Sequence record: OQ717042.1
Reading direction: 5' to 3' (one strand)
Origin: Acinetobacter phage EAb13
DNA: 64,000 nt
The translations under genes were made by a program, and so were the position numbers. Shown piece by piece: positions 1 to 64,000 of the stretch (positions within the stretch are counted from its first letter, which is position 1; each line of letters begins with the position of its first letter). The notes beneath the pieces were generated by a model, which was given only the letters and a program-made list of their open reading frames with translations, did not search any database and was not told the origin of the DNA.

Positions 1-329
1 AGCGTAAGATTATTGAAAAAGTTTTATCAAGTACCGCTAAAGGTGTACTCGACCATGGCGCGAAAGGCAAAACTGGTGAAGTAAACATTAAGATGAAAAT
101 CTCACGTTTATCTGACGATTCAGTTGAACAAGGTGCGGTTAAAATCGTATCGGAAGTTTCATTTGCTACACCAACCCAACGTGGTAAAAAAGCAGAAAAC
201 GAAGTTCGTGAAACTGTGATGTACATGACACGTGAAGGTTTACGTGACACACCACCGAAAAAACTTGACGAAGAACAACATAACCAGTCAGGTATGCCAG
301 CCCAAAAAACGGGAACTTACGCTAGTTAA
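1..329 (+). CDS. hypothetical protein, 5'-truncated at the window edge
   Basis: Open frame from base 3 runs in frame with ORF 93..329 without a stop; ends TAA at 327-329 inside a terminator loop. Confidence 0.5.
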   Translation, partial: RKIIEKVLSSTAKGVLDHGAKGKTGEVNIKMKISRLSDDSVEQGAVKIVSEVSFATPTQRGKKAENEVRETVMYMTREGLRDTPPKKLDEEQHNQSGMPAQKTGTYAS

Positions 330-346
330 TCTAGCGTAGTTTTTTA
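319..346 (+). terminator. rho-independent terminator
   Basis: Hairpin ACGCTAG-ttaat-CTAGCGT followed by TTTTTT. Confidence 0.55.
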
Positions 347-383
347 ACTTAACCTTAACCAAAAATTTAAGAGTAAATATCAC

Positions 384-1253
384 ATGTCTAATCAAGAACA
401 AAACCCAGTAGTTGTAAACCCATATGTATTTGCAGAAGCTTATAAAGACGCTGGCCCTGAAAATACAATCATCTTGCATAAAGATTTTAAACTTGAAAGC
501 CTTCAAGGTTATCAAGACCACGCTCGTCGTTTAAAAGCGCAGTTTGACACGATTGATGCTCAGTCATATTTTGACTATGTGTTATCTCGTAAAGCTGAAA
601 GTTCTAAATTTAAATCACGTACTTTCATCAATGCGAACAATCCAGAGCAGCAATTGATTGCACTTACTGTTTTAAACTTCGGTACTTCTGAAAGTGCTAC
701 CAGCGCGGGTCATCGTGATGACATTGCGGTTCTTAATTTAAGCAAAGAACCAATGCTTGCAGACTTTTTAAGTGAAGTAGCAAAAACTTGGTTTAAGCCA
801 AACAAGTTTGCAGAAGCTTTAGAAGCTTATAATGGTACTTTAGAAATGTACGGTCAAAGTGGTGAAGATATCGTCACTACTGGCACCATCATTAACACGT
901 TCCGTAACTTGAAAATTGAAGCTACTCAAACGTCTGAAACAAAATCGAATAGTGCATACGACAGCGAACAATCAGACATTGAAAAGTTTGAAGCTCAAGC
1001 AACAGGTGGTGTTGTATTACCAGAATACTTCTACATCAAAAACCCGATCTACACTGGCCTTGAAGACCAAACAGTTACTTTTAAAGTAATTATGCGTCAA
1101 GGTAAAAACGAAGAAACTGGCAAGCCTTATGCTGAGTTCCAGTTGAAACCAATCGCTTTGAAATATGCATATCTTAAAGCGGCTGTATCGTTCCAGAACT
1201 TGGTTCGTGAACAGTTAGAAGGCGAAGATACTTATTTGGGTACTATCCGTTAA
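384..1253 (+). CDS. hypothetical protein (289 aa)
   Basis: Long ORF with ATG start in a phage-like + strand operon; no recognisable motif. Confidence 0.6.
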   Translation: MSNQEQNPVVVNPYVFAEAYKDAGPENTIILHKDFKLESLQGYQDHARRLKAQFDTIDAQSYFDYVLSRKAESSKFKSRTFINANNPEQQLIALTVLNFGTSESATSAGHRDDIAVLNLSKEPMLADFLSEVAKTWFKPNKFAEALEAYNGTLEMYGQSGEDIVTTGTIINTFRNLKIEATQTSETKSNSAYDSEQSDIEKFEAQATGGVVLPEYFYIKNPIYTGLEDQTVTFKVIMRQGKNEETGKPYAEFQLKPIALKYAYLKAAVSFQNLVREQLEGEDTYLGTIR

Positions 1254-1275
1254 GTTCTAAGTCATCATCAATAAA

Positions 1276-1305
1276 AACAGCAAACTTCGGTTTGCTGTTT
1301 TTGTT
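1276..1305 (+). terminator. rho-independent terminator
   Basis: AACAGCAAAC-ttcg-GTTTGCTGTT followed by TTTTTG. Confidence 0.6.
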
Positions 1306-1331
1306 ATCCCTTAATTAATTAGAGACATACC

Positions 1332-1745
1332 ATGGTAAATGAAAAAGAAACCGTAGCTTATGTTTGGTACAGATCGTTAAATAACGTTGTGATGGAAATA
1401 CACAATGCTGTTTACAAGGGTAACCGACAGAGCTGCAAGTACAAAATTGGCAGACAGTTAATTGCCACAGTAGAAAATGACAAGGTTAGCAAGATTGCTG
1501 ACTTTAGCAAGGGCCGTGTCATTGTCCCAGACCATGAAAAGAAAACTGTCAGTTACATGGTTATGGCTAAGGAAACAACCTTGGCTGAGGACGTAAGAAA
1601 CCGAATTGAAGCTGCAATAAAGGCAACAGTACCGTCACACATATTCACTGCATATGCAGCCACAGGTATAGACAACTGGATACCTGTAAGAATTGAAAAC
1701 ATCTACAAGTATGGCCTTCGCACAGCCAACCCTGAATTACACTAA
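1332..1745 (+). CDS. hypothetical protein (137 aa)
   Basis: ORF; weak RBS. Confidence 0.5.
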   Translation: MVNEKETVAYVWYRSLNNVVMEIHNAVYKGNRQSCKYKIGRQLIATVENDKVSKIADFSKGRVIVPDHEKKTVSYMVMAKETTLAEDVRNRIEAAIKATVPSHIFTAYAATGIDNWIPVRIENIYKYGLRTANPELH

Positions 1746-1757
1746 GAGGATTCCACC

Positions 1758-2213
1758 ATGGAAATCAAAAACAAAACCGTTGAAGAAGTAGCTGCAGAAA
1801 TCCAGAAGTTGATTGATATTATCAACCCTGACCAACCTTATGGTCCTGATGCAATTAAGGCAGACGTGGATGAGAAGGAACTACAAGCATTGATAAAGCT
1901 GCTTCACATTCGCGGCCAGATCATTGATAAGTTCAAAGCGGTATTCAATGTGGTCGATACTATTGAAGCCAATGTGAAAGCTAAGAAGTTCCCAATTGGC
2001 ACATACGGTATGACCAACCCATTGAAGGTTACACCGTTTGCAACCAGTGTTGTGGACAATGTAAAACTTATGGACATTATCAAGTCCAAGTTTGAAGTTA
2101 TCGACCCTTATGTGATTCCAAATACTAAACACAAAGACGTTGAGGAAATCATTAAGAATAACCCAGCTTTGGTTACTAAAGAGAAAGGTAGTAACCGTCA
2201 CAGCTTCAAATAA
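1758..2213 (+). CDS. hypothetical protein (151 aa)
   Basis: ORF with RBS AAGAGGA 8 nt upstream. Confidence 0.6.
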   Translation: MEIKNKTVEEVAAEIQKLIDIINPDQPYGPDAIKADVDEKELQALIKLLHIRGQIIDKFKAVFNVVDTIEANVKAKKFPIGTYGMTNPLKVTPFATSVVDNVKLMDIIKSKFEVIDPYVIPNTKHKDVEEIIKNNPALVTKEKGSNRHSFK

Positions 2214-2224
2214 GGTCACACGTC

Positions 2225-2446
2225 ATGCCAAAGGAATTAACTATGGATGACGTTAGCAAAATTGACGACGGGCATGTTTATATCGTCGTCAATGATGCAC
2301 CGATTCCAGTAGTCGAGTTAGTAACTCACGACTATAACAAAGCCCGTGGTGTATGTGTCCGTGAGGAAAACAATGTTATGCTTGTCCTCACGCCAGAAAC
2401 CAGAGCTGCAATCCGCAGCGGTGAATACTTGGAGATACAGATTTGA
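2225..2446 (+). CDS. hypothetical small protein (73 aa)
   Basis: ORF; alternative start at ATG 2243 with AAGGA RBS. Confidence 0.45.
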   Translation: MPKELTMDDVSKIDDGHVYIVVNDAPIPVVELVTHDYNKARGVCVREENNVMLVLTPETRAAIRSGEYLEIQI

Positions 2447-2733
2447 GCACTTACACCTTTACATTATCTTTCGACCCTTTGTGGGTAAAATTAATTTGCG
2501 CTTACATCATCTGGTTGGTTCTGCCAGTTGCAGTTCAATGGGATAAGCAAATCAGTTTTGGTTATCGCTACAAAGAACCATTCTGGCAAATATTAACCCT
2601 TATACTTGGTTTAGCATTAGTCTTAACCTTGTTATTTTTAAGACTCATAGCCATTGCGCTTATAAAAATAGCAACATGGATTGATGTTGTAAGTGACCGC
2701 TATGGAAAATATGTTTTCCCAGACAAAAAATAG
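2443..2733 (+). CDS. small membrane protein (two predicted TM helices)
   Basis: TTG start overlapping the upstream stop; two long hydrophobic stretches (LWVKLICAYIIWLVLPVAV, ILTLILGLALVLTLLFLRLIAIALI). Confidence 0.35.
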   Translation: MSTYTFTLSFDPLWVKLICAYIIWLVLPVAVQWDKQISFGYRYKEPFWQILTLILGLALVLTLLFLRLIAIALIKIATWIDVVSDRYGKYVFPDKK

Positions 2734-2741
2734 GTGGGCAA

Positions 2742-3212
2742 GTGAGTATCGAAAAACTTGAAACACTGTTTGCAATTGAATTTGGGCAGCTGCTAGAAAA
2801 CTATCTGTATTCCAACGCACGACGTGAGGAATTAACGGACGTAATCTGCAGCTGTCTGCAGTTGCGAAATAAACAGCAATTGGCCCAGATATACGCTGGG
2901 TATGACATACCTTCTACAGCCAACATATTTGAATTGATCAGAACACTGAATGACGACGAGTTCACCATGCGCTTCTTTAAGCTGCAGACTACGTTGCCAG
3001 ATGTGGCTGTGTCAAAACCTGTGGAAGTGGCTGAACAAACCCCTGTCGTTGAAGTAAGTACGGAACGTAAACCATACTGGATGATCGACGACGAAGAAAA
3101 GCCTGCAGACTATCCAAAGCAAGATGAGAATGACATGCGTAAGAAAGACGAAATGTTTGACGAGTTTGGTGACATGGATATGTTTGGAGACATTGATTTC
3201 AATAATATGTAA
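2742..3212 (+). CDS. hypothetical acidic protein with C-terminal DEFGDMDMFGDIDF tail
   Basis: GTG start after AGGTGGG; very acidic C-terminal third ending in a D/F-rich motif reminiscent of SSB-type protein-interaction tails. Confidence 0.45.
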   Translation: MSIEKLETLFAIEFGQLLENYLYSNARREELTDVICSCLQLRNKQQLAQIYAGYDIPSTANIFELIRTLNDDEFTMRFFKLQTTLPDVAVSKPVEVAEQTPVVEVSTERKPYWMIDDEEKPADYPKQDENDMRKKDEMFDEFGDMDMFGDIDFNNM

Positions 3213-3226
3213 TTAGGAATATAACC

Positions 3227-4801
3227 ATGCAACTGTATGAGAAACAAATTAAAACTTTCCAGAAAGCCTACATGAACAAACGTTTTCTGGACCGCAGCCA
3301 TGCAGGTTCAGGAAAAACGGCACCGATCTGTTGCCTGACTGGTTTTTTGATTGGCTCAAAACCAGTTGACATTCATCCTAGTAAAACTATTAACCAGATT
3401 CCTTTAAGCCTGACTCAAGGCACCCACTCAATTACTCAGGTAACTGGTGGAAAGTACAATTGCCGTGCCATTTGGATTCAGCCAAGTTCTTTGATGGAAA
3501 AGAACCGTGAAGAACTCTTGGCATGGAACCCAACATGGCAACCACACCACGTTAAGGTAATCACTGGGACTGCAGCTAAGAAAAAGAAACTGGCACTTGA
3601 TGAAGATACATTGGTGTGGGTTATGACTGCAGAAGCTTTCAAGTCTTATTACCTAGACATGAAAGCAAAGTTCCCAGATATATTCCAAATTGTATGTGAT
3701 GAACCTCACTTATACTACCGTGGCTTTAGCAGTGCCCGTACCCAGTTCTTTGTCAATAACTTGGAACCACATGCACGTCTGCACTTCATGACAGCAACAC
3801 CAACACCACGTGGCAAGTTAAGCTCAGCGTATATTTACTGTCATATGATTCAGCGTGATTACTATGGCTGTTATGATTGGTTCATTAACACCCATGCCGA
3901 TCTTGATGAATATGGTAATCCTCAGAACTGGAAAAACCATGGCAAGCTGTGGGCATTCTTGGACAACTACTCAATCTGCTGGACCAGCAAAGATATGTAT
4001 GGCGACATTGACGAAATTATTATCCGTGATGTAGTCAAACTAAATCCACCGATTGAGAGTGTTTATCGTGACTTTGAATTGGGTGGTATTGCTGACCTGC
4101 AGGGTTCGGTTCTATCAGCTACAAGTGGCGGTGTTGAAAGCCTACGTTGTCGCCAAATTCTATGCCACCCACATGCTATTCGTATTCCATGTGCTTGGGG
4201 TGATGATGGTAAGCCAACAGAGTATTCAACTGGTAAAGTGTTTGATGAAATTACACCAAAATTAGAACGAATTGTAGAGTATGCAGAAGCTGGTGAACCA
4301 TTGATTATCTTTGGCTCATTCACTGCAGAAATTGAAATGATTGCTGACACGTTACGTCGTAGAAAAGTACGTGTCGGTGTGATTCACGGTGGGGTTATGC
4401 AACTCCAACGTGTAAAAATAGACCAAGACTTCCAAGCGGGTAAATTGGATGTTGTGGTCTGTTCGGCAGCAACAGCTGGCGTTGGCTTCAACTGGGGCCA
4501 TGTCAACACAGTAATTTTCCATTCTCTTAACTATGGTGATGATGAGTTCTTGCAAGCAATTGCCCGTGCTAAACGTGGTGTGCGTACAGAACTACTTAAA
4601 ATCATTTTATTAGAATATGAAAACACTATTGATCAACCAGTCATGTGGGCAGTTCATCACAACTCACGTAACAGCCATTTGACTAATCCTGACAACCCAA
4701 TTATTTACTTCCCACGTGTGGTACAGGACGATCATAATTCGACCTTAACACCTCAAATGGGAATCGAATATAAGGAGAACGGAGAAAAAATGATCGTATA
4801 G
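3227..4801 (+). CDS. SF2 (DEAD/DEAH-like) DNA helicase
   Basis: Walker A AGSGKTA, motif II VCDEPH, motif VI QAIARAKRG; 524 aa. Confidence 0.8.
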   Translation: MQLYEKQIKTFQKAYMNKRFLDRSHAGSGKTAPICCLTGFLIGSKPVDIHPSKTINQIPLSLTQGTHSITQVTGGKYNCRAIWIQPSSLMEKNREELLAWNPTWQPHHVKVITGTAAKKKKLALDEDTLVWVMTAEAFKSYYLDMKAKFPDIFQIVCDEPHLYYRGFSSARTQFFVNNLEPHARLHFMTATPTPRGKLSSAYIYCHMIQRDYYGCYDWFINTHADLDEYGNPQNWKNHGKLWAFLDNYSICWTSKDMYGDIDEIIIRDVVKLNPPIESVYRDFELGGIADLQGSVLSATSGGVESLRCRQILCHPHAIRIPCAWGDDGKPTEYSTGKVFDEITPKLERIVEYAEAGEPLIIFGSFTAEIEMIADTLRRRKVRVGVIHGGVMQLQRVKIDQDFQAGKLDVVVCSAATAGVGFNWGHVNTVIFHSLNYGDDEFLQAIARAKRGVRTELLKIILLEYENTIDQPVMWAVHHNSRNSHLTNPDNPIIYFPRVVQDDHNSTLTPQMGIEYKENGEKMIV

Positions 4802-4847
4802 TGAAAATTACTGTTGACTCTAACCAGATTTTGCAATTATATTAAGT

Positions 4848-4890
4848 CATCACCACAGTTTACACCTCGTTTTCTGTGGTGATATTTTTA
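4848..4890 (+). terminator. rho-independent terminator (long-loop hairpin)
   Basis: TCACCACAG ... CTGTGGTGA inverted repeat followed by TATTTTTAT; the ORF-track ATG at 4876 sits in the T-tract. Confidence 0.45.
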
Positions 4891-4935
4891 TGTTTCAAAA
4901 TCACTTTCAAAATCAAAGTCACAGGAAATTTTATC

Positions 4936-5718
4936 ATGACTCAACAAAACGCATTAACAGACGCATTAGCTCAAGCAGCAGAAGCAGCTCAATCTGATTC
5001 AACAGCAACTGCTCAACCTATCTCTCAGGTAGAACAAGGCACAGTTGTTGGAACAAATACACCTGCAGTAGCTAACCATCAAGTTGCTACAGCACCTGCT
5101 GGCGGTCCGTCGCTATCTATGGATAGTAGCGTTGTCCAATCTCAAAGCAGCATCACAGAATTTTTAAAATTAAGTGATGGTGGCTGTATGGTTGGTGAAG
5201 TAAAGTTTGACCCGATCAAAGTTCGCATCCGTCTTGAAGATGCTCAAAACGGTGGTGGTTTTAAACCAGCATACATGATGAACTATGAAGGGCCACAAGG
5301 CATGGTTTACACTAAGTCATATGACGGTGTAACTACTACGAGTAATAACCCAGCACATGGTGGCTTATCATGGGCAGACAATAAAGCTCGTATCTTACAG
5401 ATTGCACCAAAAGCATATGATTTCTTAGGTTATGATATTGCTTTCGTTGTGGCTGAAACAGTGGTTGGTAAAGACAAGAAAACTGAACTTAAAGCAGGTA
5501 CAGTCCTTGGCTTCACTACTCCATACACTGCAGCTAAAATGCTGAAAAAAGTATGGGACTCAGGTATTGGTGCAAACCAACGTGGTAATGATGCAATTCT
5601 TATGATTTCTGGTGAAGAAATTTCTAAGAATGGCCGTCAGTACAAGCAATTGGTAGTTGAGCATGTAGGTTACGCAGCTCCAACTGACCTTGCAGAACCT
5701 GAACATGAAGGTGAGTAA
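4936..5718 (+). CDS. hypothetical protein; Ala/Gln-rich N-terminus plus globular C-terminal domain (possible DNA-binding/SSB-like, speculative)
   Basis: ATG 4936 preceded by AGGA; the track start 4876 lies inside the upstream terminator. Positioned between helicase and flap nuclease. Confidence 0.5.
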   Translation: MTQQNALTDALAQAAEAAQSDSTATAQPISQVEQGTVVGTNTPAVANHQVATAPAGGPSLSMDSSVVQSQSSITEFLKLSDGGCMVGEVKFDPIKVRIRLEDAQNGGGFKPAYMMNYEGPQGMVYTKSYDGVTTTSNNPAHGGLSWADNKARILQIAPKAYDFLGYDIAFVVAETVVGKDKKTELKAGTVLGFTTPYTAAKMLKKVWDSGIGANQRGNDAILMISGEEISKNGRQYKQLVVEHVGYAAPTDLAEPEHEGE

Positions 5719-5731
5719 TCACTTTTAATTC

Positions 5732-5762
5732 AAATGCCCCTTAATTGGGGCATTTGTCTATT
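5732..5762 (+). terminator. rho-independent terminator
   Basis: AAATGCCCC-ttaatt-GGGGCATTT followed by GTCTATTT. Confidence 0.5.
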
Positions 5763-5772
5763 TGGAGATAAC

Positions 5773-5949
5773 ATGTTAGTCCTTCCAGATTTAAAACCAG
5801 AAACCTTACTGGCTTTAGCTATTTTTGTTCTCATGTTTTGTATAGCTTGTTGGCACGAAGATTATACGGAGAAAAAGAATATAGAAAAAGCAGAAAAGTT
5901 AAGGAAAAAATTGAACAAAAACAAAGGGGTAGATGAATGCAACGAATAA
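5773..5949 (+). CDS. small membrane protein (58 aa)
   Basis: ATG preceded by GGAGATAAC; hydrophobic core LLALAIFVLMFCIACW; the track start 5734 lies within the terminator hairpin. Confidence 0.4.
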   Translation: MLVLPDLKPETLLALAIFVLMFCIACWHEDYTEKKNIEKAEKLRKKLNKNKGVDECNE

Positions 5950-6755
5950 ATATCATTGATGGAAACAACCAGTTCTTCATCAATATGAGCCGTGCGTTGA
6001 ATGCTCAAGACTTAGCTCGTCGCTGTTTTGAACTACACCGTGGCTATGACATTGTATACTGGACCTTTGACGGACTAGACTCACGAAAACCTCGTCGTGA
6101 CTTATATGCTGGATATAAAGACACAGTATCCCGTCAAAAAGCCAAGACTGATACTAACCGATACGAGCTGCTAAAGAATTTTAAGCATCGTGATTTACCT
6201 GCAGAGGGCGGTGTCATTGTCCTAGAAATACCATTTTTTGAAGCCGATGACGTGATTCGTAAATTAGTCATGCATCACGCCAATGGTGACAACCTCATCA
6301 CCATATCTTCAAATGATGCCGATTTACTGAACCTGACACAGTACAAAGGTGTGACACAGCCACAAGCTAAGCTACCTGCAGTGTGCCCACACCCGCACTT
6401 AATACCAATCTACAAAACACTGGTTGGTGATACTGGGGATAACATCAAGGGCCTAAAAGGTTTTGGTGAGAGTGCTTGGGCCAAACTGTCGGAAGGTGAC
6501 CTACGTTTAATTACGTCCTGTCTGATAAATAAGATACCTATCAATGAAGATAGCGTAATGGATGATGAAAAGCTGAAAGCTAAGTTAATAGAACATTGGG
6601 ATTCTGTTGCGTTATGGTATAAGCTAGTTGACTATATTGACATTCCAGACGATGCTATCCAAGCTAACTTGAGAATACATCCACGGAAAACTCCAAAAAA
6701 CCCTGTGGCGTTTACTGATGTAAAACGACCAAGCATTTCAATGGATAAGCTATGA
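5937..6755 (+). CDS. 5'-3' exonuclease / flap endonuclease (FEN, Pol I 5'-exo family)
   Basis: Motifs IIDGNN, FEADDV, SSNDADL and the helix-hairpin-helix GDTGDNIKGLKGFG typical of the T4 RNase H/T5 D15/Pol I 5'-nuclease family. Confidence 0.8.
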   Translation: MQRINIIDGNNQFFINMSRALNAQDLARRCFELHRGYDIVYWTFDGLDSRKPRRDLYAGYKDTVSRQKAKTDTNRYELLKNFKHRDLPAEGGVIVLEIPFFEADDVIRKLVMHHANGDNLITISSNDADLLNLTQYKGVTQPQAKLPAVCPHPHLIPIYKTLVGDTGDNIKGLKGFGESAWAKLSEGDLRLITSCLINKIPINEDSVMDDEKLKAKLIEHWDSVALWYKLVDYIDIPDDAIQANLRIHPRKTPKNPVAFTDVKRPSISMDKL

Positions 6756-7297
6756 GCACATACACGTTGAACCGTAATAATCCTGATGTGATGAATATTT
6801 CAGGTAAACCAGCCATTCAAGCCGCTAGTCCAGATGGTAAATCTATCTTGCTGGCACTGATTGCCTTCGCTAAAGAGGAATCAGACAAAGGTACTTACTT
6901 ACGTTATGTACCAGATAGCAAAGCATGGACCGATGTTAATGGTCGAATTGTTCTATTTAACGTAGCTGAAACAGAAACCACTTCTGCAGAAGCAATCCAG
7001 TTGGTAAAAGAGTTCTCTAAAAAAACTGGATATGAACCTCCTGTCAAAACTCAGGTTTCAGAAGGTGGCACCCTCGCAACCGATAACGGTGAGCCTATCG
7101 CAATTAGCACCCGTGCTATTGAAGAAAGCTCAAGCGACCAAGACGACGTATCTGCAGTAAATGCAGAAGTCATCGGTGTTGACCATGAAAGCAAAAAAGT
7201 AGAACAAGAACCAGTAGTAGAAAAAGAAACGGTTGCCAAACGTGCTGCCAAGGCTACAAAACCAGCTACAGATTCAGCCACTGAATCACAGCAATAA
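6752..7297 (+). CDS. hypothetical acidic protein (181 aa)
   Basis: ATGA start/stop overlap with upstream gene; E/D-rich C-terminus. Confidence 0.55.
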   Translation: MSTYTLNRNNPDVMNISGKPAIQAASPDGKSILLALIAFAKEESDKGTYLRYVPDSKAWTDVNGRIVLFNVAETETTSAEAIQLVKEFSKKTGYEPPVKTQVSEGGTLATDNGEPIAISTRAIEESSSDQDDVSAVNAEVIGVDHESKKVEQEPVVEKETVAKRAAKATKPATDSATESQQ

Positions 7298-7322
7298 ATA
7301 GAAACGGCCCTTATCAAGTGAT

Positions 7323-7352
7323 AAACTCTCGTCATCTGACGAGAGTTTTTTA
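7323..7352 (+). terminator. rho-independent terminator
   Basis: AAACTCTCGTCA-tc-TGACGAGAGTTT followed by TTTTATT. Confidence 0.7.
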
Positions 7353-7354
7353 TT

Positions 7355-9454
7355 ATGGCTAATGTTATTGACCTTTTTACCAGAAAGATTAAAGACCTTC
7401 TGGTGGGTTCAGACCTTGGTGCTAACCCACACGTTTTTAAAGATGTAAAGATTCCAGTAGGTAACTTACCTTCCAACTATCGTGACATTGAAGCTCTTAC
7501 ATTAGAACAAATTTCAGAGCTGGCACTTGGTATGAACCCTAACGGTGGTAACTATTCAGAGGAACCACCGATTGTTTATGAAAATCTGGTGGAACGTTTC
7601 CCTGCAGACTGCTGGACCGTAGATGGTGTACGCAGTATGTCATTCTGTGTGGTCGGTGAAAAGGATGATGGCTTCGATGTTTACTGGACTTCACGTCGTA
7701 AAAATGACTTTGCTGCAGTCATCTGGTTTAGTGAAGACTTAAACATGCACCCATACCTAGCGTATGAAACTAAGCGTGACTACCGTGGCTGTACCTTATC
7801 ATTTTCCATTGACCTAGAAGGTCAAGTACCAAGTATCTCAGACGAGAAGCTAGGCTTGGTTATGACTGTCATGACTGTAAACAGTTATGGTCAGTTCATC
7901 CCTCAATATCTACGCCTTGCCAACTTCGCAGACCCAGCTACATTGACTGACACCCATGCTGACATTACGATCAACTGGGACACGGCCAAGGCTGGGTTCT
8001 ATGCCGACACTAATTTCCCCAAAACAAACATCCAACGTATCTTTATTGGGTGCTTAACCAATGGCTTTGACATTGATAGCACTCAACCATTGCCTGCAGC
8101 AGAAACTGCAGCTATGAAAATCACAAATATGCGCTGCACTGGTGAACAGAGTAAGTTTATCCGTCGGACAATGGCTGTGCCACAGCACACGATTGGCATG
8201 TGTACCAGTTATGATGATAGCTATAACGTAAACCCTTACCGTATCATCAAGAACTGCTTCATGCTTGGCTATCGCGGCCACGTGAACCATTACTGTGGTA
8301 TGTCTCATTACTACAACCAGAAATGGGATGAGTCACAGCTTCGCTTTGTGGTAACCAAGGTTGAGGACCGACCACAATACAGTCTCATCAATAAAGAGAC
8401 TACTTTGTGGCATAAGTACATGGCTAAAGCCTGCAAGAAAATGTACATGCTGCCAATTTTTTCTGTGTCTTATGAAATGTTTTCGGAAGCTGCAGAATTA
8501 TCTTGGACTCAACGTGACTGGAACGATAACTATGGCCGTACAGGTTATGAGCCACCAAGTTATTTATTAAGCCCATGTATCCCAGAAGCCATGAACTGGT
8601 TACAGCAAGTATTTATTGAGTTTGCAGCTATTTCTGCGGGTGAAGGGTTAGTACCGCACCTGCAGGTAGGTGAACCATGGTGGTGGATTAATAGTGACGG
8701 TAAACCTTGTATTTATGATTACCCTACACGGGTTAAATTTAATGCTGAGACAGGGTTATTTGCGCCAGAAATCCCTAACCGTATGGACACACACTTACTT
8801 GAACAATCACCTTACAAAGAATTTGCTGCATTCTTGCGTAAGGAATTGGGTAATTCTGTTGTGGCCGTGCGTACAGCAGTGAAACAGGTTTATCCAGAAG
8901 CATTGGTTACAACACTATTTTTCTTACCTTCCATCTTGGATGAAGAAACCAGTGGTATTGCTTCAACGATTAACTATCCAGTAGAGCAGTACAAGTACCC
9001 TAACCTTGACTTTATCCAGACTGAAACCTATGACTGGTTGATTATTGGTAAATTTAACAAGGCTTTACGTGGTTTTACTTCTGCCATTGATGAGTTAGGA
9101 TACCCACCAGACTTGGTACACTACCTGCTTGGCTTTGTCCCAGATGATTTCTTGGGCAAGCTAATTATCCCTAACTATGATCTTAAAAAGGACGGGGTAA
9201 AGGTCTGGCAGTCTATCATGGGTAATGCTTACCTTGGTAAAGAATACAATGTGGCTAAGCAGTATATCTGGGCATACAACCAAGTTATGCGTGATGGTCT
9301 GGTTATCCAGCCAGAGCTGTTCTTGCGTAAGTTCTGGATATTGAATAGCCTGTATTTGAGTCAGGTCCGTGAAGGTGAAGTGTTGGGCACACCAATTGAT
9401 AACCTCCCTTGGAACCCTGTGCGTCCACCACAGCCAGAAACTCCAAATGTATAA
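7355..9454 (+). CDS. putative tail fibre/receptor-binding protein, paralogue 1 (699 aa)
   Basis: N-terminal ~60 aa (DLLVGSDLGANPHVFKDVKIPVGNLPSNYRDIEALTLEQISELAL) is recognisably homologous to the N-termini of ORFs 10467 and 11575; large W/Y-rich C-terminal region. Confidence 0.4.
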   Translation: MANVIDLFTRKIKDLLVGSDLGANPHVFKDVKIPVGNLPSNYRDIEALTLEQISELALGMNPNGGNYSEEPPIVYENLVERFPADCWTVDGVRSMSFCVVGEKDDGFDVYWTSRRKNDFAAVIWFSEDLNMHPYLAYETKRDYRGCTLSFSIDLEGQVPSISDEKLGLVMTVMTVNSYGQFIPQYLRLANFADPATLTDTHADITINWDTAKAGFYADTNFPKTNIQRIFIGCLTNGFDIDSTQPLPAAETAAMKITNMRCTGEQSKFIRRTMAVPQHTIGMCTSYDDSYNVNPYRIIKNCFMLGYRGHVNHYCGMSHYYNQKWDESQLRFVVTKVEDRPQYSLINKETTLWHKYMAKACKKMYMLPIFSVSYEMFSEAAELSWTQRDWNDNYGRTGYEPPSYLLSPCIPEAMNWLQQVFIEFAAISAGEGLVPHLQVGEPWWWINSDGKPCIYDYPTRVKFNAETGLFAPEIPNRMDTHLLEQSPYKEFAAFLRKELGNSVVAVRTAVKQVYPEALVTTLFFLPSILDEETSGIASTINYPVEQYKYPNLDFIQTETYDWLIIGKFNKALRGFTSAIDELGYPPDLVHYLLGFVPDDFLGKLIIPNYDLKKDGVKVWQSIMGNAYLGKEYNVAKQYIWAYNQVMRDGLVIQPELFLRKFWILNSLYLSQVREGEVLGTPIDNLPWNPVRPPQPETPNV

Positions 9455-9463
9455 GAGAATGCC

Positions 9464-10465
9464 ATGCCTGAATATACCTTAACACCTATCCCAGATATGG
9501 CTTTATATGTGGATGGAATCCCAGCGATTGCCCCAGCCAGTAACATTGGGGCTGCAGTCTTAAATGACTTTTACCATTATTTATTGAACCCCAGCACTGG
9601 TAATAGTGTTGGGGTAACCTTACGTTATGTTCATCCGAGTTCATCTTGGATTCTACCAAATGGTGAACCAGCGCTTTTTAATTTAGGCATGGCAGATGAT
9701 GTGTTCTTTGAGATCATGACTCAGATTAAAGCGTATGCTAAAGCCAATTACTTGGTCACACCTTTAGGTTCTTTATGGGGTTATCTTGCCACAGATGCAG
9801 GTAATTATATTGAAGTGACTGAGGATGAGCTGATTGAGCTTAAACCTCAACTGGCTGTAGGCGCTGGCCGTGAAGTTTATTATCAGTCAAATCTGGATGA
9901 AGATTTTTCTGTGAGTAGTATCTATTCTGAGAAGGGTAAATTTTTATTGCCTGACAGAAAAGATGTATTTCAGGATTATGCTTTTGGTTCTTTAGAGTTG
10001 AATGTTGCGCCAACCACATTAGAATTTAAAATGTGGAAATTGTTGTATGCTATTGATACGGAAGAATTTTTTGTTAAAAGAACAGATCGTTTTGATCTTG
10101 CAAACATTCTTTTTGAAAACAATGTCACTAGAGTATCCTTGGCATTGGACCCACAGAACCGTCCACAAGTAGCCTACACTGCAAATGATAAAGTTTACCT
10201 GTACTGGTACAGTGAAAATGAATCTCGATACCTGAATATGGAAATTCCAAATGCTAAAAATGCTTACTTGGCTCAAATCAATCCAGCCAACTATGCAGAT
10301 GTAATTTTGGCATATCAGAAAGGTCCAACCTTAGCTTTTCTAAAATATACAGAAAGCTATGAATTTGAAAGGGTTGTGATGAATACTTTGGATGAAAATT
10401 TAGAGCTGTACCAAGCTGGTCTAACCAATACTGGTAAGTTTCAGTGGAAATTTTTAGGAAAATAG
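9464..10465 (+). CDS. hypothetical protein in the fibre cluster (333 aa)
   Basis: ORF with AAGAGA RBS; sits between the paralogous fibre-like genes. Confidence 0.5.
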   Translation: MPEYTLTPIPDMALYVDGIPAIAPASNIGAAVLNDFYHYLLNPSTGNSVGVTLRYVHPSSSWILPNGEPALFNLGMADDVFFEIMTQIKAYAKANYLVTPLGSLWGYLATDAGNYIEVTEDELIELKPQLAVGAGREVYYQSNLDEDFSVSSIYSEKGKFLLPDRKDVFQDYAFGSLELNVAPTTLEFKMWKLLYAIDTEEFFVKRTDRFDLANILFENNVTRVSLALDPQNRPQVAYTANDKVYLYWYSENESRYLNMEIPNAKNAYLAQINPANYADVILAYQKGPTLAFLKYTESYEFERVVMNTLDENLELYQAGLTNTGKFQWKFLGK

Positions 10466-10466
10466 C

Positions 10467-11567
10467 ATGGATAATATCCCAGAAAAAACCACGATTAAGT
10501 CAAGAACATACGAGTTTTTTAAACTCGTTTTGACTATGAACAAAACAAACCCTGCTTGGGGTGATGTGAAAATCCCTGCAGGTAATTTCCCAAAGGGATT
10601 AGAACATTGTGAAGCCTTAACCATTGCTCAAATTGCCCAGATTCTACAAATTACAGTGAAGAAAAAGCTGCAAGATATTGTAGATAACATGCATGGTGGC
10701 GGTGGCAGCACTGGTGGCGGTGACGATGGTGGTGAAGGCTCAGTGACTGAACCAGTAGGTTGCGCTGGGTCCATTAACACTTTTAAAGCTGCTTATATGA
10801 CCGATGGTGGTATGTATCAGATGTTTGTAAATGATGAGGAATTTACAGGCAGTCATTGGTTATATAGAAACAACCTGTTCAAAGAATATTTAGCCCAGCG
10901 TGGTGTTGACTTTAATGCTTACGATGAAAATGGAAACCCAGTACAAATGGATTCCAATGGTCGTTATGACGCAGCCCGTATTGGTGAATTTGTTAATACC
11001 TCAAATCAGTATGTGAAAATACGAATAGCGGTAATTGATGCTGGTTCCATTAGTGAATTTAAAGCCCCAATTAACCCTGCAGCCATGTGGAATAATGAAT
11101 CATATGAATTAACAGTTTGTTTGGCACCGCAAAAAACAGTTGCTGCAGATGCTCATTGTGCTGTGATACCTCAAGATCAAATCAATGCGCTAGACCCAAA
11201 TGGTGTTTATACTCAGTATTTAGACAAGGCTGATAACCCATATGGAATTGAATTGCTCAACCCATATCAATTCTACATTACTGCAAATGGTGAGCCAGTC
11301 CTTCCATACAGAGGTGGCGGTGACGCTCTTTGGGGTACTGAACAAGACCCTAACTTACTCATTGGTGCTGAACCAGATGGAACTATAAAAATTATCAATC
11401 TAAAAGAAGTACCAATGGTTGTAAGAATCTGTTCAAGAACGGCAATACCGCCAATGATTCAGCCTATTTATAAACCAGCATTGAGTTCTAGCATATCAAA
11501 TATGTTGATTCATACAGATGAGTATGGCTATCAAACTTGTATAATCAAGCTAGGACCAATTAATTGA
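10467..11567 (+). CDS. putative tail fibre/receptor-binding protein, paralogue 2 (366 aa)
   Basis: N-term WGDVKIPAGNFPKGLEHCEALTIAQIAQIL matches the shared module; followed by a Gly-rich linker HGGGGSTGGGDDGGEGS and a distinct C-terminal domain. Confidence 0.4.
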   Translation: MDNIPEKTTIKSRTYEFFKLVLTMNKTNPAWGDVKIPAGNFPKGLEHCEALTIAQIAQILQITVKKKLQDIVDNMHGGGGSTGGGDDGGEGSVTEPVGCAGSINTFKAAYMTDGGMYQMFVNDEEFTGSHWLYRNNLFKEYLAQRGVDFNAYDENGNPVQMDSNGRYDAARIGEFVNTSNQYVKIRIAVIDAGSISEFKAPINPAAMWNNESYELTVCLAPQKTVAADAHCAVIPQDQINALDPNGVYTQYLDKADNPYGIELLNPYQFYITANGEPVLPYRGGGDALWGTEQDPNLLIGAEPDGTIKIINLKEVPMVVRICSRTAIPPMIQPIYKPALSSSISNMLIHTDEYGYQTCIIKLGPIN

Positions 11568-11574
11568 GATCAAT

Positions 11575-12444
11575 ATGAGCACAACCAAAATCATGACAAG
11601 ACGAGTGGCTGATCTAATCACCCCGTCTGATTTAGGTGAAAACCTATTAAAATTCAATCAAGTAATTTTACCTTGTGGGCGTATGCCTGCAGGGTATGAG
11701 ATCGTTGAGGGTATGACGTTGAGCCAGATTGCAGATGTAATTATTGAACATTTAGATGTTGCTGGCCTTATCCCAGACCTAAGTGGTGGCGGTACTCCAA
11801 GTGAAGGCACACCGACAGATTCTGTCACCTTCAATTACACCTTCAATGATGGGGCCACTATTCCTTTAGATGATGTTGAAATTCTAATGTTTGATGGTTC
11901 TGACACTATGCGTGTAAATGATACCTTCGAGTTAGATCATAACCCATCACAACCTAACTATTTTATGGGTATTACTACTGGACCAAAATGGGTGTTCTAT
12001 AACTTCCATCCAAGTAATGCACCAATTAAGATTGCCATTCGTCTGATTCCTGAAAATCAGAACATGTTACAAAATCTTCAATTGACTGGAAATACTACTT
12101 TCAAATGGAAAGAGGAAAACAAAGCCTATGTAGGAACCTTACTTCCATTCCCTAAACCACAGCTTTCAGATGTAACTTATGACCCTTCATCTGGTGTTCA
12201 TGTACTGATTGAAGGTACTGCTTTGAACCTCAAAGATGGGGCAGAATATGAAGCATATGTCACATTTATGAGAACAGATATTAACCAGATGGTGGTTTTA
12301 CGATCTGCAGACACCATTACTTCTGCAAATAAAAACTTCACTATTGGTGGAGATATCCCAGTAGATATGGGGCCATACTATGTTTCTTTACAGCTTAAAG
12401 ATACCACTGGTTGGCGTGATGTTGTAGAAGCTGAACTACTCTAA
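11575..12444 (+). CDS. putative tail fibre/receptor-binding protein, paralogue 3 (289 aa)
   Basis: N-term DLITPSDLGENLLKFNQVILPCGRMPAGYEIVEGMTLSQIADVI matches the shared module; linker SGGGTPSEGTPTDS; distinct C-terminus. Confidence 0.4.
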   Translation: MSTTKIMTRRVADLITPSDLGENLLKFNQVILPCGRMPAGYEIVEGMTLSQIADVIIEHLDVAGLIPDLSGGGTPSEGTPTDSVTFNYTFNDGATIPLDDVEILMFDGSDTMRVNDTFELDHNPSQPNYFMGITTGPKWVFYNFHPSNAPIKIAIRLIPENQNMLQNLQLTGNTTFKWKEENKAYVGTLLPFPKPQLSDVTYDPSSGVHVLIEGTALNLKDGAEYEAYVTFMRTDINQMVVLRSADTITSANKNFTIGGDIPVDMGPYYVSLQLKDTTGWRDVVEAELL

Positions 12445-12529
12445 ACTTACATGTTCATTTAGCAGAAAGTATTAAAAGTATACAGCCTAGTATGATATTA
12501 TCAGCACATCAACTCAGGATGTGCTGAAA

Positions 12530-12955
12530 ATGTTTTTAAAATACATTGCAATCAGTTTTCTGTTGAGTGTCTTGAGCATAAATGCAACAGTAATGGCTCA
12601 AACTAAAAACGACAGTCCAGCAACTACTTTCGTTCTTACCTATGGTAACGAATTTACGTTTGCATTGTGTGTTTTAGTATTGATATTGTCTAGTTGGCTT
12701 AGCATTAAGCTACCATCCGACGAGACAGTAAAGCCAGAAATGTCCAGTCAAGCTAAGATACTTGCAGCTCTAACTGGCGGAATTTTAGCGTTTATTTATT
12801 CGCTACATAAAGATCAGGGCCTAACCCTTATGAATCCAATCTGGATTGCTGTTGCTGCTATTGTGCTTCCCGTTACAATTCTAACTTTACGCAGCAAATT
12901 TAAAGGCTACACTGATATTGTAGACTTAAATAAAACGCAAAATAAGGGTGACTAG
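12530..12955 (+). CDS. multi-pass membrane protein, holin candidate
   Basis: 3 hydrophobic segments; ATG 12530 with AGGA RBS; an in-frame GTG at 12521 lies in a hairpin. Immediately upstream of a second membrane protein and the endolysin. Confidence 0.45.
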   Translation: MFLKYIAISFLLSVLSINATVMAQTKNDSPATTFVLTYGNEFTFALCVLVLILSSWLSIKLPSDETVKPEMSSQAKILAALTGGILAFIYSLHKDQGLTLMNPIWIAVAAIVLPVTILTLRSKFKGYTDIVDLNKTQNKGD

Positions 12956-13259
12956 GATGCCAATTAACCTTTACACCATGTTTTGGGCCGCTGTAGGTAT
13001 ACTAAGTCTTATCGGCCTTTACATGTTCAACTCAAAACCAAGCTTCCTGAACTTTATTACAAAGCGGGAATATTTGGTTGCTTTCCTTATTGCAGCAGTT
13101 TTTGGTATGCGTGAGACTTTTCCAGTCGCATGGATAATCGTAGGGGTAACCCTTGTGGCTATGTTTCGTCAATACCCGCAATACCTAAAAACATGTTTCA
13201 TGCATAAGCAACAAGAACACCATGGGCAGGGGCATAATTACCAGCATAGAAAGTCATAA
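12948..13259 (+). CDS. membrane protein (3 predicted TM), holin/antiholin candidate
   Basis: Overlaps upstream stop; hydrophobic segments AAVGILSLIGLYMF, VAFLIAAVFG, AWIIVGVTLVAMF; His-rich C-terminus. Confidence 0.45.
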   Translation: MTRMPINLYTMFWAAVGILSLIGLYMFNSKPSFLNFITKREYLVAFLIAAVFGMRETFPVAWIIVGVTLVAMFRQYPQYLKTCFMHKQQEHHGQGHNYQHRKS

Positions 13260-13280
13260 ACATATCTCATATGTTATATT

Positions 13281-13310
13281 ACCCTCATCACTTGATGAGG
13301 GTTTTATTTT
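13281..13310 (+). terminator. hairpin plus T-tract between membrane-protein gene and endolysin (attenuator/terminator)
   Basis: ACCCTCATC-actt-GATGAGGGT followed by TTTATTTT; it overlaps the TTG start chosen for the endolysin. Confidence 0.35.
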
Positions 13311-14040
13311 GTCTAAGCAAACACGTGAACATTTTCAGGAATTTCTGAAAGCTAAAGGTTTTTATACTGGAAATATTGATGGCATCATTGGTTTAAGGAC
13401 TAAAAGCGCTATTCTAAATTGCTTCCAGTGTAAAACTGCAACTCCAATTACTGACGTTGAATTATTCCAGTTTGCCAAGCAACTTGGTGATACCAACACA
13501 GTACGCATCCGTACTGTTGCCAAGGTTGAATCAGATGGCTCAGGCTGGTTCAATGATGGTCGCCCAAAAATTTTGTATGAACGTCACAAGTTCTGGAAGT
13601 ATAACGATGATGCCACAGCACCAAAGTCTACGTTCTTTAACTACCCAGATGCTGGTAATTACACCATTGATGCTGATAAAAATGGTGTCAATGACTCATA
13701 CGACAAACTTTTAAAAGCTTGTGAGTATGACCCAATGGGTGCTTTCATGTCAGTCTCAATGGGTGCCTTCCAAGTTATGGGTTTCTATTTCAAGGAAATG
13801 GGCTATGCCACACCTTGGGAAATGCTCTATGACTGTGCCCGTTCTGAAAAAGCCCAGTACCAGTTGCTGGTCAACTACATCGTAATGAATAAATTGCAGA
13901 AAGCTTTCTTGGCTATTTCTGGAAAACCAGACACTTGCCGTATGTTTGCGTCAGGATACAATGGTAAAAATTACGCTAAGTATAATTACCATGGCAACTT
14001 GGCTTCTGCTTATTTATACTATTTGAACAAGGTTAGATAA
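13309..14040 (+). CDS. endolysin: N-terminal peptidoglycan-binding domain plus C-terminal N-acetylmuramidase-like domain
   Basis: FLKAKGFYTGNIDGIIGLRTKSAILNCFQ resembles PG_binding_1; VAKVESDGSGWFNDGRPKILYERHKFW resembles the phage muramidase family motif (kVESgG..F..dgrp.ILFErH). Start uncertain: TTG 13309 after GAGGG, or ATG 13222 overlapping the upstream gene. Confidence 0.65.
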   Translation: MSKQTREHFQEFLKAKGFYTGNIDGIIGLRTKSAILNCFQCKTATPITDVELFQFAKQLGDTNTVRIRTVAKVESDGSGWFNDGRPKILYERHKFWKYNDDATAPKSTFFNYPDAGNYTIDADKNGVNDSYDKLLKACEYDPMGAFMSVSMGAFQVMGFYFKEMGYATPWEMLYDCARSEKAQYQLLVNYIVMNKLQKAFLAISGKPDTCRMFASGYNGKNYAKYNYHGNLASAYLYYLNKVR

Positions 14041-14055
14041 ATGGGCGGTTAAAAT

Positions 14056-14205
14056 ATGAGCAAACGTGAAGTTGCTGTTGTCATCGTCAAAGCCATTATT
14101 TTAGGGACGTTGCGCTATCTTGAGGATAAAGCCAAGGATAAAAAACAACCTAAAAATAAAATTATTTTTAAAGATGGTGTTGACGAAGGAATCGGCCTTG
14201 GCTAA
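14056..14205 (+). CDS. small single-TM protein (49 aa), possible lysis accessory
   Basis: ATG 14056; sequence MSKREVAVVIVKAIILGTLRYLEDKAKDKKQ...; directly downstream of the endolysin. Confidence 0.3.
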   Translation: MSKREVAVVIVKAIILGTLRYLEDKAKDKKQPKNKIIFKDGVDEGIGLG

Positions 14206-14290
14206 TATTGGTTTCAAGACGAGGGGCAGCAGTTAAACAGTAGTTCTAGCTTAGCTTGAAACAACAGTTGTATGCAAAGTCCCAAGTATA

Positions 14291-14315
14291 AAAAACCCCT
14301 TTCGGGGGTTTTTTA
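14291..14315 (+). terminator. rho-independent terminator
   Basis: AAAAACCCC-tttcg-GGGGTTTTTT. Confidence 0.8.
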
Positions 14316-14493
14316 ATCGCTTTAGAAAGCAGTAAATTTTAAAGCTAAATCAATTTATTTTGGATTAGTCTTTTTGATTTCAATATTTAGATACTATTGT
14401 TGCTTTCTAAACGATTAACCAATGTGGCTACGAACTTAGCCAATGAAGTTGAAAGACGGATTGAACAACCCCTTAGTGTTGATGTTCATTTTC

Positions 14494-14569
14494 TGCTATG
14501 TAGCTCAGTAGGTAGAGCAGCGGATTGTTAATCCGTAGGTCATTGGTTCGAGTCCAGTCTTAGCAGCCA
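14494..14569 (+). tRNA. tRNA-Asn (anticodon GTT), CCA encoded
   Basis: Hand-folded cloverleaf: acceptor TGCTATG/CTTAGCA (one mismatch), D-arm GCTC-AGTAGGTA-GAGC, anticodon arm GCGGA-TTGTTAA-TCCGT, variable loop AGGTC, T-arm ATTGG-TTCGAGT-CCAGT, discriminator G, CCA. Confidence 0.85.
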
Positions 14570-14734
14570 TTATGTCTGACATTGTTGGCTTAGCACACTT
14601 GGTTCTGCAGATAACCGCTTAGTGCAAGTAGAGTGGTTCTAACAACAGAATTGTTTTAGAAGTTGATAGTAGCTATAGTAATGCTTGATACAGATAAAAA
14701 CAGTTGGGGTTCGACTCCCTGTGTCAGACCCAAT

Positions 14735-14810
14735 ATTTACGGTTGATAACTTTGGACGATTTTACAACAAAGGTCGCAACTTTGAAGGACACAAGTTATC
14801 AACCGTAAAT
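14735..14810. repeat. 16-bp perfect inverted repeat ATTTACGGTTGATAAC / GTTATCAACCGTAAAT with 44-nt spacer
   Basis: Exact reverse complements at 14735-14750 and 14795-14810; the left arm directly follows a CCCAATATTTA motif that recurs at 14957-14967. Confidence 0.6.
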
Positions 14811-15902
14811 GTTGGAAACAATGTTTATTGGGTTAGCTATCAAACTGATGTGAACGAAAGCGCGTAAGTAGTTTACTGAAAGTTACTGGTGTAGGTAGAT
14901 GTGCTGTGTTACTTCTAGGGTCAAAGGCACATTTTGGTTCGATTCCATAATAACCCACCCAATATTTAGTGAAGCATTCTTGACGAACCGCATGATATGT
15001 AAGGGGTAATGGAGACTGTGATAAGTCTGTGAAGTTACCAGATAAGTTGAAGCGAATGTGGCCCTTTTCAAAGGTTGTGGGCCAAAGCTAAGCTGTCGAT
15101 CAACAGATTTAGCATCAACCAAGGTGTTGCTAGTCACTTCACTGAGAATGCTTCCCTAAATGTTGGATTACTCAGGCAAAGGGTAAACCTCTGTAGACAG
15201 GCCGCAAGGTACAGATAACCTTGGTCGGGGCCGATAAGTTTTTGGGTTATGCAGCTCAAATCCAACATTTCCAAATTTGAGGACTGCCGATTTAACGGTT
15301 GTGCAAGCTCAAAGGGTTATGGAATTACCGCACGACTCTCTTGCAGAGAAGGTATGAACATAAGGGTGTCACCTACCAGCAGGTCAACTAAGTACACGTT
15401 GATTAATCCTAGTGGTGAGATTTCAGGGAACCTAGCTAAGGTTCCTAACAATATTTATGGAAACAAACTCATGACTGTGACCTCTTTGAAAAGATAAACA
15501 GTTGGTTGTTGGTTAGTTTGGGTATGTGAGGTAACCATTCAAGCGGACAACCCCTCCCTCACGATGGTTGAGTTTGGTTCCATAAGTGTTGTAAATGAGA
15601 GAAACAGCCCGTATCCCTGTATGGTTAAGACTGCTTTCAATAGTCTGTGGATTGAAACCTAGCTGGTAACAGCATGAGTCGGATGCCACGCCTTGTATGG
15701 CAACAAACCAGCGAGTGAGTGGAAAGCTCACAACCAACACTTACCATGTTTACTGTCAGACTCAGGACATAAGCGAGGAACATAGCAGAGAAATTGCTCT
15801 AAGAAGTATAAGCCTGCTTGACCGACAAGAATGTTGAGTCAGCACCCCGACCATTAAATTGGTTGGGGTGTTATTTTATCCACGCAATAAAAGGAAATAA
15901 CT

Positions 15903-16193
15903 ATGACCGACGACAATAAAATGTTTGATGGAATGTTCCCAGCCCCTGCAGCAATTTGGGAATCTCAAGGTATCACTGATTCAGAAGTGTACCAGCAAGC
16001 TGCTATGATTTATGCTAAGTTAGTTTCTGTGCCACGCACTTTGCAACATGAACAGCTACTGGAATTAGCATTCCAAGAACAAGGTTATTCTGGTGCAACC
16101 GAAGCATATATTCATGGAGCAGCACAAGCAGCTCTTAAATTGAAAGAATTGGTTGAAAAAGGTCTAGATAAAAATGACGGAAGTAAACCATAA
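15903..16193 (+). CDS. hypothetical protein (96 aa)
   Basis: ATG with AAAGGAAATAACT RBS; first gene after the RNA region. Confidence 0.6.
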   Translation: MTDDNKMFDGMFPAPAAIWESQGITDSEVYQQAAMIYAKLVSVPRTLQHEQLLELAFQEQGYSGATEAYIHGAAQAALKLKELVEKGLDKNDGSKP

Positions 16194-16407
16194 GCAAGAA
16201 GCACAAGAATTTTTTGACAAGCATGGCTATGAAGTTCTAAAGCCATATATGGAATCCACACAGTGCTGGCTAATTTGTTTTTATTATGGTTGGCGCTTCT
16301 GGGATGAGTTAAAAATTATCTATTATCAGTGGGAAAAAGATCATGATATTAGTAATAATTGTGACCGCAATCATGATACTGGCAACATTAATACAAATCT
16401 ACACTAA
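16174..16407 (+). CDS. hypothetical protein (77 aa)
   Basis: ORF overlapping the upstream gene end. Confidence 0.4.
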   Translation: MTEVNHKQEAQEFFDKHGYEVLKPYMESTQCWLICFYYGWRFWDELKIIYYQWEKDHDISNNCDRNHDTGNINTNLH

Positions 16408-16528
16408 CATTCGTTATGCTGATTTGTACACGCAAAAAGTCTGGTATTTAAATAACCTTGCTAGTGTTTTGTTTATATGCTTAACCGCTTATTTAGCATA
16501 TTTATTAATCATAACCAAAGGAATATGA
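16343..16528 (+). CDS. small membrane protein (61 aa)
   Basis: Two hydrophobic helices (ILVIIVTAIMILATLIQI, LASVLFICLTAYLAYLLII). Confidence 0.3.
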   Translation: MILVIIVTAIMILATLIQIYTNIRYADLYTQKVWYLNNLASVLFICLTAYLAYLLIITKGI

Positions 16529-16530
16529 AT

Positions 16531-16722
16531 ATGTTTAAGTCACTTTTAAAAGCAACAGTAGCTATTGCTGCTACACCAGTAACTGTTGTGGTAGATGCCA
16601 CAGCAAATGTTAAAGATTGTATTGTGGGCGATACCCCAAGAGGATTGAAAAATACCAAAGCTATCACAGATTTAGCTGCAGATAATTTTAAGAATGCGGT
16701 TGAGCCTGAAACAAAAAAGTAG
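16531..16722 (+). CDS. hypothetical small protein (63 aa)
   Basis: ATG 16531 with AAGGA 8 nt upstream; the track ORF 16477 would start within the upstream gene. Confidence 0.4.
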   Translation: MFKSLLKATVAIAATPVTVVVDATANVKDCIVGDTPRGLKNTKAITDLAADNFKNAVEPETKK

Positions 16723-17009
16723 TAAATTAACACTTGAAATACCATGTTAGTGGTGTGTCTAAAAGCTGATTAATGCCGACCTCCTTTGCTCAAAACAGTC
16801 GGTATATGGACATTGTTAGAAGTCAGTGCAAACTTACCTCTCTCCGTTGGTAAGTGTAAAAGTTAAACACACAAGCAACCCTTAATCTTGGCCTGAGCAT
16901 CCAGTTGGTTAGGAGAGCGATTAGACGAACTGCCAATTCTTTTAATCCTCACCAACACTAGATTAAATCTGAACGTGGTAAACACAGCCACAGTTGCGTA
17001 AACGGTAGT

Positions 17010-17043
17010 AACCCCCAACGTAGGAGTTTGGGGGTTTACTTTT
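17010..17043 (+). terminator. rho-independent terminator
   Basis: AACCCCCAA-cgtaggagt-TTGGGGGTT followed by TACTTTT. Confidence 0.65.
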
Positions 17044-17136
17044 AACCCAAGATAAGCTACTGTGGATTTATAACTGGACAGCGTGATTAGAAATAATTGC
17101 CTGTCCTTTTTCTGTACTTAACAAAAAGGATAACCC

Positions 17137-19716
17137 ATGTCATTTTCATATGATTGCCCTGTAGAGCGTATCTTGGTTGACCGCCATAATATTGCTGTCT
17201 GGGACCCATTCATCACAGAACACCTAAGTAAACCATCAAACTTTGTGGGCTTCGATATTGAAACATCACAACGTGATGCTCACGAAGGTATCAAAAAATT
17301 GATGAAGACTGACGATGAAGGTTACAGCAAGGGCAAGAAATTAATTTTTGACTTTAAGCGAACCAAAATTGTCGGGGCTTCATTTTATTTTGGGCACACT
17401 GCAGGGACTAAAGCTTTCTATGTGAACTTTGACCATGCTGACAAAGAGAACACAATCAATATTGGTTACCTACTCCGCTGGATGGATTTAGCCAAAGCCA
17501 ATAATGTCAACAACATTATCCACAACGTACAATATGAATATGCTGTTTTCCGTGGTTCATACAATTACGTGCTGCCACCAACGTTATGTTCTATGCAGCT
17601 ATGCGTAACAGCTTATGGTCCAGATGAATATAAGAAAGCTGATTTAGCCATGGCTGTGTCCAATGGTGTGAAGTCGCTTATTCCTGAGATCGAACGTGCT
17701 TTCACTAACTATGAACATGGCAACCTGACATTCCAACAACAGGAAGTGCTGGGCAAGTTCTGTGCAAAGTCTGGTGGTGCAGCCCATTCTTATGAAGGTA
17801 TCATTAAAGGTATCTCTTATGGCTACGGTTTAAAGAAGGCTGTTAAGACGTGGTTCGGTTACCAGATGGAGGAATTTAAGGACACTTTAGGTGATTCTGC
17901 AGACATGGAAAGCCTAACGGGTCAACAGGTTCTGGCATATGGTGCCGATGATGCTATCTGGGCATATCGTTTATTTTTCCGTGTATATTCTTACCTGCAG
18001 CAAATTAACCCAGATGTTATTGCAACATACCTTGGCACAGAAAATCCTATTACCCGTGTGTTTGCTGAAACCACCATTGGTGGTATGAAGGTAAACCATA
18101 AAGAGATTATCGCTAAGCGTGACGAAATGCGTCATTCTGTGGCCGAGAAATTGGTTGAGTTCAAGCAATTGCTACGCCAACACATGCCGACTGAACTACC
18201 GCCAATGCATGAAAAATTGGCTAAGTATGAGAAATGGTATAAGCCAGAATCGCACCAGAAGTATTTCAACTACATCTGGGATTGGTTAAATATGTCTGAC
18301 CAAGTGTCTGACTATGAGCTGTGCACACAGATTAAATGTGCCACGGGCAATGCATGGATTGAGGATGTGAAAGGGGTTGGGGCTAAGCCAAAAGCTGTGC
18401 TGTCAATTAACCATTACATGGCTCAACGCTACATCATGTTTACCATTTTTGATCTACCATGTTCTGCTGCAGGCGGTAAAATCAACAGCGACAAACTGGC
18501 ACGTGCAGAAATGGCTGAGAAGCTGGGTGGTCATCCCCTGTTAGATATCTATGAAAAATTAAGTTCTGCAGAACAGGCATTCAAGCTGTACATCACACCA
18601 TATTTATGTCTGGTGGACCCTGAAACTGGATTAATGCATCCACAGCTTTCGTCAATGTTGGCTACACGTCGTACCAGTTGTTCTAACCCGAATGGTCAAC
18701 AGTTGGCTAAACGTGGTGACTCTGTGTTTGTCCGTGGCTTTTTCCAAGCGGATGACCCAGACTCAGTGATTGTCTCAGCCGACTGGTCCGCTATTGAATT
18801 GGTTGGGGTAGCTGCAAACAGTCAGGACCCAGAGTTCTTGGCAGCTTATGGTCAACGACCACATAAAGATTTACATACGGCTGCAGCAATGGGTGTACTT
18901 GGATTAAGTGTTGATGAGTTCAAGGAATTACCGAACAAGAAAGATATGCGTACAGTCTTGGGTAAAGGCTCTAACTTTGAATACTGGTATTCTGGTTGGT
19001 TAATGAACACAGCTAAGAAAATGGGTTGGGACCTTGAACAGACTGCAGAAGCGGTACGTGGTTATACCAGCAAATTCCCTGTTGCCGAGAACTGGCGCTT
19101 AGCCTTGATTGAAGAATTGAAACGCAATGGCTTTGTTAAGATTGCCGATCATCATATTCGTACACGTTTTGAAGCTACCCAAGATTGGGCAGACATTATG
19201 TGGCAGGTATTTGATAGTTATGGCAGTTCGGCTATCTTGGACTTTGCACGTGAAGCCATTAAACGTATTCAACGTCGTGCTTGCAACCAAGGTGTGAACT
19301 TTGCCATTCAAGGTTTATGTGCTGCATTGGCTAAACAAACTATCTTACGTGTTATTGACCACGCTAAGAAAGAAAACTATGCTGCACGATTCATGTTATT
19401 AATTCACGATGAATTGTTATTCTCTGTGCCACGTAAAGAAGCTGCTAAGTTCTGTGACTTCTTATACAACGAAATGATTCAGGATTCACCGATGTTCCCT
19501 AACGTGAAGATCGACAGCTCTGTGGCCGTAGGTTATACCTTCCAGCCATTTGACAAAGTGAATGCACCATTTGGGCAGATTGAATTGCATGAAATGCAGA
19601 AAGGTGTACCAGTAATACCAGAGGACCGTTGGGAAGCTAAAGCAACAGCCGAAGAACGTGACTTGATCATTGATTATTTAACAATAGGTAGAGCATCGGG
19701 AGTAGCATATGCTTGA
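17137..19716 (+). CDS. DNA polymerase I-like (family A) with 3'-5' exonuclease domain
   Basis: Exo I FVGFDIETS; Pol motif A ADWSAIELVGVA; motif B RTVLGKGSNFEYWYSG; motif C LLIHDELLF; RBS AAAGGATAACCC. Confidence 0.9.
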   Translation: MSFSYDCPVERILVDRHNIAVWDPFITEHLSKPSNFVGFDIETSQRDAHEGIKKLMKTDDEGYSKGKKLIFDFKRTKIVGASFYFGHTAGTKAFYVNFDHADKENTINIGYLLRWMDLAKANNVNNIIHNVQYEYAVFRGSYNYVLPPTLCSMQLCVTAYGPDEYKKADLAMAVSNGVKSLIPEIERAFTNYEHGNLTFQQQEVLGKFCAKSGGAAHSYEGIIKGISYGYGLKKAVKTWFGYQMEEFKDTLGDSADMESLTGQQVLAYGADDAIWAYRLFFRVYSYLQQINPDVIATYLGTENPITRVFAETTIGGMKVNHKEIIAKRDEMRHSVAEKLVEFKQLLRQHMPTELPPMHEKLAKYEKWYKPESHQKYFNYIWDWLNMSDQVSDYELCTQIKCATGNAWIEDVKGVGAKPKAVLSINHYMAQRYIMFTIFDLPCSAAGGKINSDKLARAEMAEKLGGHPLLDIYEKLSSAEQAFKLYITPYLCLVDPETGLMHPQLSSMLATRRTSCSNPNGQQLAKRGDSVFVRGFFQADDPDSVIVSADWSAIELVGVAANSQDPEFLAAYGQRPHKDLHTAAAMGVLGLSVDEFKELPNKKDMRTVLGKGSNFEYWYSGWLMNTAKKMGWDLEQTAEAVRGYTSKFPVAENWRLALIEELKRNGFVKIADHHIRTRFEATQDWADIMWQVFDSYGSSAILDFAREAIKRIQRRACNQGVNFAIQGLCAALAKQTILRVIDHAKKENYAARFMLLIHDELLFSVPRKEAAKFCDFLYNEMIQDSPMFPNVKIDSSVAVGYTFQPFDKVNAPFGQIELHEMQKGVPVIPEDRWEAKATAEERDLIIDYLTIGRASGVAYA

Positions 19717-20440
19717 AGTAAATAAATTAGATAGTTTGGAAGTACCACAACCAGACAGTAGACAAGAACTTTCAATTCACCAGATGCAGTTTTATAAAAC
19801 TCAAGCAAAAGGTTACATTGATAAATCTAATGAACTTATGAAGGGTATAGCTACAGACTATATCCCTAAAGAAATCGAGATTGGTAAAATATATACGTGT
19901 ATCAAACACCCTACAGATATAGCATCTGTGTTCCCACACGCGCCTGCTATGTATGCTAAGTTATTGAAAGATAACAAATTATGTTTACATTATGCCAATG
20001 CTGATTTTGAAAATCGTGAGTGTAAAGTTATTAGTATATCCCTGTACCAGATCAGCCTTGAGTTAGGTTTGTTACGCTGGGAAATTACAGTAGAAAACCC
20101 AGAGCGTAAATTATTTACAGCTCTCTACGCAACCAAGATATCGCCAAGCCCATACCCTAAACTAACCATGGATGATGTTTTTATATTGTTAGCCATGAGT
20201 GGCCTAGAAGCAGGCAACATCGGTGATAATACTATTTATATTGCCAAAAACGTTAATGGTGCAGTATGTACTTTCGTAGGTAGTGTGCCTGCTGACTGGG
20301 TTGTTAAGGGTACTCCTGTCATTCCAGAAGGGGTTACTACTTGGGTGCAATTCATGAGCAACCCTAACAGCCACATGGTAAATCTTGACGATAAACTTTT
20401 TTCGTTAGATGAATGGCTCAGCTATTGCAATGCAACCTAA
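19709..20440 (+). CDS. hypothetical protein (243 aa)
   Basis: ORF overlapping the polymerase stop by 8 nt. Confidence 0.55.
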   Translation: MLEVNKLDSLEVPQPDSRQELSIHQMQFYKTQAKGYIDKSNELMKGIATDYIPKEIEIGKIYTCIKHPTDIASVFPHAPAMYAKLLKDNKLCLHYANADFENRECKVISISLYQISLELGLLRWEITVENPERKLFTALYATKISPSPYPKLTMDDVFILLAMSGLEAGNIGDNTIYIAKNVNGAVCTFVGSVPADWVVKGTPVIPEGVTTWVQFMSNPNSHMVNLDDKLFSLDEWLSYCNAT

Positions 20441-20534
20441 GACTCAGTAGTATTACTTAAAACTACTCTTTGGTTAAGCCCTTATCAGTTTATCTGGTAA
20501 GGGATTTTTACAGGTTAAATTTATTGAGATACAT

Positions 20535-20753
20535 ATGTCTGAAAAAACAGATGAGCTTGAATACCAAGCAATACAGCTTCATTTTAATGAAGCCATGCAT
20601 AAAGCACAGCAAGCTGGAAAGCACGACTTGAAGCCAAAAGGGACCTGCCATAACTGTGAAGAAACAGTTGAAGATGGTAAGCTTTTTTGCGACCAAGATT
20701 GCACCGAAGATTATGAAAAACGCAAGTTCGCACGGTCACAAAGGTTGTATTAA
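20535..20753 (+). CDS. small zinc-ribbon protein (C-x2-C-x11-C-x3-C)
   Basis: CHNCEETVEDGKLFCDQDC near the C-terminus. Confidence 0.5.
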   Translation: MSEKTDELEYQAIQLHFNEAMHKAQQAGKHDLKPKGTCHNCEETVEDGKLFCDQDCTEDYEKRKFARSQRLY

Positions 20754-20755
20754 GT

Positions 20756-21283
20756 ATGATTAAAAAACACGGGATTAAATCTAATTCTAGTGGGGAATCA
20801 GCTACCAAAGCCAGAAGCGTCAAGTCAAATGGTAAAGCTACGGAGAAAACCGTAGCTTATCTTTTGCGCCAAGCTTATGCGACACAGGTAGAAATTCTTC
20901 GCTTACCAGATAAGTATGATACTGGCCGACATGAAGATACACGACCTAGTGACTTCGTTGTCATATTAAATCCAAATGATCGTGGCCTAGTCGGTGTCTC
21001 AAACACTTTCTATGTTGAAGCCAAGGAAACTGGTGCTGACAAGAACACTTGGTCGTTACTGTCAACATTCCGAAATGGTCAGCTTCAAGCCATGATACGT
21101 GCAAATAAATTGAGCATTCCATACTTTGTAGTGTTTCATTATTTGCATAACAAAAAGATTTACTTGGTCCCAAGTACAGTTATTTTGGACCTTTACATGA
21201 ATGGTAAAAAATCCATCCCGAAAGATGTTATTGCTCAATATCCTTGGGAAGATGGACGACTTTACAACTACTTTAGAAAATAA
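20756..21283 (+). CDS. PD-(D/E)xK-family nuclease (possible Holliday-junction resolvase/VRR-NUC-like)
   Basis: PSDFVVIL ... FYVEAKE gives a D...E-x-K arrangement; 175 aa. Confidence 0.45.
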   Translation: MIKKHGIKSNSSGESATKARSVKSNGKATEKTVAYLLRQAYATQVEILRLPDKYDTGRHEDTRPSDFVVILNPNDRGLVGVSNTFYVEAKETGADKNTWSLLSTFRNGQLQAMIRANKLSIPYFVVFHYLHNKKIYLVPSTVILDLYMNGKKSIPKDVIAQYPWEDGRLYNYFRK

Positions 21284-21311
21284 TTTTTAACCGACTCTTG
21301 GAGAACTAACC

Positions 21312-21998
21312 ATGGCTAAGAAAGAAACTACACGCAAGCACGAACGCTACCACCATTTCATGGTTGACTGTGAAACTTTAGGGGTGCTTCCAAACACTCA
21401 CCCTGTATTGCAGATCGCAATCGTGGAATTTGACCCAGTTACATTCACGGCCACTGGTAAAGAACTAACCATGTTCTTACCATTGGTTGAACAGTTAAAA
21501 GCTGGTGCTAAGCCAGATCAAGGTACTGTGAAATGGTGGAGTGAACCTTCTAAGGCTAAGGTATTAGAGGAAGTAATGGCTGGCGTAAATGCTGCAGATA
21601 CCATGGAAAAAACACTATTAAAAATTTACCATTGGTTATCGGATGCTTGCACAATTGAAGGTAGCACCGAACTTGGTAAAACCATGTTCTGGGCAAAACC
21701 TGCAGCGTTTGACTTTCCATTCATTGATGGTTTGTTTGCAAAGTTTGGTGTACCTAGTCCATTCATGTACCGTAATGTGATTGATGTGCACAGCTTCATT
21801 ATTTCTAATTTTATCAATACACATCGTGCTACCCAGTATTATGAAATCGACTACTGGCAAGCTCAGCAAATGTATTGGGAAGCCATGAAAGATATTGAAG
21901 CCAATGAAGAAGATGCCCACAACGCGACGCACGACTGTCATTTCCAGATTGATTGGTTGCGTAACGCTGTATTAAACACTCAAAAATATTTCGATTAA
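21312..21998 (+). CDS. DEDDh 3'-5' exonuclease (DnaQ-like)
   Basis: Exo I FMVDCETLG, Exo III HNATHDCHF (H-x4-D); RBS GGAGAACTAACC. Confidence 0.65.
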   Translation: MAKKETTRKHERYHHFMVDCETLGVLPNTHPVLQIAIVEFDPVTFTATGKELTMFLPLVEQLKAGAKPDQGTVKWWSEPSKAKVLEEVMAGVNAADTMEKTLLKIYHWLSDACTIEGSTELGKTMFWAKPAAFDFPFIDGLFAKFGVPSPFMYRNVIDVHSFIISNFINTHRATQYYEIDYWQAQQMYWEAMKDIEANEEDAHNATHDCHFQIDWLRNAVLNTQKYFD

Positions 21999-22036
21999 TT
22001 ATTGACATGGCATATTGATTTATTCATTATGACTAA

Positions 22037-22063
22037 AGACTGACCGCAAGGTCAGTCTTTTTA
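22037..22063 (+). terminator. rho-independent terminator
   Basis: AGACTGACC-gcaa-GGTCAGTCT followed by TTTTTAT. Confidence 0.7.
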
Positions 22064-22087
22064 TCACCTAAATAAAAGGAAACAGGC

Positions 22088-22351
22088 ATGGGTCCATTTT
22101 TTACACCACCACCTTACGCTATCCCAATGGCTAAATTTACTATACGAGATCACTTCGCTGGTCTGGCAATGCAAGGTATGTTGGCTAGTATTGAAGATCA
22201 AACTCAATTAGACCGCTTACGCGACTGGGCAAGAAAGAACAACCAAACTCTTGCTGAATTTATAGCGTCAGACAGCTATAAACAAGCTGACGCTATGATT
22301 GCAGCACGAACTCAACCAGCGGCTTACGGCCCAGCAAAAGAGAGCAAATAA
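22088..22351 (+). CDS. hypothetical protein (87 aa)
   Basis: ATG with AAGGAAACAGGC RBS. Confidence 0.55.
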   Translation: MGPFFTPPPYAIPMAKFTIRDHFAGLAMQGMLASIEDQTQLDRLRDWARKNNQTLAEFIASDSYKQADAMIAARTQPAAYGPAKESK

Positions 22352-22352
22352 C

Positions 22353-22781
22353 ATGAATATATTCCCAACCGAAGCACAAGCTGAATTACCTGAATCACCA
22401 TACACACCAGTTCAGCAAGCATTCATGGAAGCTGTGGCTGCAGGTGTATTCCCACAAATTAATTATTATTTTTCCATTAATGATTACTTTAGTTTAAATA
22501 GCAGCGGTGATTTTGAAAACACTGATACTTATGTTGCTTTTAAAATTTTTGAAGCTGGCTACATCTACCGCAATACTCAAGATGAGCTTGTAAAAGCTAC
22601 ACTTGCAGATGAACAGTTTGAAGATGAAGTATTGGCTGCAGTATCTGGTCACGAACCTAGTAAGCCTTTGATTTCTAAGAAATTAAAAGATTTCATCATG
22701 ATTATGGCTGTGTTATTTATTGGTGCCGTGATTGGTTATTTTACAAACTTTGCTCACTTAAATAGCAAAATTCATTTCTGA
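22353..22781 (+). CDS. hypothetical protein with C-terminal TM helix
   Basis: ATG 22353, 1 nt after the upstream stop; C-terminal FIMIMAVLFIGAVIGYF. Confidence 0.5.
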   Translation: MNIFPTEAQAELPESPYTPVQQAFMEAVAAGVFPQINYYFSINDYFSLNSSGDFENTDTYVAFKIFEAGYIYRNTQDELVKATLADEQFEDEVLAAVSGHEPSKPLISKKLKDFIMIMAVLFIGAVIGYFTNFAHLNSKIHF

Positions 22782-22788
22782 GAAGCTT

Positions 22789-23877
22789 ATGCCACAGCCT
22801 AACAATAAACAACGTAACCCTTTTATCATTACCCCAATGGGTAATTGTTTACAGGGTATCGGTGACACCCACTTTGGCCGTGTATTCAAAAACGACGTTC
22901 GCTTAGAACGTCGTGGTGAATATGAAGCTATGCAATGGGCCAAAGCACAGCAGCTTTTAAATGCTAAACATGATCAAGTTGAAACAGTAAAGGTCCAAGC
23001 TGGCGATTGGTTTGATAAACCAACGGTTGCTTTGAGTGTGATTAAAAAATCAATTGACACTTTGGAAAATTATGCTGAGGACCCTCAGCAGGTTGAACCT
23101 TTATTCATTATTTCTGGCAACCATGATGATGCCAAAAATACATCAGATGTAACAGCTTGGGACCTATTAGCTGATACCATGAAAAACAGTGCCAAGAATA
23201 AACTTGGTAAAGTACGCTTTGTTAAGGACTACGAGGTACATACTTATGCGAATGGTGAACAAATCTTATTTATTGGTTGGAATATTGCCAATACTGCTTG
23301 TGATGCTTTACTTCGCGCTATTGAAGAAGGCCATAATGCTATAACCACTGTGGTCTGTCACTTAGATAAAATCAGCTATGGGAATGATGAAAATGTCATT
23401 CCCTATGAATTTTTCGCTCACCATGGAATCAAAATGGTTGTGAGTGGTCATGAACATAAACCTTATCATTTCTTTGACAACGGCATGGAAATTATCGGGA
23501 CTGGTTCATTACTACCATATAGCCATGCTGAGGACGACGGTGAAGAAATCTATGTGACCTTCCACTCCATTAATGAGTTTGAAGAATACTCTTTAGATAA
23601 CAACATTTGCGATAAACATGTTCGTCTGATTCTGGATGAAAATGATCAAGAGCGTTTAGACGAGCTGGCAAATGTTTATACCCTCAGCTTGAAGATTGTC
23701 AAGAAAGGTGTGGATGTAGAAGTTCTGGACATGGACAACGCAGGTGTAAACCAAGTTACCTTGCAAGCCTATGATGCTAAAAGTGTCTGGGAAAGTGCCG
23801 TGGCTGAGACTGGGTTAGAGCCAGTTACTGGTCAATTGGTATGGCATGAAATTCAAGCGAAAGGGGTAGAGGAATGA
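22789..23877 (+). CDS. sbcD: SbcD/Mre11-family nuclease
   Basis: Calcineurin-like phosphoesterase motifs GDTHFG, GDWFD, GNHDD, GHEH; followed by SbcC-like ATPase with ATGA overlap. Confidence 0.8.
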   Translation: MPQPNNKQRNPFIITPMGNCLQGIGDTHFGRVFKNDVRLERRGEYEAMQWAKAQQLLNAKHDQVETVKVQAGDWFDKPTVALSVIKKSIDTLENYAEDPQQVEPLFIISGNHDDAKNTSDVTAWDLLADTMKNSAKNKLGKVRFVKDYEVHTYANGEQILFIGWNIANTACDALLRAIEEGHNAITTVVCHLDKISYGNDENVIPYEFFAHHGIKMVVSGHEHKPYHFFDNGMEIIGTGSLLPYSHAEDDGEEIYVTFHSINEFEEYSLDNNICDKHVRLILDENDQERLDELANVYTLSLKIVKKGVDVEVLDMDNAGVNQVTLQAYDAKSVWESAVAETGLEPVTGQLVWHEIQAKGVEE

Positions 23878-26045
23878 TTCATACATTAACTATGAAAAAT
23901 TGGGCCAAACATCACGAACGGACCTTCTATTTTGAGGAAGGTCTGAACATGATTCGTGGTTTAAATGAGGGTGGAAAATCCCTCATTTTTGAAGCCATTG
24001 ATTATGCACTGCACGGTTCGGTGGCCCTTCGTCTGCCTGTGTCAATGTACCCGAATAACTTATCGTCAGAGCTGGAACTTACTATCCGTGGCAATCGCTA
24101 TCGTATTCAGCGTTCCCCTAAAATGGCGATACTCACAGACGTAGCCACGGACACGATACTTGCCAAAGGCACAAAGCCAGTTGATCAAGAGATTCGTAAA
24201 ATTCTTGGTTACAGCCGCAGTGTCTTTATGGTTTCTAATTACAGCTCTCAGGGTGCCATTCACCAGTTGTCGAACTTGAAACCTGCAGAACGTAAAAAAG
24301 TTATTGACAACGTGGTTGGCTTGACTGCTGTAGAGGAAGTTATTGCTGACCATAAGCTTGAACTGTCAGCTCTCAATAAAGTGCTTGCTGGTTATAAAGC
24401 ACGTATTCCTGAGACTGTACCAGTTAAGCCTGAGCGTGAACTACCAGATAATGTGTCGTCTCAGAAAATGTACCTTCGTGAAGAAATGACTCGCGTAAAT
24501 GGTTTCATTTCACGTCAGGAAAACATTAGTGTTACCCGTGCACGTTTATTGGCTAATAAACCAGAGCAGCTTCATTTTGATGAAGTGCGTTTGCAGAAAA
24601 TGTTAATCCCTGCAGGTGTTGACCGTGCTGCAGCAGCTTATCATGATGCTACTTTAGCCAGTAAGAAAGAAACACTGGCTAATCAACAGGCTCAAATTGA
24701 AAAGGAAAAGGCACCTGCTGTTTATCCTGAACCTAACCGTCAATATTTGGTGGAAGGTTTGACTGCTGAAATAGTGTTAAATTACAAACAGAAGCGTAAA
24801 AGTCTGACTGAAAAAATTGAGTCAGCAATGGAAGCTCGTAATGCTTTAGACACTAAAAAGCAAGGGATGAAATACTACCCTCAGTCAGAACTTGATGAAC
24901 TGTATGTGGCTGAAAGACTGTACAACGATTGGCTGAAAGTACAGGATTTAAAGTCTAAAGGGTCATTGACTTGTGATAATTGTGGTTCAGAAATTCATTT
25001 GATGAAAGACCATCTAGCGCATTATGAACATGTACCAGATCAGGTTACTAAACCACATGTTGAGTATCATGAAGCAGTTAGAGCCAATGAAGCTTACGAC
25101 AAAATCTCAAATGATTTTGCAGAAGCTTGCGAGAACGTTATAGGTTTAATGGCTGATCGTGATGAATTGGACTTGCAGTGGAACTATTCTGACTACCAGT
25201 TGGAAATGCACTTCCAAACTGTAAAAGCTCTCGAAGACTGGCAACGTAGCTTAAAAGAATATGAAGACTACAAATTCCGTGTAGGCTCATTAAAAGATAG
25301 CTGTGAAAAATTAAAAGCTGAAATCACCGAACTGGAAACCAACTGGTACGATGAAAAAACCTTGGCAGACAATTTCTATGCTATTGATGAGTTCGCCAAG
25401 CTGGAAAAACAAAATGCCAGTTTGCTTATATGGCAACAGAACTTTGACACCTTACCAGAATACGCTGGTGATGAAGCTGTAGCTTTAGCCAAGCAAGAGC
25501 TTAAAGAAATCAATGAAAAGGAAGATGAACTACTGGCCTTGGAATATGAGTGGGATATCTATAAGCGTGATAAAGCTGCTTATGATGATGTTTATTCTGA
25601 GTATGAAACGGCCAAGACTCAAGTAGATGCTGAAAAGGATGTGATTGATACATTGCAGCTTTATAAAGCCAAGATCAAATCAACCATTCTGCCTAGCGTA
25701 AATTCTGTGGCATCTTCATGGATTCAGCGCATGTCTCTTGGTAAACATGCGAGTGTGACCCTGACTGACGACATGGAAATTTTGGTGAACGATGAACCAA
25801 TTGAAGCACTTTCTATTTCGGGTCGTGCTTTGGGCCATTTAAGCTTACGCATGGCTTTGGGTCAGGTGTTGACGAATAGTATTTTCCCAGTGTTCATGGC
25901 TGACGAAGTGGATGATTCTATGCGTAATGAAAGAGCACAGGCTGTGCTTGACAGCTTGGTAAAAATGCTGGATGGCTCAGTGAAACAGATCATCATGATC
26001 TCACACCGAGAGCTGGAAAATATTCAAAATATTATTGAGGTGTAA
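23874..26045 (+). CDS. sbcC: SbcC/Rad50-family ATPase
   Basis: N-terminal Walker A GLNEGGKSLIF, long coiled-coil middle with a CxxC zinc hook (CDNCGSE), C-terminal signature/Walker B LSISGRALGHLS...VFMADEVDD. Confidence 0.8.
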   Translation: MIHTLTMKNWAKHHERTFYFEEGLNMIRGLNEGGKSLIFEAIDYALHGSVALRLPVSMYPNNLSSELELTIRGNRYRIQRSPKMAILTDVATDTILAKGTKPVDQEIRKILGYSRSVFMVSNYSSQGAIHQLSNLKPAERKKVIDNVVGLTAVEEVIADHKLELSALNKVLAGYKARIPETVPVKPERELPDNVSSQKMYLREEMTRVNGFISRQENISVTRARLLANKPEQLHFDEVRLQKMLIPAGVDRAAAAYHDATLASKKETLANQQAQIEKEKAPAVYPEPNRQYLVEGLTAEIVLNYKQKRKSLTEKIESAMEARNALDTKKQGMKYYPQSELDELYVAERLYNDWLKVQDLKSKGSLTCDNCGSEIHLMKDHLAHYEHVPDQVTKPHVEYHEAVRANEAYDKISNDFAEACENVIGLMADRDELDLQWNYSDYQLEMHFQTVKALEDWQRSLKEYEDYKFRVGSLKDSCEKLKAEITELETNWYDEKTLADNFYAIDEFAKLEKQNASLLIWQQNFDTLPEYAGDEAVALAKQELKEINEKEDELLALEYEWDIYKRDKAAYDDVYSEYETAKTQVDAEKDVIDTLQLYKAKIKSTILPSVNSVASSWIQRMSLGKHASVTLTDDMEILVNDEPIEALSISGRALGHLSLRMALGQVLTNSIFPVFMADEVDDSMRNERAQAVLDSLVKMLDGSVKQIIMISHRELENIQNIIEV

Positions 26046-26046
26046 T

Positions 26047-26313
26047 GTGGCTGTAGATGTTGAAAGACTACTGGCTGAGTTTGACGTTATTACACAGAAC
26101 ACAGCATCCAAAGATAGAGTCTTGTTTTTACTTTTAAAAGAAATTCAAGATGAGTTACCCAACACAGATGAAGGCTCAGAATGGTTTCATGCAGCTTTCA
26201 GAAAAATAGACGTATCTGGTAGTGGTTATCGTGATATGGCAATTTATATTTTACTTGGTGATACTTCCGCTTTTTGGGAACTTTACCACAGACTAGATGG
26301 AGAACAGGCATGA
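26047..26313 (+). CDS. hypothetical protein (~88 aa)
   Basis: GTG 26047 after GAGG and the sbcC stop; the track TTG 26035 start is inside sbcC. Confidence 0.4.
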   Translation: MAVDVERLLAEFDVITQNTASKDRVLFLLLKEIQDELPNTDEGSEWFHAAFRKIDVSGSGYRDMAIYILLGDTSAFWELYHRLDGEQA

Positions 26314-26594
26314 GCAAATCAGACCGCATTAGTTTATCAGAAATATTAGCTGAAATTGGTGACGACAATTATAAGTTGCAACCACTGAGCAATTGCATAA
26401 AAGGCTTTAAGCAAAATAAACGGGATACAACCATTGAGTTTTATACAGGACATGAAAATACTCCTGAACTTGTGGCTGGACCTACCTTAACAATTGACAC
26501 ACCTAAGATTGGTGTAATTCTTTGGATTGATCGTGAAGATTATGACAAAGCATACAAAGCACTTTTGGAAAAACAAAAAGGTAAAACTGAATGA
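26310..26594 (+). CDS. hypothetical protein (94 aa)
   Basis: ATG 26310 with GGAGAACAGGC RBS and ATGA overlap; the track start 26274 is less likely. Confidence 0.5.
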   Translation: MSKSDRISLSEILAEIGDDNYKLQPLSNCIKGFKQNKRDTTIEFYTGHENTPELVAGPTLTIDTPKIGVILWIDREDYDKAYKALLEKQKGKTE

Positions 26595-27031
26595 AAACAA
26601 TCCACGAACTGGTTAAAGACCAAGAGAAGTTATCTCTAAAAATTAAAGAGCATCAAAACGAAATTCGTCTGCTTCAACAAGGTATTGTAGATAGTTGTAA
26701 TGAAATTAAAGAACGTTTTGGACCAAAAGAGTTATTAGGTCATGTTTTTACCATTAAAGCTTATTCCAATGTGGCTACAGCCAATGAAGAAATACAAGCT
26801 TTTGAAGCTCTGAATGACCGTATCTTTATGGTTAAAAAATATGGTACTGGTTATAAGAAAATCATGGAAGGTCGCTTATGCAAAGTGATTGCCATTGACC
26901 TTATGAACATCATGGCTGATAAAAGAGAAATCCGCTGGATGATTACAGCTATACCAGCCAACGCCAACGGTCAATTTGGTAATTTAATTATTCGTACCAA
27001 CGTTATTGACAAAGTATCACTAAGTGATTAA
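26591..27031 (+). CDS. hypothetical protein (146 aa)
   Basis: ATGA overlap with the upstream gene. Confidence 0.55.
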   Translation: MKTIHELVKDQEKLSLKIKEHQNEIRLLQQGIVDSCNEIKERFGPKELLGHVFTIKAYSNVATANEEIQAFEALNDRIFMVKKYGTGYKKIMEGRLCKVIAIDLMNIMADKREIRWMITAIPANANGQFGNLIIRTNVIDKVSLSD

Positions 27032-27126
27032 TGTGTAATAGCTTACTCGACAAAGCGAACACTCCAACTTGATTGGGGTGTTTTCTTTAACCTAAAATTT
27101 TTTAACCTACCATTATGGTGAACTAA

Positions 27127-27840
27127 ATGACTGATCAACAAGCACTTCCAGCAAACGTACAAGAAAATTATCGTGAGCTTTCACACTTGGGTTTCGGGGC
27201 CATTTCTCGTTTAATCAATCTCCGTGCTGGCCGTACCCCTGCAACATCTGTAGAAGCTTCAACTGTTATCCAACAATTCAACCTCATTGAATCAGAATTA
27301 CTTGAAGGTAAACGTGCTGCTGCAGAAGGTAACGTTGAGCAAGTTCGTGATGCCATTGCTGATATTATTCTGTTAGCTGCTGGTCAAGAAGGCCACATCC
27401 AAGAATTAGATGTTGCCGAAGACTTTAAACGTATGTGTGCGTTTAACATGACTCGCATTCCTACATCACGTGATGAAGCTGCAGCTACTGTAGAGAAATA
27501 TGCAGCCATTGGTGTTGAAGCAGTTATGCTTGACCCTATCACTGTTGGTGGTACTGATTTATTCCCAGTAGTTACTGCAGATAAAGAGCAATGGGATACT
27601 CAGAAAAACGAACACTACCCACCACGGAAGTTCTTGAAATCAATAAATTTTGTTGATGTAACGTATGAGCCTTTGATGCTTACTGAAATCGTAGGCGGTG
27701 GTGTTGATGTAGAACACTTGGTAGGTACACAATTCACATCTAATCATTTGGACATGATCAAAACTGAACTTGAGCAAGAAAACTTGTTAAGTGAGGAAGT
27801 GGTTGAAGTTCTTGAACGTCTTGTAGGAAAACGCGCTTAA
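27127..27840 (+). CDS. MazG-like nucleoside triphosphate pyrophosphohydrolase (all-alpha NTP-PPase)
   Basis: IESELLEGKRAAAEGNVEQVRDAIADIILLAAG fits the MazG/HisE E-x2-E ... D-x3-D helix pair. Confidence 0.5.
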   Translation: MTDQQALPANVQENYRELSHLGFGAISRLINLRAGRTPATSVEASTVIQQFNLIESELLEGKRAAAEGNVEQVRDAIADIILLAAGQEGHIQELDVAEDFKRMCAFNMTRIPTSRDEAAATVEKYAAIGVEAVMLDPITVGGTDLFPVVTADKEQWDTQKNEHYPPRKFLKSINFVDVTYEPLMLTEIVGGGVDVEHLVGTQFTSNHLDMIKTELEQENLLSEEVVEVLERLVGKRA

Positions 27841-28829
27841 TGAGCTTTAAAAAAATAGCATCGTCCCTGAAAAAATTTCTGAATAATCAAGCAGATACAA
27901 TTAATGTTTTGACTATTCAGGACATGGTAGACAACAACTCGCACGGTACACCCACCTATGCAAAAATCATTGAAGCTTCAAAATGTAAGCAAACTGGAAA
28001 AGAGCTTATTACTTTTGAGTTATTTTTTCCTCGCTGTATTTTGGCCGAGAAAAACACACACCGTAAGCATTCAAAGAATACTGGCTCTAGCCGTGCTATT
28101 CCTGTATTGCGTGTTCTTAAAGATATTATGCGTTCACCCTTTAAACCTTTGTTCTGGGGTGCCAATAAGTCAGGTATGCAGTCAGCCACCACACTTCCAT
28201 TTTGGAAACGGGCTATCTGTAGCTTTATCTGGTCTACTCATCGTTATTATACTTATTTCACGGTTCGCTTATTAACCAAGCTTGGATTACATAAGCAGTG
28301 GACTAACCGATTGATGGAACCACACAGCTATGTTCGCCAAGTGGAAACCAGTGATAGCTTTGAAAACTTCTTTGACCTTCGCTACCATGATGATGCTCAA
28401 CCAGAGATCATTTTATTGGCTGCATTAATGTTAAAAGCAGTTGAAGAACTTCGCAGAAACAACAACTGGCGTAAGCTGGATGCAAATAAAATCGAAGATG
28501 CGCTTAACTGGCACCTTCCATATATTTTGTATGATGAGCGCATGAAGTACCGCGCTTATCCAAATTTCTTAGCCAAGTTATCTGCAGCTCGTACAGCGCG
28601 GACCAGTTACTTGACACAGGAAGGGGTTGAGCCTAAGCCAGAGAAGGAAATTGAAACCTTCAAGAAACTGGCCGAGTCTGTACCAATTCATGCGTCACCG
28701 CTTGAACATATCGCTTACCCACTGAAAGACGCTAAAGCACGGTCACGTAATTTTGAGGGGTTCATGCAGTATCGAGAGCTGTATGAGACAAAAGAATTTG
28801 GAAGCCCTATTGTAATTCCAAAAGTTTAA
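27840..28829 (+). CDS. ThyX-like protein (flavin-dependent thymidylate synthase family), divergent
   Basis: FPRCILAEKNTHRKHSKNTGSSRA aligns with the ThyX signature [21 protein letters not shown] (xHR-x7-S-x-R); at 329 aa it is longer than typical ThyX. Confidence 0.45.
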   Translation: MSFKKIASSLKKFLNNQADTINVLTIQDMVDNNSHGTPTYAKIIEASKCKQTGKELITFELFFPRCILAEKNTHRKHSKNTGSSRAIPVLRVLKDIMRSPFKPLFWGANKSGMQSATTLPFWKRAICSFIWSTHRYYTYFTVRLLTKLGLHKQWTNRLMEPHSYVRQVETSDSFENFFDLRYHDDAQPEIILLAALMLKAVEELRRNNNWRKLDANKIEDALNWHLPYILYDERMKYRAYPNFLAKLSAARTARTSYLTQEGVEPKPEKEIETFKKLAESVPIHASPLEHIAYPLKDAKARSRNFEGFMQYRELYETKEFGSPIVIPKV

Positions 28830-28847
28830 CATTATAGTGAATACATC

Positions 28848-28877
28848 AACGACACCCCTTTTCTGGTGTCGTTTTTG
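28848..28877 (+). terminator. rho-independent terminator
   Basis: AACGACACC-ccttttct-GGTGTCGTT followed by TTTTG. Confidence 0.65.
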
Positions 28878-28896
28878 TTACCTAAAGGAAAATAAC

Positions 28897-29937
28897 ATGT
28901 CAATTCCAAATGAATTTTTTAGAGAACTCCGTGGAGCCTTGAACTTTACACATTCAGAAGCTGGGTCACCACCACCAGAATTTTCTGCAGAACAAGCTGC
29001 AGCTATTCGTGAATTATTGTACCCAAAAGCAGCTTTATATATTTCACGTAAAAGCATTGAAGATTTAATCAAAGAAGGCAGACCAGTTGTTATTCAAGGT
29101 AAAGAATGGCGACCAGCTCGTATCTACATTACCCAAGGTTTGATGTATGACCAAGAGTTACCACCAGAAGCTGCACAAGATGAAACTTTTGAAGCCTTAA
29201 AACGTAAGCAATACTTAAAACACTATTTTGGCATTAGTGTTGAAGATTTTGAAGCAGGCGCTAAAAAAGCTGCAGAAGCTTTCAAAGCAATGGCTACTGC
29301 TGCACAAATGAAAACGAATCAATGTGAAGACCCTTGTTCGGGTAAATGTGGAGATATTAAAGTGACTCAAAACCGTAACCTTTCAAATGACCATGCTGGT
29401 GCTGTTTCTAAAGCTCATGCTGAACAGGTAAGCCAAGCTTCTGGTTTCCGTGAAGGTGGAATCCTATATGGTGCAGTAAAACGTTCAGATGATGCTTTCC
29501 ATACAAAAAGCCAAGATGGTTCGGCTATTGCAGAAGTTCCAAAAGATGCTGAACAACGTCGTATTCAAGAAAATCATGCTCAATCTGTAGCAATGGCTGC
29601 TGGTGGTCCATACAAAGGTGGCTTTGTTATTGAGCCAGCTAAAATGACCAATGTACGCCTTGGTTATACTGAACTTGCTAACGTTCTGGCTCTTGCACTT
29701 GAACAGGCACAGAACGGTAAAGGGAATGCTCGTCACCAAGTGGGGGCTACACCATTTCTTTCTCAACCGATTTGTGAACTTGCGCGTCTATATGGTGTAG
29801 GTTACAACTTTGGTCAGGCTGCTAAAAAAGCTCATGAAACTCAACAGCTTGATTCAAAACAAGCAAAATTAAATGAACTCCTTGGAGCTATTAACTACCT
29901 AGCTGCAGCATATCTTGTGATTGCTGAACAAGAATAA
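28897..29937 (+). CDS. hypothetical protein, possibly nucleotide-metabolism related (two-domain, Cys cluster CEDPCSGKCGD)
   Basis: ATG 28897 with AAAGGAAAATAAC RBS; the track start 28837 lies in the terminator. Placed between ThyX-like and RNR genes. Confidence 0.45.
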   Translation: MSIPNEFFRELRGALNFTHSEAGSPPPEFSAEQAAAIRELLYPKAALYISRKSIEDLIKEGRPVVIQGKEWRPARIYITQGLMYDQELPPEAAQDETFEALKRKQYLKHYFGISVEDFEAGAKKAAEAFKAMATAAQMKTNQCEDPCSGKCGDIKVTQNRNLSNDHAGAVSKAHAEQVSQASGFREGGILYGAVKRSDDAFHTKSQDGSAIAEVPKDAEQRRIQENHAQSVAMAAGGPYKGGFVIEPAKMTNVRLGYTELANVLALALEQAQNGKGNARHQVGATPFLSQPICELARLYGVGYNFGQAAKKAHETQQLDSKQAKLNELLGAINYLAAAYLVIAEQE

Positions 29938-30006
29938 GCACAATATCTAGTTGTCAAGACTATTTTTTAATACATTTTTGCAGTAAATTACTACCATCAC
30001 CACCAT

Positions 30007-30034
30007 AAAGGGCACGTCACGTGCCCTTTATTTT
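30007..30034 (+). terminator. rho-independent terminator
   Basis: AAAGGGCACG-tcac-GTGCCCTTT followed by ATTTT. Confidence 0.7.
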
Positions 30035-30053
30035 CGACTCTACAGGTAGAAAT

Positions 30054-32003
30054 ATGTTATTAAAAGACCATGTTGATTATTCGCGTGATCAACTCTTGTC
30101 AGCCTTTGGTATGGCAACGCTAAAAGACCGCTATCTAAAACCATTTGAATCATCACCACAAGAATTGTATATGAGAGCTGCAACTGCTTGGGGAAGTAAT
30201 AAAGCTCACTCTCTCAGACTATATGAATATGCCAGTAAAGGCTGGTTCGGTTTTGCAAGTCCAACTATTTCAAATGCCCCAATTCGTACAAATTACCTTT
30301 CAGACTCCGTAGCAAATTTCACACGCGAATGCTTTGAATCTGTAGAAGGTGCCTTACCTATCTCTTGTTTTACTGGTTATGTAGGCGACAACCGTGAAGG
30401 AATTGGTAACCATTACTATGAATCAGTTTGGTTAGCATCAAACGGTGGCGGTTACAAAGCTGCATGGTCAGCGTTACGCCCTATCAATTCAACTACTTCA
30501 ACTGGTTCTAAAACTGGTGGCCTTATCCCATTCTTTCACGTTATGGATGGCCTTATCATTGCTACTCACCAAGGCAATAACCGTCGCGGTGTTTATGGTG
30601 GTGCCTGTGACGTTAGCCATGTTGAAATCATTGAATTTATCAGCAGCCGTAAAATGTCTGGTGATAATAACAAGCGCTCTCGTAACATTTTCCAAACTGT
30701 CAATATCCCAGATATTTTCATGTACGCTGTACTTGAAGATGCTATGTGGGGATTATTGGACCACCATGGTAACGTTGTAAAAGAAATTAAAGCACGTGTA
30801 CTTTGGGAAATGATCATGGACATGCCATTTGAAACTGGTTGCCCATTCATCATGTGGTCTGACAGTGCTAACGACGGTTTACCAGCAACTCAAAAAGCAC
30901 TTGGCCTTAAAGTTCACAACCCTAACATCTGTACTGAAATCACATTGGCTACCAATAAAGATCGTACTGCTGTTTGCTGCTTGTGTTCACCAAATGCTGC
31001 TAAGTACGACGAATGGAAAGACCACCCGCACTTTATTTCTGACCTTACAGAAATGTTGGATAACATCCTTGAATACTTTATTCAAAATGCTATCTACACA
31101 TGTACTAAGGATTATGACTGGGATAAGTTGAAAGACACCATTCGTACTACTTTAGGTGAAATGGAAATCTACTTGACCGAAGATCAAGTTGCAAACATGG
31201 CTAAGTCTATCGTTGAAAAGAACATCATGGGCTATAAAAAAGCTGTGTATTCTGCTAAACGTGAACGTGCTATCGGTATTGGTTTAATGGGCTTAGACAC
31301 GTACTTCATGTCTAAAGAAATTGCTTATGAATCAAACGAAGCCTTGGCTCTTACCCAAGAAATCACTGAAAATATCAAAGCCAATTTTGTCAAAGCTTCT
31401 AAGCGTTTAGCCATTGAACGTGGTGAACCAGAGGACATGAAAGGCACTGGTATGCGTAACTCACATGGTTTAGCTATTGCACCAACTGCAACTAACTCAA
31501 TCATCGTGAATGTGACTGCAGCATTAGAAAAATGCTACGAGAACATTTATACGCAAAAAACTAAGTCTGGTACTTTTGAAGTAATCAACCCAGCACTGGT
31601 TAAATTACTTGACAAGTATGGAATCAATACTCCTGAAACTCGCAAGTCAATTGCAGACCAGAATGGTTCGGTCCAACACATTGAACAATTCACAGATCAT
31701 GAACGTAAATATTTACGCACATCATTTGAAATTGACCAGCGTTGGGTAGTTGAACATGCAGCGGTAGCACAAAAATCTGTGTGTCAAGCTATATCTGTGA
31801 ACCTGTTCTTTAAACCAGAAACGCCACGTAAATATGTAAACAACGTTCACTTGCTTATGTGGAAACGTGGTTTGAAAACTCGCTACTATGTTCGTACTAA
31901 AGCAGTCAATACTGCAGATGCTTTTGCTGACGAATTAATTAAAAATTACCAAACTATTGATTATTCTGCAGATTTCAATGGTTGTGTAGCTTGTGAAGCA
32001 TAA
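30054..32003 (+). CDS. nrdA: ribonucleotide reductase class I large subunit
   Basis: ~650 aa; followed with overlap by a ferritin-like small subunit; conserved cysteines near the C-terminus (NGCVACEA). ATG 30054 preferred over the GTG 30021 inside the terminator. Confidence 0.85.
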   Translation: MLLKDHVDYSRDQLLSAFGMATLKDRYLKPFESSPQELYMRAATAWGSNKAHSLRLYEYASKGWFGFASPTISNAPIRTNYLSDSVANFTRECFESVEGALPISCFTGYVGDNREGIGNHYYESVWLASNGGGYKAAWSALRPINSTTSTGSKTGGLIPFFHVMDGLIIATHQGNNRRGVYGGACDVSHVEIIEFISSRKMSGDNNKRSRNIFQTVNIPDIFMYAVLEDAMWGLLDHHGNVVKEIKARVLWEMIMDMPFETGCPFIMWSDSANDGLPATQKALGLKVHNPNICTEITLATNKDRTAVCCLCSPNAAKYDEWKDHPHFISDLTEMLDNILEYFIQNAIYTCTKDYDWDKLKDTIRTTLGEMEIYLTEDQVANMAKSIVEKNIMGYKKAVYSAKRERAIGIGLMGLDTYFMSKEIAYESNEALALTQEITENIKANFVKASKRLAIERGEPEDMKGTGMRNSHGLAIAPTATNSIIVNVTAALEKCYENIYTQKTKSGTFEVINPALVKLLDKYGINTPETRKSIADQNGSVQHIEQFTDHERKYLRTSFEIDQRWVVEHAAVAQKSVCQAISVNLFFKPETPRKYVNNVHLLMWKRGLKTRYYVRTKAVNTADAFADELIKNYQTIDYSADFNGCVACEA

Positions 32004-32013
32004 GGAAAATAAC

Positions 32014-33054
32014 GTGGAAAATCAAGAAGTTAGCACTTTTAAATTAACCGACAAACGCCCATACTATAAGCCATTTACATACCCATGGGCTTATCAGTAT
32101 GCCGAAGAACACCGTCGTATGAACTGGACTAAAGAGGAAGTTCGGTCATTACACGAAGACATTATGGACTGGCACTCTCTTTCTGAGGAACGTCGTAAAC
32201 CATTAGAACTGTTGCTTTTATATTTCACTCAAGCAGACTGGGATATTGGTGACTCATACGTTGAAAACCTGTTCCGCTGGTATAAAATGCCAGAGCTTCG
32301 CATGGGCCTTATCCGTACTGTTGACCGTGAAGCAACACACGTTGATAACTATGACTTGCTACCAGACCAGTTTGGTATCCCACATCGTAACTATAAAGCT
32401 TTGATGGATATTGATGCTATCTATGACCAGCATGAATTTATGGTTGCTAAAACTGAGGGTGATACTGTTGAAGATCGCTTGATGATTTTAACCAAGCATA
32501 TCTGTGGTGAAGGTATTTCTATTTACGGTATTTTCTTAATGCTGTTAAATGAATCACGCTTCGGCCGCATGAAGTGTTTAGGTCAGGAAATTGTATCTTG
32601 GTCAGCACGTGATGAAAACCAACACGTAGCTTTCCTTACTAAAATTTTCCGTACCGAACTTGAAGAAAACCCAGAGGTTGATTTAGAGCATGTTCGCCAA
32701 GTTGTGATTGCTTTAATTCGCTTAGCTGTTGAACGTGCCATTGCAATGGCTAAGACAGTGTTAAGCTATGGGCCACTTGAAGATTTGGACCTTGACCAGA
32801 TTGCATACTTCTTAATGCAGTTAGCCAATGTACGTGTTAAACGTATGGGCCTTGGCATTGAATCTATCTATGACGTAGACGCTATCGTTCGTCTTGATTG
32901 GGCAGGTGCTTTGTTCCGTGGTTCATTGGATAACTTCTTTGAAACTGCAGGTACTAACTACCAGATTGGTGCACTTGTAGGTGATTGGGAATACCCAGAA
33001 GCTGGCACTTATTTCAAAGATACAGACTACGAAAAAATGCTAATGAATGGTTAA
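32014..33054 (+). CDS. nrdB: ribonucleotide reductase class I small subunit
   Basis: Ferritin-like di-iron protein with paired E..H motifs (DREATHVDNYD; ARDENQHVAF); start GTG 32014 after AAGGA, or GTG 31993 overlapping nrdA. Confidence 0.8.
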   Translation: MENQEVSTFKLTDKRPYYKPFTYPWAYQYAEEHRRMNWTKEEVRSLHEDIMDWHSLSEERRKPLELLLLYFTQADWDIGDSYVENLFRWYKMPELRMGLIRTVDREATHVDNYDLLPDQFGIPHRNYKALMDIDAIYDQHEFMVAKTEGDTVEDRLMILTKHICGEGISIYGIFLMLLNESRFGRMKCLGQEIVSWSARDENQHVAFLTKIFRTELEENPEVDLEHVRQVVIALIRLAVERAIAMAKTVLSYGPLEDLDLDQIAYFLMQLANVRVKRMGLGIESIYDVDAIVRLDWAGALFRGSLDNFFETAGTNYQIGALVGDWEYPEAGTYFKDTDYEKMLMNG

Positions 33055-33060
33055 AACCTA

Positions 33061-33094
33061 AAATAAAAATACCGCCAGCTGGCGGTATTTTTTA
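33061..33094. terminator. bidirectional rho-independent terminator at the convergent junction
   Basis: AAATAAAAAT-ACCGCCAGCTGGCGGT-ATTTTTTAT: perfect palindrome flanked by an A-run and a T-run; the fibre gene stop lies in the T-tract. Confidence 0.85.
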
Positions 33095-34087
33095 TGAAAC
33101 AAATTCACTTGGATTATAGTTGCCAGCGATTTGGCTCACGACACGTTCAATCATTAAACCTTCAATATGAAATTGGTTACCTGCTTCATTATCACCATTT
33201 GGATAGAAACCAATAACAGCACCGCCACTTGTATTTGCAATGAAGCTGATAGAGTATCGAGTCATTGTTCCAGTCAAAACCAATGGGTGAGGTGTAGTCA
33301 CAGCAAAGTTACCATCTGCTAATCGGATGACACAACGCATTTTTTTACCTGCAGTTGCAGCCATGGCGTAGAAGCTGTAAATATATTGAACCCCAGCTAC
33401 CAGTTGAATGTTCTCGTAGGTGTCTGGTGTATCGTCAAAATAAATATAAGCATCTGGGTTAGCAGCATTGGTACATTCAATTGTTAAGCGTTTGCCACGG
33501 ACATGTTTTAATAAACCATCACTGACTGTGGCCGTAACATCCGCTTTGGCCCAGCTTGCAACACCCACAAAGTCTTGGATATATTTTGAGAGCAGGTTAA
33601 TACCCGCGCCAGCTTTACTAAGTAAGCCATACATCAAACCACGAACCTGTGACACAGCACCGATGGTTGCAGCTACACTATGTTCATTTTCAGCAGAATA
33701 AATATCCCCACTCAAGGCCACAATACCTGTCTGACCAACTGCAGCAGCGCGAATATTATTCATCGTGATATTGGTAATTAAACCTTGGGCATTGACGGTG
33801 ATCGAAGGTGTTTGGATGGTGGACATATATGTTCCAGCAACCACCCCAGAATTTGCCAAGGTTAATATTGCAGACTTATTCCCAGAACCATCAAAGCTGA
33901 CAGAACCTGTGACCGAACCAGAAAAGGAAAGGGTTATAGGTGCGGCCCACTTACTGGCAGATACAGCGTTGTCTGTAGAATTTAATTTATTTTGGTTCAG
34001 GTTTTTAATATCTTCACCGACTTTGGCAGCAAGCTGGTTTACACCTACTGCTACCTGTTCGGCCGTTAATGCTTCAATTGTCTCAGC
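33092..34087 (-). CDS. distal tail fibre protein
   Basis: Immediately downstream of the J-like gene; Gly/Ser-rich repeats SGSVTGSVSFDGSGN; ATG 34087 (MAETIE) preferred because the track start 34117 lies inside a terminator hairpin. Confidence 0.5.
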   Translation of the reverse strand, partial: AETIEALTAEQVAVGVNQLAAKVGEDIKNLNQNKLNSTDNAVSASKWAAPITLSFSGSVTGSVSFDGSGNKSAILTLANSGVVAGTYMSTIQTPSITVNAQGLITNITMNNIRAAAVGQTGIVALSGDIYSAENEHSVAATIGAVSQVRGLMYGLLSKAGAGINLLSKYIQDFVGVASWAKADVTATVSDGLLKHVRGKRLTIECTNAANPDAYIYFDDTPDTYENIQLVAGVQYIYSFYAMAATAGKKMRCVIRLADGNFAVTTPHPLVLTGTMTRYSISFIANTSGGAVIGFYPNGDNEAGNQFHIEGLMIERVVSQIAGNYNPSEFVS

Positions 34088-34103
34088 CATAAGTTGGACC
34101 CAT

Positions 34104-34129
34104 AAAAATACACCCATATTAATGGGTGT
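34104..34129 (-). terminator. rho-independent terminator between J-like gene and fibre gene
   Basis: On the minus strand ACACCCAT-taat-ATGGGTGT followed by ATTTTTAT. Confidence 0.6.
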
Positions 34130-34142
34130 ATTCTATCAGAGA

Positions 34143-37100
34143 TTAAGTGGAGCTGTTGTTATAAACAGCAGTTGGGTCAAAACCGTTGGCTGATACCGCT
34201 GGTACAATCACCTCAGCCCATTCAGAATCTAAAGCATTGTATTCATAATCTGGTGGGTCGCCAATCACACCACTCTTATCTGAGACACGAATCTTGATCT
34301 TGGCACCAACAAAGGTTTCATCTGGTGCAAACAATACGCCACCAATACTGTTATCCACTTCATAATAAATATCAAAGATACCTGAATTAGCTGGTGTACT
34401 TGCTGCCTTGCTAGGTAATGTAATATATCCATAAACACGATAATCACCGTCATTATGATCTGAAATAATCGCAAAGAATGGTGACCAAGCATATTGCTCT
34501 CTAAAAGCCTGCTCAAACTGTGGGTACTGACTATAATTTGGAATCTGTACAACCATGTGAACAAATACCATACCTTCTGGTGCAGTACGAAGATTCCAGC
34601 TCTGTTTAGCGCGAGTATATGACTCAATACCAAGGATTACTGGTTTAGGATATTTAGCAACTGGTAAGCCGCCAGAATCATCACCGTAATAAGTCCAAAT
34701 ATCAGTTTTTTGAGTATCCACAAAGCCAGAGTTTGCAGCGCTTGTAGCTTCATAACGTAAGCCCATTTTGTAAGTACCAGCACCAACATATGGAATATCG
34801 AAGTAAGTGGCACTTACACTGATAGGTTGGTTAGCGCTTGATCTATTTGGAGCTGAGTGATTGACATAAGCTTCGTTATAAATCAAACCAGTGTATGGTT
34901 GGAAGTTAGCTTGCGTAAACGCAAAACGAATACTTTTAGTTGGTGCGTAATATTCAGCAGAAATAAACTTAGGTAAACCATTTTCCTGAGCTTTACCAAG
35001 CTGGACGTTATCCATAATCAATGGCTCACCAGCTTCACCAGCTTTGTTGAAAGGTGTAATTTTCAATTTCAAACTGGTTGTCTCAGGGAAGGCTGGGGCC
35101 AAGACACCTTCTGTGTCAAACAAAATGGTTTCTCGCGCTTCACCAGATTCTTTGTTTACCCAAGTTACTTTGTATTTGTATGCTGGGTCAATGATATTGA
35201 ACTTAATACCGTAGGTTACTTGGCCTAAAGCATTTGACAAATCACGGAGCCACAGCTGCACATCAAACGGTGTGCTTGGGATACGGTCACGCTTATAGGT
35301 TAAATCCAAGCTGTTGTACTTGAAGTTTACCAAGGTTGGGTCATTAATATTGTCAATAGCTTGGTACTTAATCGGTGCAACCAAAGCACCTTTAAAAGTA
35401 AACAATTCGCCTTGGGCAACATCTGACGAGTCAGCTTGTTCAATACTTAGGACACGGAAAATTTTAGGTTCCCCGTACACGCCACCCGCTAGGCCAATAG
35501 GTGTTTCTGAAATTGTATTCAGGTACTGATTCACCTCATCGACTTTTGTATTGTCTGTCATAACCAGTTGATGTGGGTTCAGGCTCATAACAGGCACACT
35601 TAAAATACCATCTAAGGTATGCATGTACATGGTATAAGTCTCTTGGGTTCCCATTTCAACCAAAGCATCACGAAGGGTAACTGTACGAGTTTCACTATCG
35701 TAGCTGGAAATACGAGTCCCTAAACCCCAGTCCATTTCCTTGTCGAAAATGTAGAAATTGTCATATAAATCAACAACATGACCTAAACGCGGTTGAGAGA
35801 AAGTTACAAACGTATTTTCCTCTTTATTTGTGTACATCAAGTAAACTGCTTGACGAATAGCTTCACTCAGATTGGTTGCACCAACTGATTGGAAAGCGTA
35901 AGGAATAATACCGTTCACCGCTTGGCTTTCTTCATCCAATAAAACACGACGGTCCTCTTGGTAATCATTTGCAGCATTGGCAAAAATCACACGGATGAAG
36001 TTGTATCGTGATGAAAGGTCAGAACGGTAATAATTCAAGCCAGTTTGGAATGCAGTTTCTGTACTCACAAAAAACTTAGGTGCTTTTGGCTTATCAATGA
36101 AGAAACGATATACCCCGAACATTTCACGGCTAGTTGCATGGAATGAACCAAGAACGTACTTTAAGTATTCGTCAATGTCACGTTCAGCGCCAATGGCTTC
36201 ATTAAAAGTATGACGAGGTTTCATATCACCATTAAGGTCTGGTACTTTCTCATCACAATACTGTATAGCTTCCATCAGGCTGGCGTTATCAACACGTAGC
36301 TGTGGCTCACTAGCTCTTTTACCCCAATCGCGGTTCATGATGATCTCACGCGCAATCAGAGCATTGTTATCTGTCCATGCACGTTTAAAACGACCATCCC
36401 AGACACCAGCCCAAGTTTTTGTGATTGGATTGTAGTTGACTGGCACTTCACACATGAAACCCATGATCTCAGCAGCAAAGTCAGGCACGTCGTCAAAACG
36501 GTCTGTATGCTGGGCCACAACTTGACACATAGCTGTTTTTGGATAAGCCTTTTCTGCAGCAGTGATTACACTCATACTTTCAAGGCTGATTGTCTTAGCT
36601 GAGTATTTCTTTTCCTCAGAAGTCAATTCTTTACTTTTACGAACTACCTGAATTTCCCAATCCTGATTAGTTTCACTATCATCAAAAATTGGAATGCTCA
36701 GTTCATAAATATAACCAGCGGTGGTTTTACCACTCACTACGATCATTTCATTTTGAATCTGAGCTGTAGTTGTTCCAGTTGGAAGCTGAGATAAATACTT
36801 TTCATAAAGGTCTACAGAATAGGCACGACGAATTAAACGACCATAACCGCCATTCTGGTATTGGATTTCAGTTTCTGCAGGAGTGTCTAAGTTACCCAAA
36901 TCTTCGGAAACAATGTTCTTGAGTTCTTTTAATGTCTTTAACTCAAATTCATATTGTTGAGCTTTAGACATAGCATCAAAGTCAAGACCTTGATCTTTGG
37001 CCGCTTGGCGAAGGGTAGCAACCTTACGCTTATATTGAATTAACGTTTCTGTAGTTTCATTCACATAGCGCCAGTTAGTTTCACCAACACGACGATATCG

Positions 37101-37532
37101 AATTTGGAAAATCACAGATGATTCATACGAGTTTTGACCATCACCAGCATACAATTGGTTAATCAAAATACGCACATCAATACTGGTAATAGCCCCACGA
37201 TATTCTGCAGGTGTAACAACAGTACGAACAACATCAGCAGGTAAAGATAACCCCAACGTAGAGTTAATAACCGAAGATTCACCACCTGAAAAATAGCGAA
37301 TAGGTTGGTCATCCATATAACCATGGCGAATGTTTACAGCCACATCTTGGAAGTTGTATTCCCCAGTCTCTGACACCAAAGCAATATTATTGATAAAGAA
37401 AGATTTTAAACCATCTTTTAATCCAAAAATGGTTCCTTCACACATACCAAATGCCAGCTCTACAATATCTTGGCTATATAAGTTATCGGCCGCAATCGTA
37501 GGGCTAGGCGGTTGTTTTTTCTTACCACCCAT
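34143..37532 (-). CDS. tail tip/host specificity protein J-like (1129 aa)
   Basis: N-terminus MGGKKKQPP...DNLYSQDIVELAFGMCEGTIFGLKDGLKSFFINN matches the lambda gpJ N-terminal pattern; follows gpI-like gene. Confidence 0.8.
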   Translation of the reverse strand: MGGKKKQPPSPTIAADNLYSQDIVELAFGMCEGTIFGLKDGLKSFFINNIALVSETGEYNFQDVAVNIRHGYMDDQPIRYFSGGESSVINSTLGLSLPADVVRTVVTPAEYRGAITSIDVRILINQLYAGDGQNSYESSVIFQIRYRRVGETNWRYVNETTETLIQYKRKVATLRQAAKDQGLDFDAMSKAQQYEFELKTLKELKNIVSEDLGNLDTPAETEIQYQNGGYGRLIRRAYSVDLYEKYLSQLPTGTTTAQIQNEMIVVSGKTTAGYIYELSIPIFDDSETNQDWEIQVVRKSKELTSEEKKYSAKTISLESMSVITAAEKAYPKTAMCQVVAQHTDRFDDVPDFAAEIMGFMCEVPVNYNPITKTWAGVWDGRFKRAWTDNNALIAREIIMNRDWGKRASEPQLRVDNASLMEAIQYCDEKVPDLNGDMKPRHTFNEAIGAERDIDEYLKYVLGSFHATSREMFGVYRFFIDKPKAPKFFVSTETAFQTGLNYYRSDLSSRYNFIRVIFANAANDYQEDRRVLLDEESQAVNGIIPYAFQSVGATNLSEAIRQAVYLMYTNKEENTFVTFSQPRLGHVVDLYDNFYIFDKEMDWGLGTRISSYDSETRTVTLRDALVEMGTQETYTMYMHTLDGILSVPVMSLNPHQLVMTDNTKVDEVNQYLNTISETPIGLAGGVYGEPKIFRVLSIEQADSSDVAQGELFTFKGALVAPIKYQAIDNINDPTLVNFKYNSLDLTYKRDRIPSTPFDVQLWLRDLSNALGQVTYGIKFNIIDPAYKYKVTWVNKESGEARETILFDTEGVLAPAFPETTSLKLKITPFNKAGEAGEPLIMDNVQLGKAQENGLPKFISAEYYAPTKSIRFAFTQANFQPYTGLIYNEAYVNHSAPNRSSANQPISVSATYFDIPYVGAGTYKMGLRYEATSAANSGFVDTQKTDIWTYYGDDSGGLPVAKYPKPVILGIESYTRAKQSWNLRTAPEGMVFVHMVVQIPNYSQYPQFEQAFREQYAWSPFFAIISDHNDGDYRVYGYITLPSKAASTPANSGIFDIYYEVDNSIGGVLFAPDETFVGAKIKIRVSDKSGVIGDPPDYEYNALDSEWAEVIVPAVSANGFDPTAVYNNSST

Positions 37533-37544
37533 AAGGGTACTCCA

Positions 37545-38315
37545 TTAAAATTCTGAACCAGTTCGGTACATACCGTTGTCAACTTGATTTAACATTGCCT
37601 TATCACCAGCTTGGATAAAGCCGTAATACTTATTCAGGTTTTGCGTTGGTAAATTTTCATCCACTTTACCTTTAAAATATGGTGAATTGATTGGGTCATC
37701 AATACCACTATACTTGCGGGATTCAACGTTAAAGCTGAATAAATGGAAACCAATTTTATATGTACCAAAAACAATCTGAATTGGAGTACCAATTTCACTG
37801 GTAGTTCGTGCACCAAAGGTACGGGAACTAAGGTTACCATCTTTATTTTCATTGACTTTTGGTGTTGGTGCCAATAACTGCATGATACCTGAGATCATCA
37901 TACCAAAACCCATACTCATTACCATGGTTGTGGCAGCACCAGCAATGGAAGCATAGGCACCTGTATACAAGGCTGGGGCCAAGTATGGGGCTACGATTGC
38001 GACAACAACCAAGACAACACCAATGACAATGTTTACCCAACCGCCACCGCCACCTGCACCATGATAGGTTGTTGGACTAACCTCATGTGCAGCAACAGGC
38101 ACGATATCAAACACATGCTTATCGTCAGCATTAGTCGGGTCATTTAATTCTGCCATGGTGTGCAATTGTTTAATTCTGACTGGGACAGGTTTAATTTTCC
38201 CATTCTCAGGATGTTGCACAGCCAATAATTTTAAAGCATCCAACGGAGTAGATGCTTCAACATTTACACTTGCAGGGAATAAATGCTGCAAGTCTTCATG
38301 AAATCTTAGAATCAT
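37545..38315 (-). CDS. tail assembly protein I-like
   Basis: Gly-rich GAGGGGGW followed by long hydrophobic stretch; position between K-like and J-like genes. Confidence 0.65.
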   Translation of the reverse strand: MILRFHEDLQHLFPASVNVEASTPLDALKLLAVQHPENGKIKPVPVRIKQLHTMAELNDPTNADDKHVFDIVPVAAHEVSPTTYHGAGGGGGWVNIVIGVVLVVVAIVAPYLAPALYTGAYASIAGAATTMVMSMGFGMMISGIMQLLAPTPKVNENKDGNLSSRTFGARTTSEIGTPIQIVFGTYKIGFHLFSFNVESRKYSGIDDPINSPYFKGKVDENLPTQNLNKYYGFIQAGDKAMLNQVDNGMYRTGSEF

Positions 38316-38626
38316 TTAAGTTCTCTCATAACAAAGCCACGTCGGATGTAATATTCTGCGAACTCATCTTTGCTATTATAGATTCTATGTCTATGATCTG
38401 GATACGCTAAAAAAGATAAATAATCATCCAGACTCAAATTAATATCGTTACTTGGATGAGAATGCCAGAAGTAAGCTATCTGGTCCTTGTACTTTTCAAT
38501 TTCAGCTTCATCAATAGCAAAGAAATTTTGTGGCTCTTTATGAACGTTCGGCACTTCAACTTGAGTGCCGTCCTTCAAAATAAATCCACAGCGTTCAACC
38601 TCTGGACTCCAAAACTTACTCAACAT
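38312..38626 (-). CDS. JAMM/MPN metalloprotease domain protein (lambda gpK N-terminal half equivalent)
   Basis: Perfect JAMM motif E...HSHPSNDINLSLDD (H-x-H-x7-S-x2-D). Confidence 0.7.
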   Translation of the reverse strand: MLSKFWSPEVERCGFILKDGTQVEVPNVHKEPQNFFAIDEAEIEKYKDQIAYFWHSHPSNDINLSLDDYLSFLAYPDHRHRIYNSKDEFAEYYIRRGFVMRELK

Positions 38627-39095
38627 ATTTAGCCACCTTTTGGTAATTTGGCATTAAATCAATTATGTTAAACCGTGGCACAGCTTGTTCAACATCACGG
38701 TGACGGGAAACCATTTGGATTCTACGCAACCATGCTGGTGTCAAAGAATCCTCTCGCGGCTCACGATCAATCAGTTGATGTAAAAATAACTGATTGCCAA
38801 GATAAATACCAACATGATTAATCACGCTATCATGGACAGCCATACTTAAAACATCACCAGCTCTCATATCTTTGATATCAACACTTGGTAAATGTTCCCA
38901 GTAATCTTCGCTATAAATTTTAGCAAATAAATCTAAGCGAGGGTCATAGAAATGTCTTGGGCGGGCGTAGTTCGGCAGGGCTACGCCACAGGCGCGTTCA
39001 AGCACAGTGGCTACAACTGAATAGCAATCAGATTCACCTTGAATATAAGGAAGCCCAAGCAAATCCTTATACACCTCATATGGGATGTAGTCCAT
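38616..39095 (-). CDS. NlpC/P60 cysteine peptidase domain protein (lambda gpK C-terminal half equivalent)
   Basis: Catalytic Cys in QGESDCYS and His in VINHVGIYLG. Confidence 0.7.
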   Translation of the reverse strand: MDYIPYEVYKDLLGLPYIQGESDCYSVVATVLERACGVALPNYARPRHFYDPRLDLFAKIYSEDYWEHLPSVDIKDMRAGDVLSMAVHDSVINHVGIYLGNQLFLHQLIDREPREDSLTPAWLRRIQMVSRHRDVEQAVPRFNIIDLMPNYQKVAKYVE

Positions 39096-39111
39096 AAAAA
39101 ATTCCTATAAA

Positions 39112-39594
39112 TCAAATATTTACGTGGAAGAACTCAGGTGGGTAATAGCCACGTGGCGGGAATCGTTGTGCCAAGTTGTCACCTAAACGACGTAAGGTTA
39201 AAGACACCTTGGTACTGATCATAGGAATCTGGTAAACCTTCCAAACGTCAGTCCGTACCACTTTACCTGTAGTTTCTGAATTAAACTCAGCTTCAATTTG
39301 ATAGCGAGTAACCAAAGCGCCTTCCAATTTCCCAGACACGGCCAGTTTGTTGAACATGGAGTCAGGGTTTGCAAGGTCCACGGTTGGTCGGCTTTTCTCA
39401 TCTGTTTGAGTCATCAAATCACCAGAGATAGCAAAATCTTGGTAAAGGTATGATTCATTTTGATATTTAAAATCAAAAGAGTCACAGATAAAAATATGCT
39501 GACCGTTGATCAGCTTAATTTTTAGCAAGTTAATTGTCGTTTTTTGTTGGAGGGAGTTTACCTCCAACAAATTCAATTCACTATTTTCACTCAT
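39112..39594 (-). CDS. minor tail protein (gpL/gpM-like position)
   Basis: ATG 39594 overlaps upstream stop as ATGAGTGA; lies between the tape measure and the K-like genes. Confidence 0.45.
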   Translation of the reverse strand: MSENSELNLLEVNSLQQKTTINLLKIKLINGQHIFICDSFDFKYQNESYLYQDFAISGDLMTQTDEKSRPTVDLANPDSMFNKLAVSGKLEGALVTRYQIEAEFNSETTGKVVRTDVWKVYQIPMISTKVSLTLRRLGDNLAQRFPPRGYYPPEFFHVNI

Positions 39595-40489
39595 TAATAT
39601 CACCCTTAGATAACTGTTGAAATGGGGTTTCAACTAATGTTAGTTCAATTGTTGGAAGGATACCAGAGTTAGCCATTGGCTTGGTCAACGTTAATGGTTC
39701 CTTGAAACGTACTGGGATTATTTCCCCAGCATATTCCCAATCAAATACTTTCTTCAAGCGATTTTGAATATAAAAAACTTCAAGTAATGCAGCATTACGC
39801 TCAGGCCAATAGCTGAAACTAAGTTCATCATTAGGTGTAGTGAAATACTGCAAACCATCTACAGAAACCTTAATGGTTCTTAAAGGTGGTTTATTGTCCT
39901 TGAAGATCATATTGTAGTTGCCACCCAAAGGTGCCACCAAAGTATCTTCACGATACTCCATTTCTACATCATAAAAACCACATGGGAAAGGTATAAGACC
40001 TTCCAAGTTTTCAGTAGGGTCAAAATAGAAATCAGTGTCAATAATTTCAATTAAGGAAATAGTAAATCCCTGAACACTAAAACCATTTGGGTTCTTTTTA
40101 GGCAAGCTAATTGGCTGTCCAAATCGTACCTTCACATCACCATAAACTGGATGAGGATAAACAAACGGTTTGTACATACCATGTTCTAAATAAAAAGCCT
40201 GCAGCTTAGCGTAGTTATACTCGTCAGGACAGTCAGTCAGGCCACCACCATTGTAAAACAAGGTAGAAAATTCTAACTCGAAGCTACGCATTGGCTTTAC
40301 TGTTTGAGAGAAAACATATTCCTGTGAACTGTTATTTTTCACGTTCGCATGAACGAATGGTTCCCTATAAGCAGTACCGAAATTGTGATTGGCCCAGATA
40401 AACCGCTTTAAGGTAGGGTCATCAATGACCCTACCTTTAAGGTTTTGACTGAAATCAAAAGTTTTAATTGGCATATTATTCGTTCGCAA
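39587..40489 (-). CDS. minor tail protein (distal tail, gpM/gpL-like position)
   Basis: 300-aa ORF overlapping the tape measure gene end by 14 nt. Confidence 0.45.
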   Translation of the reverse strand: MRTNNMPIKTFDFSQNLKGRVIDDPTLKRFIWANHNFGTAYREPFVHANVKNNSSQEYVFSQTVKPMRSFELEFSTLFYNGGGLTDCPDEYNYAKLQAFYLEHGMYKPFVYPHPVYGDVKVRFGQPISLPKKNPNGFSVQGFTISLIEIIDTDFYFDPTENLEGLIPFPCGFYDVEMEYREDTLVAPLGGNYNMIFKDNKPPLRTIKVSVDGLQYFTTPNDELSFSYWPERNAALLEVFYIQNRLKKVFDWEYAGEIIPVRFKEPLTLTKPMANSGILPTIELTLVETPFQQLSKGDINE

Positions 40490-43400
40490 TCTGCTTGATT
40501 AATGTTTTCAGCTCACCGCTTCGAGTTAAGTTATCAGAAATGGTCACAATCACATCCTGTTTAGATAATGATTTAGGCACATTACTTTGACTTACCACAT
40601 ACACGTTAGTATTGCTTGGTGGTTTAGCAGGGGCAGCGGCTGGCATAGTGACATTATACTTACTATTCACAACACCAGCAGGGTCTGCACGTAAATTTTC
40701 CAAGAAACCCATACCTACGGTATCTGTTACATCTTTCGGTAAAACATACTCATCAGGTGCCAACATAGCTGGGATGGTATCAACGTTCGGTGCACCATAA
40801 CCTTTTACCAGACCGCCTGTACTATAGTGACCCCACGAACCACCAGATGGTAAGTTATAGTTCATGGTAGCAGAAGGTGTAGCTGCAGATCGGCTTAAAG
40901 CATCTGCCGATGACACGGAACCCATACCTGCCATACCGCCACCAAAATATGCAGAAGCCATACTTGCACCAATTTGAAGAACTGGTTGTAACCATGACCA
41001 TTTACTTTCTTGCATCTGTGGTGCACTGTACGCTGCTTGACCATAGCGAGTTGCTGACGCTGTACCCAACGCTTGTGCAATACCTCTACCAATTCCTGTG
41101 CCACCGATTAGGCCACCAGTTCCATCTTCACCAAACATAGCGCCAGTAAAGATTTGCATGAACTGTTGAACAATACGGTCTTGGATTACCTTCAACATTG
41201 TTTGAAGGATACTATAACCGAAAGCCTTAAATGCATCTTTTGATTCACGGGAACCGCCAATCAGGATTTTAAAGAAGTCATCAAAGCTGTCGGAAGCTTC
41301 CCAAGCTGTACTGATCAACTGGTTGAATGCACCCTGAACACCGCCCAGTACATTTTCAACGTCAGCATATTTCTGGTTCTCAGAATCCATCTGACGCTGA
41401 TTTTTGTTTACAATGGCACGAACAGTTTCACCGATACCAAACTGGCTTGGTTTAAAGTTACCATCAAGCTCTTTCAAGCGTTGCTCAGTTTCACGAAGCT
41501 TAGTTTTCCATTCAATCAGATCGCTACCTTGTTTAGTGAAATCTTCGGTCAGCTTAGTTTGCTGCTTTTTGATTTCAGTAACAGTAGCGTCGCTGATTTC
41601 TTTATCACTAATAGCTTTCGCATTTTCGATCATCTGTGCAGAGATAGCATCTTGCTGCTTTTGTGCTTCCTCAATTTTAGCTGTGATCTCAGCAATGGCA
41701 TCGTTATAAACTATACGACGAACTTCTAGGTCATTCGTCTCAACTTGGTTTTGAGCTTCCAGCCCAAGCTGGCTGATTTTATAGCTCAAATCTTCACGTT
41801 GAATATCAGAATATTTATCTTTATAACGTGGGTCATCCATTAAAGTACGTTTGGCTTGTAAATCACCGATACCTGCTTGGTCCTGTACTTCCCAAGTATT
41901 AAGCTGCTTTTGGAAATCCAAAGCTTGCAAGCTATCTTTAACACGGTTACTGGTTTCAGCAATTGAGTTGTTGATGTTATCAATGAACTCTTTATTTTGC
42001 TTCTTAATGATCTCAGCATATGCATTAGCTGCATCTTTCAACCATTTCTTTCTACGTGTGTCGATATCAAGCTTTAAGTTCTCAGTATCAGTTTTGAGTT
42101 TCAAGTCTGCAGACATAACCACGTAGTTGCCCAATACCTTGTTTTGTGCGCTGTAAGTTACAGCATCAAATTTGGTAAGATCATTGGTCATCTTAATTTC
42201 TTGTTCTTTCAAGTCTTTCAACTGATCAAACAATTTTGCAGCTTCTACAGTTTGCTTGTAGTCATCACCGTTACGGATATCTTTAACGTTTTTCATCTGT
42301 TGTTCAACAGACGCAATTTGAGCCTTGATTTCATCTAGGCCATATTGTTTAGCTTCACGCTCACGCTTACGTTCTTCGGTATCTTTAGCTTGGGCAGACT
42401 GAATTGCATTGTTAGTCTGACTTTGTAAAGAATCCATTTCACGTTGGAAAGCTTGAACACGGGTAGTTAAAGTATCGTACTCGCGCTTTTCAGCAGGTGA
42501 CAGTTTGCTTACATCTTTGTTGCCATACTTGGTTTCTAACAAGTTTGCATCGTTTTCCTGTAAACCTTTTAAACGTTCCAAGATAGCCAAATCAGTCTTG
42601 ATATTGTCAGGAACTTCAATTTCACCAGCTACTTGGAATCGACCACCAGTTTTGCTGACATTAGAGAAGTTAGCCATGATCTTAGAAACGTACTGGCTTG
42701 ACTCAGCATAACGAGCTTTGGCACCACCTTTGTTCTTGTAATTTTTTAAATCACCAGAACCCATGTAGTAAGCACGGTAAGCATCTTCATAGTTACCAAA
42801 TTCTTTGAACTTCTGAGCAATGTACTTGGCACCAGCCATGATGTTGTTTTCATCATTGCCGACAATGCTGTTGTAATTAAAACCAGCGTCTTGAGCTGCA
42901 GCACGGGTAACCTGCATTACACCTACTGCAGATGTAGTGATTGGTTTACCGTTTGCATCATATTTACCAGTTTTACCAAGCACGGTGCTTGAACCCAAGC
43001 TTGACTCAGTAATACTTTGGGCCACTAACAATTCCACTGGTACACCAGTAGCTGCAGAAGCTTTCTTGAAAGCTGGCATTAATGCTTTCAAGCGTTTTTG
43101 CTGGTCCAAGGTCAATGCCTGAGCTTTACCACCAGTCATATTCAACATATTACCGAAGCTGGCATTTGCTGGGATACGACCTGTACGACGCATGTTCAAA
43201 ATGTCAGCTTGAACACTGTTCTGTGCTGATTGAACATTACGTTGATTCTCAGTCATATCTTGTTGACTGAGGGTAGAGCTAAAATGATTGATAAGGTTTG
43301 TGTATTCCTTAAAGCCATTCATCATGTTATTGATACTGGCAATCGTTGTACGTGCATTGGCTTTTTGTTCTGGCGTAGTTTTACTATCAGAAACACGGTT

Positions 43401-46400
43401 CTGGTATTGTTTACGTGCACCATTAATAATGGTGTTGAACTCATTGACTTTAGCTTTAATTTTTGGTAAAGATTCACGCGCTTCATCTGGTGTCATATCA
43501 TTCAGGGTCATTGCAGCCTGAGTAATACTATTCGCCAAGTTCTGGATGGCTTGAGCACTTCCTGTACCACCATTTGCACGGTTGGCTTGAGAAATTGCTG
43601 TGAAGAACTCCATGCCAGTTGCTGGTGGAGCTGAACCATAACCACCACCGACGATACCACGGTTGCTTACACCAAACTTAGCATATGGGTTATTTGGTGT
43701 TACAGCTTGGCCTAAGTTGTTGAAATCATAGACTTTTCCGAAGTTATTCTTACTGACACTGTTAGGGCCAAAGAAGTCGCCACGGTCTTTTAATTCATTA
43801 CCTTTCAACTGAGCTGTGATGTACGCTAAGTTTTGGAGTTCAGCAATCTGGTTATCCAGATTCATTACCAATTCTTTACCTAAAGCTAAGCGTAATTCTT
43901 CCCAACCTAAACGGACCGACTCAATGTTATTTTTTAAGTCTGTGCCAAGGGTAACACCAAGTTCAGATGCACGGTCTTTCAGCTTAGCCATTTCTACAGC
44001 TACGGCTGCAGGGTCATCTTTCAATGCTTCAAAACGTGACTCAAGAGAAACGATTTTCTTATCCGTCTCTTGGATTTCATTTTGGGTATTAGAAATCGCA
44101 TCGTTCAAGTTATTGACCGATGTTTTTGTAGCTTCCATGCTGATTTTCAGATCATCGTTTGAATCACTGAATGCTTTGAACGCTAAGATACCCGCTGAAA
44201 CCAGAGCTGTGATAATTGCAAGTTGTGGGGCAGTCAACATCATGGCTGCGCGTAAAGCAGTCATTGCTGTGGTTGCGCCACCTGCTGCTACACCACTGGC
44301 TGTTGTGGCCGCTGTCATCACTGCAGAAGCTGCCGCTGCTTTACGGTAAATGTCGGCTAAAGCAACTACGGCAGCGATTGAACTACGGATAACCAAAATA
44401 CCTGCAGTCAAGGCACCAGCCATTACGACTACTTGGGTTGTGTAGCGAACTACACCATTATCGGTCAATTCACGGAAACCAATAAGCATGTCACCGATGG
44501 TACGGACCACATCAGTAAGCGTGTCACGTAAACCAGCGCCTGCAACTTCGGCCAGACCTTTGAACTGGTTTGTCATACGATCAGTTTGAGCTGCCAATGA
44601 GTTCATTTGAACTTCGTTAGCATCCATGGCTGCAGTGTTGTTGTCCAAATTTGCAGACAAATCATCGTACATTTGCAAGTTGTTAGATAATGCTGTATAG
44701 AACGCTACCGAACGAACCTCAAATGATTGATATGCATCTGCAGTGGTGAACCCTGCTTCACGTAAAGTTTTTAAAGCACCAACCAGACCTTTTGTACGAA
44801 TATCAACGTCTGCAGCACTCAAACCTAGACGGGTAAGAATGTCTGAGAATTTTTGACTTGGTGCTATGAGGTCTGTCAATAATTGACGGAAACCAGTACC
44901 TAGTGTTGAACCTGAACGCACACCAGCATTGGCAACAGTAGAGACAGATGCCAAGAGTTCTTCAAAGTCTAGGCCAGCATCGGATGCAGCGTTACCCGCA
45001 TATTGAACAGCAAGCTGGAATTTTTGAATATCCAACTTAGATAAGTTCATTGCTTGGGTAATTTGGTTCACAATGGTTGGCATATTTTCAGCGGAGAGCT
45101 GGAAAGCACCAAGTGAAGATGTAGCAATATCCACTGTCTCTTTTAATGACGAACCAGTTGCTGTCGCAAGCAAAGTAACCGATTCCAAAGTCTTTTCAAT
45201 TTCAGACATTGAGAAACCAGCTTGTGCGAGTGACGTTGCCGCATCTGTAATTTCAACTGCAGAGAAACGTGAGTTTTCAGCTACCTTTAAAATTGAGCCA
45301 CTGAGTGATTGCATCTGGGTATCAGTTGCTTGCGAAATTGCCTGAGTTTGCTTCAAGGCATTTTCAAACTCACGTAAGAACTGGTAGCTGCCAGTAATGG
45401 CACCAATACCAGCACCCAACATGGCAAAGTCACGAAGGAAGCTAATACGGTTCGCTAAACGTGAACCAGAAATTTCAGACTCAGACTTTTGCTCAGCTTG
45501 GGACTCTTTAAGCGCACGGGTACGCGCCTTGATAGCATCTACCTCTTGCTGGTATTTAACCACAAGGTCGGTTGCATCTTTTTTGGCTTGGGTATTGCCC
45601 AATTTCTCAGCTTCATATAAAGCTGACTTTGCCTGAGATAAACGCTTGGTCATTGTTACTTGACGAGCGATTAAATCATCTGGGGCAAGCTGTGCAATTT
45701 TGTCTGCAGATAATGTGTCTGTACGCAAGCCACCTTTCAAGGTGTCTTGTAATTTTAAATTACGTTGCTGTTCATCTGCAGTTTTGCGGATAGCTTTTAA
45801 TTCATCATCCGTTTGCTTGAGGTTGGTACGCTTCAAGTTTGAAATGGCTTGAAGTTTTACACGCTCAGCATCTAGGTTATCCAAAATCTTGCTAAGTGAT
45901 GCCAATTCCTTGTCACGGGTTTTGCTATCATCTTGCAAATATGTTTGGGCCATTAAACGGTTAGCTGCAGCAATTTTTTGAGTGTTTGTTGCCAAAGCCT
46001 GTTGAGTGCTACCGCCTGCAAGCGGGTCCTTTGATGGTTGTAAGTTTGCCTTACTAGCCATGAACTGACGAATCGCTTTTTCATCTGCAGCAGTCGTATA
46101 GTTACGATTCAAACGTGATGAAGCAGCAGCCTGAGTTGCATACTCAGACATTGGTTGACGAAGGAATTGTACTGCAGCTTCGTCTTGAAGACGACGCATA
46201 GTTGCCAAGCCTTTCATCTTCACATTCAGATCAGACATTGTTTTTTGGTACTGATCTAATGCTTTGCTGGCTTCCTCAGCTTTCTTAATGTCACCCTGCA
46301 GACGTGCAGTATTTAAACGGGTATCGAGAACATTACGAATAACCTTCGGGTCGTATTCCTTGAACAATGAGTTCATTGTATTTGGATTTGAGAAACGACG

Positions 46401-46766
46401 ACGACTTTCCATCAATTGAACAAACTGATTATCCAATGATGCTTGGTTAGTATTTCGGTATGCTTGACGTTGAATTGTGGCAGGTGTAGTCGTAAGCAAA
46501 TCAATTTGCTGACGCAACCGTTTGAGAGTTTGTGCATTAAGCGGAGAGTCTGCACCCCCAACACCTTTCTGCATTTTTTGAATGTCTTCGTTGATTGATT
46601 TTAATACTGCACCTACGCCAGCAGCGGTCTGGCGTAGTTGTAGCATTCTTTCAGTCAACTGTGTAATTGAACCTAACGCATTACCTGTTAGGTTAAACCC
46701 CACGTCAATGTTGTCGTTCGGAGTATCGTTAGCCATTTCTTTGGTTCTCGAAAAACTGCTTAACAC
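40476..46766 (-). CDS. tail tape measure protein with internal lytic transglycosylase (SLT) domain, 2096 aa
   Basis: Extensive coiled-coil and Ala/Gly-rich TM segments; SLT signature AQSITESSLG ... VGVMQVTRAAA; follows G/GT chaperone genes. Confidence 0.8.
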   Translation of the reverse strand: MLSSFSRTKEMANDTPNDNIDVGFNLTGNALGSITQLTERMLQLRQTAAGVGAVLKSINEDIQKMQKGVGGADSPLNAQTLKRLRQQIDLLTTTPATIQRQAYRNTNQASLDNQFVQLMESRRRFSNPNTMNSLFKEYDPKVIRNVLDTRLNTARLQGDIKKAEEASKALDQYQKTMSDLNVKMKGLATMRRLQDEAAVQFLRQPMSEYATQAAASSRLNRNYTTAADEKAIRQFMASKANLQPSKDPLAGGSTQQALATNTQKIAAANRLMAQTYLQDDSKTRDKELASLSKILDNLDAERVKLQAISNLKRTNLKQTDDELKAIRKTADEQQRNLKLQDTLKGGLRTDTLSADKIAQLAPDDLIARQVTMTKRLSQAKSALYEAEKLGNTQAKKDATDLVVKYQQEVDAIKARTRALKESQAEQKSESEISGSRLANRISFLRDFAMLGAGIGAITGSYQFLREFENALKQTQAISQATDTQMQSLSGSILKVAENSRFSAVEITDAATSLAQAGFSMSEIEKTLESVTLLATATGSSLKETVDIATSSLGAFQLSAENMPTIVNQITQAMNLSKLDIQKFQLAVQYAGNAASDAGLDFEELLASVSTVANAGVRSGSTLGTGFRQLLTDLIAPSQKFSDILTRLGLSAADVDIRTKGLVGALKTLREAGFTTADAYQSFEVRSVAFYTALSNNLQMYDDLSANLDNNTAAMDANEVQMNSLAAQTDRMTNQFKGLAEVAGAGLRDTLTDVVRTIGDMLIGFRELTDNGVVRYTTQVVVMAGALTAGILVIRSSIAAVVALADIYRKAAAASAVMTAATTASGVAAGGATTAMTALRAAMMLTAPQLAIITALVSAGILAFKAFSDSNDDLKISMEATKTSVNNLNDAISNTQNEIQETDKKIVSLESRFEALKDDPAAVAVEMAKLKDRASELGVTLGTDLKNNIESVRLGWEELRLALGKELVMNLDNQIAELQNLAYITAQLKGNELKDRGDFFGPNSVSKNNFGKVYDFNNLGQAVTPNNPYAKFGVSNRGIVGGGYGSAPPATGMEFFTAISQANRANGGTGSAQAIQNLANSITQAAMTLNDMTPDEARESLPKIKAKVNEFNTIINGARKQYQNRVSDSKTTPEQKANARTTIASINNMMNGFKEYTNLINHFSSTLSQQDMTENQRNVQSAQNSVQADILNMRRTGRIPANASFGNMLNMTGGKAQALTLDQQKRLKALMPAFKKASAATGVPVELLVAQSITESSLGSSTVLGKTGKYDANGKPITTSAVGVMQVTRAAAQDAGFNYNSIVGNDENNIMAGAKYIAQKFKEFGNYEDAYRAYYMGSGDLKNYKNKGGAKARYAESSQYVSKIMANFSNVSKTGGRFQVAGEIEVPDNIKTDLAILERLKGLQENDANLLETKYGNKDVSKLSPAEKREYDTLTTRVQAFQREMDSLQSQTNNAIQSAQAKDTEERKREREAKQYGLDEIKAQIASVEQQMKNVKDIRNGDDYKQTVEAAKLFDQLKDLKEQEIKMTNDLTKFDAVTYSAQNKVLGNYVVMSADLKLKTDTENLKLDIDTRRKKWLKDAANAYAEIIKKQNKEFIDNINNSIAETSNRVKDSLQALDFQKQLNTWEVQDQAGIGDLQAKRTLMDDPRYKDKYSDIQREDLSYKISQLGLEAQNQVETNDLEVRRIVYNDAIAEITAKIEEAQKQQDAISAQMIENAKAISDKEISDATVTEIKKQQTKLTEDFTKQGSDLIEWKTKLRETEQRLKELDGNFKPSQFGIGETVRAIVNKNQRQMDSENQKYADVENVLGGVQGAFNQLISTAWEASDSFDDFFKILIGGSRESKDAFKAFGYSILQTMLKVIQDRIVQQFMQIFTGAMFGEDGTGGLIGGTGIGRGIAQALGTASATRYGQAAYSAPQMQESKWSWLQPVLQIGASMASAYFGGGMAGMGSVSSADALSRSAATPSATMNYNLPSGGSWGHYSTGGLVKGYGAPNVDTIPAMLAPDEYVLPKDVTDTVGMGFLENLRADPAGVVNSKYNVTMPAAAPAKPPSNTNVYVVSQSNVPKSLSKQDVIVTISDNLTRSGELKTLIKQIANE

Positions 46767-47145
46767 TTTCTACAGTGTTTAAAACAGGTAGTGACTTAAT
46801 CTTTTCATGGATTATAGCACTACCTTGCGGTTTTTCAGTTCCACCAAAGGCATTTTTTAACAATAGGCCCATTACTTCATATTGTTGTTGATATTCAACT
46901 TGTTTAGTTTGCAAATGAAGCTGTAGCTTCATTTCAATATCTTCGTAGGTTACAGTCCAAAAGAAACTTTGGAGATCAGACGGGTTTATGCCAAAACATA
47001 AACAAACCGCCTGTGGAAAATTTAAGCCTGAGAAGTATTCAAGGTATTGCTTAATTCGTTCACTTGTGGAATCGCTTGGCGAATTTGGTTCGCTGCGGCT
47101 TCGGCTTCTCTCAGCATAAAATTTATTGTTCTTTGAAGCACCCAC
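46729..47145 (-). CDS. tail assembly chaperone T-frame (expressed as G-T fusion by -1 frameshift)
   Basis: Open in the -1 frame relative to the upstream 133-aa ORF with 124-nt overlap; no own RBS or ATG (starts GTG only by ORF-caller convention). Confidence 0.45.
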   Translation of the reverse strand: MGASKNNKFYAERSRSRSEPNSPSDSTSERIKQYLEYFSGLNFPQAVCLCFGINPSDLQSFFWTVTYEDIEMKLQLHLQTKQVEYQQQYEVMGLLLKNAFGGTEKPQGSAIIHEKIKSLPVLNTVESVKQFFENQRNG

Positions 47146-47423
47146 TCATAGATATCCATCATTTCGCTATCTAAAAGACCGAGATTTTCAAGCTCATCTA
47201 AAATCACTTCAACAGTTTTACCCATTGATTCTTTACCTAAAAGCAATAAAGCAGTTGCCTGCATTTTAAATGCTTCGGTAGTTACATACCCCTGAATTTC
47301 CTCAATCGGCATATCCTTGAATAAACGGAAGCGAGTAGCTGCCGTAAATTTAACTTCCATTGGTTCGCCACCAACCATAAAGGTTTTTACACCATAATCA
47401 GTAACTTGATCTTTCTCTGACAT
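47022..47423 (-). CDS. tail assembly chaperone G-like
   Basis: 133-aa ORF directly upstream of the tape measure with an overlapping -1 frame ORF, the canonical G/GT arrangement. Confidence 0.5.
   Translation of the reverse strand: MSEKDQVTDYGVKTFMVGGEPMEVKFTAATRFRLFKDMPIEEIQGYVTTEAFKMQATALLLLGKESMGKTVEVILDELENLGLLDSEMMDIYEWVLQRTINFMLREAEAAANQIRQAIPQVNELSNTLNTSQA
47118..47124 (-). promoter_or_regulatory. candidate -1 programmed frameshift heptamer A_AAT_TTT
   Basis: In the G frame codons ATA AAT TTT; slipping -1 gives AAA TTT in the T frame; located 32 codons before the G stop. Confidence 0.4.
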
Positions 47424-47433
47424 TTTTAAACTC

Positions 47434-47463
47434 CAAAAAATAAACCCTGCTAGGGGCAGGGTT
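47434..47463 (-). terminator. rho-independent terminator after the major tail gene
   Basis: Minus strand: AACCCTGC-ccctagc-GCAGGGTT followed by TATTTTTTGG. Confidence 0.65.
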
Positions 47464-47478
47464 TATTATGTCACAGGA

Positions 47479-48273
47479 TTAAGTCAATAAGAATACCTTT
47501 GACTTACCATGTTGAACATATAAGTCATAACCAGCATCTTTCTTGGTTAATGCCATTGCTTTCATTTGGTAAGCAATGTTCGCGTAATCGGTAGCACCAA
47601 ACGCTAAGTTAAGACCAGAAGTGATCTGAACTTTAGGCACGATAACCACGATTGGGTTACAGTTTACGTCAGCAGAAACGATTTTTGCTGAGAAGTATTC
47701 TGCACCAGAACAAGAGTTCGGGTTGTTAGTGTTGATCAAAGTTGATTTGATTAATTCATCACCAACAGCAACAGGAGCAACAAGGTCACGGTCTAACGTA
47801 ATAGTGTTAGTCGCAATAGCATCAATTTTGTATGCTAAACCGTTGTTGTCACCAAGTTTGTTGTACAGAATTACCCAGTCGCCAACTGCTAAACCAGTAG
47901 CAGATTGAACACTGATTTCTGAAACACCAACAGCAGCAGGTGCAGAAACAACAGCGCGAGTACGTGCAGCAGTAGGGTCAGCAGTAAAACCAGCTTGGCC
48001 TAAAGCATACATAATGGTACGTGGGTTATATTCATAACCGTTACCAGAAATTGTCCAGTTGTCACCAGTTTTTTGACTGTGAACTGTGTCTTGAGTAACG
48101 CCTTGGTTTAAGTCTTGGAATGTTTTATCGTTAGCAATCGCTAAGTTTTTAAACAAACCAACACTGTGTTCTTCTTCGGTTAAATCTAAAGCAGAACCCA
48201 AAGCACCGATCATTAGTGTTGCTTCGTTTAAAACGAAACCATCACCAAGAGCTGAACCAAAATTTTGTTGCAT
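47479..48273 (-). CDS. major tail (tube) protein, gpV-like position
   Basis: 264 aa; immediately upstream of the chaperone pair and followed by a terminator. Confidence 0.5.
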   Translation of the reverse strand: MQQNFGSALGDGFVLNEATLMIGALGSALDLTEEEHSVGLFKNLAIANDKTFQDLNQGVTQDTVHSQKTGDNWTISGNGYEYNPRTIMYALGQAGFTADPTAARTRAVVSAPAAVGVSEISVQSATGLAVGDWVILYNKLGDNNGLAYKIDAIATNTITLDRDLVAPVAVGDELIKSTLINTNNPNSCSGAEYFSAKIVSADVNCNPIVVIVPKVQITSGLNLAFGATDYANIAYQMKAMALTKKDAGYDLYVQHGKSKVFLLT

Positions 48274-48331
48274 AGCGACCTCAAATTTGTTATGTAACTG
48301 TCTAAGTCTGAGCAGATTATACTTGTATTTT

Positions 48332-48835
48332 TTAGACTGTGCTAGTTTCTATTTGAAGTCGTTGTGGACTTAACATAGTAACAGTAACACTTCTGAAAGT
48401 ACGAGAATCATCTACACGGGGTGAATTGGTGAAGTAACTTGGTGCATACACTAATGTTCCGATAACTTCATTACCAGTTTCAGAGTATATACCAATTCTG
48501 GTATGTTTTTTAGAATCTCTATTGGCAATTTCCAGCATAAGCTGGTTCATGTATAGTTCCTCTAATTTCCCACCATTGATATCGTTGACTACAGCAAATC
48601 CCAAAAGCATATTATGCTTATCGCCATACTCATGACCGTCCACATCCATGGTCCAGTCTGATAAGAAAATTAAATCACCTTCTGGTAATTTTGCAAAGTC
48701 TGCGTAGCTGTCTAAATAAACAACTGTCGGACGTGGAATGTCTGGGCGCTTTGCATGAATACGATCAGCAACATCACCCAGATATTTTAGCAAACTGGCA
48801 AATACCTCTTTGTACTGGTATCCTCGTATTTTCAT
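48332..48835 (-). CDS. head-tail joining/tail terminator-like protein (positional)
   Basis: 167-aa ORF between head genes and major tail gene. Confidence 0.4.
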   Translation of the reverse strand: MKIRGYQYKEVFASLLKYLGDVADRIHAKRPDIPRPTVVYLDSYADFAKLPEGDLIFLSDWTMDVDGHEYGDKHNMLLGFAVVNDINGGKLEELYMNQLMLEIANRDSKKHTRIGIYSETGNEVIGTLVYAPSYFTNSPRVDDSRTFRSVTVTMLSPQRLQIETSTV

Positions 48836-49797
48836 TTTTTCATTCCGCGAATAGTGTTTCTGGCTAATGGGACCATTACGCGCTTGAAAAAGTAGCGCAT
48901 GTATGGCTGAATAAGGTCACGTTGTTTTAGTTTCCCGTCCCGTCGATAGTGAAGTTTATATCCTAAATTCAATCTACGTTCAAACTGACCAGTGGTTTTA
49001 TTGAAATAAACATCTGGATTAGCTATGACCGTTCTAGGGTTCTTGATAATTTGAGTGCCAGAGGTGACCGACTTTAAGTAATCTTCGGGACTGGTACTTA
49101 CTGTACCCTGCAGCATATCAGACACAAATTTTGCATATCCATTGAACACGTTAAATTCCACGGTGCGTCGCATCTGCTTAACGTATTTCTCAGGCACGGC
49201 CCCAGCTTTTTTAGAAGCTTCCGAGTAGTTAATTTTTGGTGCCTTTTCTGCAGCATCGTATATGAAGTCGTAATTTTTACCACGTGTACCCACGTTACGG
49301 CCATAAGCTGGAATAGTTTTTTGTGGTGTAAACAAAGGGTCAGTATTTTTAGCTGAAAAACGACTCGCATAACCTTGGGGATTATTGGCTGCAGCATATC
49401 TTAAAGTGTTGTTTGACATGCGGGCCATACGTTCACTTTGGGTCCTGAACGTTTTAATCATGGCACCTGTGTACAACCAATAATTTCGATTGCCATTCCT
49501 TTTCTTTTTCTGCTTTTCATACTTGGGGGTTAATTTTTCCCAAGGGGTTGCACCCTCTTGAAGTAGAAAGCTTGGAGTATTAGCATGGGAACCCATCACG
49601 CGACGAGCAACAATCCCACCAATTTGAACATCCTTTCCCATAGCTTCAAATACACGTGAAGCAGCTCTGTCCATTTGTTTAACAAAGCTGCCTTGAATAT
49701 TTAAAACACGTCGGTCAAGTGCAGATGAAAATTTACCCTCAATACGAATGAGGGCATTATCTAAACCTGTAATAGTAACTGTCGGTTGATCAGCCAT
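48832..49797 (-). CDS. hypothetical virion morphogenesis protein (321 aa)
   Basis: Basic protein in the head-tail connector block. Confidence 0.4.
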   Translation of the reverse strand: MADQPTVTITGLDNALIRIEGKFSSALDRRVLNIQGSFVKQMDRAASRVFEAMGKDVQIGGIVARRVMGSHANTPSFLLQEGATPWEKLTPKYEKQKKKRNGNRNYWLYTGAMIKTFRTQSERMARMSNNTLRYAAANNPQGYASRFSAKNTDPLFTPQKTIPAYGRNVGTRGKNYDFIYDAAEKAPKINYSEASKKAGAVPEKYVKQMRRTVEFNVFNGYAKFVSDMLQGTVSTSPEDYLKSVTSGTQIIKNPRTVIANPDVYFNKTTGQFERRLNLGYKLHYRRDGKLKQRDLIQPYMRYFFKRVMVPLARNTIRGMKK

Positions 49798-50350
49798 TTG
49801 GTTTTACCGTTTTGTATTCTGCTCTTGCACAGTATAAACCATACTCAAGCTTTACATCACGTATTAAAAAATCACCGACAATATCACCAGCTTGAACTTC
49901 TGCAGTTGTGCGAATGGTTGCATACTGGGTAGGGTTATCATCATAACGAACAGGGGACAGGTCGAACATCATAGAAATATTAATATTATCAATGACTTGG
50001 TAATACATTTCAGTGGTATCTAAACCAGTTACTGGGTGCTTTTTACGCACCTGACGAGTCCATTGTTGATCGTAATGTGTCACTTCAAAAGCCCGATACG
50101 TGAGTGAATCACGTCGAGCTGAAAAGGAACCGACCAAGTAACATGCACCAGCTAGGCCAGTGCTCTTGATTTGCTTACCTTGAATGGCAATGGTTTTCAC
50201 ACTGACTTCCAAAAGACGAACTACGTTATTATTTGAATAACGAATGTCCTCTGGTGGTTCGGCAAGCAACCCCAAAAAGGCAATTTTCTGATTATCAACT
50301 AATCGGAACTTTTCCTTATGGGGGTTTTTATTCGTAAGGGAAATTGCCAT
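49790..50350 (-). CDS. hypothetical head-tail connector protein (186 aa)
   Basis: Position; overlapping start/stop with neighbours. Confidence 0.4.
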   Translation of the reverse strand: MAISLTNKNPHKEKFRLVDNQKIAFLGLLAEPPEDIRYSNNNVVRLLEVSVKTIAIQGKQIKSTGLAGACYLVGSFSARRDSLTYRAFEVTHYDQQWTRQVRKKHPVTGLDTTEMYYQVIDNINISMMFDLSPVRYDDNPTQYATIRTTAEVQAGDIVGDFLIRDVKLEYGLYCARAEYKTVKPNG

Positions 50351-51057
50351 TATGCATTAATACTCCACTGACGGACGTTCACAAATTCAAAGATGGAAAC
50401 AGTCACAGCATCTGGAATAACAAGGAAATCAGCTAAGTCATCTTTCAGTCTTGCTAAAGTATCTTGTAAATTGTTCAAGAAATCTTGGAAATATTTTGGG
50501 TCCATTAAGCGCTGAACTTGACCGTTTTCTGTTTTACGGCTCTTATCCAGACGGATTAGCATGGATGGTCCCAAAGAAATTGCAGCAATAATGGCAATTA
50601 AATCACCAAAACGCTTAGTTAAAAATGGGTCATTTTGACGTAACGTATGGAAGTTATTAATCATCCAACGATAAACTTCAACATAGTGAGATTCAATGTT
50701 GATTGTTTCATCTGAAAGTTCGTCTGGGGTAACACCAAGCAGGGTGCGTACAGCTTCCGCATCGGTTGGGATATCTAAACTATCAACTACACCAAACATT
50801 TCACGGTAGGTGAACATACCAAGTTCAGTTGGAGCTGACAATTGAACACCAATTAAATGAAGCTCACCTGCAGCAACATTTGGTGTAAGGATATCAAAAG
50901 TAATATCAGTTGATTCTGATACTTGAACTTCTGAATTGACAGTAACACCTGACTGGCGAACGCTAAGTTTAGCGTCGCCAGTTGGTAATGTATATTCAGC
51001 ACCGACAATCACAGGCACTGTAATTGGATGCTGTTCATTCGGTGCTAAAAACTTCAT
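50350..51057 (-). CDS. hypothetical head completion protein (235 aa)
   Basis: Position after the major capsid gene. Confidence 0.4.
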   Translation of the reverse strand: MKFLAPNEQHPITVPVIVGAEYTLPTGDAKLSVRQSGVTVNSEVQVSESTDITFDILTPNVAAGELHLIGVQLSAPTELGMFTYREMFGVVDSLDIPTDAEAVRTLLGVTPDELSDETINIESHYVEVYRWMINNFHTLRQNDPFLTKRFGDLIAIIAAISLGPSMLIRLDKSRKTENGQVQRLMDPKYFQDFLNNLQDTLARLKDDLADFLVIPDAVTVSIFEFVNVRQWSINA

Positions 51058-51062
51058 TTACA

Positions 51063-51503
51063 TTACTCAGCAGGTTTATTTTCAGCGGCAGCAGCAGCTT
51101 CTTTAGCAGCAAGTGCACGTTTTTGAGCAGCAGTTAAAGGTTTTTCTGTACCTTCACCTTCGCCTTCTTTTTCTTCATTCGCTTCTAATTCAGAAGCGTA
51201 TGCTTCCATGGCAAAACGATATGTATTAGCTACATAATCTTCGTATGATTCTTCCTCTGGATTCCATGGAGTGCTTGTTGCTTTCTCTGTATAGATAGCA
51301 CGTAAGTCCTCTTGGTTAGCAGAGTCTGGTAGTTTAATCGGAGCACCTTTATCATTTACTAAAGGTGTTAATTTTTCTCGCGCCACTAAGTTGTTGACGA
51401 AAGAATCATTTTCACTGACAAGAACATAATCGCGGCCACCTGTTAGAGCAAAGCCACCTAAAGAATAAGTCAGTCCAAGGACTGGGGTTAATAAACGTTT
51501 CAT
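51063..51503 (-). CDS. hypothetical head protein with E-rich C-terminus (146 aa)
   Basis: Position directly downstream of the major capsid terminator. Confidence 0.4.
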   Translation of the reverse strand: MKRLLTPVLGLTYSLGGFALTGGRDYVLVSENDSFVNNLVAREKLTPLVNDKGAPIKLPDSANQEDLRAIYTEKATSTPWNPEEESYEDYVANTYRFAMEAYASELEANEEKEGEGEGTEKPLTAAQKRALAAKEAAAAAENKPAE

Positions 51504-51540
51504 ACGTTATCCTCTGTTAATTTCCTGAATTATAGCAAAT

Positions 51541-51570
51541 AAAAACCCTCTTAAAAGAGGGTTTTTATTT
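51541..51570. terminator. rho-independent terminator after major capsid gene (palindromic, flanked by A-run and T-run)
   Basis: AAAAACCCTCTT-aaa-AGAGGGTTTTTATTTT. Confidence 0.7.
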
Positions 51571-51590
51571 TATTCATCACTATTGATGAA

Positions 51591-52793
51591 TTAGGTCCAT
51601 TTCAACAGTGTACGAGTATCACCGTAAGCTAAAGTGAAACCAGAGATAATTGTATTTGTATACAAGATCGTTTGGTTACCAATGTTACGTTCAGTTTCAG
51701 CAAGCTGAGAGTTTGCTTTGATTAAACGTTCGATTGTTTCAGCTTTACGGAAACCGATTAACTTGTTGCCTTGCAATTGTGATGTAACCACAAGAGTAAG
51801 GTTGAAGTTCACACCGTTTGCTACTTTAACTGCTAAGTTAGCAATTTGAGTACCAGTGCCAGTTACACCACCAACACCTACCGCTGGGGTATTGTTCGCG
51901 TTAGTAACAGGGAACATCAATTGAAGTTCCATTAAAGTGTCCCAGCCAACAAGCAAGGTATCAAACTGTAAACCTTTACGGCTTTGTTCGATAATCCACT
52001 TTAAGAAACCTTCCGCACGGTTACGCAAAGGAGTACCAGCCTTGTTATCAAGGGTATCAAGGTTTACTTCTTTAATCGCACCATTGATTGAGTTCGGGTC
52101 GTTCGATTCACCGTTGATCAGAACAGAAACCGCTAAAGCGTGTTCGTCTTGGCTACGTTCAAACTCGATACGTGCAGCGTAAGGAACTAAAACGTCAGGA
52201 GTTACAGTTGATGCAAACTCGTAAGACATTTCAATCGCGTGACCAGTCTTGAAGAAATTAACAGCAGTTTGACTTGCTTTTAATTCACGACGTGGAATGT
52301 TCGCGCCTTCTGCGATACGGTGAGTTTTGAACGAATCGTTAGTGTTACGGTCCCAAGAAATTTCTTTCTGTAGAACGTTGTTTTTAACGATACGAGTACC
52401 GAAGATTAAATCTTCAACACGCTCAATGATCGGTGCACGTTCAACCGCACGAAGCAAGTTGTTGATCAATGCAGGTAACAATACACGCATACCTTCATTT
52501 GTCATGAAAGTACCAGTTGCTGCAGCAAAACATGCCATTGCAACTTCGTTACCTTGGTGGTTTACAGGAATGTTCATAGCTTGGAAAGTAGCTTCCAAAC
52601 CGTTAAGCCCGTTTGAACCTTCAACGTACATTGCTAAAGCCGCTTCTACTGTACAGCCTAAAAGAGCTGCATCTTGAAGCAAGTTAGATGCTTGTTGGCG
52701 TTGGGCAGTTACGTCGCCTTGAGTTAAAGCAGCTACAAGTTCAGTAGGCTTTAACTTAGGACCAGTATTTTTCAATAATTGAAGTGCGCTCAT
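51591..52793 (-). CDS. major capsid protein (HK97-fold inferred from position and size)
   Basis: 400 aa; located after portal, protease/scaffold and decoration-like genes; followed by a strong terminator. Confidence 0.6.
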   Translation of the reverse strand: MSALQLLKNTGPKLKPTELVAALTQGDVTAQRQQASNLLQDAALLGCTVEAALAMYVEGSNGLNGLEATFQAMNIPVNHQGNEVAMACFAAATGTFMTNEGMRVLLPALINNLLRAVERAPIIERVEDLIFGTRIVKNNVLQKEISWDRNTNDSFKTHRIAEGANIPRRELKASQTAVNFFKTGHAIEMSYEFASTVTPDVLVPYAARIEFERSQDEHALAVSVLINGESNDPNSINGAIKEVNLDTLDNKAGTPLRNRAEGFLKWIIEQSRKGLQFDTLLVGWDTLMELQLMFPVTNANNTPAVGVGGVTGTGTQIANLAVKVANGVNFNLTLVVTSQLQGNKLIGFRKAETIERLIKANSQLAETERNIGNQTILYTNTIISGFTLAYGDTRTLLKWT

Positions 52794-52808
52794 CTTTATC
52801 CAACCAAA

Positions 52809-53231
52809 TTAAAGTTTAAGTACGCCTACAGAACCATCAGCGATAGCGCCCAATTCTGTAACTACGAAACGGAAGTCTGCAGCAGTAGCTGGTGCAGTGC
52901 CTTTTTTAACAAGACCATCACCCGCGCCAACAACGGTATCACCGATAGCAAATGGTGCATTAACAGCACACGCTAAACGATAACCACCCATGATAGTAAC
53001 CTGTGCAACACCACGGTCATTCGGGTTAGTTGGGATTTCTACTACAGTGATCTGACCAAATACTGGGTCATCATCACCAGCCAATTTTACTACTGCTTCT
53101 GTACCACCAGTAACCAGCGTACAAGCGCGGCCTACATGTTCTGCTTTAATGCTAGAATCAATGTAAAAAGTGTGGCGTGATTCCTGTACAGGAATCGTAG
53201 AAGTGCTTGGTTTAAAACCTGCCATTTTCAT
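52809..53231 (-). CDS. head decoration protein, gpD-like position
   Basis: 140 aa Gly/Val-rich protein between scaffold and capsid genes, as in the lambda order B-C/Nu3-D-E. Confidence 0.35.
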   Translation of the reverse strand: MKMAGFKPSTSTIPVQESRHTFYIDSSIKAEHVGRACTLVTGGTEAVVKLAGDDDPVFGQITVVEIPTNPNDRGVAQVTIMGGYRLACAVNAPFAIGDTVVGAGDGLVKKGTAPATAADFRFVVTELGAIADGSVGVLKL

Positions 53232-53253
53232 CTACTCCGAAAAAATGTTTTTA

Positions 53254-54426
53254 TTAACGTTTAGGTGCAGAGTAGAACTCATTGCCTAAAACTGGTTGAG
53301 AGAAATTAGCATTGCCTTCACCACCAGCACCGCCTGCGCCTTCTGAGCTACCTTCTGGTTTTCCACCAGCTTCGTAGATCGCAAGTTTTGCATTCGCTGC
53401 AGTAAGGTCAGCTTCCGCTTTTTCCTTAGCTGTAGTTTCAGCAGCAAGTTCAGCTTCTTTAGCAGCTAAGTCAGCTTCTGCTTTTTGTTTATCTGCTTCT
53501 GCTTGAGCTTTTGCTTGTTCAGCGGCAGTGACTTTACCAGTTTCAGCAGTAAGTTGAGCTGTCAATAAATCAACTTTAGCTTCTGCTTTCACTAGGTTGT
53601 CATACTTTTCTTGAGAAAGAGTAATATCCATCTTGGCACCTGTGTTTGGAATCTTCGGTGTGCCGCTGTCGTTTTTAGGTTTTTGATCGTCTAAAAAGAG
53701 CGCACCCTCTGTTGTTGACAGAAGTATATCAGCGGAAAAATCCCCTGACAAATTAATTTCATTAGTTTCTGCAGCTAACAGCGCATTTTCAGCTTTAATA
53801 GCCTGAGCATTAGGGGCAGCACCACGTGGGACTACACTAATTTCACGCCACTGCTTCACACCATCAAGGCGTAAATGGTTGCCGTTCATTCCCCATTGAT
53901 GACCATTATCACAAAGAGGGGTGTAATCTTTACCTGCCCATAATTTACGACGGTTATCTGCAGATGCCATAAAGTCAAAATCACAAGCTGAACATTTCAC
54001 CGAACTTGGTGTAGTACCAGTTGAAACTTCGTTGATAATACCTGAGTCAATTTTTGCCGCATGTGGATGATCAGCTTGAAGGTATACAAGTACACGAAGT
54101 TCTTTCTCATTGAAATTAGCTTCATTGTCGTAAACCTTGGCATCCAAAGTACGACCAATTGGCAAGCGTGAATGGGTATCATGTAATTCAATCAGAGGTA
54201 CATAATTACCAGCGTTAATGTGCTCAGCCATTTGGGTTAAATATGTGCTGGTCATACGTGCATTTGCTAAACTACCCCCTGCGCGAGTGATCGGCAGGGT
54301 ATCGTTGGCACGTAATTCAAACACAGCAAATTGACTCAAATCTGTTTTTTCGCCTACCTGTGCCTGCAAAAGTTTTTTGGCACGTGGGGCTTTTTCAAGA
54401 TCAATTCTATACATGGTTTGTCTCAC
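53254..54426 (-). CDS. prohead protease/scaffolding protein (lambda C/Nu3-like arrangement)
   Basis: N-terminal globular domain followed by long Ala/Glu/Lys coiled-coil (AEADKQKAEADLAAKEAELAAE) and Gly-rich tail. Confidence 0.45.
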   Translation of the reverse strand: MRQTMYRIDLEKAPRAKKLLQAQVGEKTDLSQFAVFELRANDTLPITRAGGSLANARMTSTYLTQMAEHINAGNYVPLIELHDTHSRLPIGRTLDAKVYDNEANFNEKELRVLVYLQADHPHAAKIDSGIINEVSTGTTPSSVKCSACDFDFMASADNRRKLWAGKDYTPLCDNGHQWGMNGNHLRLDGVKQWREISVVPRGAAPNAQAIKAENALLAAETNEINLSGDFSADILLSTTEGALFLDDQKPKNDSGTPKIPNTGAKMDITLSQEKYDNLVKAEAKVDLLTAQLTAETGKVTAAEQAKAQAEADKQKAEADLAAKEAELAAETTAKEKAEADLTAANAKLAIYEAGGKPEGSSEGAGGAGGEGNANFSQPVLGNEFYSAPKR

Positions 54427-55934
54427 TACTTGACAGCATTGCTTTTCGCACTAGCGTCAGACTTTCGGGTTTGTGCTCGTTGACGAGAATCAGGTTGATC
54501 TTTCTGCGGTGTATTTGTCTTTGCGTTTTGCGCTTGACTCGTCGCATCATTTCCATTACCTGCCGCTTGCTGAGCTTCTAAAAATCCTGTACCTGATAAT
54601 GTAGGTGCATTAGGTGGTTTTGGTCGATTATACATAGCTAAATGGTACTCATCATCTGAAATAATTCCAAGTGATAAGTCTTTTTGCAATCGAGCCTGTT
54701 TTTGTACCCACGCTGGTTCAAGTTCATTTGGTGGGCGCATTTCTGGCTTGTCAAAATAAACTTCAACATAACTTTGTGAACCACTCACGCGCATAGCGAA
54801 AGTCAAAAATTGACTCCATACTTCTGCTAATGGTTCATTCAGTTCTGCAGCTTGCATACTGAAAACTTGTGCTTCAACAGATGCAGTATTCACACCAGAA
54901 GCGCCACGGCCTAAAACTGTTGCTACAGATTTTAAAGCAGCTTGGTTTTGACCATTTAGAACATCAATGACAGGTTGAATGTCAATTGCTGAACCTGCGC
55001 CACCGCCACCACTTACATCTAAAGTGCTTACTTCGAGAGAGTCAGTGTGAACAATCGGTTGGGTAGGGCGAATCGTACCAAACTTACGAGTTACGTCATT
55101 CAAAACACTATTTACGAAAGTGAGTCGTTTCTTATCGTCACGACGGTCAACTTCACTCATGTTTCTGACAATAACGTCTTCAAGTAATTTAATGGTCATC
55201 CGTGGATAGCCATTAATTTGCATAATGTCATAAAGGTCGCCAATAATTTGGAGACGGGCATAGACAGTATTAATAACCGAAATAAAGTTACTCTTACTGT
55301 AAAGTTTGCTTGGGTCCTGACGATGGGCAGCGTAGTACACAGTTGGAAGGTTTAGATCAATTGAATCATTACCTTTTTTCTGTACTGGTGTAGGTCGGCC
55401 AACTTTCTTTTCGTACCACTCAAAACTGTTGGTATCAATAAGACGTGCATCTTGTAGGCCAAACTTCTGGTCCATAATCATTTCAAGCGCAATAGAACCA
55501 CGCTTTAAAACCATGAAACGTAATTGCTCATTTCGGGTTTTCATGCTTCGCGGCATAGAAAAACCTTGTGAATAATCAGTAACATAGGTTAATTGTGAAA
55601 TGATTTGGGCTACTTGTGCCATACCTTGAGAATCAATTTGATTATCAATGGTTTTCACCACATAACGCATTTCTGTATTACTAAGAGTCAGGTAGGCAGC
55701 GACTGCAGCACTTACGTCTGGGTCATAAGTCATTAATTTTTCAATTAAATCATCGTCTGCATCTGTGGTCCGTTCATTCAGAAGGTCACGCAAATGGTTG
55801 TCAGTATCGGGTGCACCTACCGCTTGGGTAGATTGCTGGGGGTCGAAGTTCGGGGTGAGCGAAGCTCCCCCGTTCTTAAACCCCTTGGGTAAGATTACTT
55901 CACCGATCTTACCTAAAATATCGAAGCCTGCCAT
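54426..55934 (-). CDS. portal protein (lambda gpB-like position)
   Basis: 502 aa directly downstream of terminase with ATGA-type overlap. Confidence 0.65.
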   Translation of the reverse strand: MAGFDILGKIGEVILPKGFKNGGASLTPNFDPQQSTQAVGAPDTDNHLRDLLNERTTDADDDLIEKLMTYDPDVSAAVAAYLTLSNTEMRYVVKTIDNQIDSQGMAQVAQIISQLTYVTDYSQGFSMPRSMKTRNEQLRFMVLKRGSIALEMIMDQKFGLQDARLIDTNSFEWYEKKVGRPTPVQKKGNDSIDLNLPTVYYAAHRQDPSKLYSKSNFISVINTVYARLQIIGDLYDIMQINGYPRMTIKLLEDVIVRNMSEVDRRDDKKRLTFVNSVLNDVTRKFGTIRPTQPIVHTDSLEVSTLDVSGGGGAGSAIDIQPVIDVLNGQNQAALKSVATVLGRGASGVNTASVEAQVFSMQAAELNEPLAEVWSQFLTFAMRVSGSQSYVEVYFDKPEMRPPNELEPAWVQKQARLQKDLSLGIISDDEYHLAMYNRPKPPNAPTLSGTGFLEAQQAAGNGNDATSQAQNAKTNTPQKDQPDSRQRAQTRKSDASAKSNAVK

Positions 55935-57694
55935 TAACGACTACCTAGAAAGCTAAAGGAATTGTTGGGTACTAATAAGTTTGTGTCCATGGTTCCCAAC
56001 AAAATCACTGAGTTGGTTGAACCATTAGAAGTGTCATATGCATAACCCTGATAATACTGTAAAACTGCTTGGTAATTATAGGCGCAAGAGTGGAAATAGT
56101 GATCATTTTTATCAATCTTTTTCCAGATAGGTAATTTTTCCATACCTTCCTTGCTTTCCACCATGACACGGACCATACCACGAAGATGCTTAATAATCGT
56201 CTCTTTCTGGGTCCCGAAACCACCGAAAGTCATGTAGCCTGCACGAAGTGCGTCAGCAAAACAGTCCAGATGGTAAGTACGGTTTACAGCCAAGTAACTC
56301 AATATTCCGTACTCATCATTTTTAGCAACAATTGGTGCACCCTTTTGTTGTTCGTACTGGATTGGCATAATTTGTTTAGCAGACCAGTCGCGGACTTTTT
56401 CAGCATCAGAAATTAAAGGTAGTCGGTCAATGTGGCCCCCGACAATGTTAAATTTTTCAAATAAAAATTTAACCTTGCTCAACAGCAAATCTTTTTTGAC
56501 CGTTTCAAAGGTCACATATTCAACACGGTTTACTGCAGTGGCTTTGCTGACTGTAATGTGACAGACAGCACCCATGTCGATGCCAATAAAATGTGGTACT
56601 TCGTTGGTTGGGTTCTCATAATCAATTTCACGCTTATGATTCATGAACAATGTACGAAGTAACGAGTCAGAAATACGTTCATCCGACGTTTCATGCGTCA
56701 AGCCCAGTACCGTGTTCTTGAAACCTTTCATGTTGTCTAAAGAAACATACTTAATCAAACTTTCCAAGATGTATTGAGCATCAAGGCTACGGGTTGAAAA
56801 AGGGCTAATGCGATAGCCACGAATCTGACGATGTGGATGCGCTGGCACCCAACTATGGTTTTCTTTATCACCATAGGTAACTTTCTTACCGCACTTCACA
56901 CAAATTGAATATGCTTCTGAAAAATTGATACGGTACTTATCAATCCATACTGGGTCGAAGTTCGACAAATCATCATCAGCTTCCATTGGTAAATTTGGAA
57001 TGCGAATATATTTGGTTGTGAACTCAGGCATCTGGTAATGCGTACAGTGTGGGCACTTAAATAAATATTCGTGCTGGTCCGATGTTTCAAATAATGCTGA
57101 AATCCCCATACCTTCATAGGTCGGGGTTGAATAGTTGTGGTTGATCTTTAAATCAGAACCCTGTAAACGCGAGTTGAACAAGGCAATAATCTGTGGGTCC
57201 GATAAATCAATCTCATCGTTGAACACTACGTCGGCTGGCTGTGATGTTGCAGCTTTTTCATTGGCTGGGAACATCAACATTTGTGAAGTACCAACTTCGG
57301 TCACCTCAATCGAACGAATTGGTTTTTTACCTTCGGCATTTAAGCCATGGAAAATCTCATCGTTGGTCAAAATGGGCAATACACGGTTTTGGTACACACG
57401 TTTACGCATGTCCTTATCAGGCATGGTGTAAATTAAGTTGCGATAGGGGTTACGTGTGACAAATGCCAATGCTTTTCGTAGCTGCACTTCGGTCAAACCA
57501 ATTTGGGATGGTTTGATAACGTGCATTTCACGGGCCATATCATTCAAGATGGCTTCCTGAAAAGGGTATCGGTCACAGGTAAATGGAATACCTTGCAATG
57601 TGGTATTCTTATTTACCCATTCCATGTACGTCATTGGGTTGATCATTTCACCCAAAAACGATGCCATGCGGGTTTTATACGTGCCTTTGCTCAT
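55934..57694 (-). CDS. terminase large subunit, GpA-like
   Basis: 586 aa with internal zinc-ribbon CPHCTHYQ ... CVKCGKK typical of lambda gpA-family terminases; first gene of the minus-strand morphogenesis operon. Confidence 0.75.
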   Translation of the reverse strand: MSKGTYKTRMASFLGEMINPMTYMEWVNKNTTLQGIPFTCDRYPFQEAILNDMAREMHVIKPSQIGLTEVQLRKALAFVTRNPYRNLIYTMPDKDMRKRVYQNRVLPILTNDEIFHGLNAEGKKPIRSIEVTEVGTSQMLMFPANEKAATSQPADVVFNDEIDLSDPQIIALFNSRLQGSDLKINHNYSTPTYEGMGISALFETSDQHEYLFKCPHCTHYQMPEFTTKYIRIPNLPMEADDDLSNFDPVWIDKYRINFSEAYSICVKCGKKVTYGDKENHSWVPAHPHRQIRGYRISPFSTRSLDAQYILESLIKYVSLDNMKGFKNTVLGLTHETSDERISDSLLRTLFMNHKREIDYENPTNEVPHFIGIDMGAVCHITVSKATAVNRVEYVTFETVKKDLLLSKVKFLFEKFNIVGGHIDRLPLISDAEKVRDWSAKQIMPIQYEQQKGAPIVAKNDEYGILSYLAVNRTYHLDCFADALRAGYMTFGGFGTQKETIIKHLRGMVRVMVESKEGMEKLPIWKKIDKNDHYFHSCAYNYQAVLQYYQGYAYDTSNGSTNSVILLGTMDTNLLVPNNSFSFLGSR

Positions 57695-58023
57695 TATTTG
57701 TCCAAAATTGGGGTTTTCACTGCTAATTAGTGTATCTCAAACCTCAAATAATCGAAAATTTTTGTTGTTTACAAAAAGGTGAAAATGGACTTTTAAAACA
57801 GTTACATACGCACGTTAATCGGTTTTTTAAATACATATGTGTAAGTATTTGATTAAAAATAAGAAAAAACAGCAAATTTTTTAATAAATTTTTCTAATAA
57901 TCTATATAATCGTTTCTACTGTTATTTCATGTATTGAGATTCACCCCCAACCCAAGCAATATACCTTCAACAAATGCACTTTTACTCTTAATTGGGTAAA
58001 AGTTTTCTTTTTCGGGAAAAATT
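57695..58023. promoter_or_regulatory. divergent AT-rich intergenic region; candidate promoters and possible packaging (cos) site
   Basis: 329 bp, ~25% GC, between divergent operons; sigma70-like TTGAGA-17-CAATAT at 57934-57962 facing gene 58024. Confidence 0.3.
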
Positions 58024-58776
58024 ATGTTAAGCAACGATACGTCAAAGCATCCGAAAGTGACGCAAGAACAGATTCTAATGGTCAGTAAAATTCTATTGGG
58101 CACCCTGAAAGACCCAAAATATTTAGATGACTCACCATATAGTGTAATGATGCGTCGTACTATCCATGATCAAGTGGACCATGTAAAGAAACTGTTTGAA
58201 CAAGGAAAAGCTGCTACCAGCCAGATAGAAAAACCAAAACTTGTTGCTCCTGAGCCAATTCCAAAGCAACAGGTTGAATTACAGCCACGGCCACAGACAT
58301 TAAGCCGAGCTGATATTGTTCGTATCGAACGTGAAGAAAAGGAAAAAGTAGAAGCTGAATATCGTGAACAAGCACGAATTAAAGCTGAACGTGAAGCCAA
58401 GATGCAAGCCGAAGCAGAAGCTGCCCGTGAGGAAGCGGAAATTCAGGCAGCATTTTCAACCATATCGGAAGGTATTGAAGAACGCTCTCAGGAATATCGA
58501 GATCAGTTCGGCATCCTTATCCGTATGGAAAGATTGATTCGCTCAGTAACTAAAATTGCTGATACCAGTACAACAGATTCAAGCCGTTTATCTGCAGTAA
58601 GTAAAGCCATGGAGTACCAAGACAAACAAGTGGTTGTTCTGCAGCAGCTTTTAAACATTGAAAAAGTTGACAAGATTGAAAAAACAACACGTAAGTTCTT
58701 CACTGAATTGAGAAAACATCCAGACCTCAATGTAATTGCTGAACGCTACTTAACCCTATTAGATAATATTGAGTAA
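58024..58776 (+). CDS. hypothetical coiled-coil protein, E/K/A-rich (250 aa)
   Basis: First gene of the + strand operon after the divergent region. Confidence 0.55.
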   Translation: MLSNDTSKHPKVTQEQILMVSKILLGTLKDPKYLDDSPYSVMMRRTIHDQVDHVKKLFEQGKAATSQIEKPKLVAPEPIPKQQVELQPRPQTLSRADIVRIEREEKEKVEAEYREQARIKAEREAKMQAEAEAAREEAEIQAAFSTISEGIEERSQEYRDQFGILIRMERLIRSVTKIADTSTTDSSRLSAVSKAMEYQDKQVVVLQQLLNIEKVDKIEKTTRKFFTELRKHPDLNVIAERYLTLLDNIE

Positions 58777-58780
58777 TACA

Positions 58781-61462
58781 ATGTCAGAAAATATTTTCCG
58801 CGACCACGCACCGTTTTACTATGCAAAAGGGATAAACGTTATCCCTTTATATTGTGAATCAAAAAGACCACTGATCAATGCGTGGTCTGATTATTCTGAC
58901 TTTCCAATTACACCCGAAGTGCAAAACGTTTGGCTGCAGCTCCCAGATAATCACAACATTGGTGTGGTACTGGGTAAACAGTCTAACCTTGGTATGCTTG
59001 ATATCGACTATGCGGATGATGCGTTAATCGCTGAAATCCGTAAAATTTTGCCCGAAGGTTATGATAAGTGGACCCGTGTTGGTAAAAAAGGGATGGTGTT
59101 TGCATTCCGTTTTAACCCAAATGTGCCACGTGCTTTTAAATTAATCTCAAAAGAACACGGTACGATCTGTGAATATTTATGTACAGGTCAGCAGGTAGTA
59201 TTACCACCTTCGATTCACCCTGAGACTAAACAACCATACACGGCCAATAGTAATCTATGGGAAATCGTTGACCAATTACCGATGATTCCAGATGATCTTG
59301 AGGAAAAATTACGAAGCCTTATTGAACTCAAGGGTATCAGCTTGAGCAGTAAAGGTGTGGGTTCTTTAATTGAACACATACCTGCAGGTTTCCGTGACTC
59401 AAACCTCACACAAAAAGCTGGTTATCTTGCCAATGAAGTAATCCGTGGTCGTATTACTTTGCAGCAAGCTATCGACGGTCTATATGTAATTAACGAAGCT
59501 TTCACTGAAAAAGTGGAAGGTGACTTAATGGATATGGACAAGCACATCACCAACTTGATCAAATTTTTGAAGAAATCATTAATTTCTCAAAAAACTATGT
59601 TGCCTGCAGGTTGGGATGACAAGCTTGATTCAAAATTAAAAGCACAGCTGACAAATGATGATGCTTTTGTCACCGAAGAAAGTTATGAAGAAATTTTTGC
59701 TTGGTACACAGTAGAAGCTGACAATGCGTCGGACGAAAGTGCTCAACTGAATTTACTTGATGACGCTGTATTTAAAATCGCCCAAGTAAAGCAAGAGGAT
59801 AATATCCGTGAGACTTTCATCATCAATAAAATTGTTGAAAAGTCTGGCTTGCCAATTAAAGCTGGTGATGTAAAAGCACGTATCAGAAGCAAGCGTAATG
59901 AACTTCAAAAAATCATGATGGTTGGCACTGACGACAATGGTGAGAACGGGGTTGAAATTACCTTGAACACTCACACAGAAGTTGCCGCTGCAGCTCTCGA
60001 TTTTCTTGGAATGATGAACCCGATTCGTGTGGATGCTGGTGCACTTTACCGCTTCATGGGTAGTCATTGGGTTCTTTATCCACCAGAACAGGTCAAGCAA
60101 TTTATTGCCAAAAACTATATCAGTCTGGATGTGATGAAGCGTAACTCAGATATTGATGGTGTCTATAAGCAAATGCTTATCTTGGCAGAGTCTGGTTTAG
60201 AGCGTGAATCTAGCAGCTATGTAAACGTAGCCAACGGTATGATCGTGGAAAATAACACGGCTCGTATCACCAAAGATTCACCAGAAATGGAAACCAAGAT
60301 TCAGCAGGTTCGTGACAATGTTCTGCAGTCGCCACAAGTAAAAATGGGCATGTGGACTGACGAGCAAATTAATGAAGCTCAAGAAAATGCTGTCAAGCGT
60401 TTTATTGATGGTATGAACACACCATTGCACTTTATCAACCATACTGAAACTTATGGTGCAACGTATGTTTTACCATATCGCTATTTACCAGAAGCTGCAG
60501 GGAAAATGCCTTTATTTGAACAGTTTCTCAAAGACTGTTGGGGCCATAGACCAGATTACGCAGAAACTGTAGCTGCACTACAGGAAGCACTTTATGTGTC
60601 GTTCATGGGTTGTGCAACCAAGTACCAACGTGCTTTCTTGCTTTATGGTGTAGCAAATTCTGGTAAATCAGTATTGCTTAAAATCGTGGCTTCGTTATTC
60701 CCAGATGAAACTAAGGCCAGTGTTAGCTTTGACCGTATGCATGAAAACCGCTACTTTGTTTCATTGCATCGTAAAAACATCAATATCATTGGCGAATTAA
60801 GTGAACGTAAACGTATCGAAGGTGACATTTTCAAGTCAATCATTGACGGTACGCCTATGTCAGCTTATCACCTGTATCGTGAGTCATTTATGTTGAACCC
60901 GATGACAGCACATTGGGCAGCTTCAAATCACTTGCCAAAAACTTATGACAGTTCCGAGGGCTTCACACGTCGCTGGTTATTTTTTTGGTTTGATCAACAG
61001 GTTGCACAGGATAAAGTGGATGTGGACTTGGCTAAGAAAATTATCAGCCAAGAACGTGAAGCTATCTTTGCTTGGGCTTTAGAAGCTGGTCAGCGCCTGA
61101 TTAAAAATCAAGGTTATACGCTGCCGAAAAGTCATAAACAGTTGCTGTCAGTATTGGCTTGTCAAACTAACCCAGCATTGTTTTTCTTGATCAAGGACCC
61201 AAGCATTGAAATCCAGAAATATATGCCTGAAAACAAGCAGAAGGAAGTGTATGAATGTACGGAACTTGACTTACATTTGCAATTCCGTCAGTTTATGAGA
61301 CTAGGGGTTGGTTCTAATAAGAATGTTGAAATGCAAGATTTCCGTCATATGCTTGATGAAATTATCAAGTCGCGTGGCATTGAGCGTTTCACACGTGAAG
61401 GCGATATCAATCAATGGTATCGTGGCATTAGAATCAAAAACATGAACATGAAGATGAAGTAA
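58781..61462 (+). CDS. bifunctional primase-polymerase (Prim-Pol) / SF3 (D5/P4-type) helicase
   Basis: N-terminal YYAKGINVIPLYCESKRPLINAWSDY Prim-Pol-like region; C-terminal Walker A GVANSGKS and Walker B region; ATG 58781 preferred over TTG 58769. Confidence 0.8.
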   Translation: MSENIFRDHAPFYYAKGINVIPLYCESKRPLINAWSDYSDFPITPEVQNVWLQLPDNHNIGVVLGKQSNLGMLDIDYADDALIAEIRKILPEGYDKWTRVGKKGMVFAFRFNPNVPRAFKLISKEHGTICEYLCTGQQVVLPPSIHPETKQPYTANSNLWEIVDQLPMIPDDLEEKLRSLIELKGISLSSKGVGSLIEHIPAGFRDSNLTQKAGYLANEVIRGRITLQQAIDGLYVINEAFTEKVEGDLMDMDKHITNLIKFLKKSLISQKTMLPAGWDDKLDSKLKAQLTNDDAFVTEESYEEIFAWYTVEADNASDESAQLNLLDDAVFKIAQVKQEDNIRETFIINKIVEKSGLPIKAGDVKARIRSKRNELQKIMMVGTDDNGENGVEITLNTHTEVAAAALDFLGMMNPIRVDAGALYRFMGSHWVLYPPEQVKQFIAKNYISLDVMKRNSDIDGVYKQMLILAESGLERESSSYVNVANGMIVENNTARITKDSPEMETKIQQVRDNVLQSPQVKMGMWTDEQINEAQENAVKRFIDGMNTPLHFINHTETYGATYVLPYRYLPEAAGKMPLFEQFLKDCWGHRPDYAETVAALQEALYVSFMGCATKYQRAFLLYGVANSGKSVLLKIVASLFPDETKASVSFDRMHENRYFVSLHRKNINIIGELSERKRIEGDIFKSIIDGTPMSAYHLYRESFMLNPMTAHWAASNHLPKTYDSSEGFTRRWLFFWFDQQVAQDKVDVDLAKKIISQEREAIFAWALEAGQRLIKNQGYTLPKSHKQLLSVLACQTNPALFFLIKDPSIEIQKYMPENKQKEVYECTELDLHLQFRQFMRLGVGSNKNVEMQDFRHMLDEIIKSRGIERFTREGDINQWYRGIRIKNMNMKMK

Positions 61463-61481
61463 TGCTAACGAGATAATTGCT

Positions 61482-61643
61482 ATGCCACAACGTGAACTTA
61501 CGCAACAGGAAAAGGCTGAGCAGGCAGAACGCGAACGGTTATGTCGTCGTTTCCTGAACACCTTTGAGGGAATCGGGTGGTTCCTATTGGTCATGGTCTG
61601 TGTGTTTATCGCGCACAGCAAAGGGCTGTTGCCCTTCCCGTAA
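61482..61643 (+). CDS. small protein with C-terminal TM helix (53 aa), not in ORF track
   Basis: ATG 61482; GIGWFLLVMVCVFIAH hydrophobic segment; followed by terminator. Confidence 0.3.
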   Translation: MPQRELTQQEKAEQAERERLCRRFLNTFEGIGWFLLVMVCVFIAHSKGLLPFP

Positions 61644-61671
61644 CACTAACACAAACACTAATACAAGTAAT

Positions 61672-61694
61672 GGCCCCGTTTGGGGCCTTTTGTT
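61672..61694 (+). terminator. rho-independent terminator
   Basis: GGCCCC-gttt-GGGGCC followed by TTTTGTT. Confidence 0.75.
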
Positions 61695-62236
61695 CGGCCG
61701 TGGCTTTGGCACAGGCTGGGGCTAAGGCACAGGCACCGTCACATTCTGGGTCTGGGCCACGTAGTAGGTCACGTACTACTGAAAAATGAGACGAAAATTT
61801 TTAGAACGGAGATACTGAACACTGTCGCACCCCACCAGCCTTCTTGTAGCAGAAAAAGCTACCTACCCTTCTGGGTGGCCGTGGCTAAGTCATTGAAAAT
61901 GAAATAGAAATAAAATATTTTAATTATTTTTATTAGTAGTGTTGTACTACAAATCATGTAGGGATATCATGAGCACATACCAAGCAGACAACGCTTAGTA
62001 TAGCGATAAGAACGCCACTTATTCGTGCGACTGGATAGTATACCTTTAACCGTAACTATTCGCTAGTCCAAACCATTATTTAAAAACTTGATAAGGTCGT
62101 TATCTATATATCTATAGTAATGTCTTATATTCGAGAATCGGACTTAACCACAGTACCGACGGTATAAACATTATGTATATAGTTAATTACCAAAAAAACG
62201 GTTTTATACTAGGCTAAGCACTCAACACTCAACAAT

Positions 62237-62301
62237 GGCCGTGGCCGTGGCAATGTCTGACTCATTAACACATTATCAGACAATGCCACTGACACGGCCA
62301 C
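62237..62301. promoter_or_regulatory. extended imperfect palindrome upstream of gene 62356
   Basis: GGCCGTGGCCGTGGCAATGTCTGA-15 nt-TCAGACAATGCCACTGACACGGCCAC; inner 12-bp arms (62249-62260 / 62276-62287) are perfect reverse complements. Confidence 0.6.
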
Positions 62302-62355
62302 AACTAACATTTAAATGTTATAACCAAGCCTAACGGCTTTTAGGAGTACACACTC

Positions 62356-62943
62356 ATGACTACAATCAATGACAAAGTATTAACTACTTTAAACACTCTT
62401 TCCAATACTGGAAAGAATGCAACAATCCTTTTAACCATTGCTAAAGCAATCAATGCAGATAAAGCATTACCCGCATGGGCAGAGGATACACTAGGGCAAC
62501 AGTTCTTTATTAACGTACTTACATCATCGGAGCGTACCATTGCTAAGGTATGTAAAGATGATTCATACCATGATTTACGCTCTATTGTGAATACATGGAA
62601 TAAAGCACAACGCTTGACAGTGGCACAGTATGAGACACTTAAAACGCTTATGACTATCAAAGTATTTCAAAATAATGAAGTATTGAAAGACATTAAAGCA
62701 CAAGCGGAAATGGTAGCAGCTTTGGCGGTTACTAAAGCCTTAATAGGTTGTCATGATGTAACAATCACGGGCAATGAAGTACAAAAGAAACAAGCCAAAG
62801 CAACGGATTATTTCTCTAACCTTGAAGCATTCAAGGCGGGCATTGATTCAGTAGAAAATGCGGACGATTTAGCGTTAATGATGGAAATCATCCAAGCGCG
62901 TTTAAATGCACAAGCACAAGCACAACACAAGAAAGTGGCATAA
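62356..62943 (+). CDS. hypothetical protein (195 aa) flanked by GGCCGTGGC motifs
   Basis: ATG with AGGAG RBS; helical, K/A-rich. Confidence 0.55.
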   Translation: MTTINDKVLTTLNTLSNTGKNATILLTIAKAINADKALPAWAEDTLGQQFFINVLTSSERTIAKVCKDDSYHDLRSIVNTWNKAQRLTVAQYETLKTLMTIKVFQNNEVLKDIKAQAEMVAALAVTKALIGCHDVTITGNEVQKKQAKATDYFSNLEAFKAGIDSVENADDLALMMEIIQARLNAQAQAQHKKVA

Positions 62944-62975
62944 TCAAGGCCACTTTCACGGCCACAAGGTTTTTT

Positions 62976-63101
62976 ATGAAATACGTCCTTTATGTAACCT
63001 TGGCAGTAGCTATAGGCTACTGCCTTTTTCACAACGCTGCCCAGCAAATCCAGCAACGCGACGAGCAAACGCAACGCCAAATATTGAACATTGACCAATA
63101 A
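62976..63101 (+). CDS. possible small membrane peptide (41 aa)
   Basis: ATG after AAGG; but contains a strong hairpin plus T-tract (63003-63031) internally, so it may be non-coding. Confidence 0.2.
   Translation: MKYVLYVTLAVAIGYCLFHNAAQQIQQRDEQTQRQILNIDQ
63003..63031 (+). terminator. rho-independent terminator
   Basis: GGCAGTAGC-tatag-GCTACTGCC followed by TTTTTC. Confidence 0.6.
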
Positions 63102-63104
63102 GAA

Positions 63105-63132
63105 AAGCAAACAAACCAGTTTGCTTTTTTTA
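63105..63132 (+). terminator. rho-independent terminator
   Basis: AAGCAAAC-aaacca-GTTTGCTT followed by TTTTTTATT. Confidence 0.65.
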
Positions 63133-63202
63133 TTGGTCGCGCATTTGGCGGGGCCGTGGCAGTGGCAAAACCCATATAACTGATTTTTTAAGGAATTTTG
63201 AA

Positions 63203-63598
63203 ATGACGCACAAAATTTTTGACAAATTGCCTGATTGTGATTTACCACAATATCGCACTTACACAAGTCCAGATTTTAATATGAACGCATACATTGCCAA
63301 GGTGTTTGACAATAGTCGAGCATACCGAGAAGCTTTTAACTTGCCGTATGATATGAAAGGCAGTTTGGAAAAAATAGCGATTGGAAATGTACGAGTTATA
63401 GACTTGCTAAGGATGAACACACGACCATTTCTTGATGCTAAATTTTTAAAAGAAAAGGCTAGAGAATTTAAAGCTCAATTAGATGAAGCATGGACTGATC
63501 TTGCGAATAATGAAGCTTATAGTTTTTATTATATAAATCGTGATTCTGCATTAACTCATGATATTTATTTTATTTTAAATACTATTTTAGAGTATTAA
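63203..63598 (+). CDS. hypothetical protein (131 aa)
   Basis: ATG with AAGGAATTTTGAA RBS. Confidence 0.55.
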   Translation: MTHKIFDKLPDCDLPQYRTYTSPDFNMNAYIAKVFDNSRAYREAFNLPYDMKGSLEKIAIGNVRVIDLLRMNTRPFLDAKFLKEKAREFKAQLDEAWTDLANNEAYSFYYINRDSALTHDIYFILNTILEY

Positions 63599-63653
63599 TT
63601 ATAAGGTAAATATTTAGAATAAATTTTGAGCATTTATTAACTTTTATTTTAAA

Positions 63654-63843
63654 TTGACACGACTAGAACAAGTTACGTTCGCCGTGTCAAGGACTTTTTA
63701 AAAGTTGATCAAAATTTGTACCGAAAAAATGTGATTTTTCTGTCATTTCGGTCAATTTGGTTAAAAAAGCGTCAAAGTTTATAAAAATGTATTTTGATCG
63801 AAATTTGCACGATTTCGGCCAAAAGTTAGGTTTCGGCCAAAAG
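63654..63843. repeat. iteron-like repeat cluster in AT-rich non-coding DNA
   Basis: Palindrome TTGACACG (63654-63661) ... CGTGTCAA (63683-63690). Three copies of TTTCGG(T/C)CAA at 63746-63755, 63814-63823 and 63831-63840, the last two inside the 13-mer TTTCGGCCAAAAG. Near-repeat AAATTTG(T/C)ACCGA at 63710 and AAATTTGCACGA at 63797. Confidence 0.55.
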
Positions 63844-64000
63844 CTGAAATTTTAAGAAGTACCATTTTGCTTGGGTGTAACTTTCTAGGATAACAATTTA
63901 AATTTTATTTTTTCATGTGAGAGAGAAATGAAAAATATAGAATAATAGTATAGCAAATATATAAATGTAACAGAGTATGTAAAATATATGTCTCTTACAC

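Follow-up and report, generated by a model that had tools for sequence, protein, structure and literature searches.

At the right end of the genome of Acinetobacter phage EAb13 (OQ717042.1), short GC-rich repeats cluster downstream of the primase operon. What are they for? An earlier note had described them as an array of a 9-mer, GGCCGTGGC, at gene boundaries between 61696 and 63160, and had read them as binding sites for one sequence-specific protein, perhaps at an origin of replication. The stretch analyzed here (the window, 64,000 nt) is the right 64 kb of a linear siphophage genome that is 96% identical to fJoAci04. We find that the repeats form a phased family on both sides of the boundary of the terminal repeat (DTR), and that each phage lineage uses its own variant. 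Most likely, a single phage protein docks at them to start DNA replication or to process the ends of the genome there.

A hexamer-phased repeat at the right end of the genome

GGCCGTGGC occurs seven times in the 64-kb window, compared to 0.10 copies expected from dinucleotide shuffles, and none of 100 shuffles contained more than one copy, so the enrichment is real. Five of the seven copies lie within 61696 to 63160 (starts at 61696, 61877, 62237, 62243, and 63152), all on the plus strand. The remaining two, at 54903 in the portal gene and at 58284 in the 250-amino-acid ORF, are on the minus strand, and neither is conserved in relatives.

Other details of the earlier description were wrong in part. 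At least seven copies in both orientations had been counted within 1.5 kb; the inverted ones are partial, matching at eight of nine positions at 62291 to 62299 (GGCCGTGTC) and at seven of nine at 62957 to 62963 (GGCCGTG only). The tandem copy at 62237 to 62251 is present, and the inner arms that had been called perfect over 12 bp pair at 11 of 12 positions (the reverse complement of GGCAATGTCTGA is TCAGACATTGCC, and the actual sequence is TCAGACAATGCC). Partial repeats were misplaced by 1 to 2 nt (GGCACAGGC is at 61708 and 61726, TCTGGGT at 61745 and 61870). The surroundings, given as about 30% GC, measured 33 to 43% GC per kb; only 61894 to 61953 is truly AT rich (15% GC), and just two other 60-mers in the window are richer in AT. 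Copies do lie at gene boundaries, namely after the primase-operon terminator, upstream and downstream of gene 62356, and upstream of gene 63203, except for the copy at 61877, which is 53 nt inside the terminal repeat.

What recurs is a hexamer-phased element with a 6-nt period and the core GTGGC, not a 9-mer. The phased pattern GGC...GGC...GGC, spanning three hexamers, was found 7 times compared to 0.1 expected, always at 61696 to 61737, 62237, or 63152. The GTGGC core occurs 15 times in 61690 to 63175 compared to 2.97 expected from the remainder of the window (P = 6e-7). Within the 64-kb window, the motif is confined to the DTR region and is not scattered across the genome. We propose that a broader hexamer-phased family, with a full site of approximately GGCCGT GGCNNT GGCA, includes the GGCCGTGGC copies as its exact matches. 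When IMG/VR was scanned for exact occurrences of GGCCGTGGCCGTGGCA, at least 120 loci contained one each, which we assumed to be chance matches.

The largest cluster, A0 (Table 1), begins 2 nt past the terminator of the primase operon and fills the gap between that terminator and the conserved box and cut site described below. Its first units read GGCCGT GGCTTT GGCACA GGCTGG GGCTAA GGCACA GGCACC, and the autocorrelation at lags 6 and 12 (0.47 and 0.51, respectively) stands above the ∼0.16 to 0.28 seen at other lags.

TABLE 1 Features of the repeat region and the adjoining replication operon, in window coordinates
Feature	Position	Strand	Remarks
gpX, 250-aa ORF	58024..58776	+	End overlaps primase start
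Primase-helicase, Prim-Pol plus P4-family SF3 helicase	58781..61462	+	Assigned by profile matches
Intrinsic terminator of the gpX-primase-small ORF operon	61672..61694	+	GGCCCCGTTTGGGGCC then TTTTGTT
Hexamer-phased array A0, 14 units	61696..61779	+	45 to 128 nt outside the DTR boundary
Conserved box AAAATTTTTAGAACGGAGATACTGAACACT	61794..61823	+	Directly before the DTR boundary; presumed terminus-cleavage context
Right DTR copy, 2,177 bp	61824..64000		Position 61824 matches the fJoAci04 genome start (first 25 nt)
Site S2 GTGGCCGTGGCTAAGTCATTGA	61875..61896	+	53 nt inside the DTR; abuts AT-rich tract
AT-rich tract (61894 to 61953) into sigma-70-like promoter	61894..61970	+	Prediction only
Inverted repeat S3/S3'	62236..62300		Left arm, tandem GGCCGTGGCCGTGGC; right arm, 8/9 inverted copy
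Hairpin AAAGTGGC-N9-GCCACTTT	62932..62965		Over the gene 62356 stop codon, followed by the 12-nt unit GCCACTTTCACG
Strong terminator hairpin	63093..63138		Between a small 41-aa ORF and gene 63203
Site S5 GGCCGT GGCAGT GGCAAA	63152..63169	+	-35/spacer position upstream of gene 63203

The repeats straddle the terminal repeat boundary

The window and the fJoAci04 genome have identical right ends, and the DTR has the length published for EAb13. The DTR boundary was transferred from the PhageTerm annotation of fJoAci04 and fJoAci01. The repeat region straddles this boundary, a context absent from the earlier note, which makes genome-end processing an equally serious reading of the sites.

The box directly before the boundary has a core, TTTTAGAACGGAGAT, that lies 25 nt before the DTR start and is invariant across the window group, the metagenomic relative L137, and L139. 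The context of the cut site is conserved even in the Caulobacter phage Seuss (CTGAACACT/GTCGCACCCCACC versus TCGAACAG/TCGACCCCAACG, where the slash marks the cut). Across the Acinetobacter clade, the cut context is conserved while the array units beside it are lineage specific. In fJoAci01 and L137, a motif copy of the lineage's own variant is also found ∼70 nt outside the far DTR boundary, and both cut sites are therefore flanked. Because the primase operon adjoins the DTR boundary in all members of this phage family, being next to the primase and being next to the cut site are inseparable.

Related phages keep the phase and change the sequence

The sites are conserved in position in fJoAci04, fJoAci01, Mystique, and TCUP2199, with changes in copy number and an invariant core. 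A 6-nt-periodic array directly 3' of the primase-operon terminator is found in every relative, down to ∼45% gpX identity, and an equivalent terminator hairpin precedes it each time. The 6-nt periodicity is common to seven genomes, in which the arrays are 89 to 156 nt long and are built from different units (GGCACT/TTCCTT in L134, NNGACA/CAGCCA in L137, and CTGACA in L139); the array always ends ∼15 to 20 nt before the box core. Array orientation is plus in the window and minus in L137. The more distant phages Seuss and Lumi also carry a lineage-specific repeat array in the equivalent place. A search of IMG/VR for related loci, with the primase C terminus and the gene 62356 protein as queries, found no relatives.

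The variants change together. The window group uses GTGGCCGT at all site clusters, and L137 has GTGGCTGT at the array, at the dyad, and at the site beyond the far DTR end, with GTGGCCGT absent. The use of one variant throughout each genome points to one trans-acting reader per lineage. The conserved positions and the co-variation between clusters thus speak for the earlier proposal that these are sites for a single sequence-specific protein.

Sites inside the terminal repeat

In S2, the TG[GC]CTAAGTCATTGA part is invariant in all relatives and the upstream hexamer varies by lineage. S2 abuts the left edge of the AT-rich tract; the next sites to the right are 280 nt away at 62236, with the inverted copy at 62291. 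The tract also resembles an UP element and leads into a predicted promoter (-35 TTGTAC at 61942 to 61947, a 17-nt spacer, and -10 TATCAT at 61965 to 61970) whose hexamers are conserved in fJoAci01, L137, and L139. The wider AT-rich block from 61900 to 62230, previously put forward as an origin feature, is mostly a conserved 255-nt leader downstream of this promoter, probably structured and transcribed, and not an unwinding element.

The S3/S3' inverted repeat has 25-nt arms (62236 to 62260 and 62276 to 62300) that are 88% complementary, with a folding energy of -35.6 kcal/mol (z = -8). The dyad was folded sequence by sequence across relatives, in which its length differs, and it is kept in all of them with outer arms of GTGGC(C/T)GT and a differing interior. 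A search of Rfam with the inverted repeat gave only sub-threshold matches to miRNA hairpins. The hairpin over the stop codon of gene 62356 is retained in L137 and L139 with compensatory changes. The 12-nt unit that follows it consists of inverted partial motif copies and is present in 1.5 to 4.5 copies among close relatives. Farther downstream, the terminator hairpin before gene 63203 has 20-nt arms that are 95% complementary and is followed by a T run.

S5 precedes a -10-like TATAAC (63175 to 63180) in the only interval with room for a promoter of gene 63203; the promoter is a prediction. fJoAci01, Mystique, and TCUP2199 carry GGCCGTGGCCGTGGCA in tandem at S5, and L137 and L139 have the dyad GGGCAC-N5-GTGCC(C/A) in its place; the distance to the -10 element is 23 nt here and 24 nt in L137. 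We considered whether the motif substitutes for the -35 element of an activator-dependent promoter (GGCC-N19-TATAAC, both genes). For gene 62356, this idea failed on a 47-nt insertion in fJoAci01, Mystique, and TCUP2199 that disrupts the spacing; the other motif copies have no -10 element at the GGCC-N19 distance. A sigma-54 promoter (TGGCAC-N5-TTGC) was discarded as well, since the GG/GC spacing, judged by eye, does not fit.

The primase operon and candidate binding proteins

The primase-helicase matches PF09250 (E = 7.6e-15) and PF19263 (DUF5906; E = 2.9e-10), its residues 552 to 808 match the P4-family profile TIGR01613, and its N terminus matches pRN1 ORF904. By analogy with the family, residues 808 to 893 may form a winged helix. 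The C-terminal 93 residues of the helicase are almost identical in L134, L137, and L139 despite their different array units, so there is no co-variation of the kind seen for the Rep proteins of SaPIs. The repeat sequence may instead co-vary with gpX.

Translation of gpX is coupled to that of the primase, and gpX changes rapidly, with 44 to 48% identity in relatives whose primase is 70 to 93% identical and 44 to 50% identity between lineages. A fusion of the gpX C-terminal domain with a DnaG CHC2 Zn ribbon occurs in the relative P0024, where a Prim-Pol homologue follows; the fusion is known from a single 1.2-kb contig at 1.4x coverage. The ribbon, which reads the template in DnaG, occupies the place of the gpX N-terminal domain. 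These observations make gpX a candidate specificity subunit of the primase-helicase. gpX was also considered as a small terminase from its position beside TerL and its three-part helical layout, a reading that lost weight with the Zn-ribbon fusion and the primase coupling. A small terminase subunit is neither annotated nor detectable in the genome.

Sequence and profile searches of Pfam, PHROGs, NCBIfam, and PDB with gpX and the products of genes 62356 and 63203 gave nothing usable and identified no binding protein. AF2 models were of too low confidence for fold searches (pLDDT of 55 for gpX and 53 for the gene 62356 protein). The products of genes 62356 and 63203 had been named as candidate binders; neither gave a DNA-binding signal in the sequence and profile searches, nor did the AF2 model of the former. 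A Fis-like early protein has recognition helices that differ between fJoAci04 and Mystique, though these phages share the motif.

A possible origin or primosome-loading region

The reading that we tentatively prefer is that the sites are iteron-like origin or primosome-loading sites for a replication module of gpX and the Prim-Pol/SF3 helicase. One phage-encoded, sequence-specific factor would read all of them, and the sites would mark the concatemer junction, i.e., the terminal repeat and its flanks. The reader, which may be the variable N-terminal domain of gpX or the C-terminal tail of the helicase, would coat A0 and S2. The helicase would then assemble and open the 15% GC tract, aided by transcription from the neighboring promoter, and Prim-Pol would prime synthesis. 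Binding of this protein to the dyad before gene 62356 and to the -35 position of gene 63203 would also damp the first genes encoded in the DTR.

Speaking for this reading are the enrichment, the phasing, the conserved positions, the single variant per genome, and the array after every primase-operon terminator. To these are added the adjoining Prim-Pol/SF3 helicase, the AT-rich tract beside S2, the coupling, fast evolution, and Zn-ribbon fusion of gpX, and parallels with SaPIs and pRN1. Speaking against it are the failure of the searches to find a binder, the helicase tail that does not co-vary with the units, the constant adjacency of primase operon and DTR boundary, the single contig behind the Zn-ribbon fusion, and the array orientation, which flips between the window and L137. 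The spread of the sites over more than 1.5 kb and the co-varying copy beyond the far DTR end fit a function of the terminal repeat better than a compact origin. GC skew, tried as an origin indicator, tracks only the direction of genes and transcription.

Published replication origins offer parallels. SaPIs carry 6 to 12 penta- or hexanucleotide iterons directly downstream of the rep ORF, flanking an AT-rich region, some of them inverted (PMC9371898). Here, too, hexamers come after an operon for a Prim-Pol/SF3 helicase; the 15% GC tract abuts S2 on one side, and the nearest sites on the other side are 280 nt away. In contrast to SaPIs, the units adjoin one another in a 6-nt register, the clusters, which lie between genes and on both sides of the terminal repeat boundary, span more than 1.5 kb, and the separate small protein gpX, rather than a helicase tail that co-varies with the units, may be the reader. 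The pRN1 origin lies 54 bp downstream of orf904, after a terminator, and the same paper reports that several bacteriophages have a comparable stem-loop on the 3' side of related replication proteins (PMC4234260). The shared layout is a small ORF and a Prim-Pol/SF3 operon, a terminator hairpin, and then a cis element that pRN1 needs for replication (PMC4234260). The pRN1 element is a single stem-loop of ∼100 nt, not an iteron array, and the large stem-loop in EAb13 (62236 to 62300) lies within the DTR, ∼770 nt past the end of the primase gene. By analogy with these systems and given the adjoining Prim-Pol and P4-family SF3 helicase, the origin suggested earlier is plausible.

Phage P4 provides another parallel. 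The P4 alpha protein acts at ori and crr, whose direct and inverted repeats form two clusters, one of them next to the 3' end of the alpha gene, and its C-terminal domain reads the octamer TGTTCACC. EAb13 likewise combines a P4-family primase-helicase (TIGR01613) with short direct and inverted repeats in separated clusters. The difference again lies in the C-terminal tail of the helicase, which does not co-vary with the repeats here. A partition function, also raised earlier, is unsupported in a lytic phage. Taken as a whole, the earlier interpretation is supported in part.

A possible role in genome-end processing and packaging

A close rival, which we consider slightly less likely, is an end-processing or packaging signal, in which the terminase or an accessory factor would recognize the repeats, the concatemer would be cut at the two DTR boundaries, and the repeat would be duplicated. 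Lineage-specific repeats would then give specificity beside a conserved cut site, in the manner of cosB/cosN, P1 pac, or perhaps the T7 arrays. The geometry favors this: A0 stops 45 nt short of the DTR start, the arrays always end close to the box, the cut context is conserved as far as Seuss, and both cut sites are flanked by the lineage's own variant in fJoAci01 and L137. The freely varying array length is as expected of an architectural element.

Known systems show similar layouts. The first 340 nt of the T7 sequence contain 11 copies of CCTAAAG, 3 of them in the repeat and 8 shortly past it, and 2 more directly precede the right repeat; these arrays are the SRL and SRR of Dunn and Studier. 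As in EAb13, a short word in one orientation recurs within the terminal repeat and in the flanking DNA close to either boundary. The T7 heptamer is spaced at ∼13 nt around a gene-free repeat of 160 bp, whereas here the units are contiguous at 6 nt and the 2.2-kb repeat contains genes. Counting against this reading, the T7 arrays themselves have no proven function that we know of. In lambda, repeated protein-binding elements beside a conserved cleavage site (cosB and cosN) give packaging specificity, and P1 pac uses clustered hexanucleotides. EAb13 differs from both in having no identifiable small terminase, long direct repeats in place of cohesive or headful ends, and many sites far from the cut. 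The terminal repeats of T5 also contain repeat regions and an injection stop signal, and the function of those repeat regions is unsettled (bioRxiv 10.1101/866236). The T5 arrays are at the inner end of a 10-kb repeat together with DnaA boxes, they share no sequence or protein similarity with this locus, and nothing here points to two-step injection.

Two further points count against packaging. gpX, the sole candidate near TerL in a genome with no identifiable small terminase subunit, looks primase associated. The sites deep in the DTR, at the dyad and the stop codon of gene 62356 and at the promoter of gene 63203, have no obvious role in cutting.

Possible transcriptional operators

A second close rival, less likely than the first, is that the sites are transcriptional operators through which an early phage DNA-binding protein would shut off or time the first DTR genes. 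Candidate regulators would be the Fis/NtrC-type helix-turn-helix protein of the early region or a ribbon-helix-helix protein; downstream of the primase terminator, the array would serve as a sink or would block the way. There are precedents: the omega repressor binds contiguous heptads, direct and inverted, and TF1 of SPO1 acts at early promoters of the terminal redundancy.

The placement of individual sites is consistent with such regulation. S5 takes up the -35/spacer region in the sole stretch where gene 63203 could have a promoter, its distance from the -10-like element is conserved, and a clear dyad stands in for it in L137 and L139. A conserved dyad precedes gene 62356, S2 lies just upstream of the AT-rich tract and the conserved predicted promoter, and the motif is restricted to the DTR region. 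Lumi has unrelated palindromic operators, TTACTAGNCTAGTAA, before the equivalent genes, which indicates that such regulation exists in the wider group. However, the largest cluster, with its 14 contiguous hexamers, is outside any promoter and yet is the sole element conserved family-wide. The apparent 23-nt spacing between S3' and the extended -10 element of gene 62356 is broken by the 47-nt insertion in fJoAci01, Mystique, and TCUP2199, and the recognition helices of the Fis-like protein do not track the motif (fJoAci04 versus Mystique). The promoters are all predictions, the promoter scan gave fewer promoter-like sites than shuffles did, and the products of genes 62356 and 63203 showed no DNA-binding domain in searches.

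Readings with no common trans factor

It is improbable that the sites share no trans-acting factor at all and are instead hairpins (terminators, RNase III-type sites, or mRNA stabilizers) together with slippage-prone hexanucleotide microsatellites homogenized by gene conversion, or Chi-like sites that protect against RecBCD. The strong fold of the dyad and the compensatory changes that maintain the stop-codon hairpin of gene 62356 would suit hairpins, and the copy number of the 6-nt and 12-nt units shifts between very close relatives, as is typical of slippage. For Chi, the exact copies in the region share the one orientation that is correct for RecBCD entering the right end, but the reversed array orientation in L137 argues against it. 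The exact 9-mer is kept in S2, S5, and the first array units even though these lack an inverted partner, hairpins and microsatellites leave the variant shared by the array, the dyad, and the far boundary unexplained, and the Rfam search returned no known RNA family.

Implications for phages with long terminal repeats

How replication starts are chosen and how genome ends are recognized, cut, and duplicated in phages with long DTRs are poorly understood outside T7. EAb13, TCUP2199, Mystique, fJoAci01, and fJoAci04 belong to a group that is being characterized against multidrug-resistant Acinetobacter baumannii, and the genome papers on this group that we checked do not mention these elements. 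The analysis provides a testable map of cis elements: a conserved cut-site box, a hexamer array that is conserved in phase and variable in sequence, and co-varying sites throughout the repeat. It also offers a candidate reader module, gpX with the Prim-Pol/SF3 helicase. The map shows which DNA to retain when these phages are engineered or rebooted and can guide experiments.

A more far-reaching idea, to which we give little credence, is that the hexamer arrays are a lineage-specific address outside both DTR boundaries that is read by gpX, as a modular primase-specificity subunit, through a swappable reader domain (a DnaG Zn ribbon in one relative), and that primase-helicase loading there drives the synthesis that duplicates the DTR at each concatemer junction. 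If so, phages with long DTRs would couple the start of replication and the formation of genome ends in a single mechanism, and a function would be supplied for the long-unexplained repeat arrays around the T7 terminal repeat.

A hexamer register underlies the repeated 9-mer

The earlier note described a GC-rich 9-mer, GGCCGTGGC, enriched in both orientations. The enrichment stands, with seven occurrences in the window versus 0.10 expected and at most one in any shuffle. The five exact copies of the region, however, all lie on the + strand (61696, 61877, 62237, 62243, and 63152), and inverted copies are partial matches only (GGCCGTGTC at 62291-62299 and GGCCGTG at 62957-62963). Two further exact copies, at 54903 in the portal gene and at 58284 in gpX, a 250-aa open reading frame (ORF) upstream of the primase, are not conserved among relatives and were therefore treated as incidental. 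The inner palindrome arms, previously called perfect, pair at 11 of 12 positions, and the surroundings, put at ~30% GC, measure 33 to 43% per kb, with extreme AT content only at 61894-61953.

The true repeat unit is a hexamer register. Three phased GGCs occur seven times in the window versus 0.1 expected, confined to the array and the sites tabulated in sixes, and the core GTGGC occurs 15 times in the region versus 2.97 expected, a fivefold enrichment. The distal end of the array (61761-61779), ~45 to 60 nt before the boundary of the direct terminal repeat (DTR), holds a small hairpin, GTAGTA-N7-TACTAC; in fJoAci01 and Mystique it reads ATAGTA...TACTAT, with one compensatory pair.

Features of the region, with members of the site family written in sixes
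Feature	Coordinates	Remarks
gpX	58024-58776	
Prim-Pol and P4-family SF3 helicase	58781-61462	
53-aa ORF	61482-61643	Hydrophobic stretch, membrane-spanning in appearance (by eye)
Terminator of primase operon	61672-61694	
Hexamer array	61696-61779	After terminator
Array, part 1	61696 on	GGCCGT GGCTTT GGCACA GGCTGG GGCTAA GGCACA GGCACC
Array, part 2	to 61779	GTCACA TTCTGG GTCTGG GCCACG TAGTAG GTCACG TACTAC
Conserved box	61794-61823	Directly before DTR start at 61824
Site S2	61875-61896	From 61877: GGCCGT GGCTAA GTCATT
AT-rich tract	61894-61953	15% GC
Predicted sigma-70-like promoter	61942-61947 (-35), 61965-61970 (-10)	TTGTAC, 17-nt spacer, TATCAT; conserved in relatives
Non-coding leader	~61965-62219	~255 nt, conserved
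Inverted repeat (dyad)	62236-62300	25-nt arms, 88% complementarity
Site in dyad	62237	GGCCGT GGCCGT GGCAAT GTCTGA
Inverted partner of 62237 site		GGCCGT GTCAGT GGCATT GTCTGA
Gene 62356	62356-62943	195 aa
Hairpin across gene 62356 stop codon	62932-62956	Then 12-nt unit GCCACTTTCACG
41-aa ORF	62976-63101	
Strong terminator	63093-63138	
Site S5	63152-63169	From 63152: GGCCGT GGCAGT GGCAAA
-10-like TATAAC	63175-63180	
Gene 63203	63203-63598	131 aa
AT-rich non-coding DNA	Gene 63203 to genome end	

The array adjoins the terminal repeat

Megablast with 58000-64000 matched four Acinetobacter baumannii siphophages, fJoAci04 at 96% identity and fJoAci01, Mystique, and TCUP2199 at 86 to 88%. The fJoAci04 and fJoAci01 records carry a "long terminal repeat identified by PhageTerm" at each genome end (2,182 and 2,238 bp). 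By comparison of sequences, the window is the right-hand 64 kb of the linear genome and 61824-64000 the right copy of a 2,177-bp DTR, because the first 25 nt of the fJoAci04 genome map to 61824 and the final 80 nt of the window and that genome are identical. The published EAb13 DTR is exactly 2,177 bp, as in the window (PMC10508131). The inner boundary of the window's DTR copy falls within 61696-63160, the region singled out in the earlier note.

The left cut context, ...TTTTAGAACGGAGATACTGAACACT/GTCGCACCCC (61794-61824; compared with L137:5470-5510 and 7540-7580 and L012:8043-8091), and the right end, ...TGTAACAGAGTATGTAAAATATATGTCTCTTACAC/ (63966-64000), are both conserved, and (A/T)ACAC precedes the cut at each. 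In Caulobacter phage Seuss, the DTR boundary is annotated at TCGAACAG/TCGACCCCAACG, which is similar to the window's left boundary, CTGAACACT/GTCGCACCCCACC. The conservation of both contexts and the likeness to Seuss suggest a conserved terminase cleavage motif at the DTR ends.

In metagenomic relatives (L134:6824-9667, L135, L136, L137, and L139), the GpA-type ATPase large terminase (888 to 956 aa) contains a LAGLIDADG domain as an intein-like insertion; the 586-aa TerL of the window (55934-57694) is without it. No small terminase was identifiable anywhere in fJoAci04. Within the AT-rich non-coding right DTR end (63600-64000), TTTCGGCCAAAAG occurs twice (63813 and 63831), as does TTGATC(A/G)AAATTTG(T/C)AC (63705 and 63794), and around 63654-63690 TTGACACG...CGTGTCAA form an inverted repeat. 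Compared with shuffles, folding of the leader is better in each of six genomes (z = -2.5 to -4.3); on the DNA that enters the cell first, it may serve as a small RNA or as a structured leader.

Phase is conserved and the word co-varies

Every site is retained in the close relatives, and copy numbers vary: the array region spans 89 to 156 nt, the 12-nt unit after gene 62356 is present in 1.5 to 4.5 copies, and S5 is tandem in three of these phages. Metagenomic relatives (L134 to L139), found via gpX and the gene 62356 protein, share 44 to 48% identity in gpX and 70 to 93% in the primase. In them too, an array with 6-nt periodicity separates the terminator of the primase operon from the invariant box, with units NNGACA/CAGCCA (L137), CTGACA/TAGACA (L139), and GGCACT/TTCCTT (L134 and L136); lag-6 autocorrelation was 0.43 to 0.49 in seven of seven genomes compared.

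In the window's group, the word variant GTGGCCGT is found at all clusters of a genome. It is absent from L137, which has GTGGCTGT in the array (three copies, opposite strand), in both dyad arms, and ~70 nt past the far DTR boundary; in L139, the dyad has GTGGCTGT and other places have GTGGCAC or GGGCAC. That the variant has changed in concert at the clusters of a genome argues more strongly than anything else for what would be one trans-acting reader in each lineage. Since fJoAci01, Mystique, TCUP2199, and L137 each have a motif copy shortly past the other DTR boundary as well, the marked zone takes in the DTR and its two flanks.

An additional hairpin with a perfect 14-bp stem, AAGGCATTGCCCAC-AA-GTGGGCAATGCCTT (L002:7330-7380, L003:7350-7400, and L006:335-385), is inserted between dyad and gene 1 in fJoAci01, Mystique, and TCUP2199; it is absent at window ~62302, and its stem is similar to the inner arms of the inverted repeat in the window (GGCAATG.../...CAATGCC). 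Outside the window, fJoAci04 has a second hexamer-phased, C-rich tract (L005:2340-2450) 160 to 270 nt past the end of the left DTR copy, reading …GGGGCT GGGGCC GTGACA TAACCC CAACCT GAACCC CAACCC GTACCC…, followed by a large AT-rich palindrome (~2650-2720) inside a 600-nt non-coding stretch.

Distant relatives identified by their primases (30 to 38% identity), Achromobacter phage JWF, Xylophilus phage Lumi, and Seuss, keep the gene order, with portal and TerL on one strand and a small ORF and primase on the other. The primase is followed by a small ORF and then a terminator in Lumi and Seuss and by two endonuclease genes instead in JWF. Past the terminator, Lumi has a G-rich 12-nt-phased tract and Seuss five copies of GACCCGCGAGCGG, with the annotated Seuss DTR start ~106 nt past the array. 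A 15-bp Lumi palindrome, TTACTAGNCTAGTAA, directly 5' of gene RBSs in the post-primase region (L011:8004-8025, 8857-8905, and 9431-9452), is operator-like and unrelated to GGCCGTGGC.

gpX is a candidate reader

No family or PDB match was found for gpX or the proteins of genes 62356 and 63203, and AF2 models of gpX and the gene 62356 protein were poor (pLDDT 53 to 55). The helicase C-terminal tail is near-identical in L134, L137, and L139 while their array units differ, and an early Fis-type HTH protein has unlike recognition helices in fJoAci04 and Mystique, which have the motif in common. gpX evolves fastest within the operon and belongs to a very narrow family (a profile search yielded only 22 relatives among 1.84 billion representative proteins). 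One relative, P0024 (L143:355-1041), has a DnaG CHC2 zinc ribbon (PF01807, E = 8e-24) where gpX has its N-terminal domain, fused to the C-terminal domain, and a Prim-Pol homologue (54% identity) lies directly downstream; the fusion is known from a single 1.2-kb contig with 1.4x coverage. In DnaG-type primases, this ribbon reads the template sequence. Given this exchange and the adjacent Prim-Pol, gpX is best read as a putative primase-associated subunit for DNA recognition whose reader domain can be exchanged. The fusion suggests a modular primase-specificity subunit.

Interpretation

As judged from sequence, a conserved, phased, and co-varying site family marks the concatemer junction. It lies directly 3' of the Prim-Pol/SF3 helicase operon and directly 5' of the conserved terminus-cleavage context, with further members at the transcription signals of both DTR genes. 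The process that the sites serve is for us to infer, and three readings, which are not mutually exclusive, lie close together.

We lean tentatively toward origin or primosome-loading sites, because the placement of the array matches the rule for the Prim-Pol/SF3 initiator class (SaPI, pRN1). SaPI origins have six to twelve penta- or hexanucleotide iterons right after rep that surround an AT-rich center (PMC9371898); the pRN1 origin lies just past orf904, behind a terminator, and comparable stem-loops are described downstream of related replication proteins of bacteriophages (PMC4234260). Somewhat less probable is a role in end processing or packaging, which is favored by the constant placement of the array relative to box and cut site and by the sites flanking both DTR boundaries. 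T7 offers a parallel, which we confirmed on its sequence: the first 340 nt hold 11 copies of CCTAAAG, within and just past the repeat of 160 bp, and two more copies precede the right repeat. The least probable of the three, by a small margin, is that the sites are operators of the DTR genes, a reading favored by S5 at the promoter position of gene 63203, where L137 and L139 have a true dyad instead, and by a conserved dyad upstream of gene 62356. An explanation by hairpins, microsatellites, or Chi-type sites is improbable: it can explain elements one by one, for instance the compensatory changes of the stop-codon hairpin, but leaves the single direct sites and the co-variation unexplained, and the reversed orientation in L137 speaks against Chi.

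Arrays of short repeats are already known both from origins and from the surroundings of terminal repeats, and the published genome descriptions checked make no mention of this site family. What is new is a contiguous 6-nt register whose phase is conserved and whose sequence is not, its position across a long-DTR boundary, the co-variation of distant clusters, and, possibly, gpX as a modular reader. The general theme is familiar and function stands at the level of hypotheses; the site family itself is real, and the hypotheses it yields are testable.
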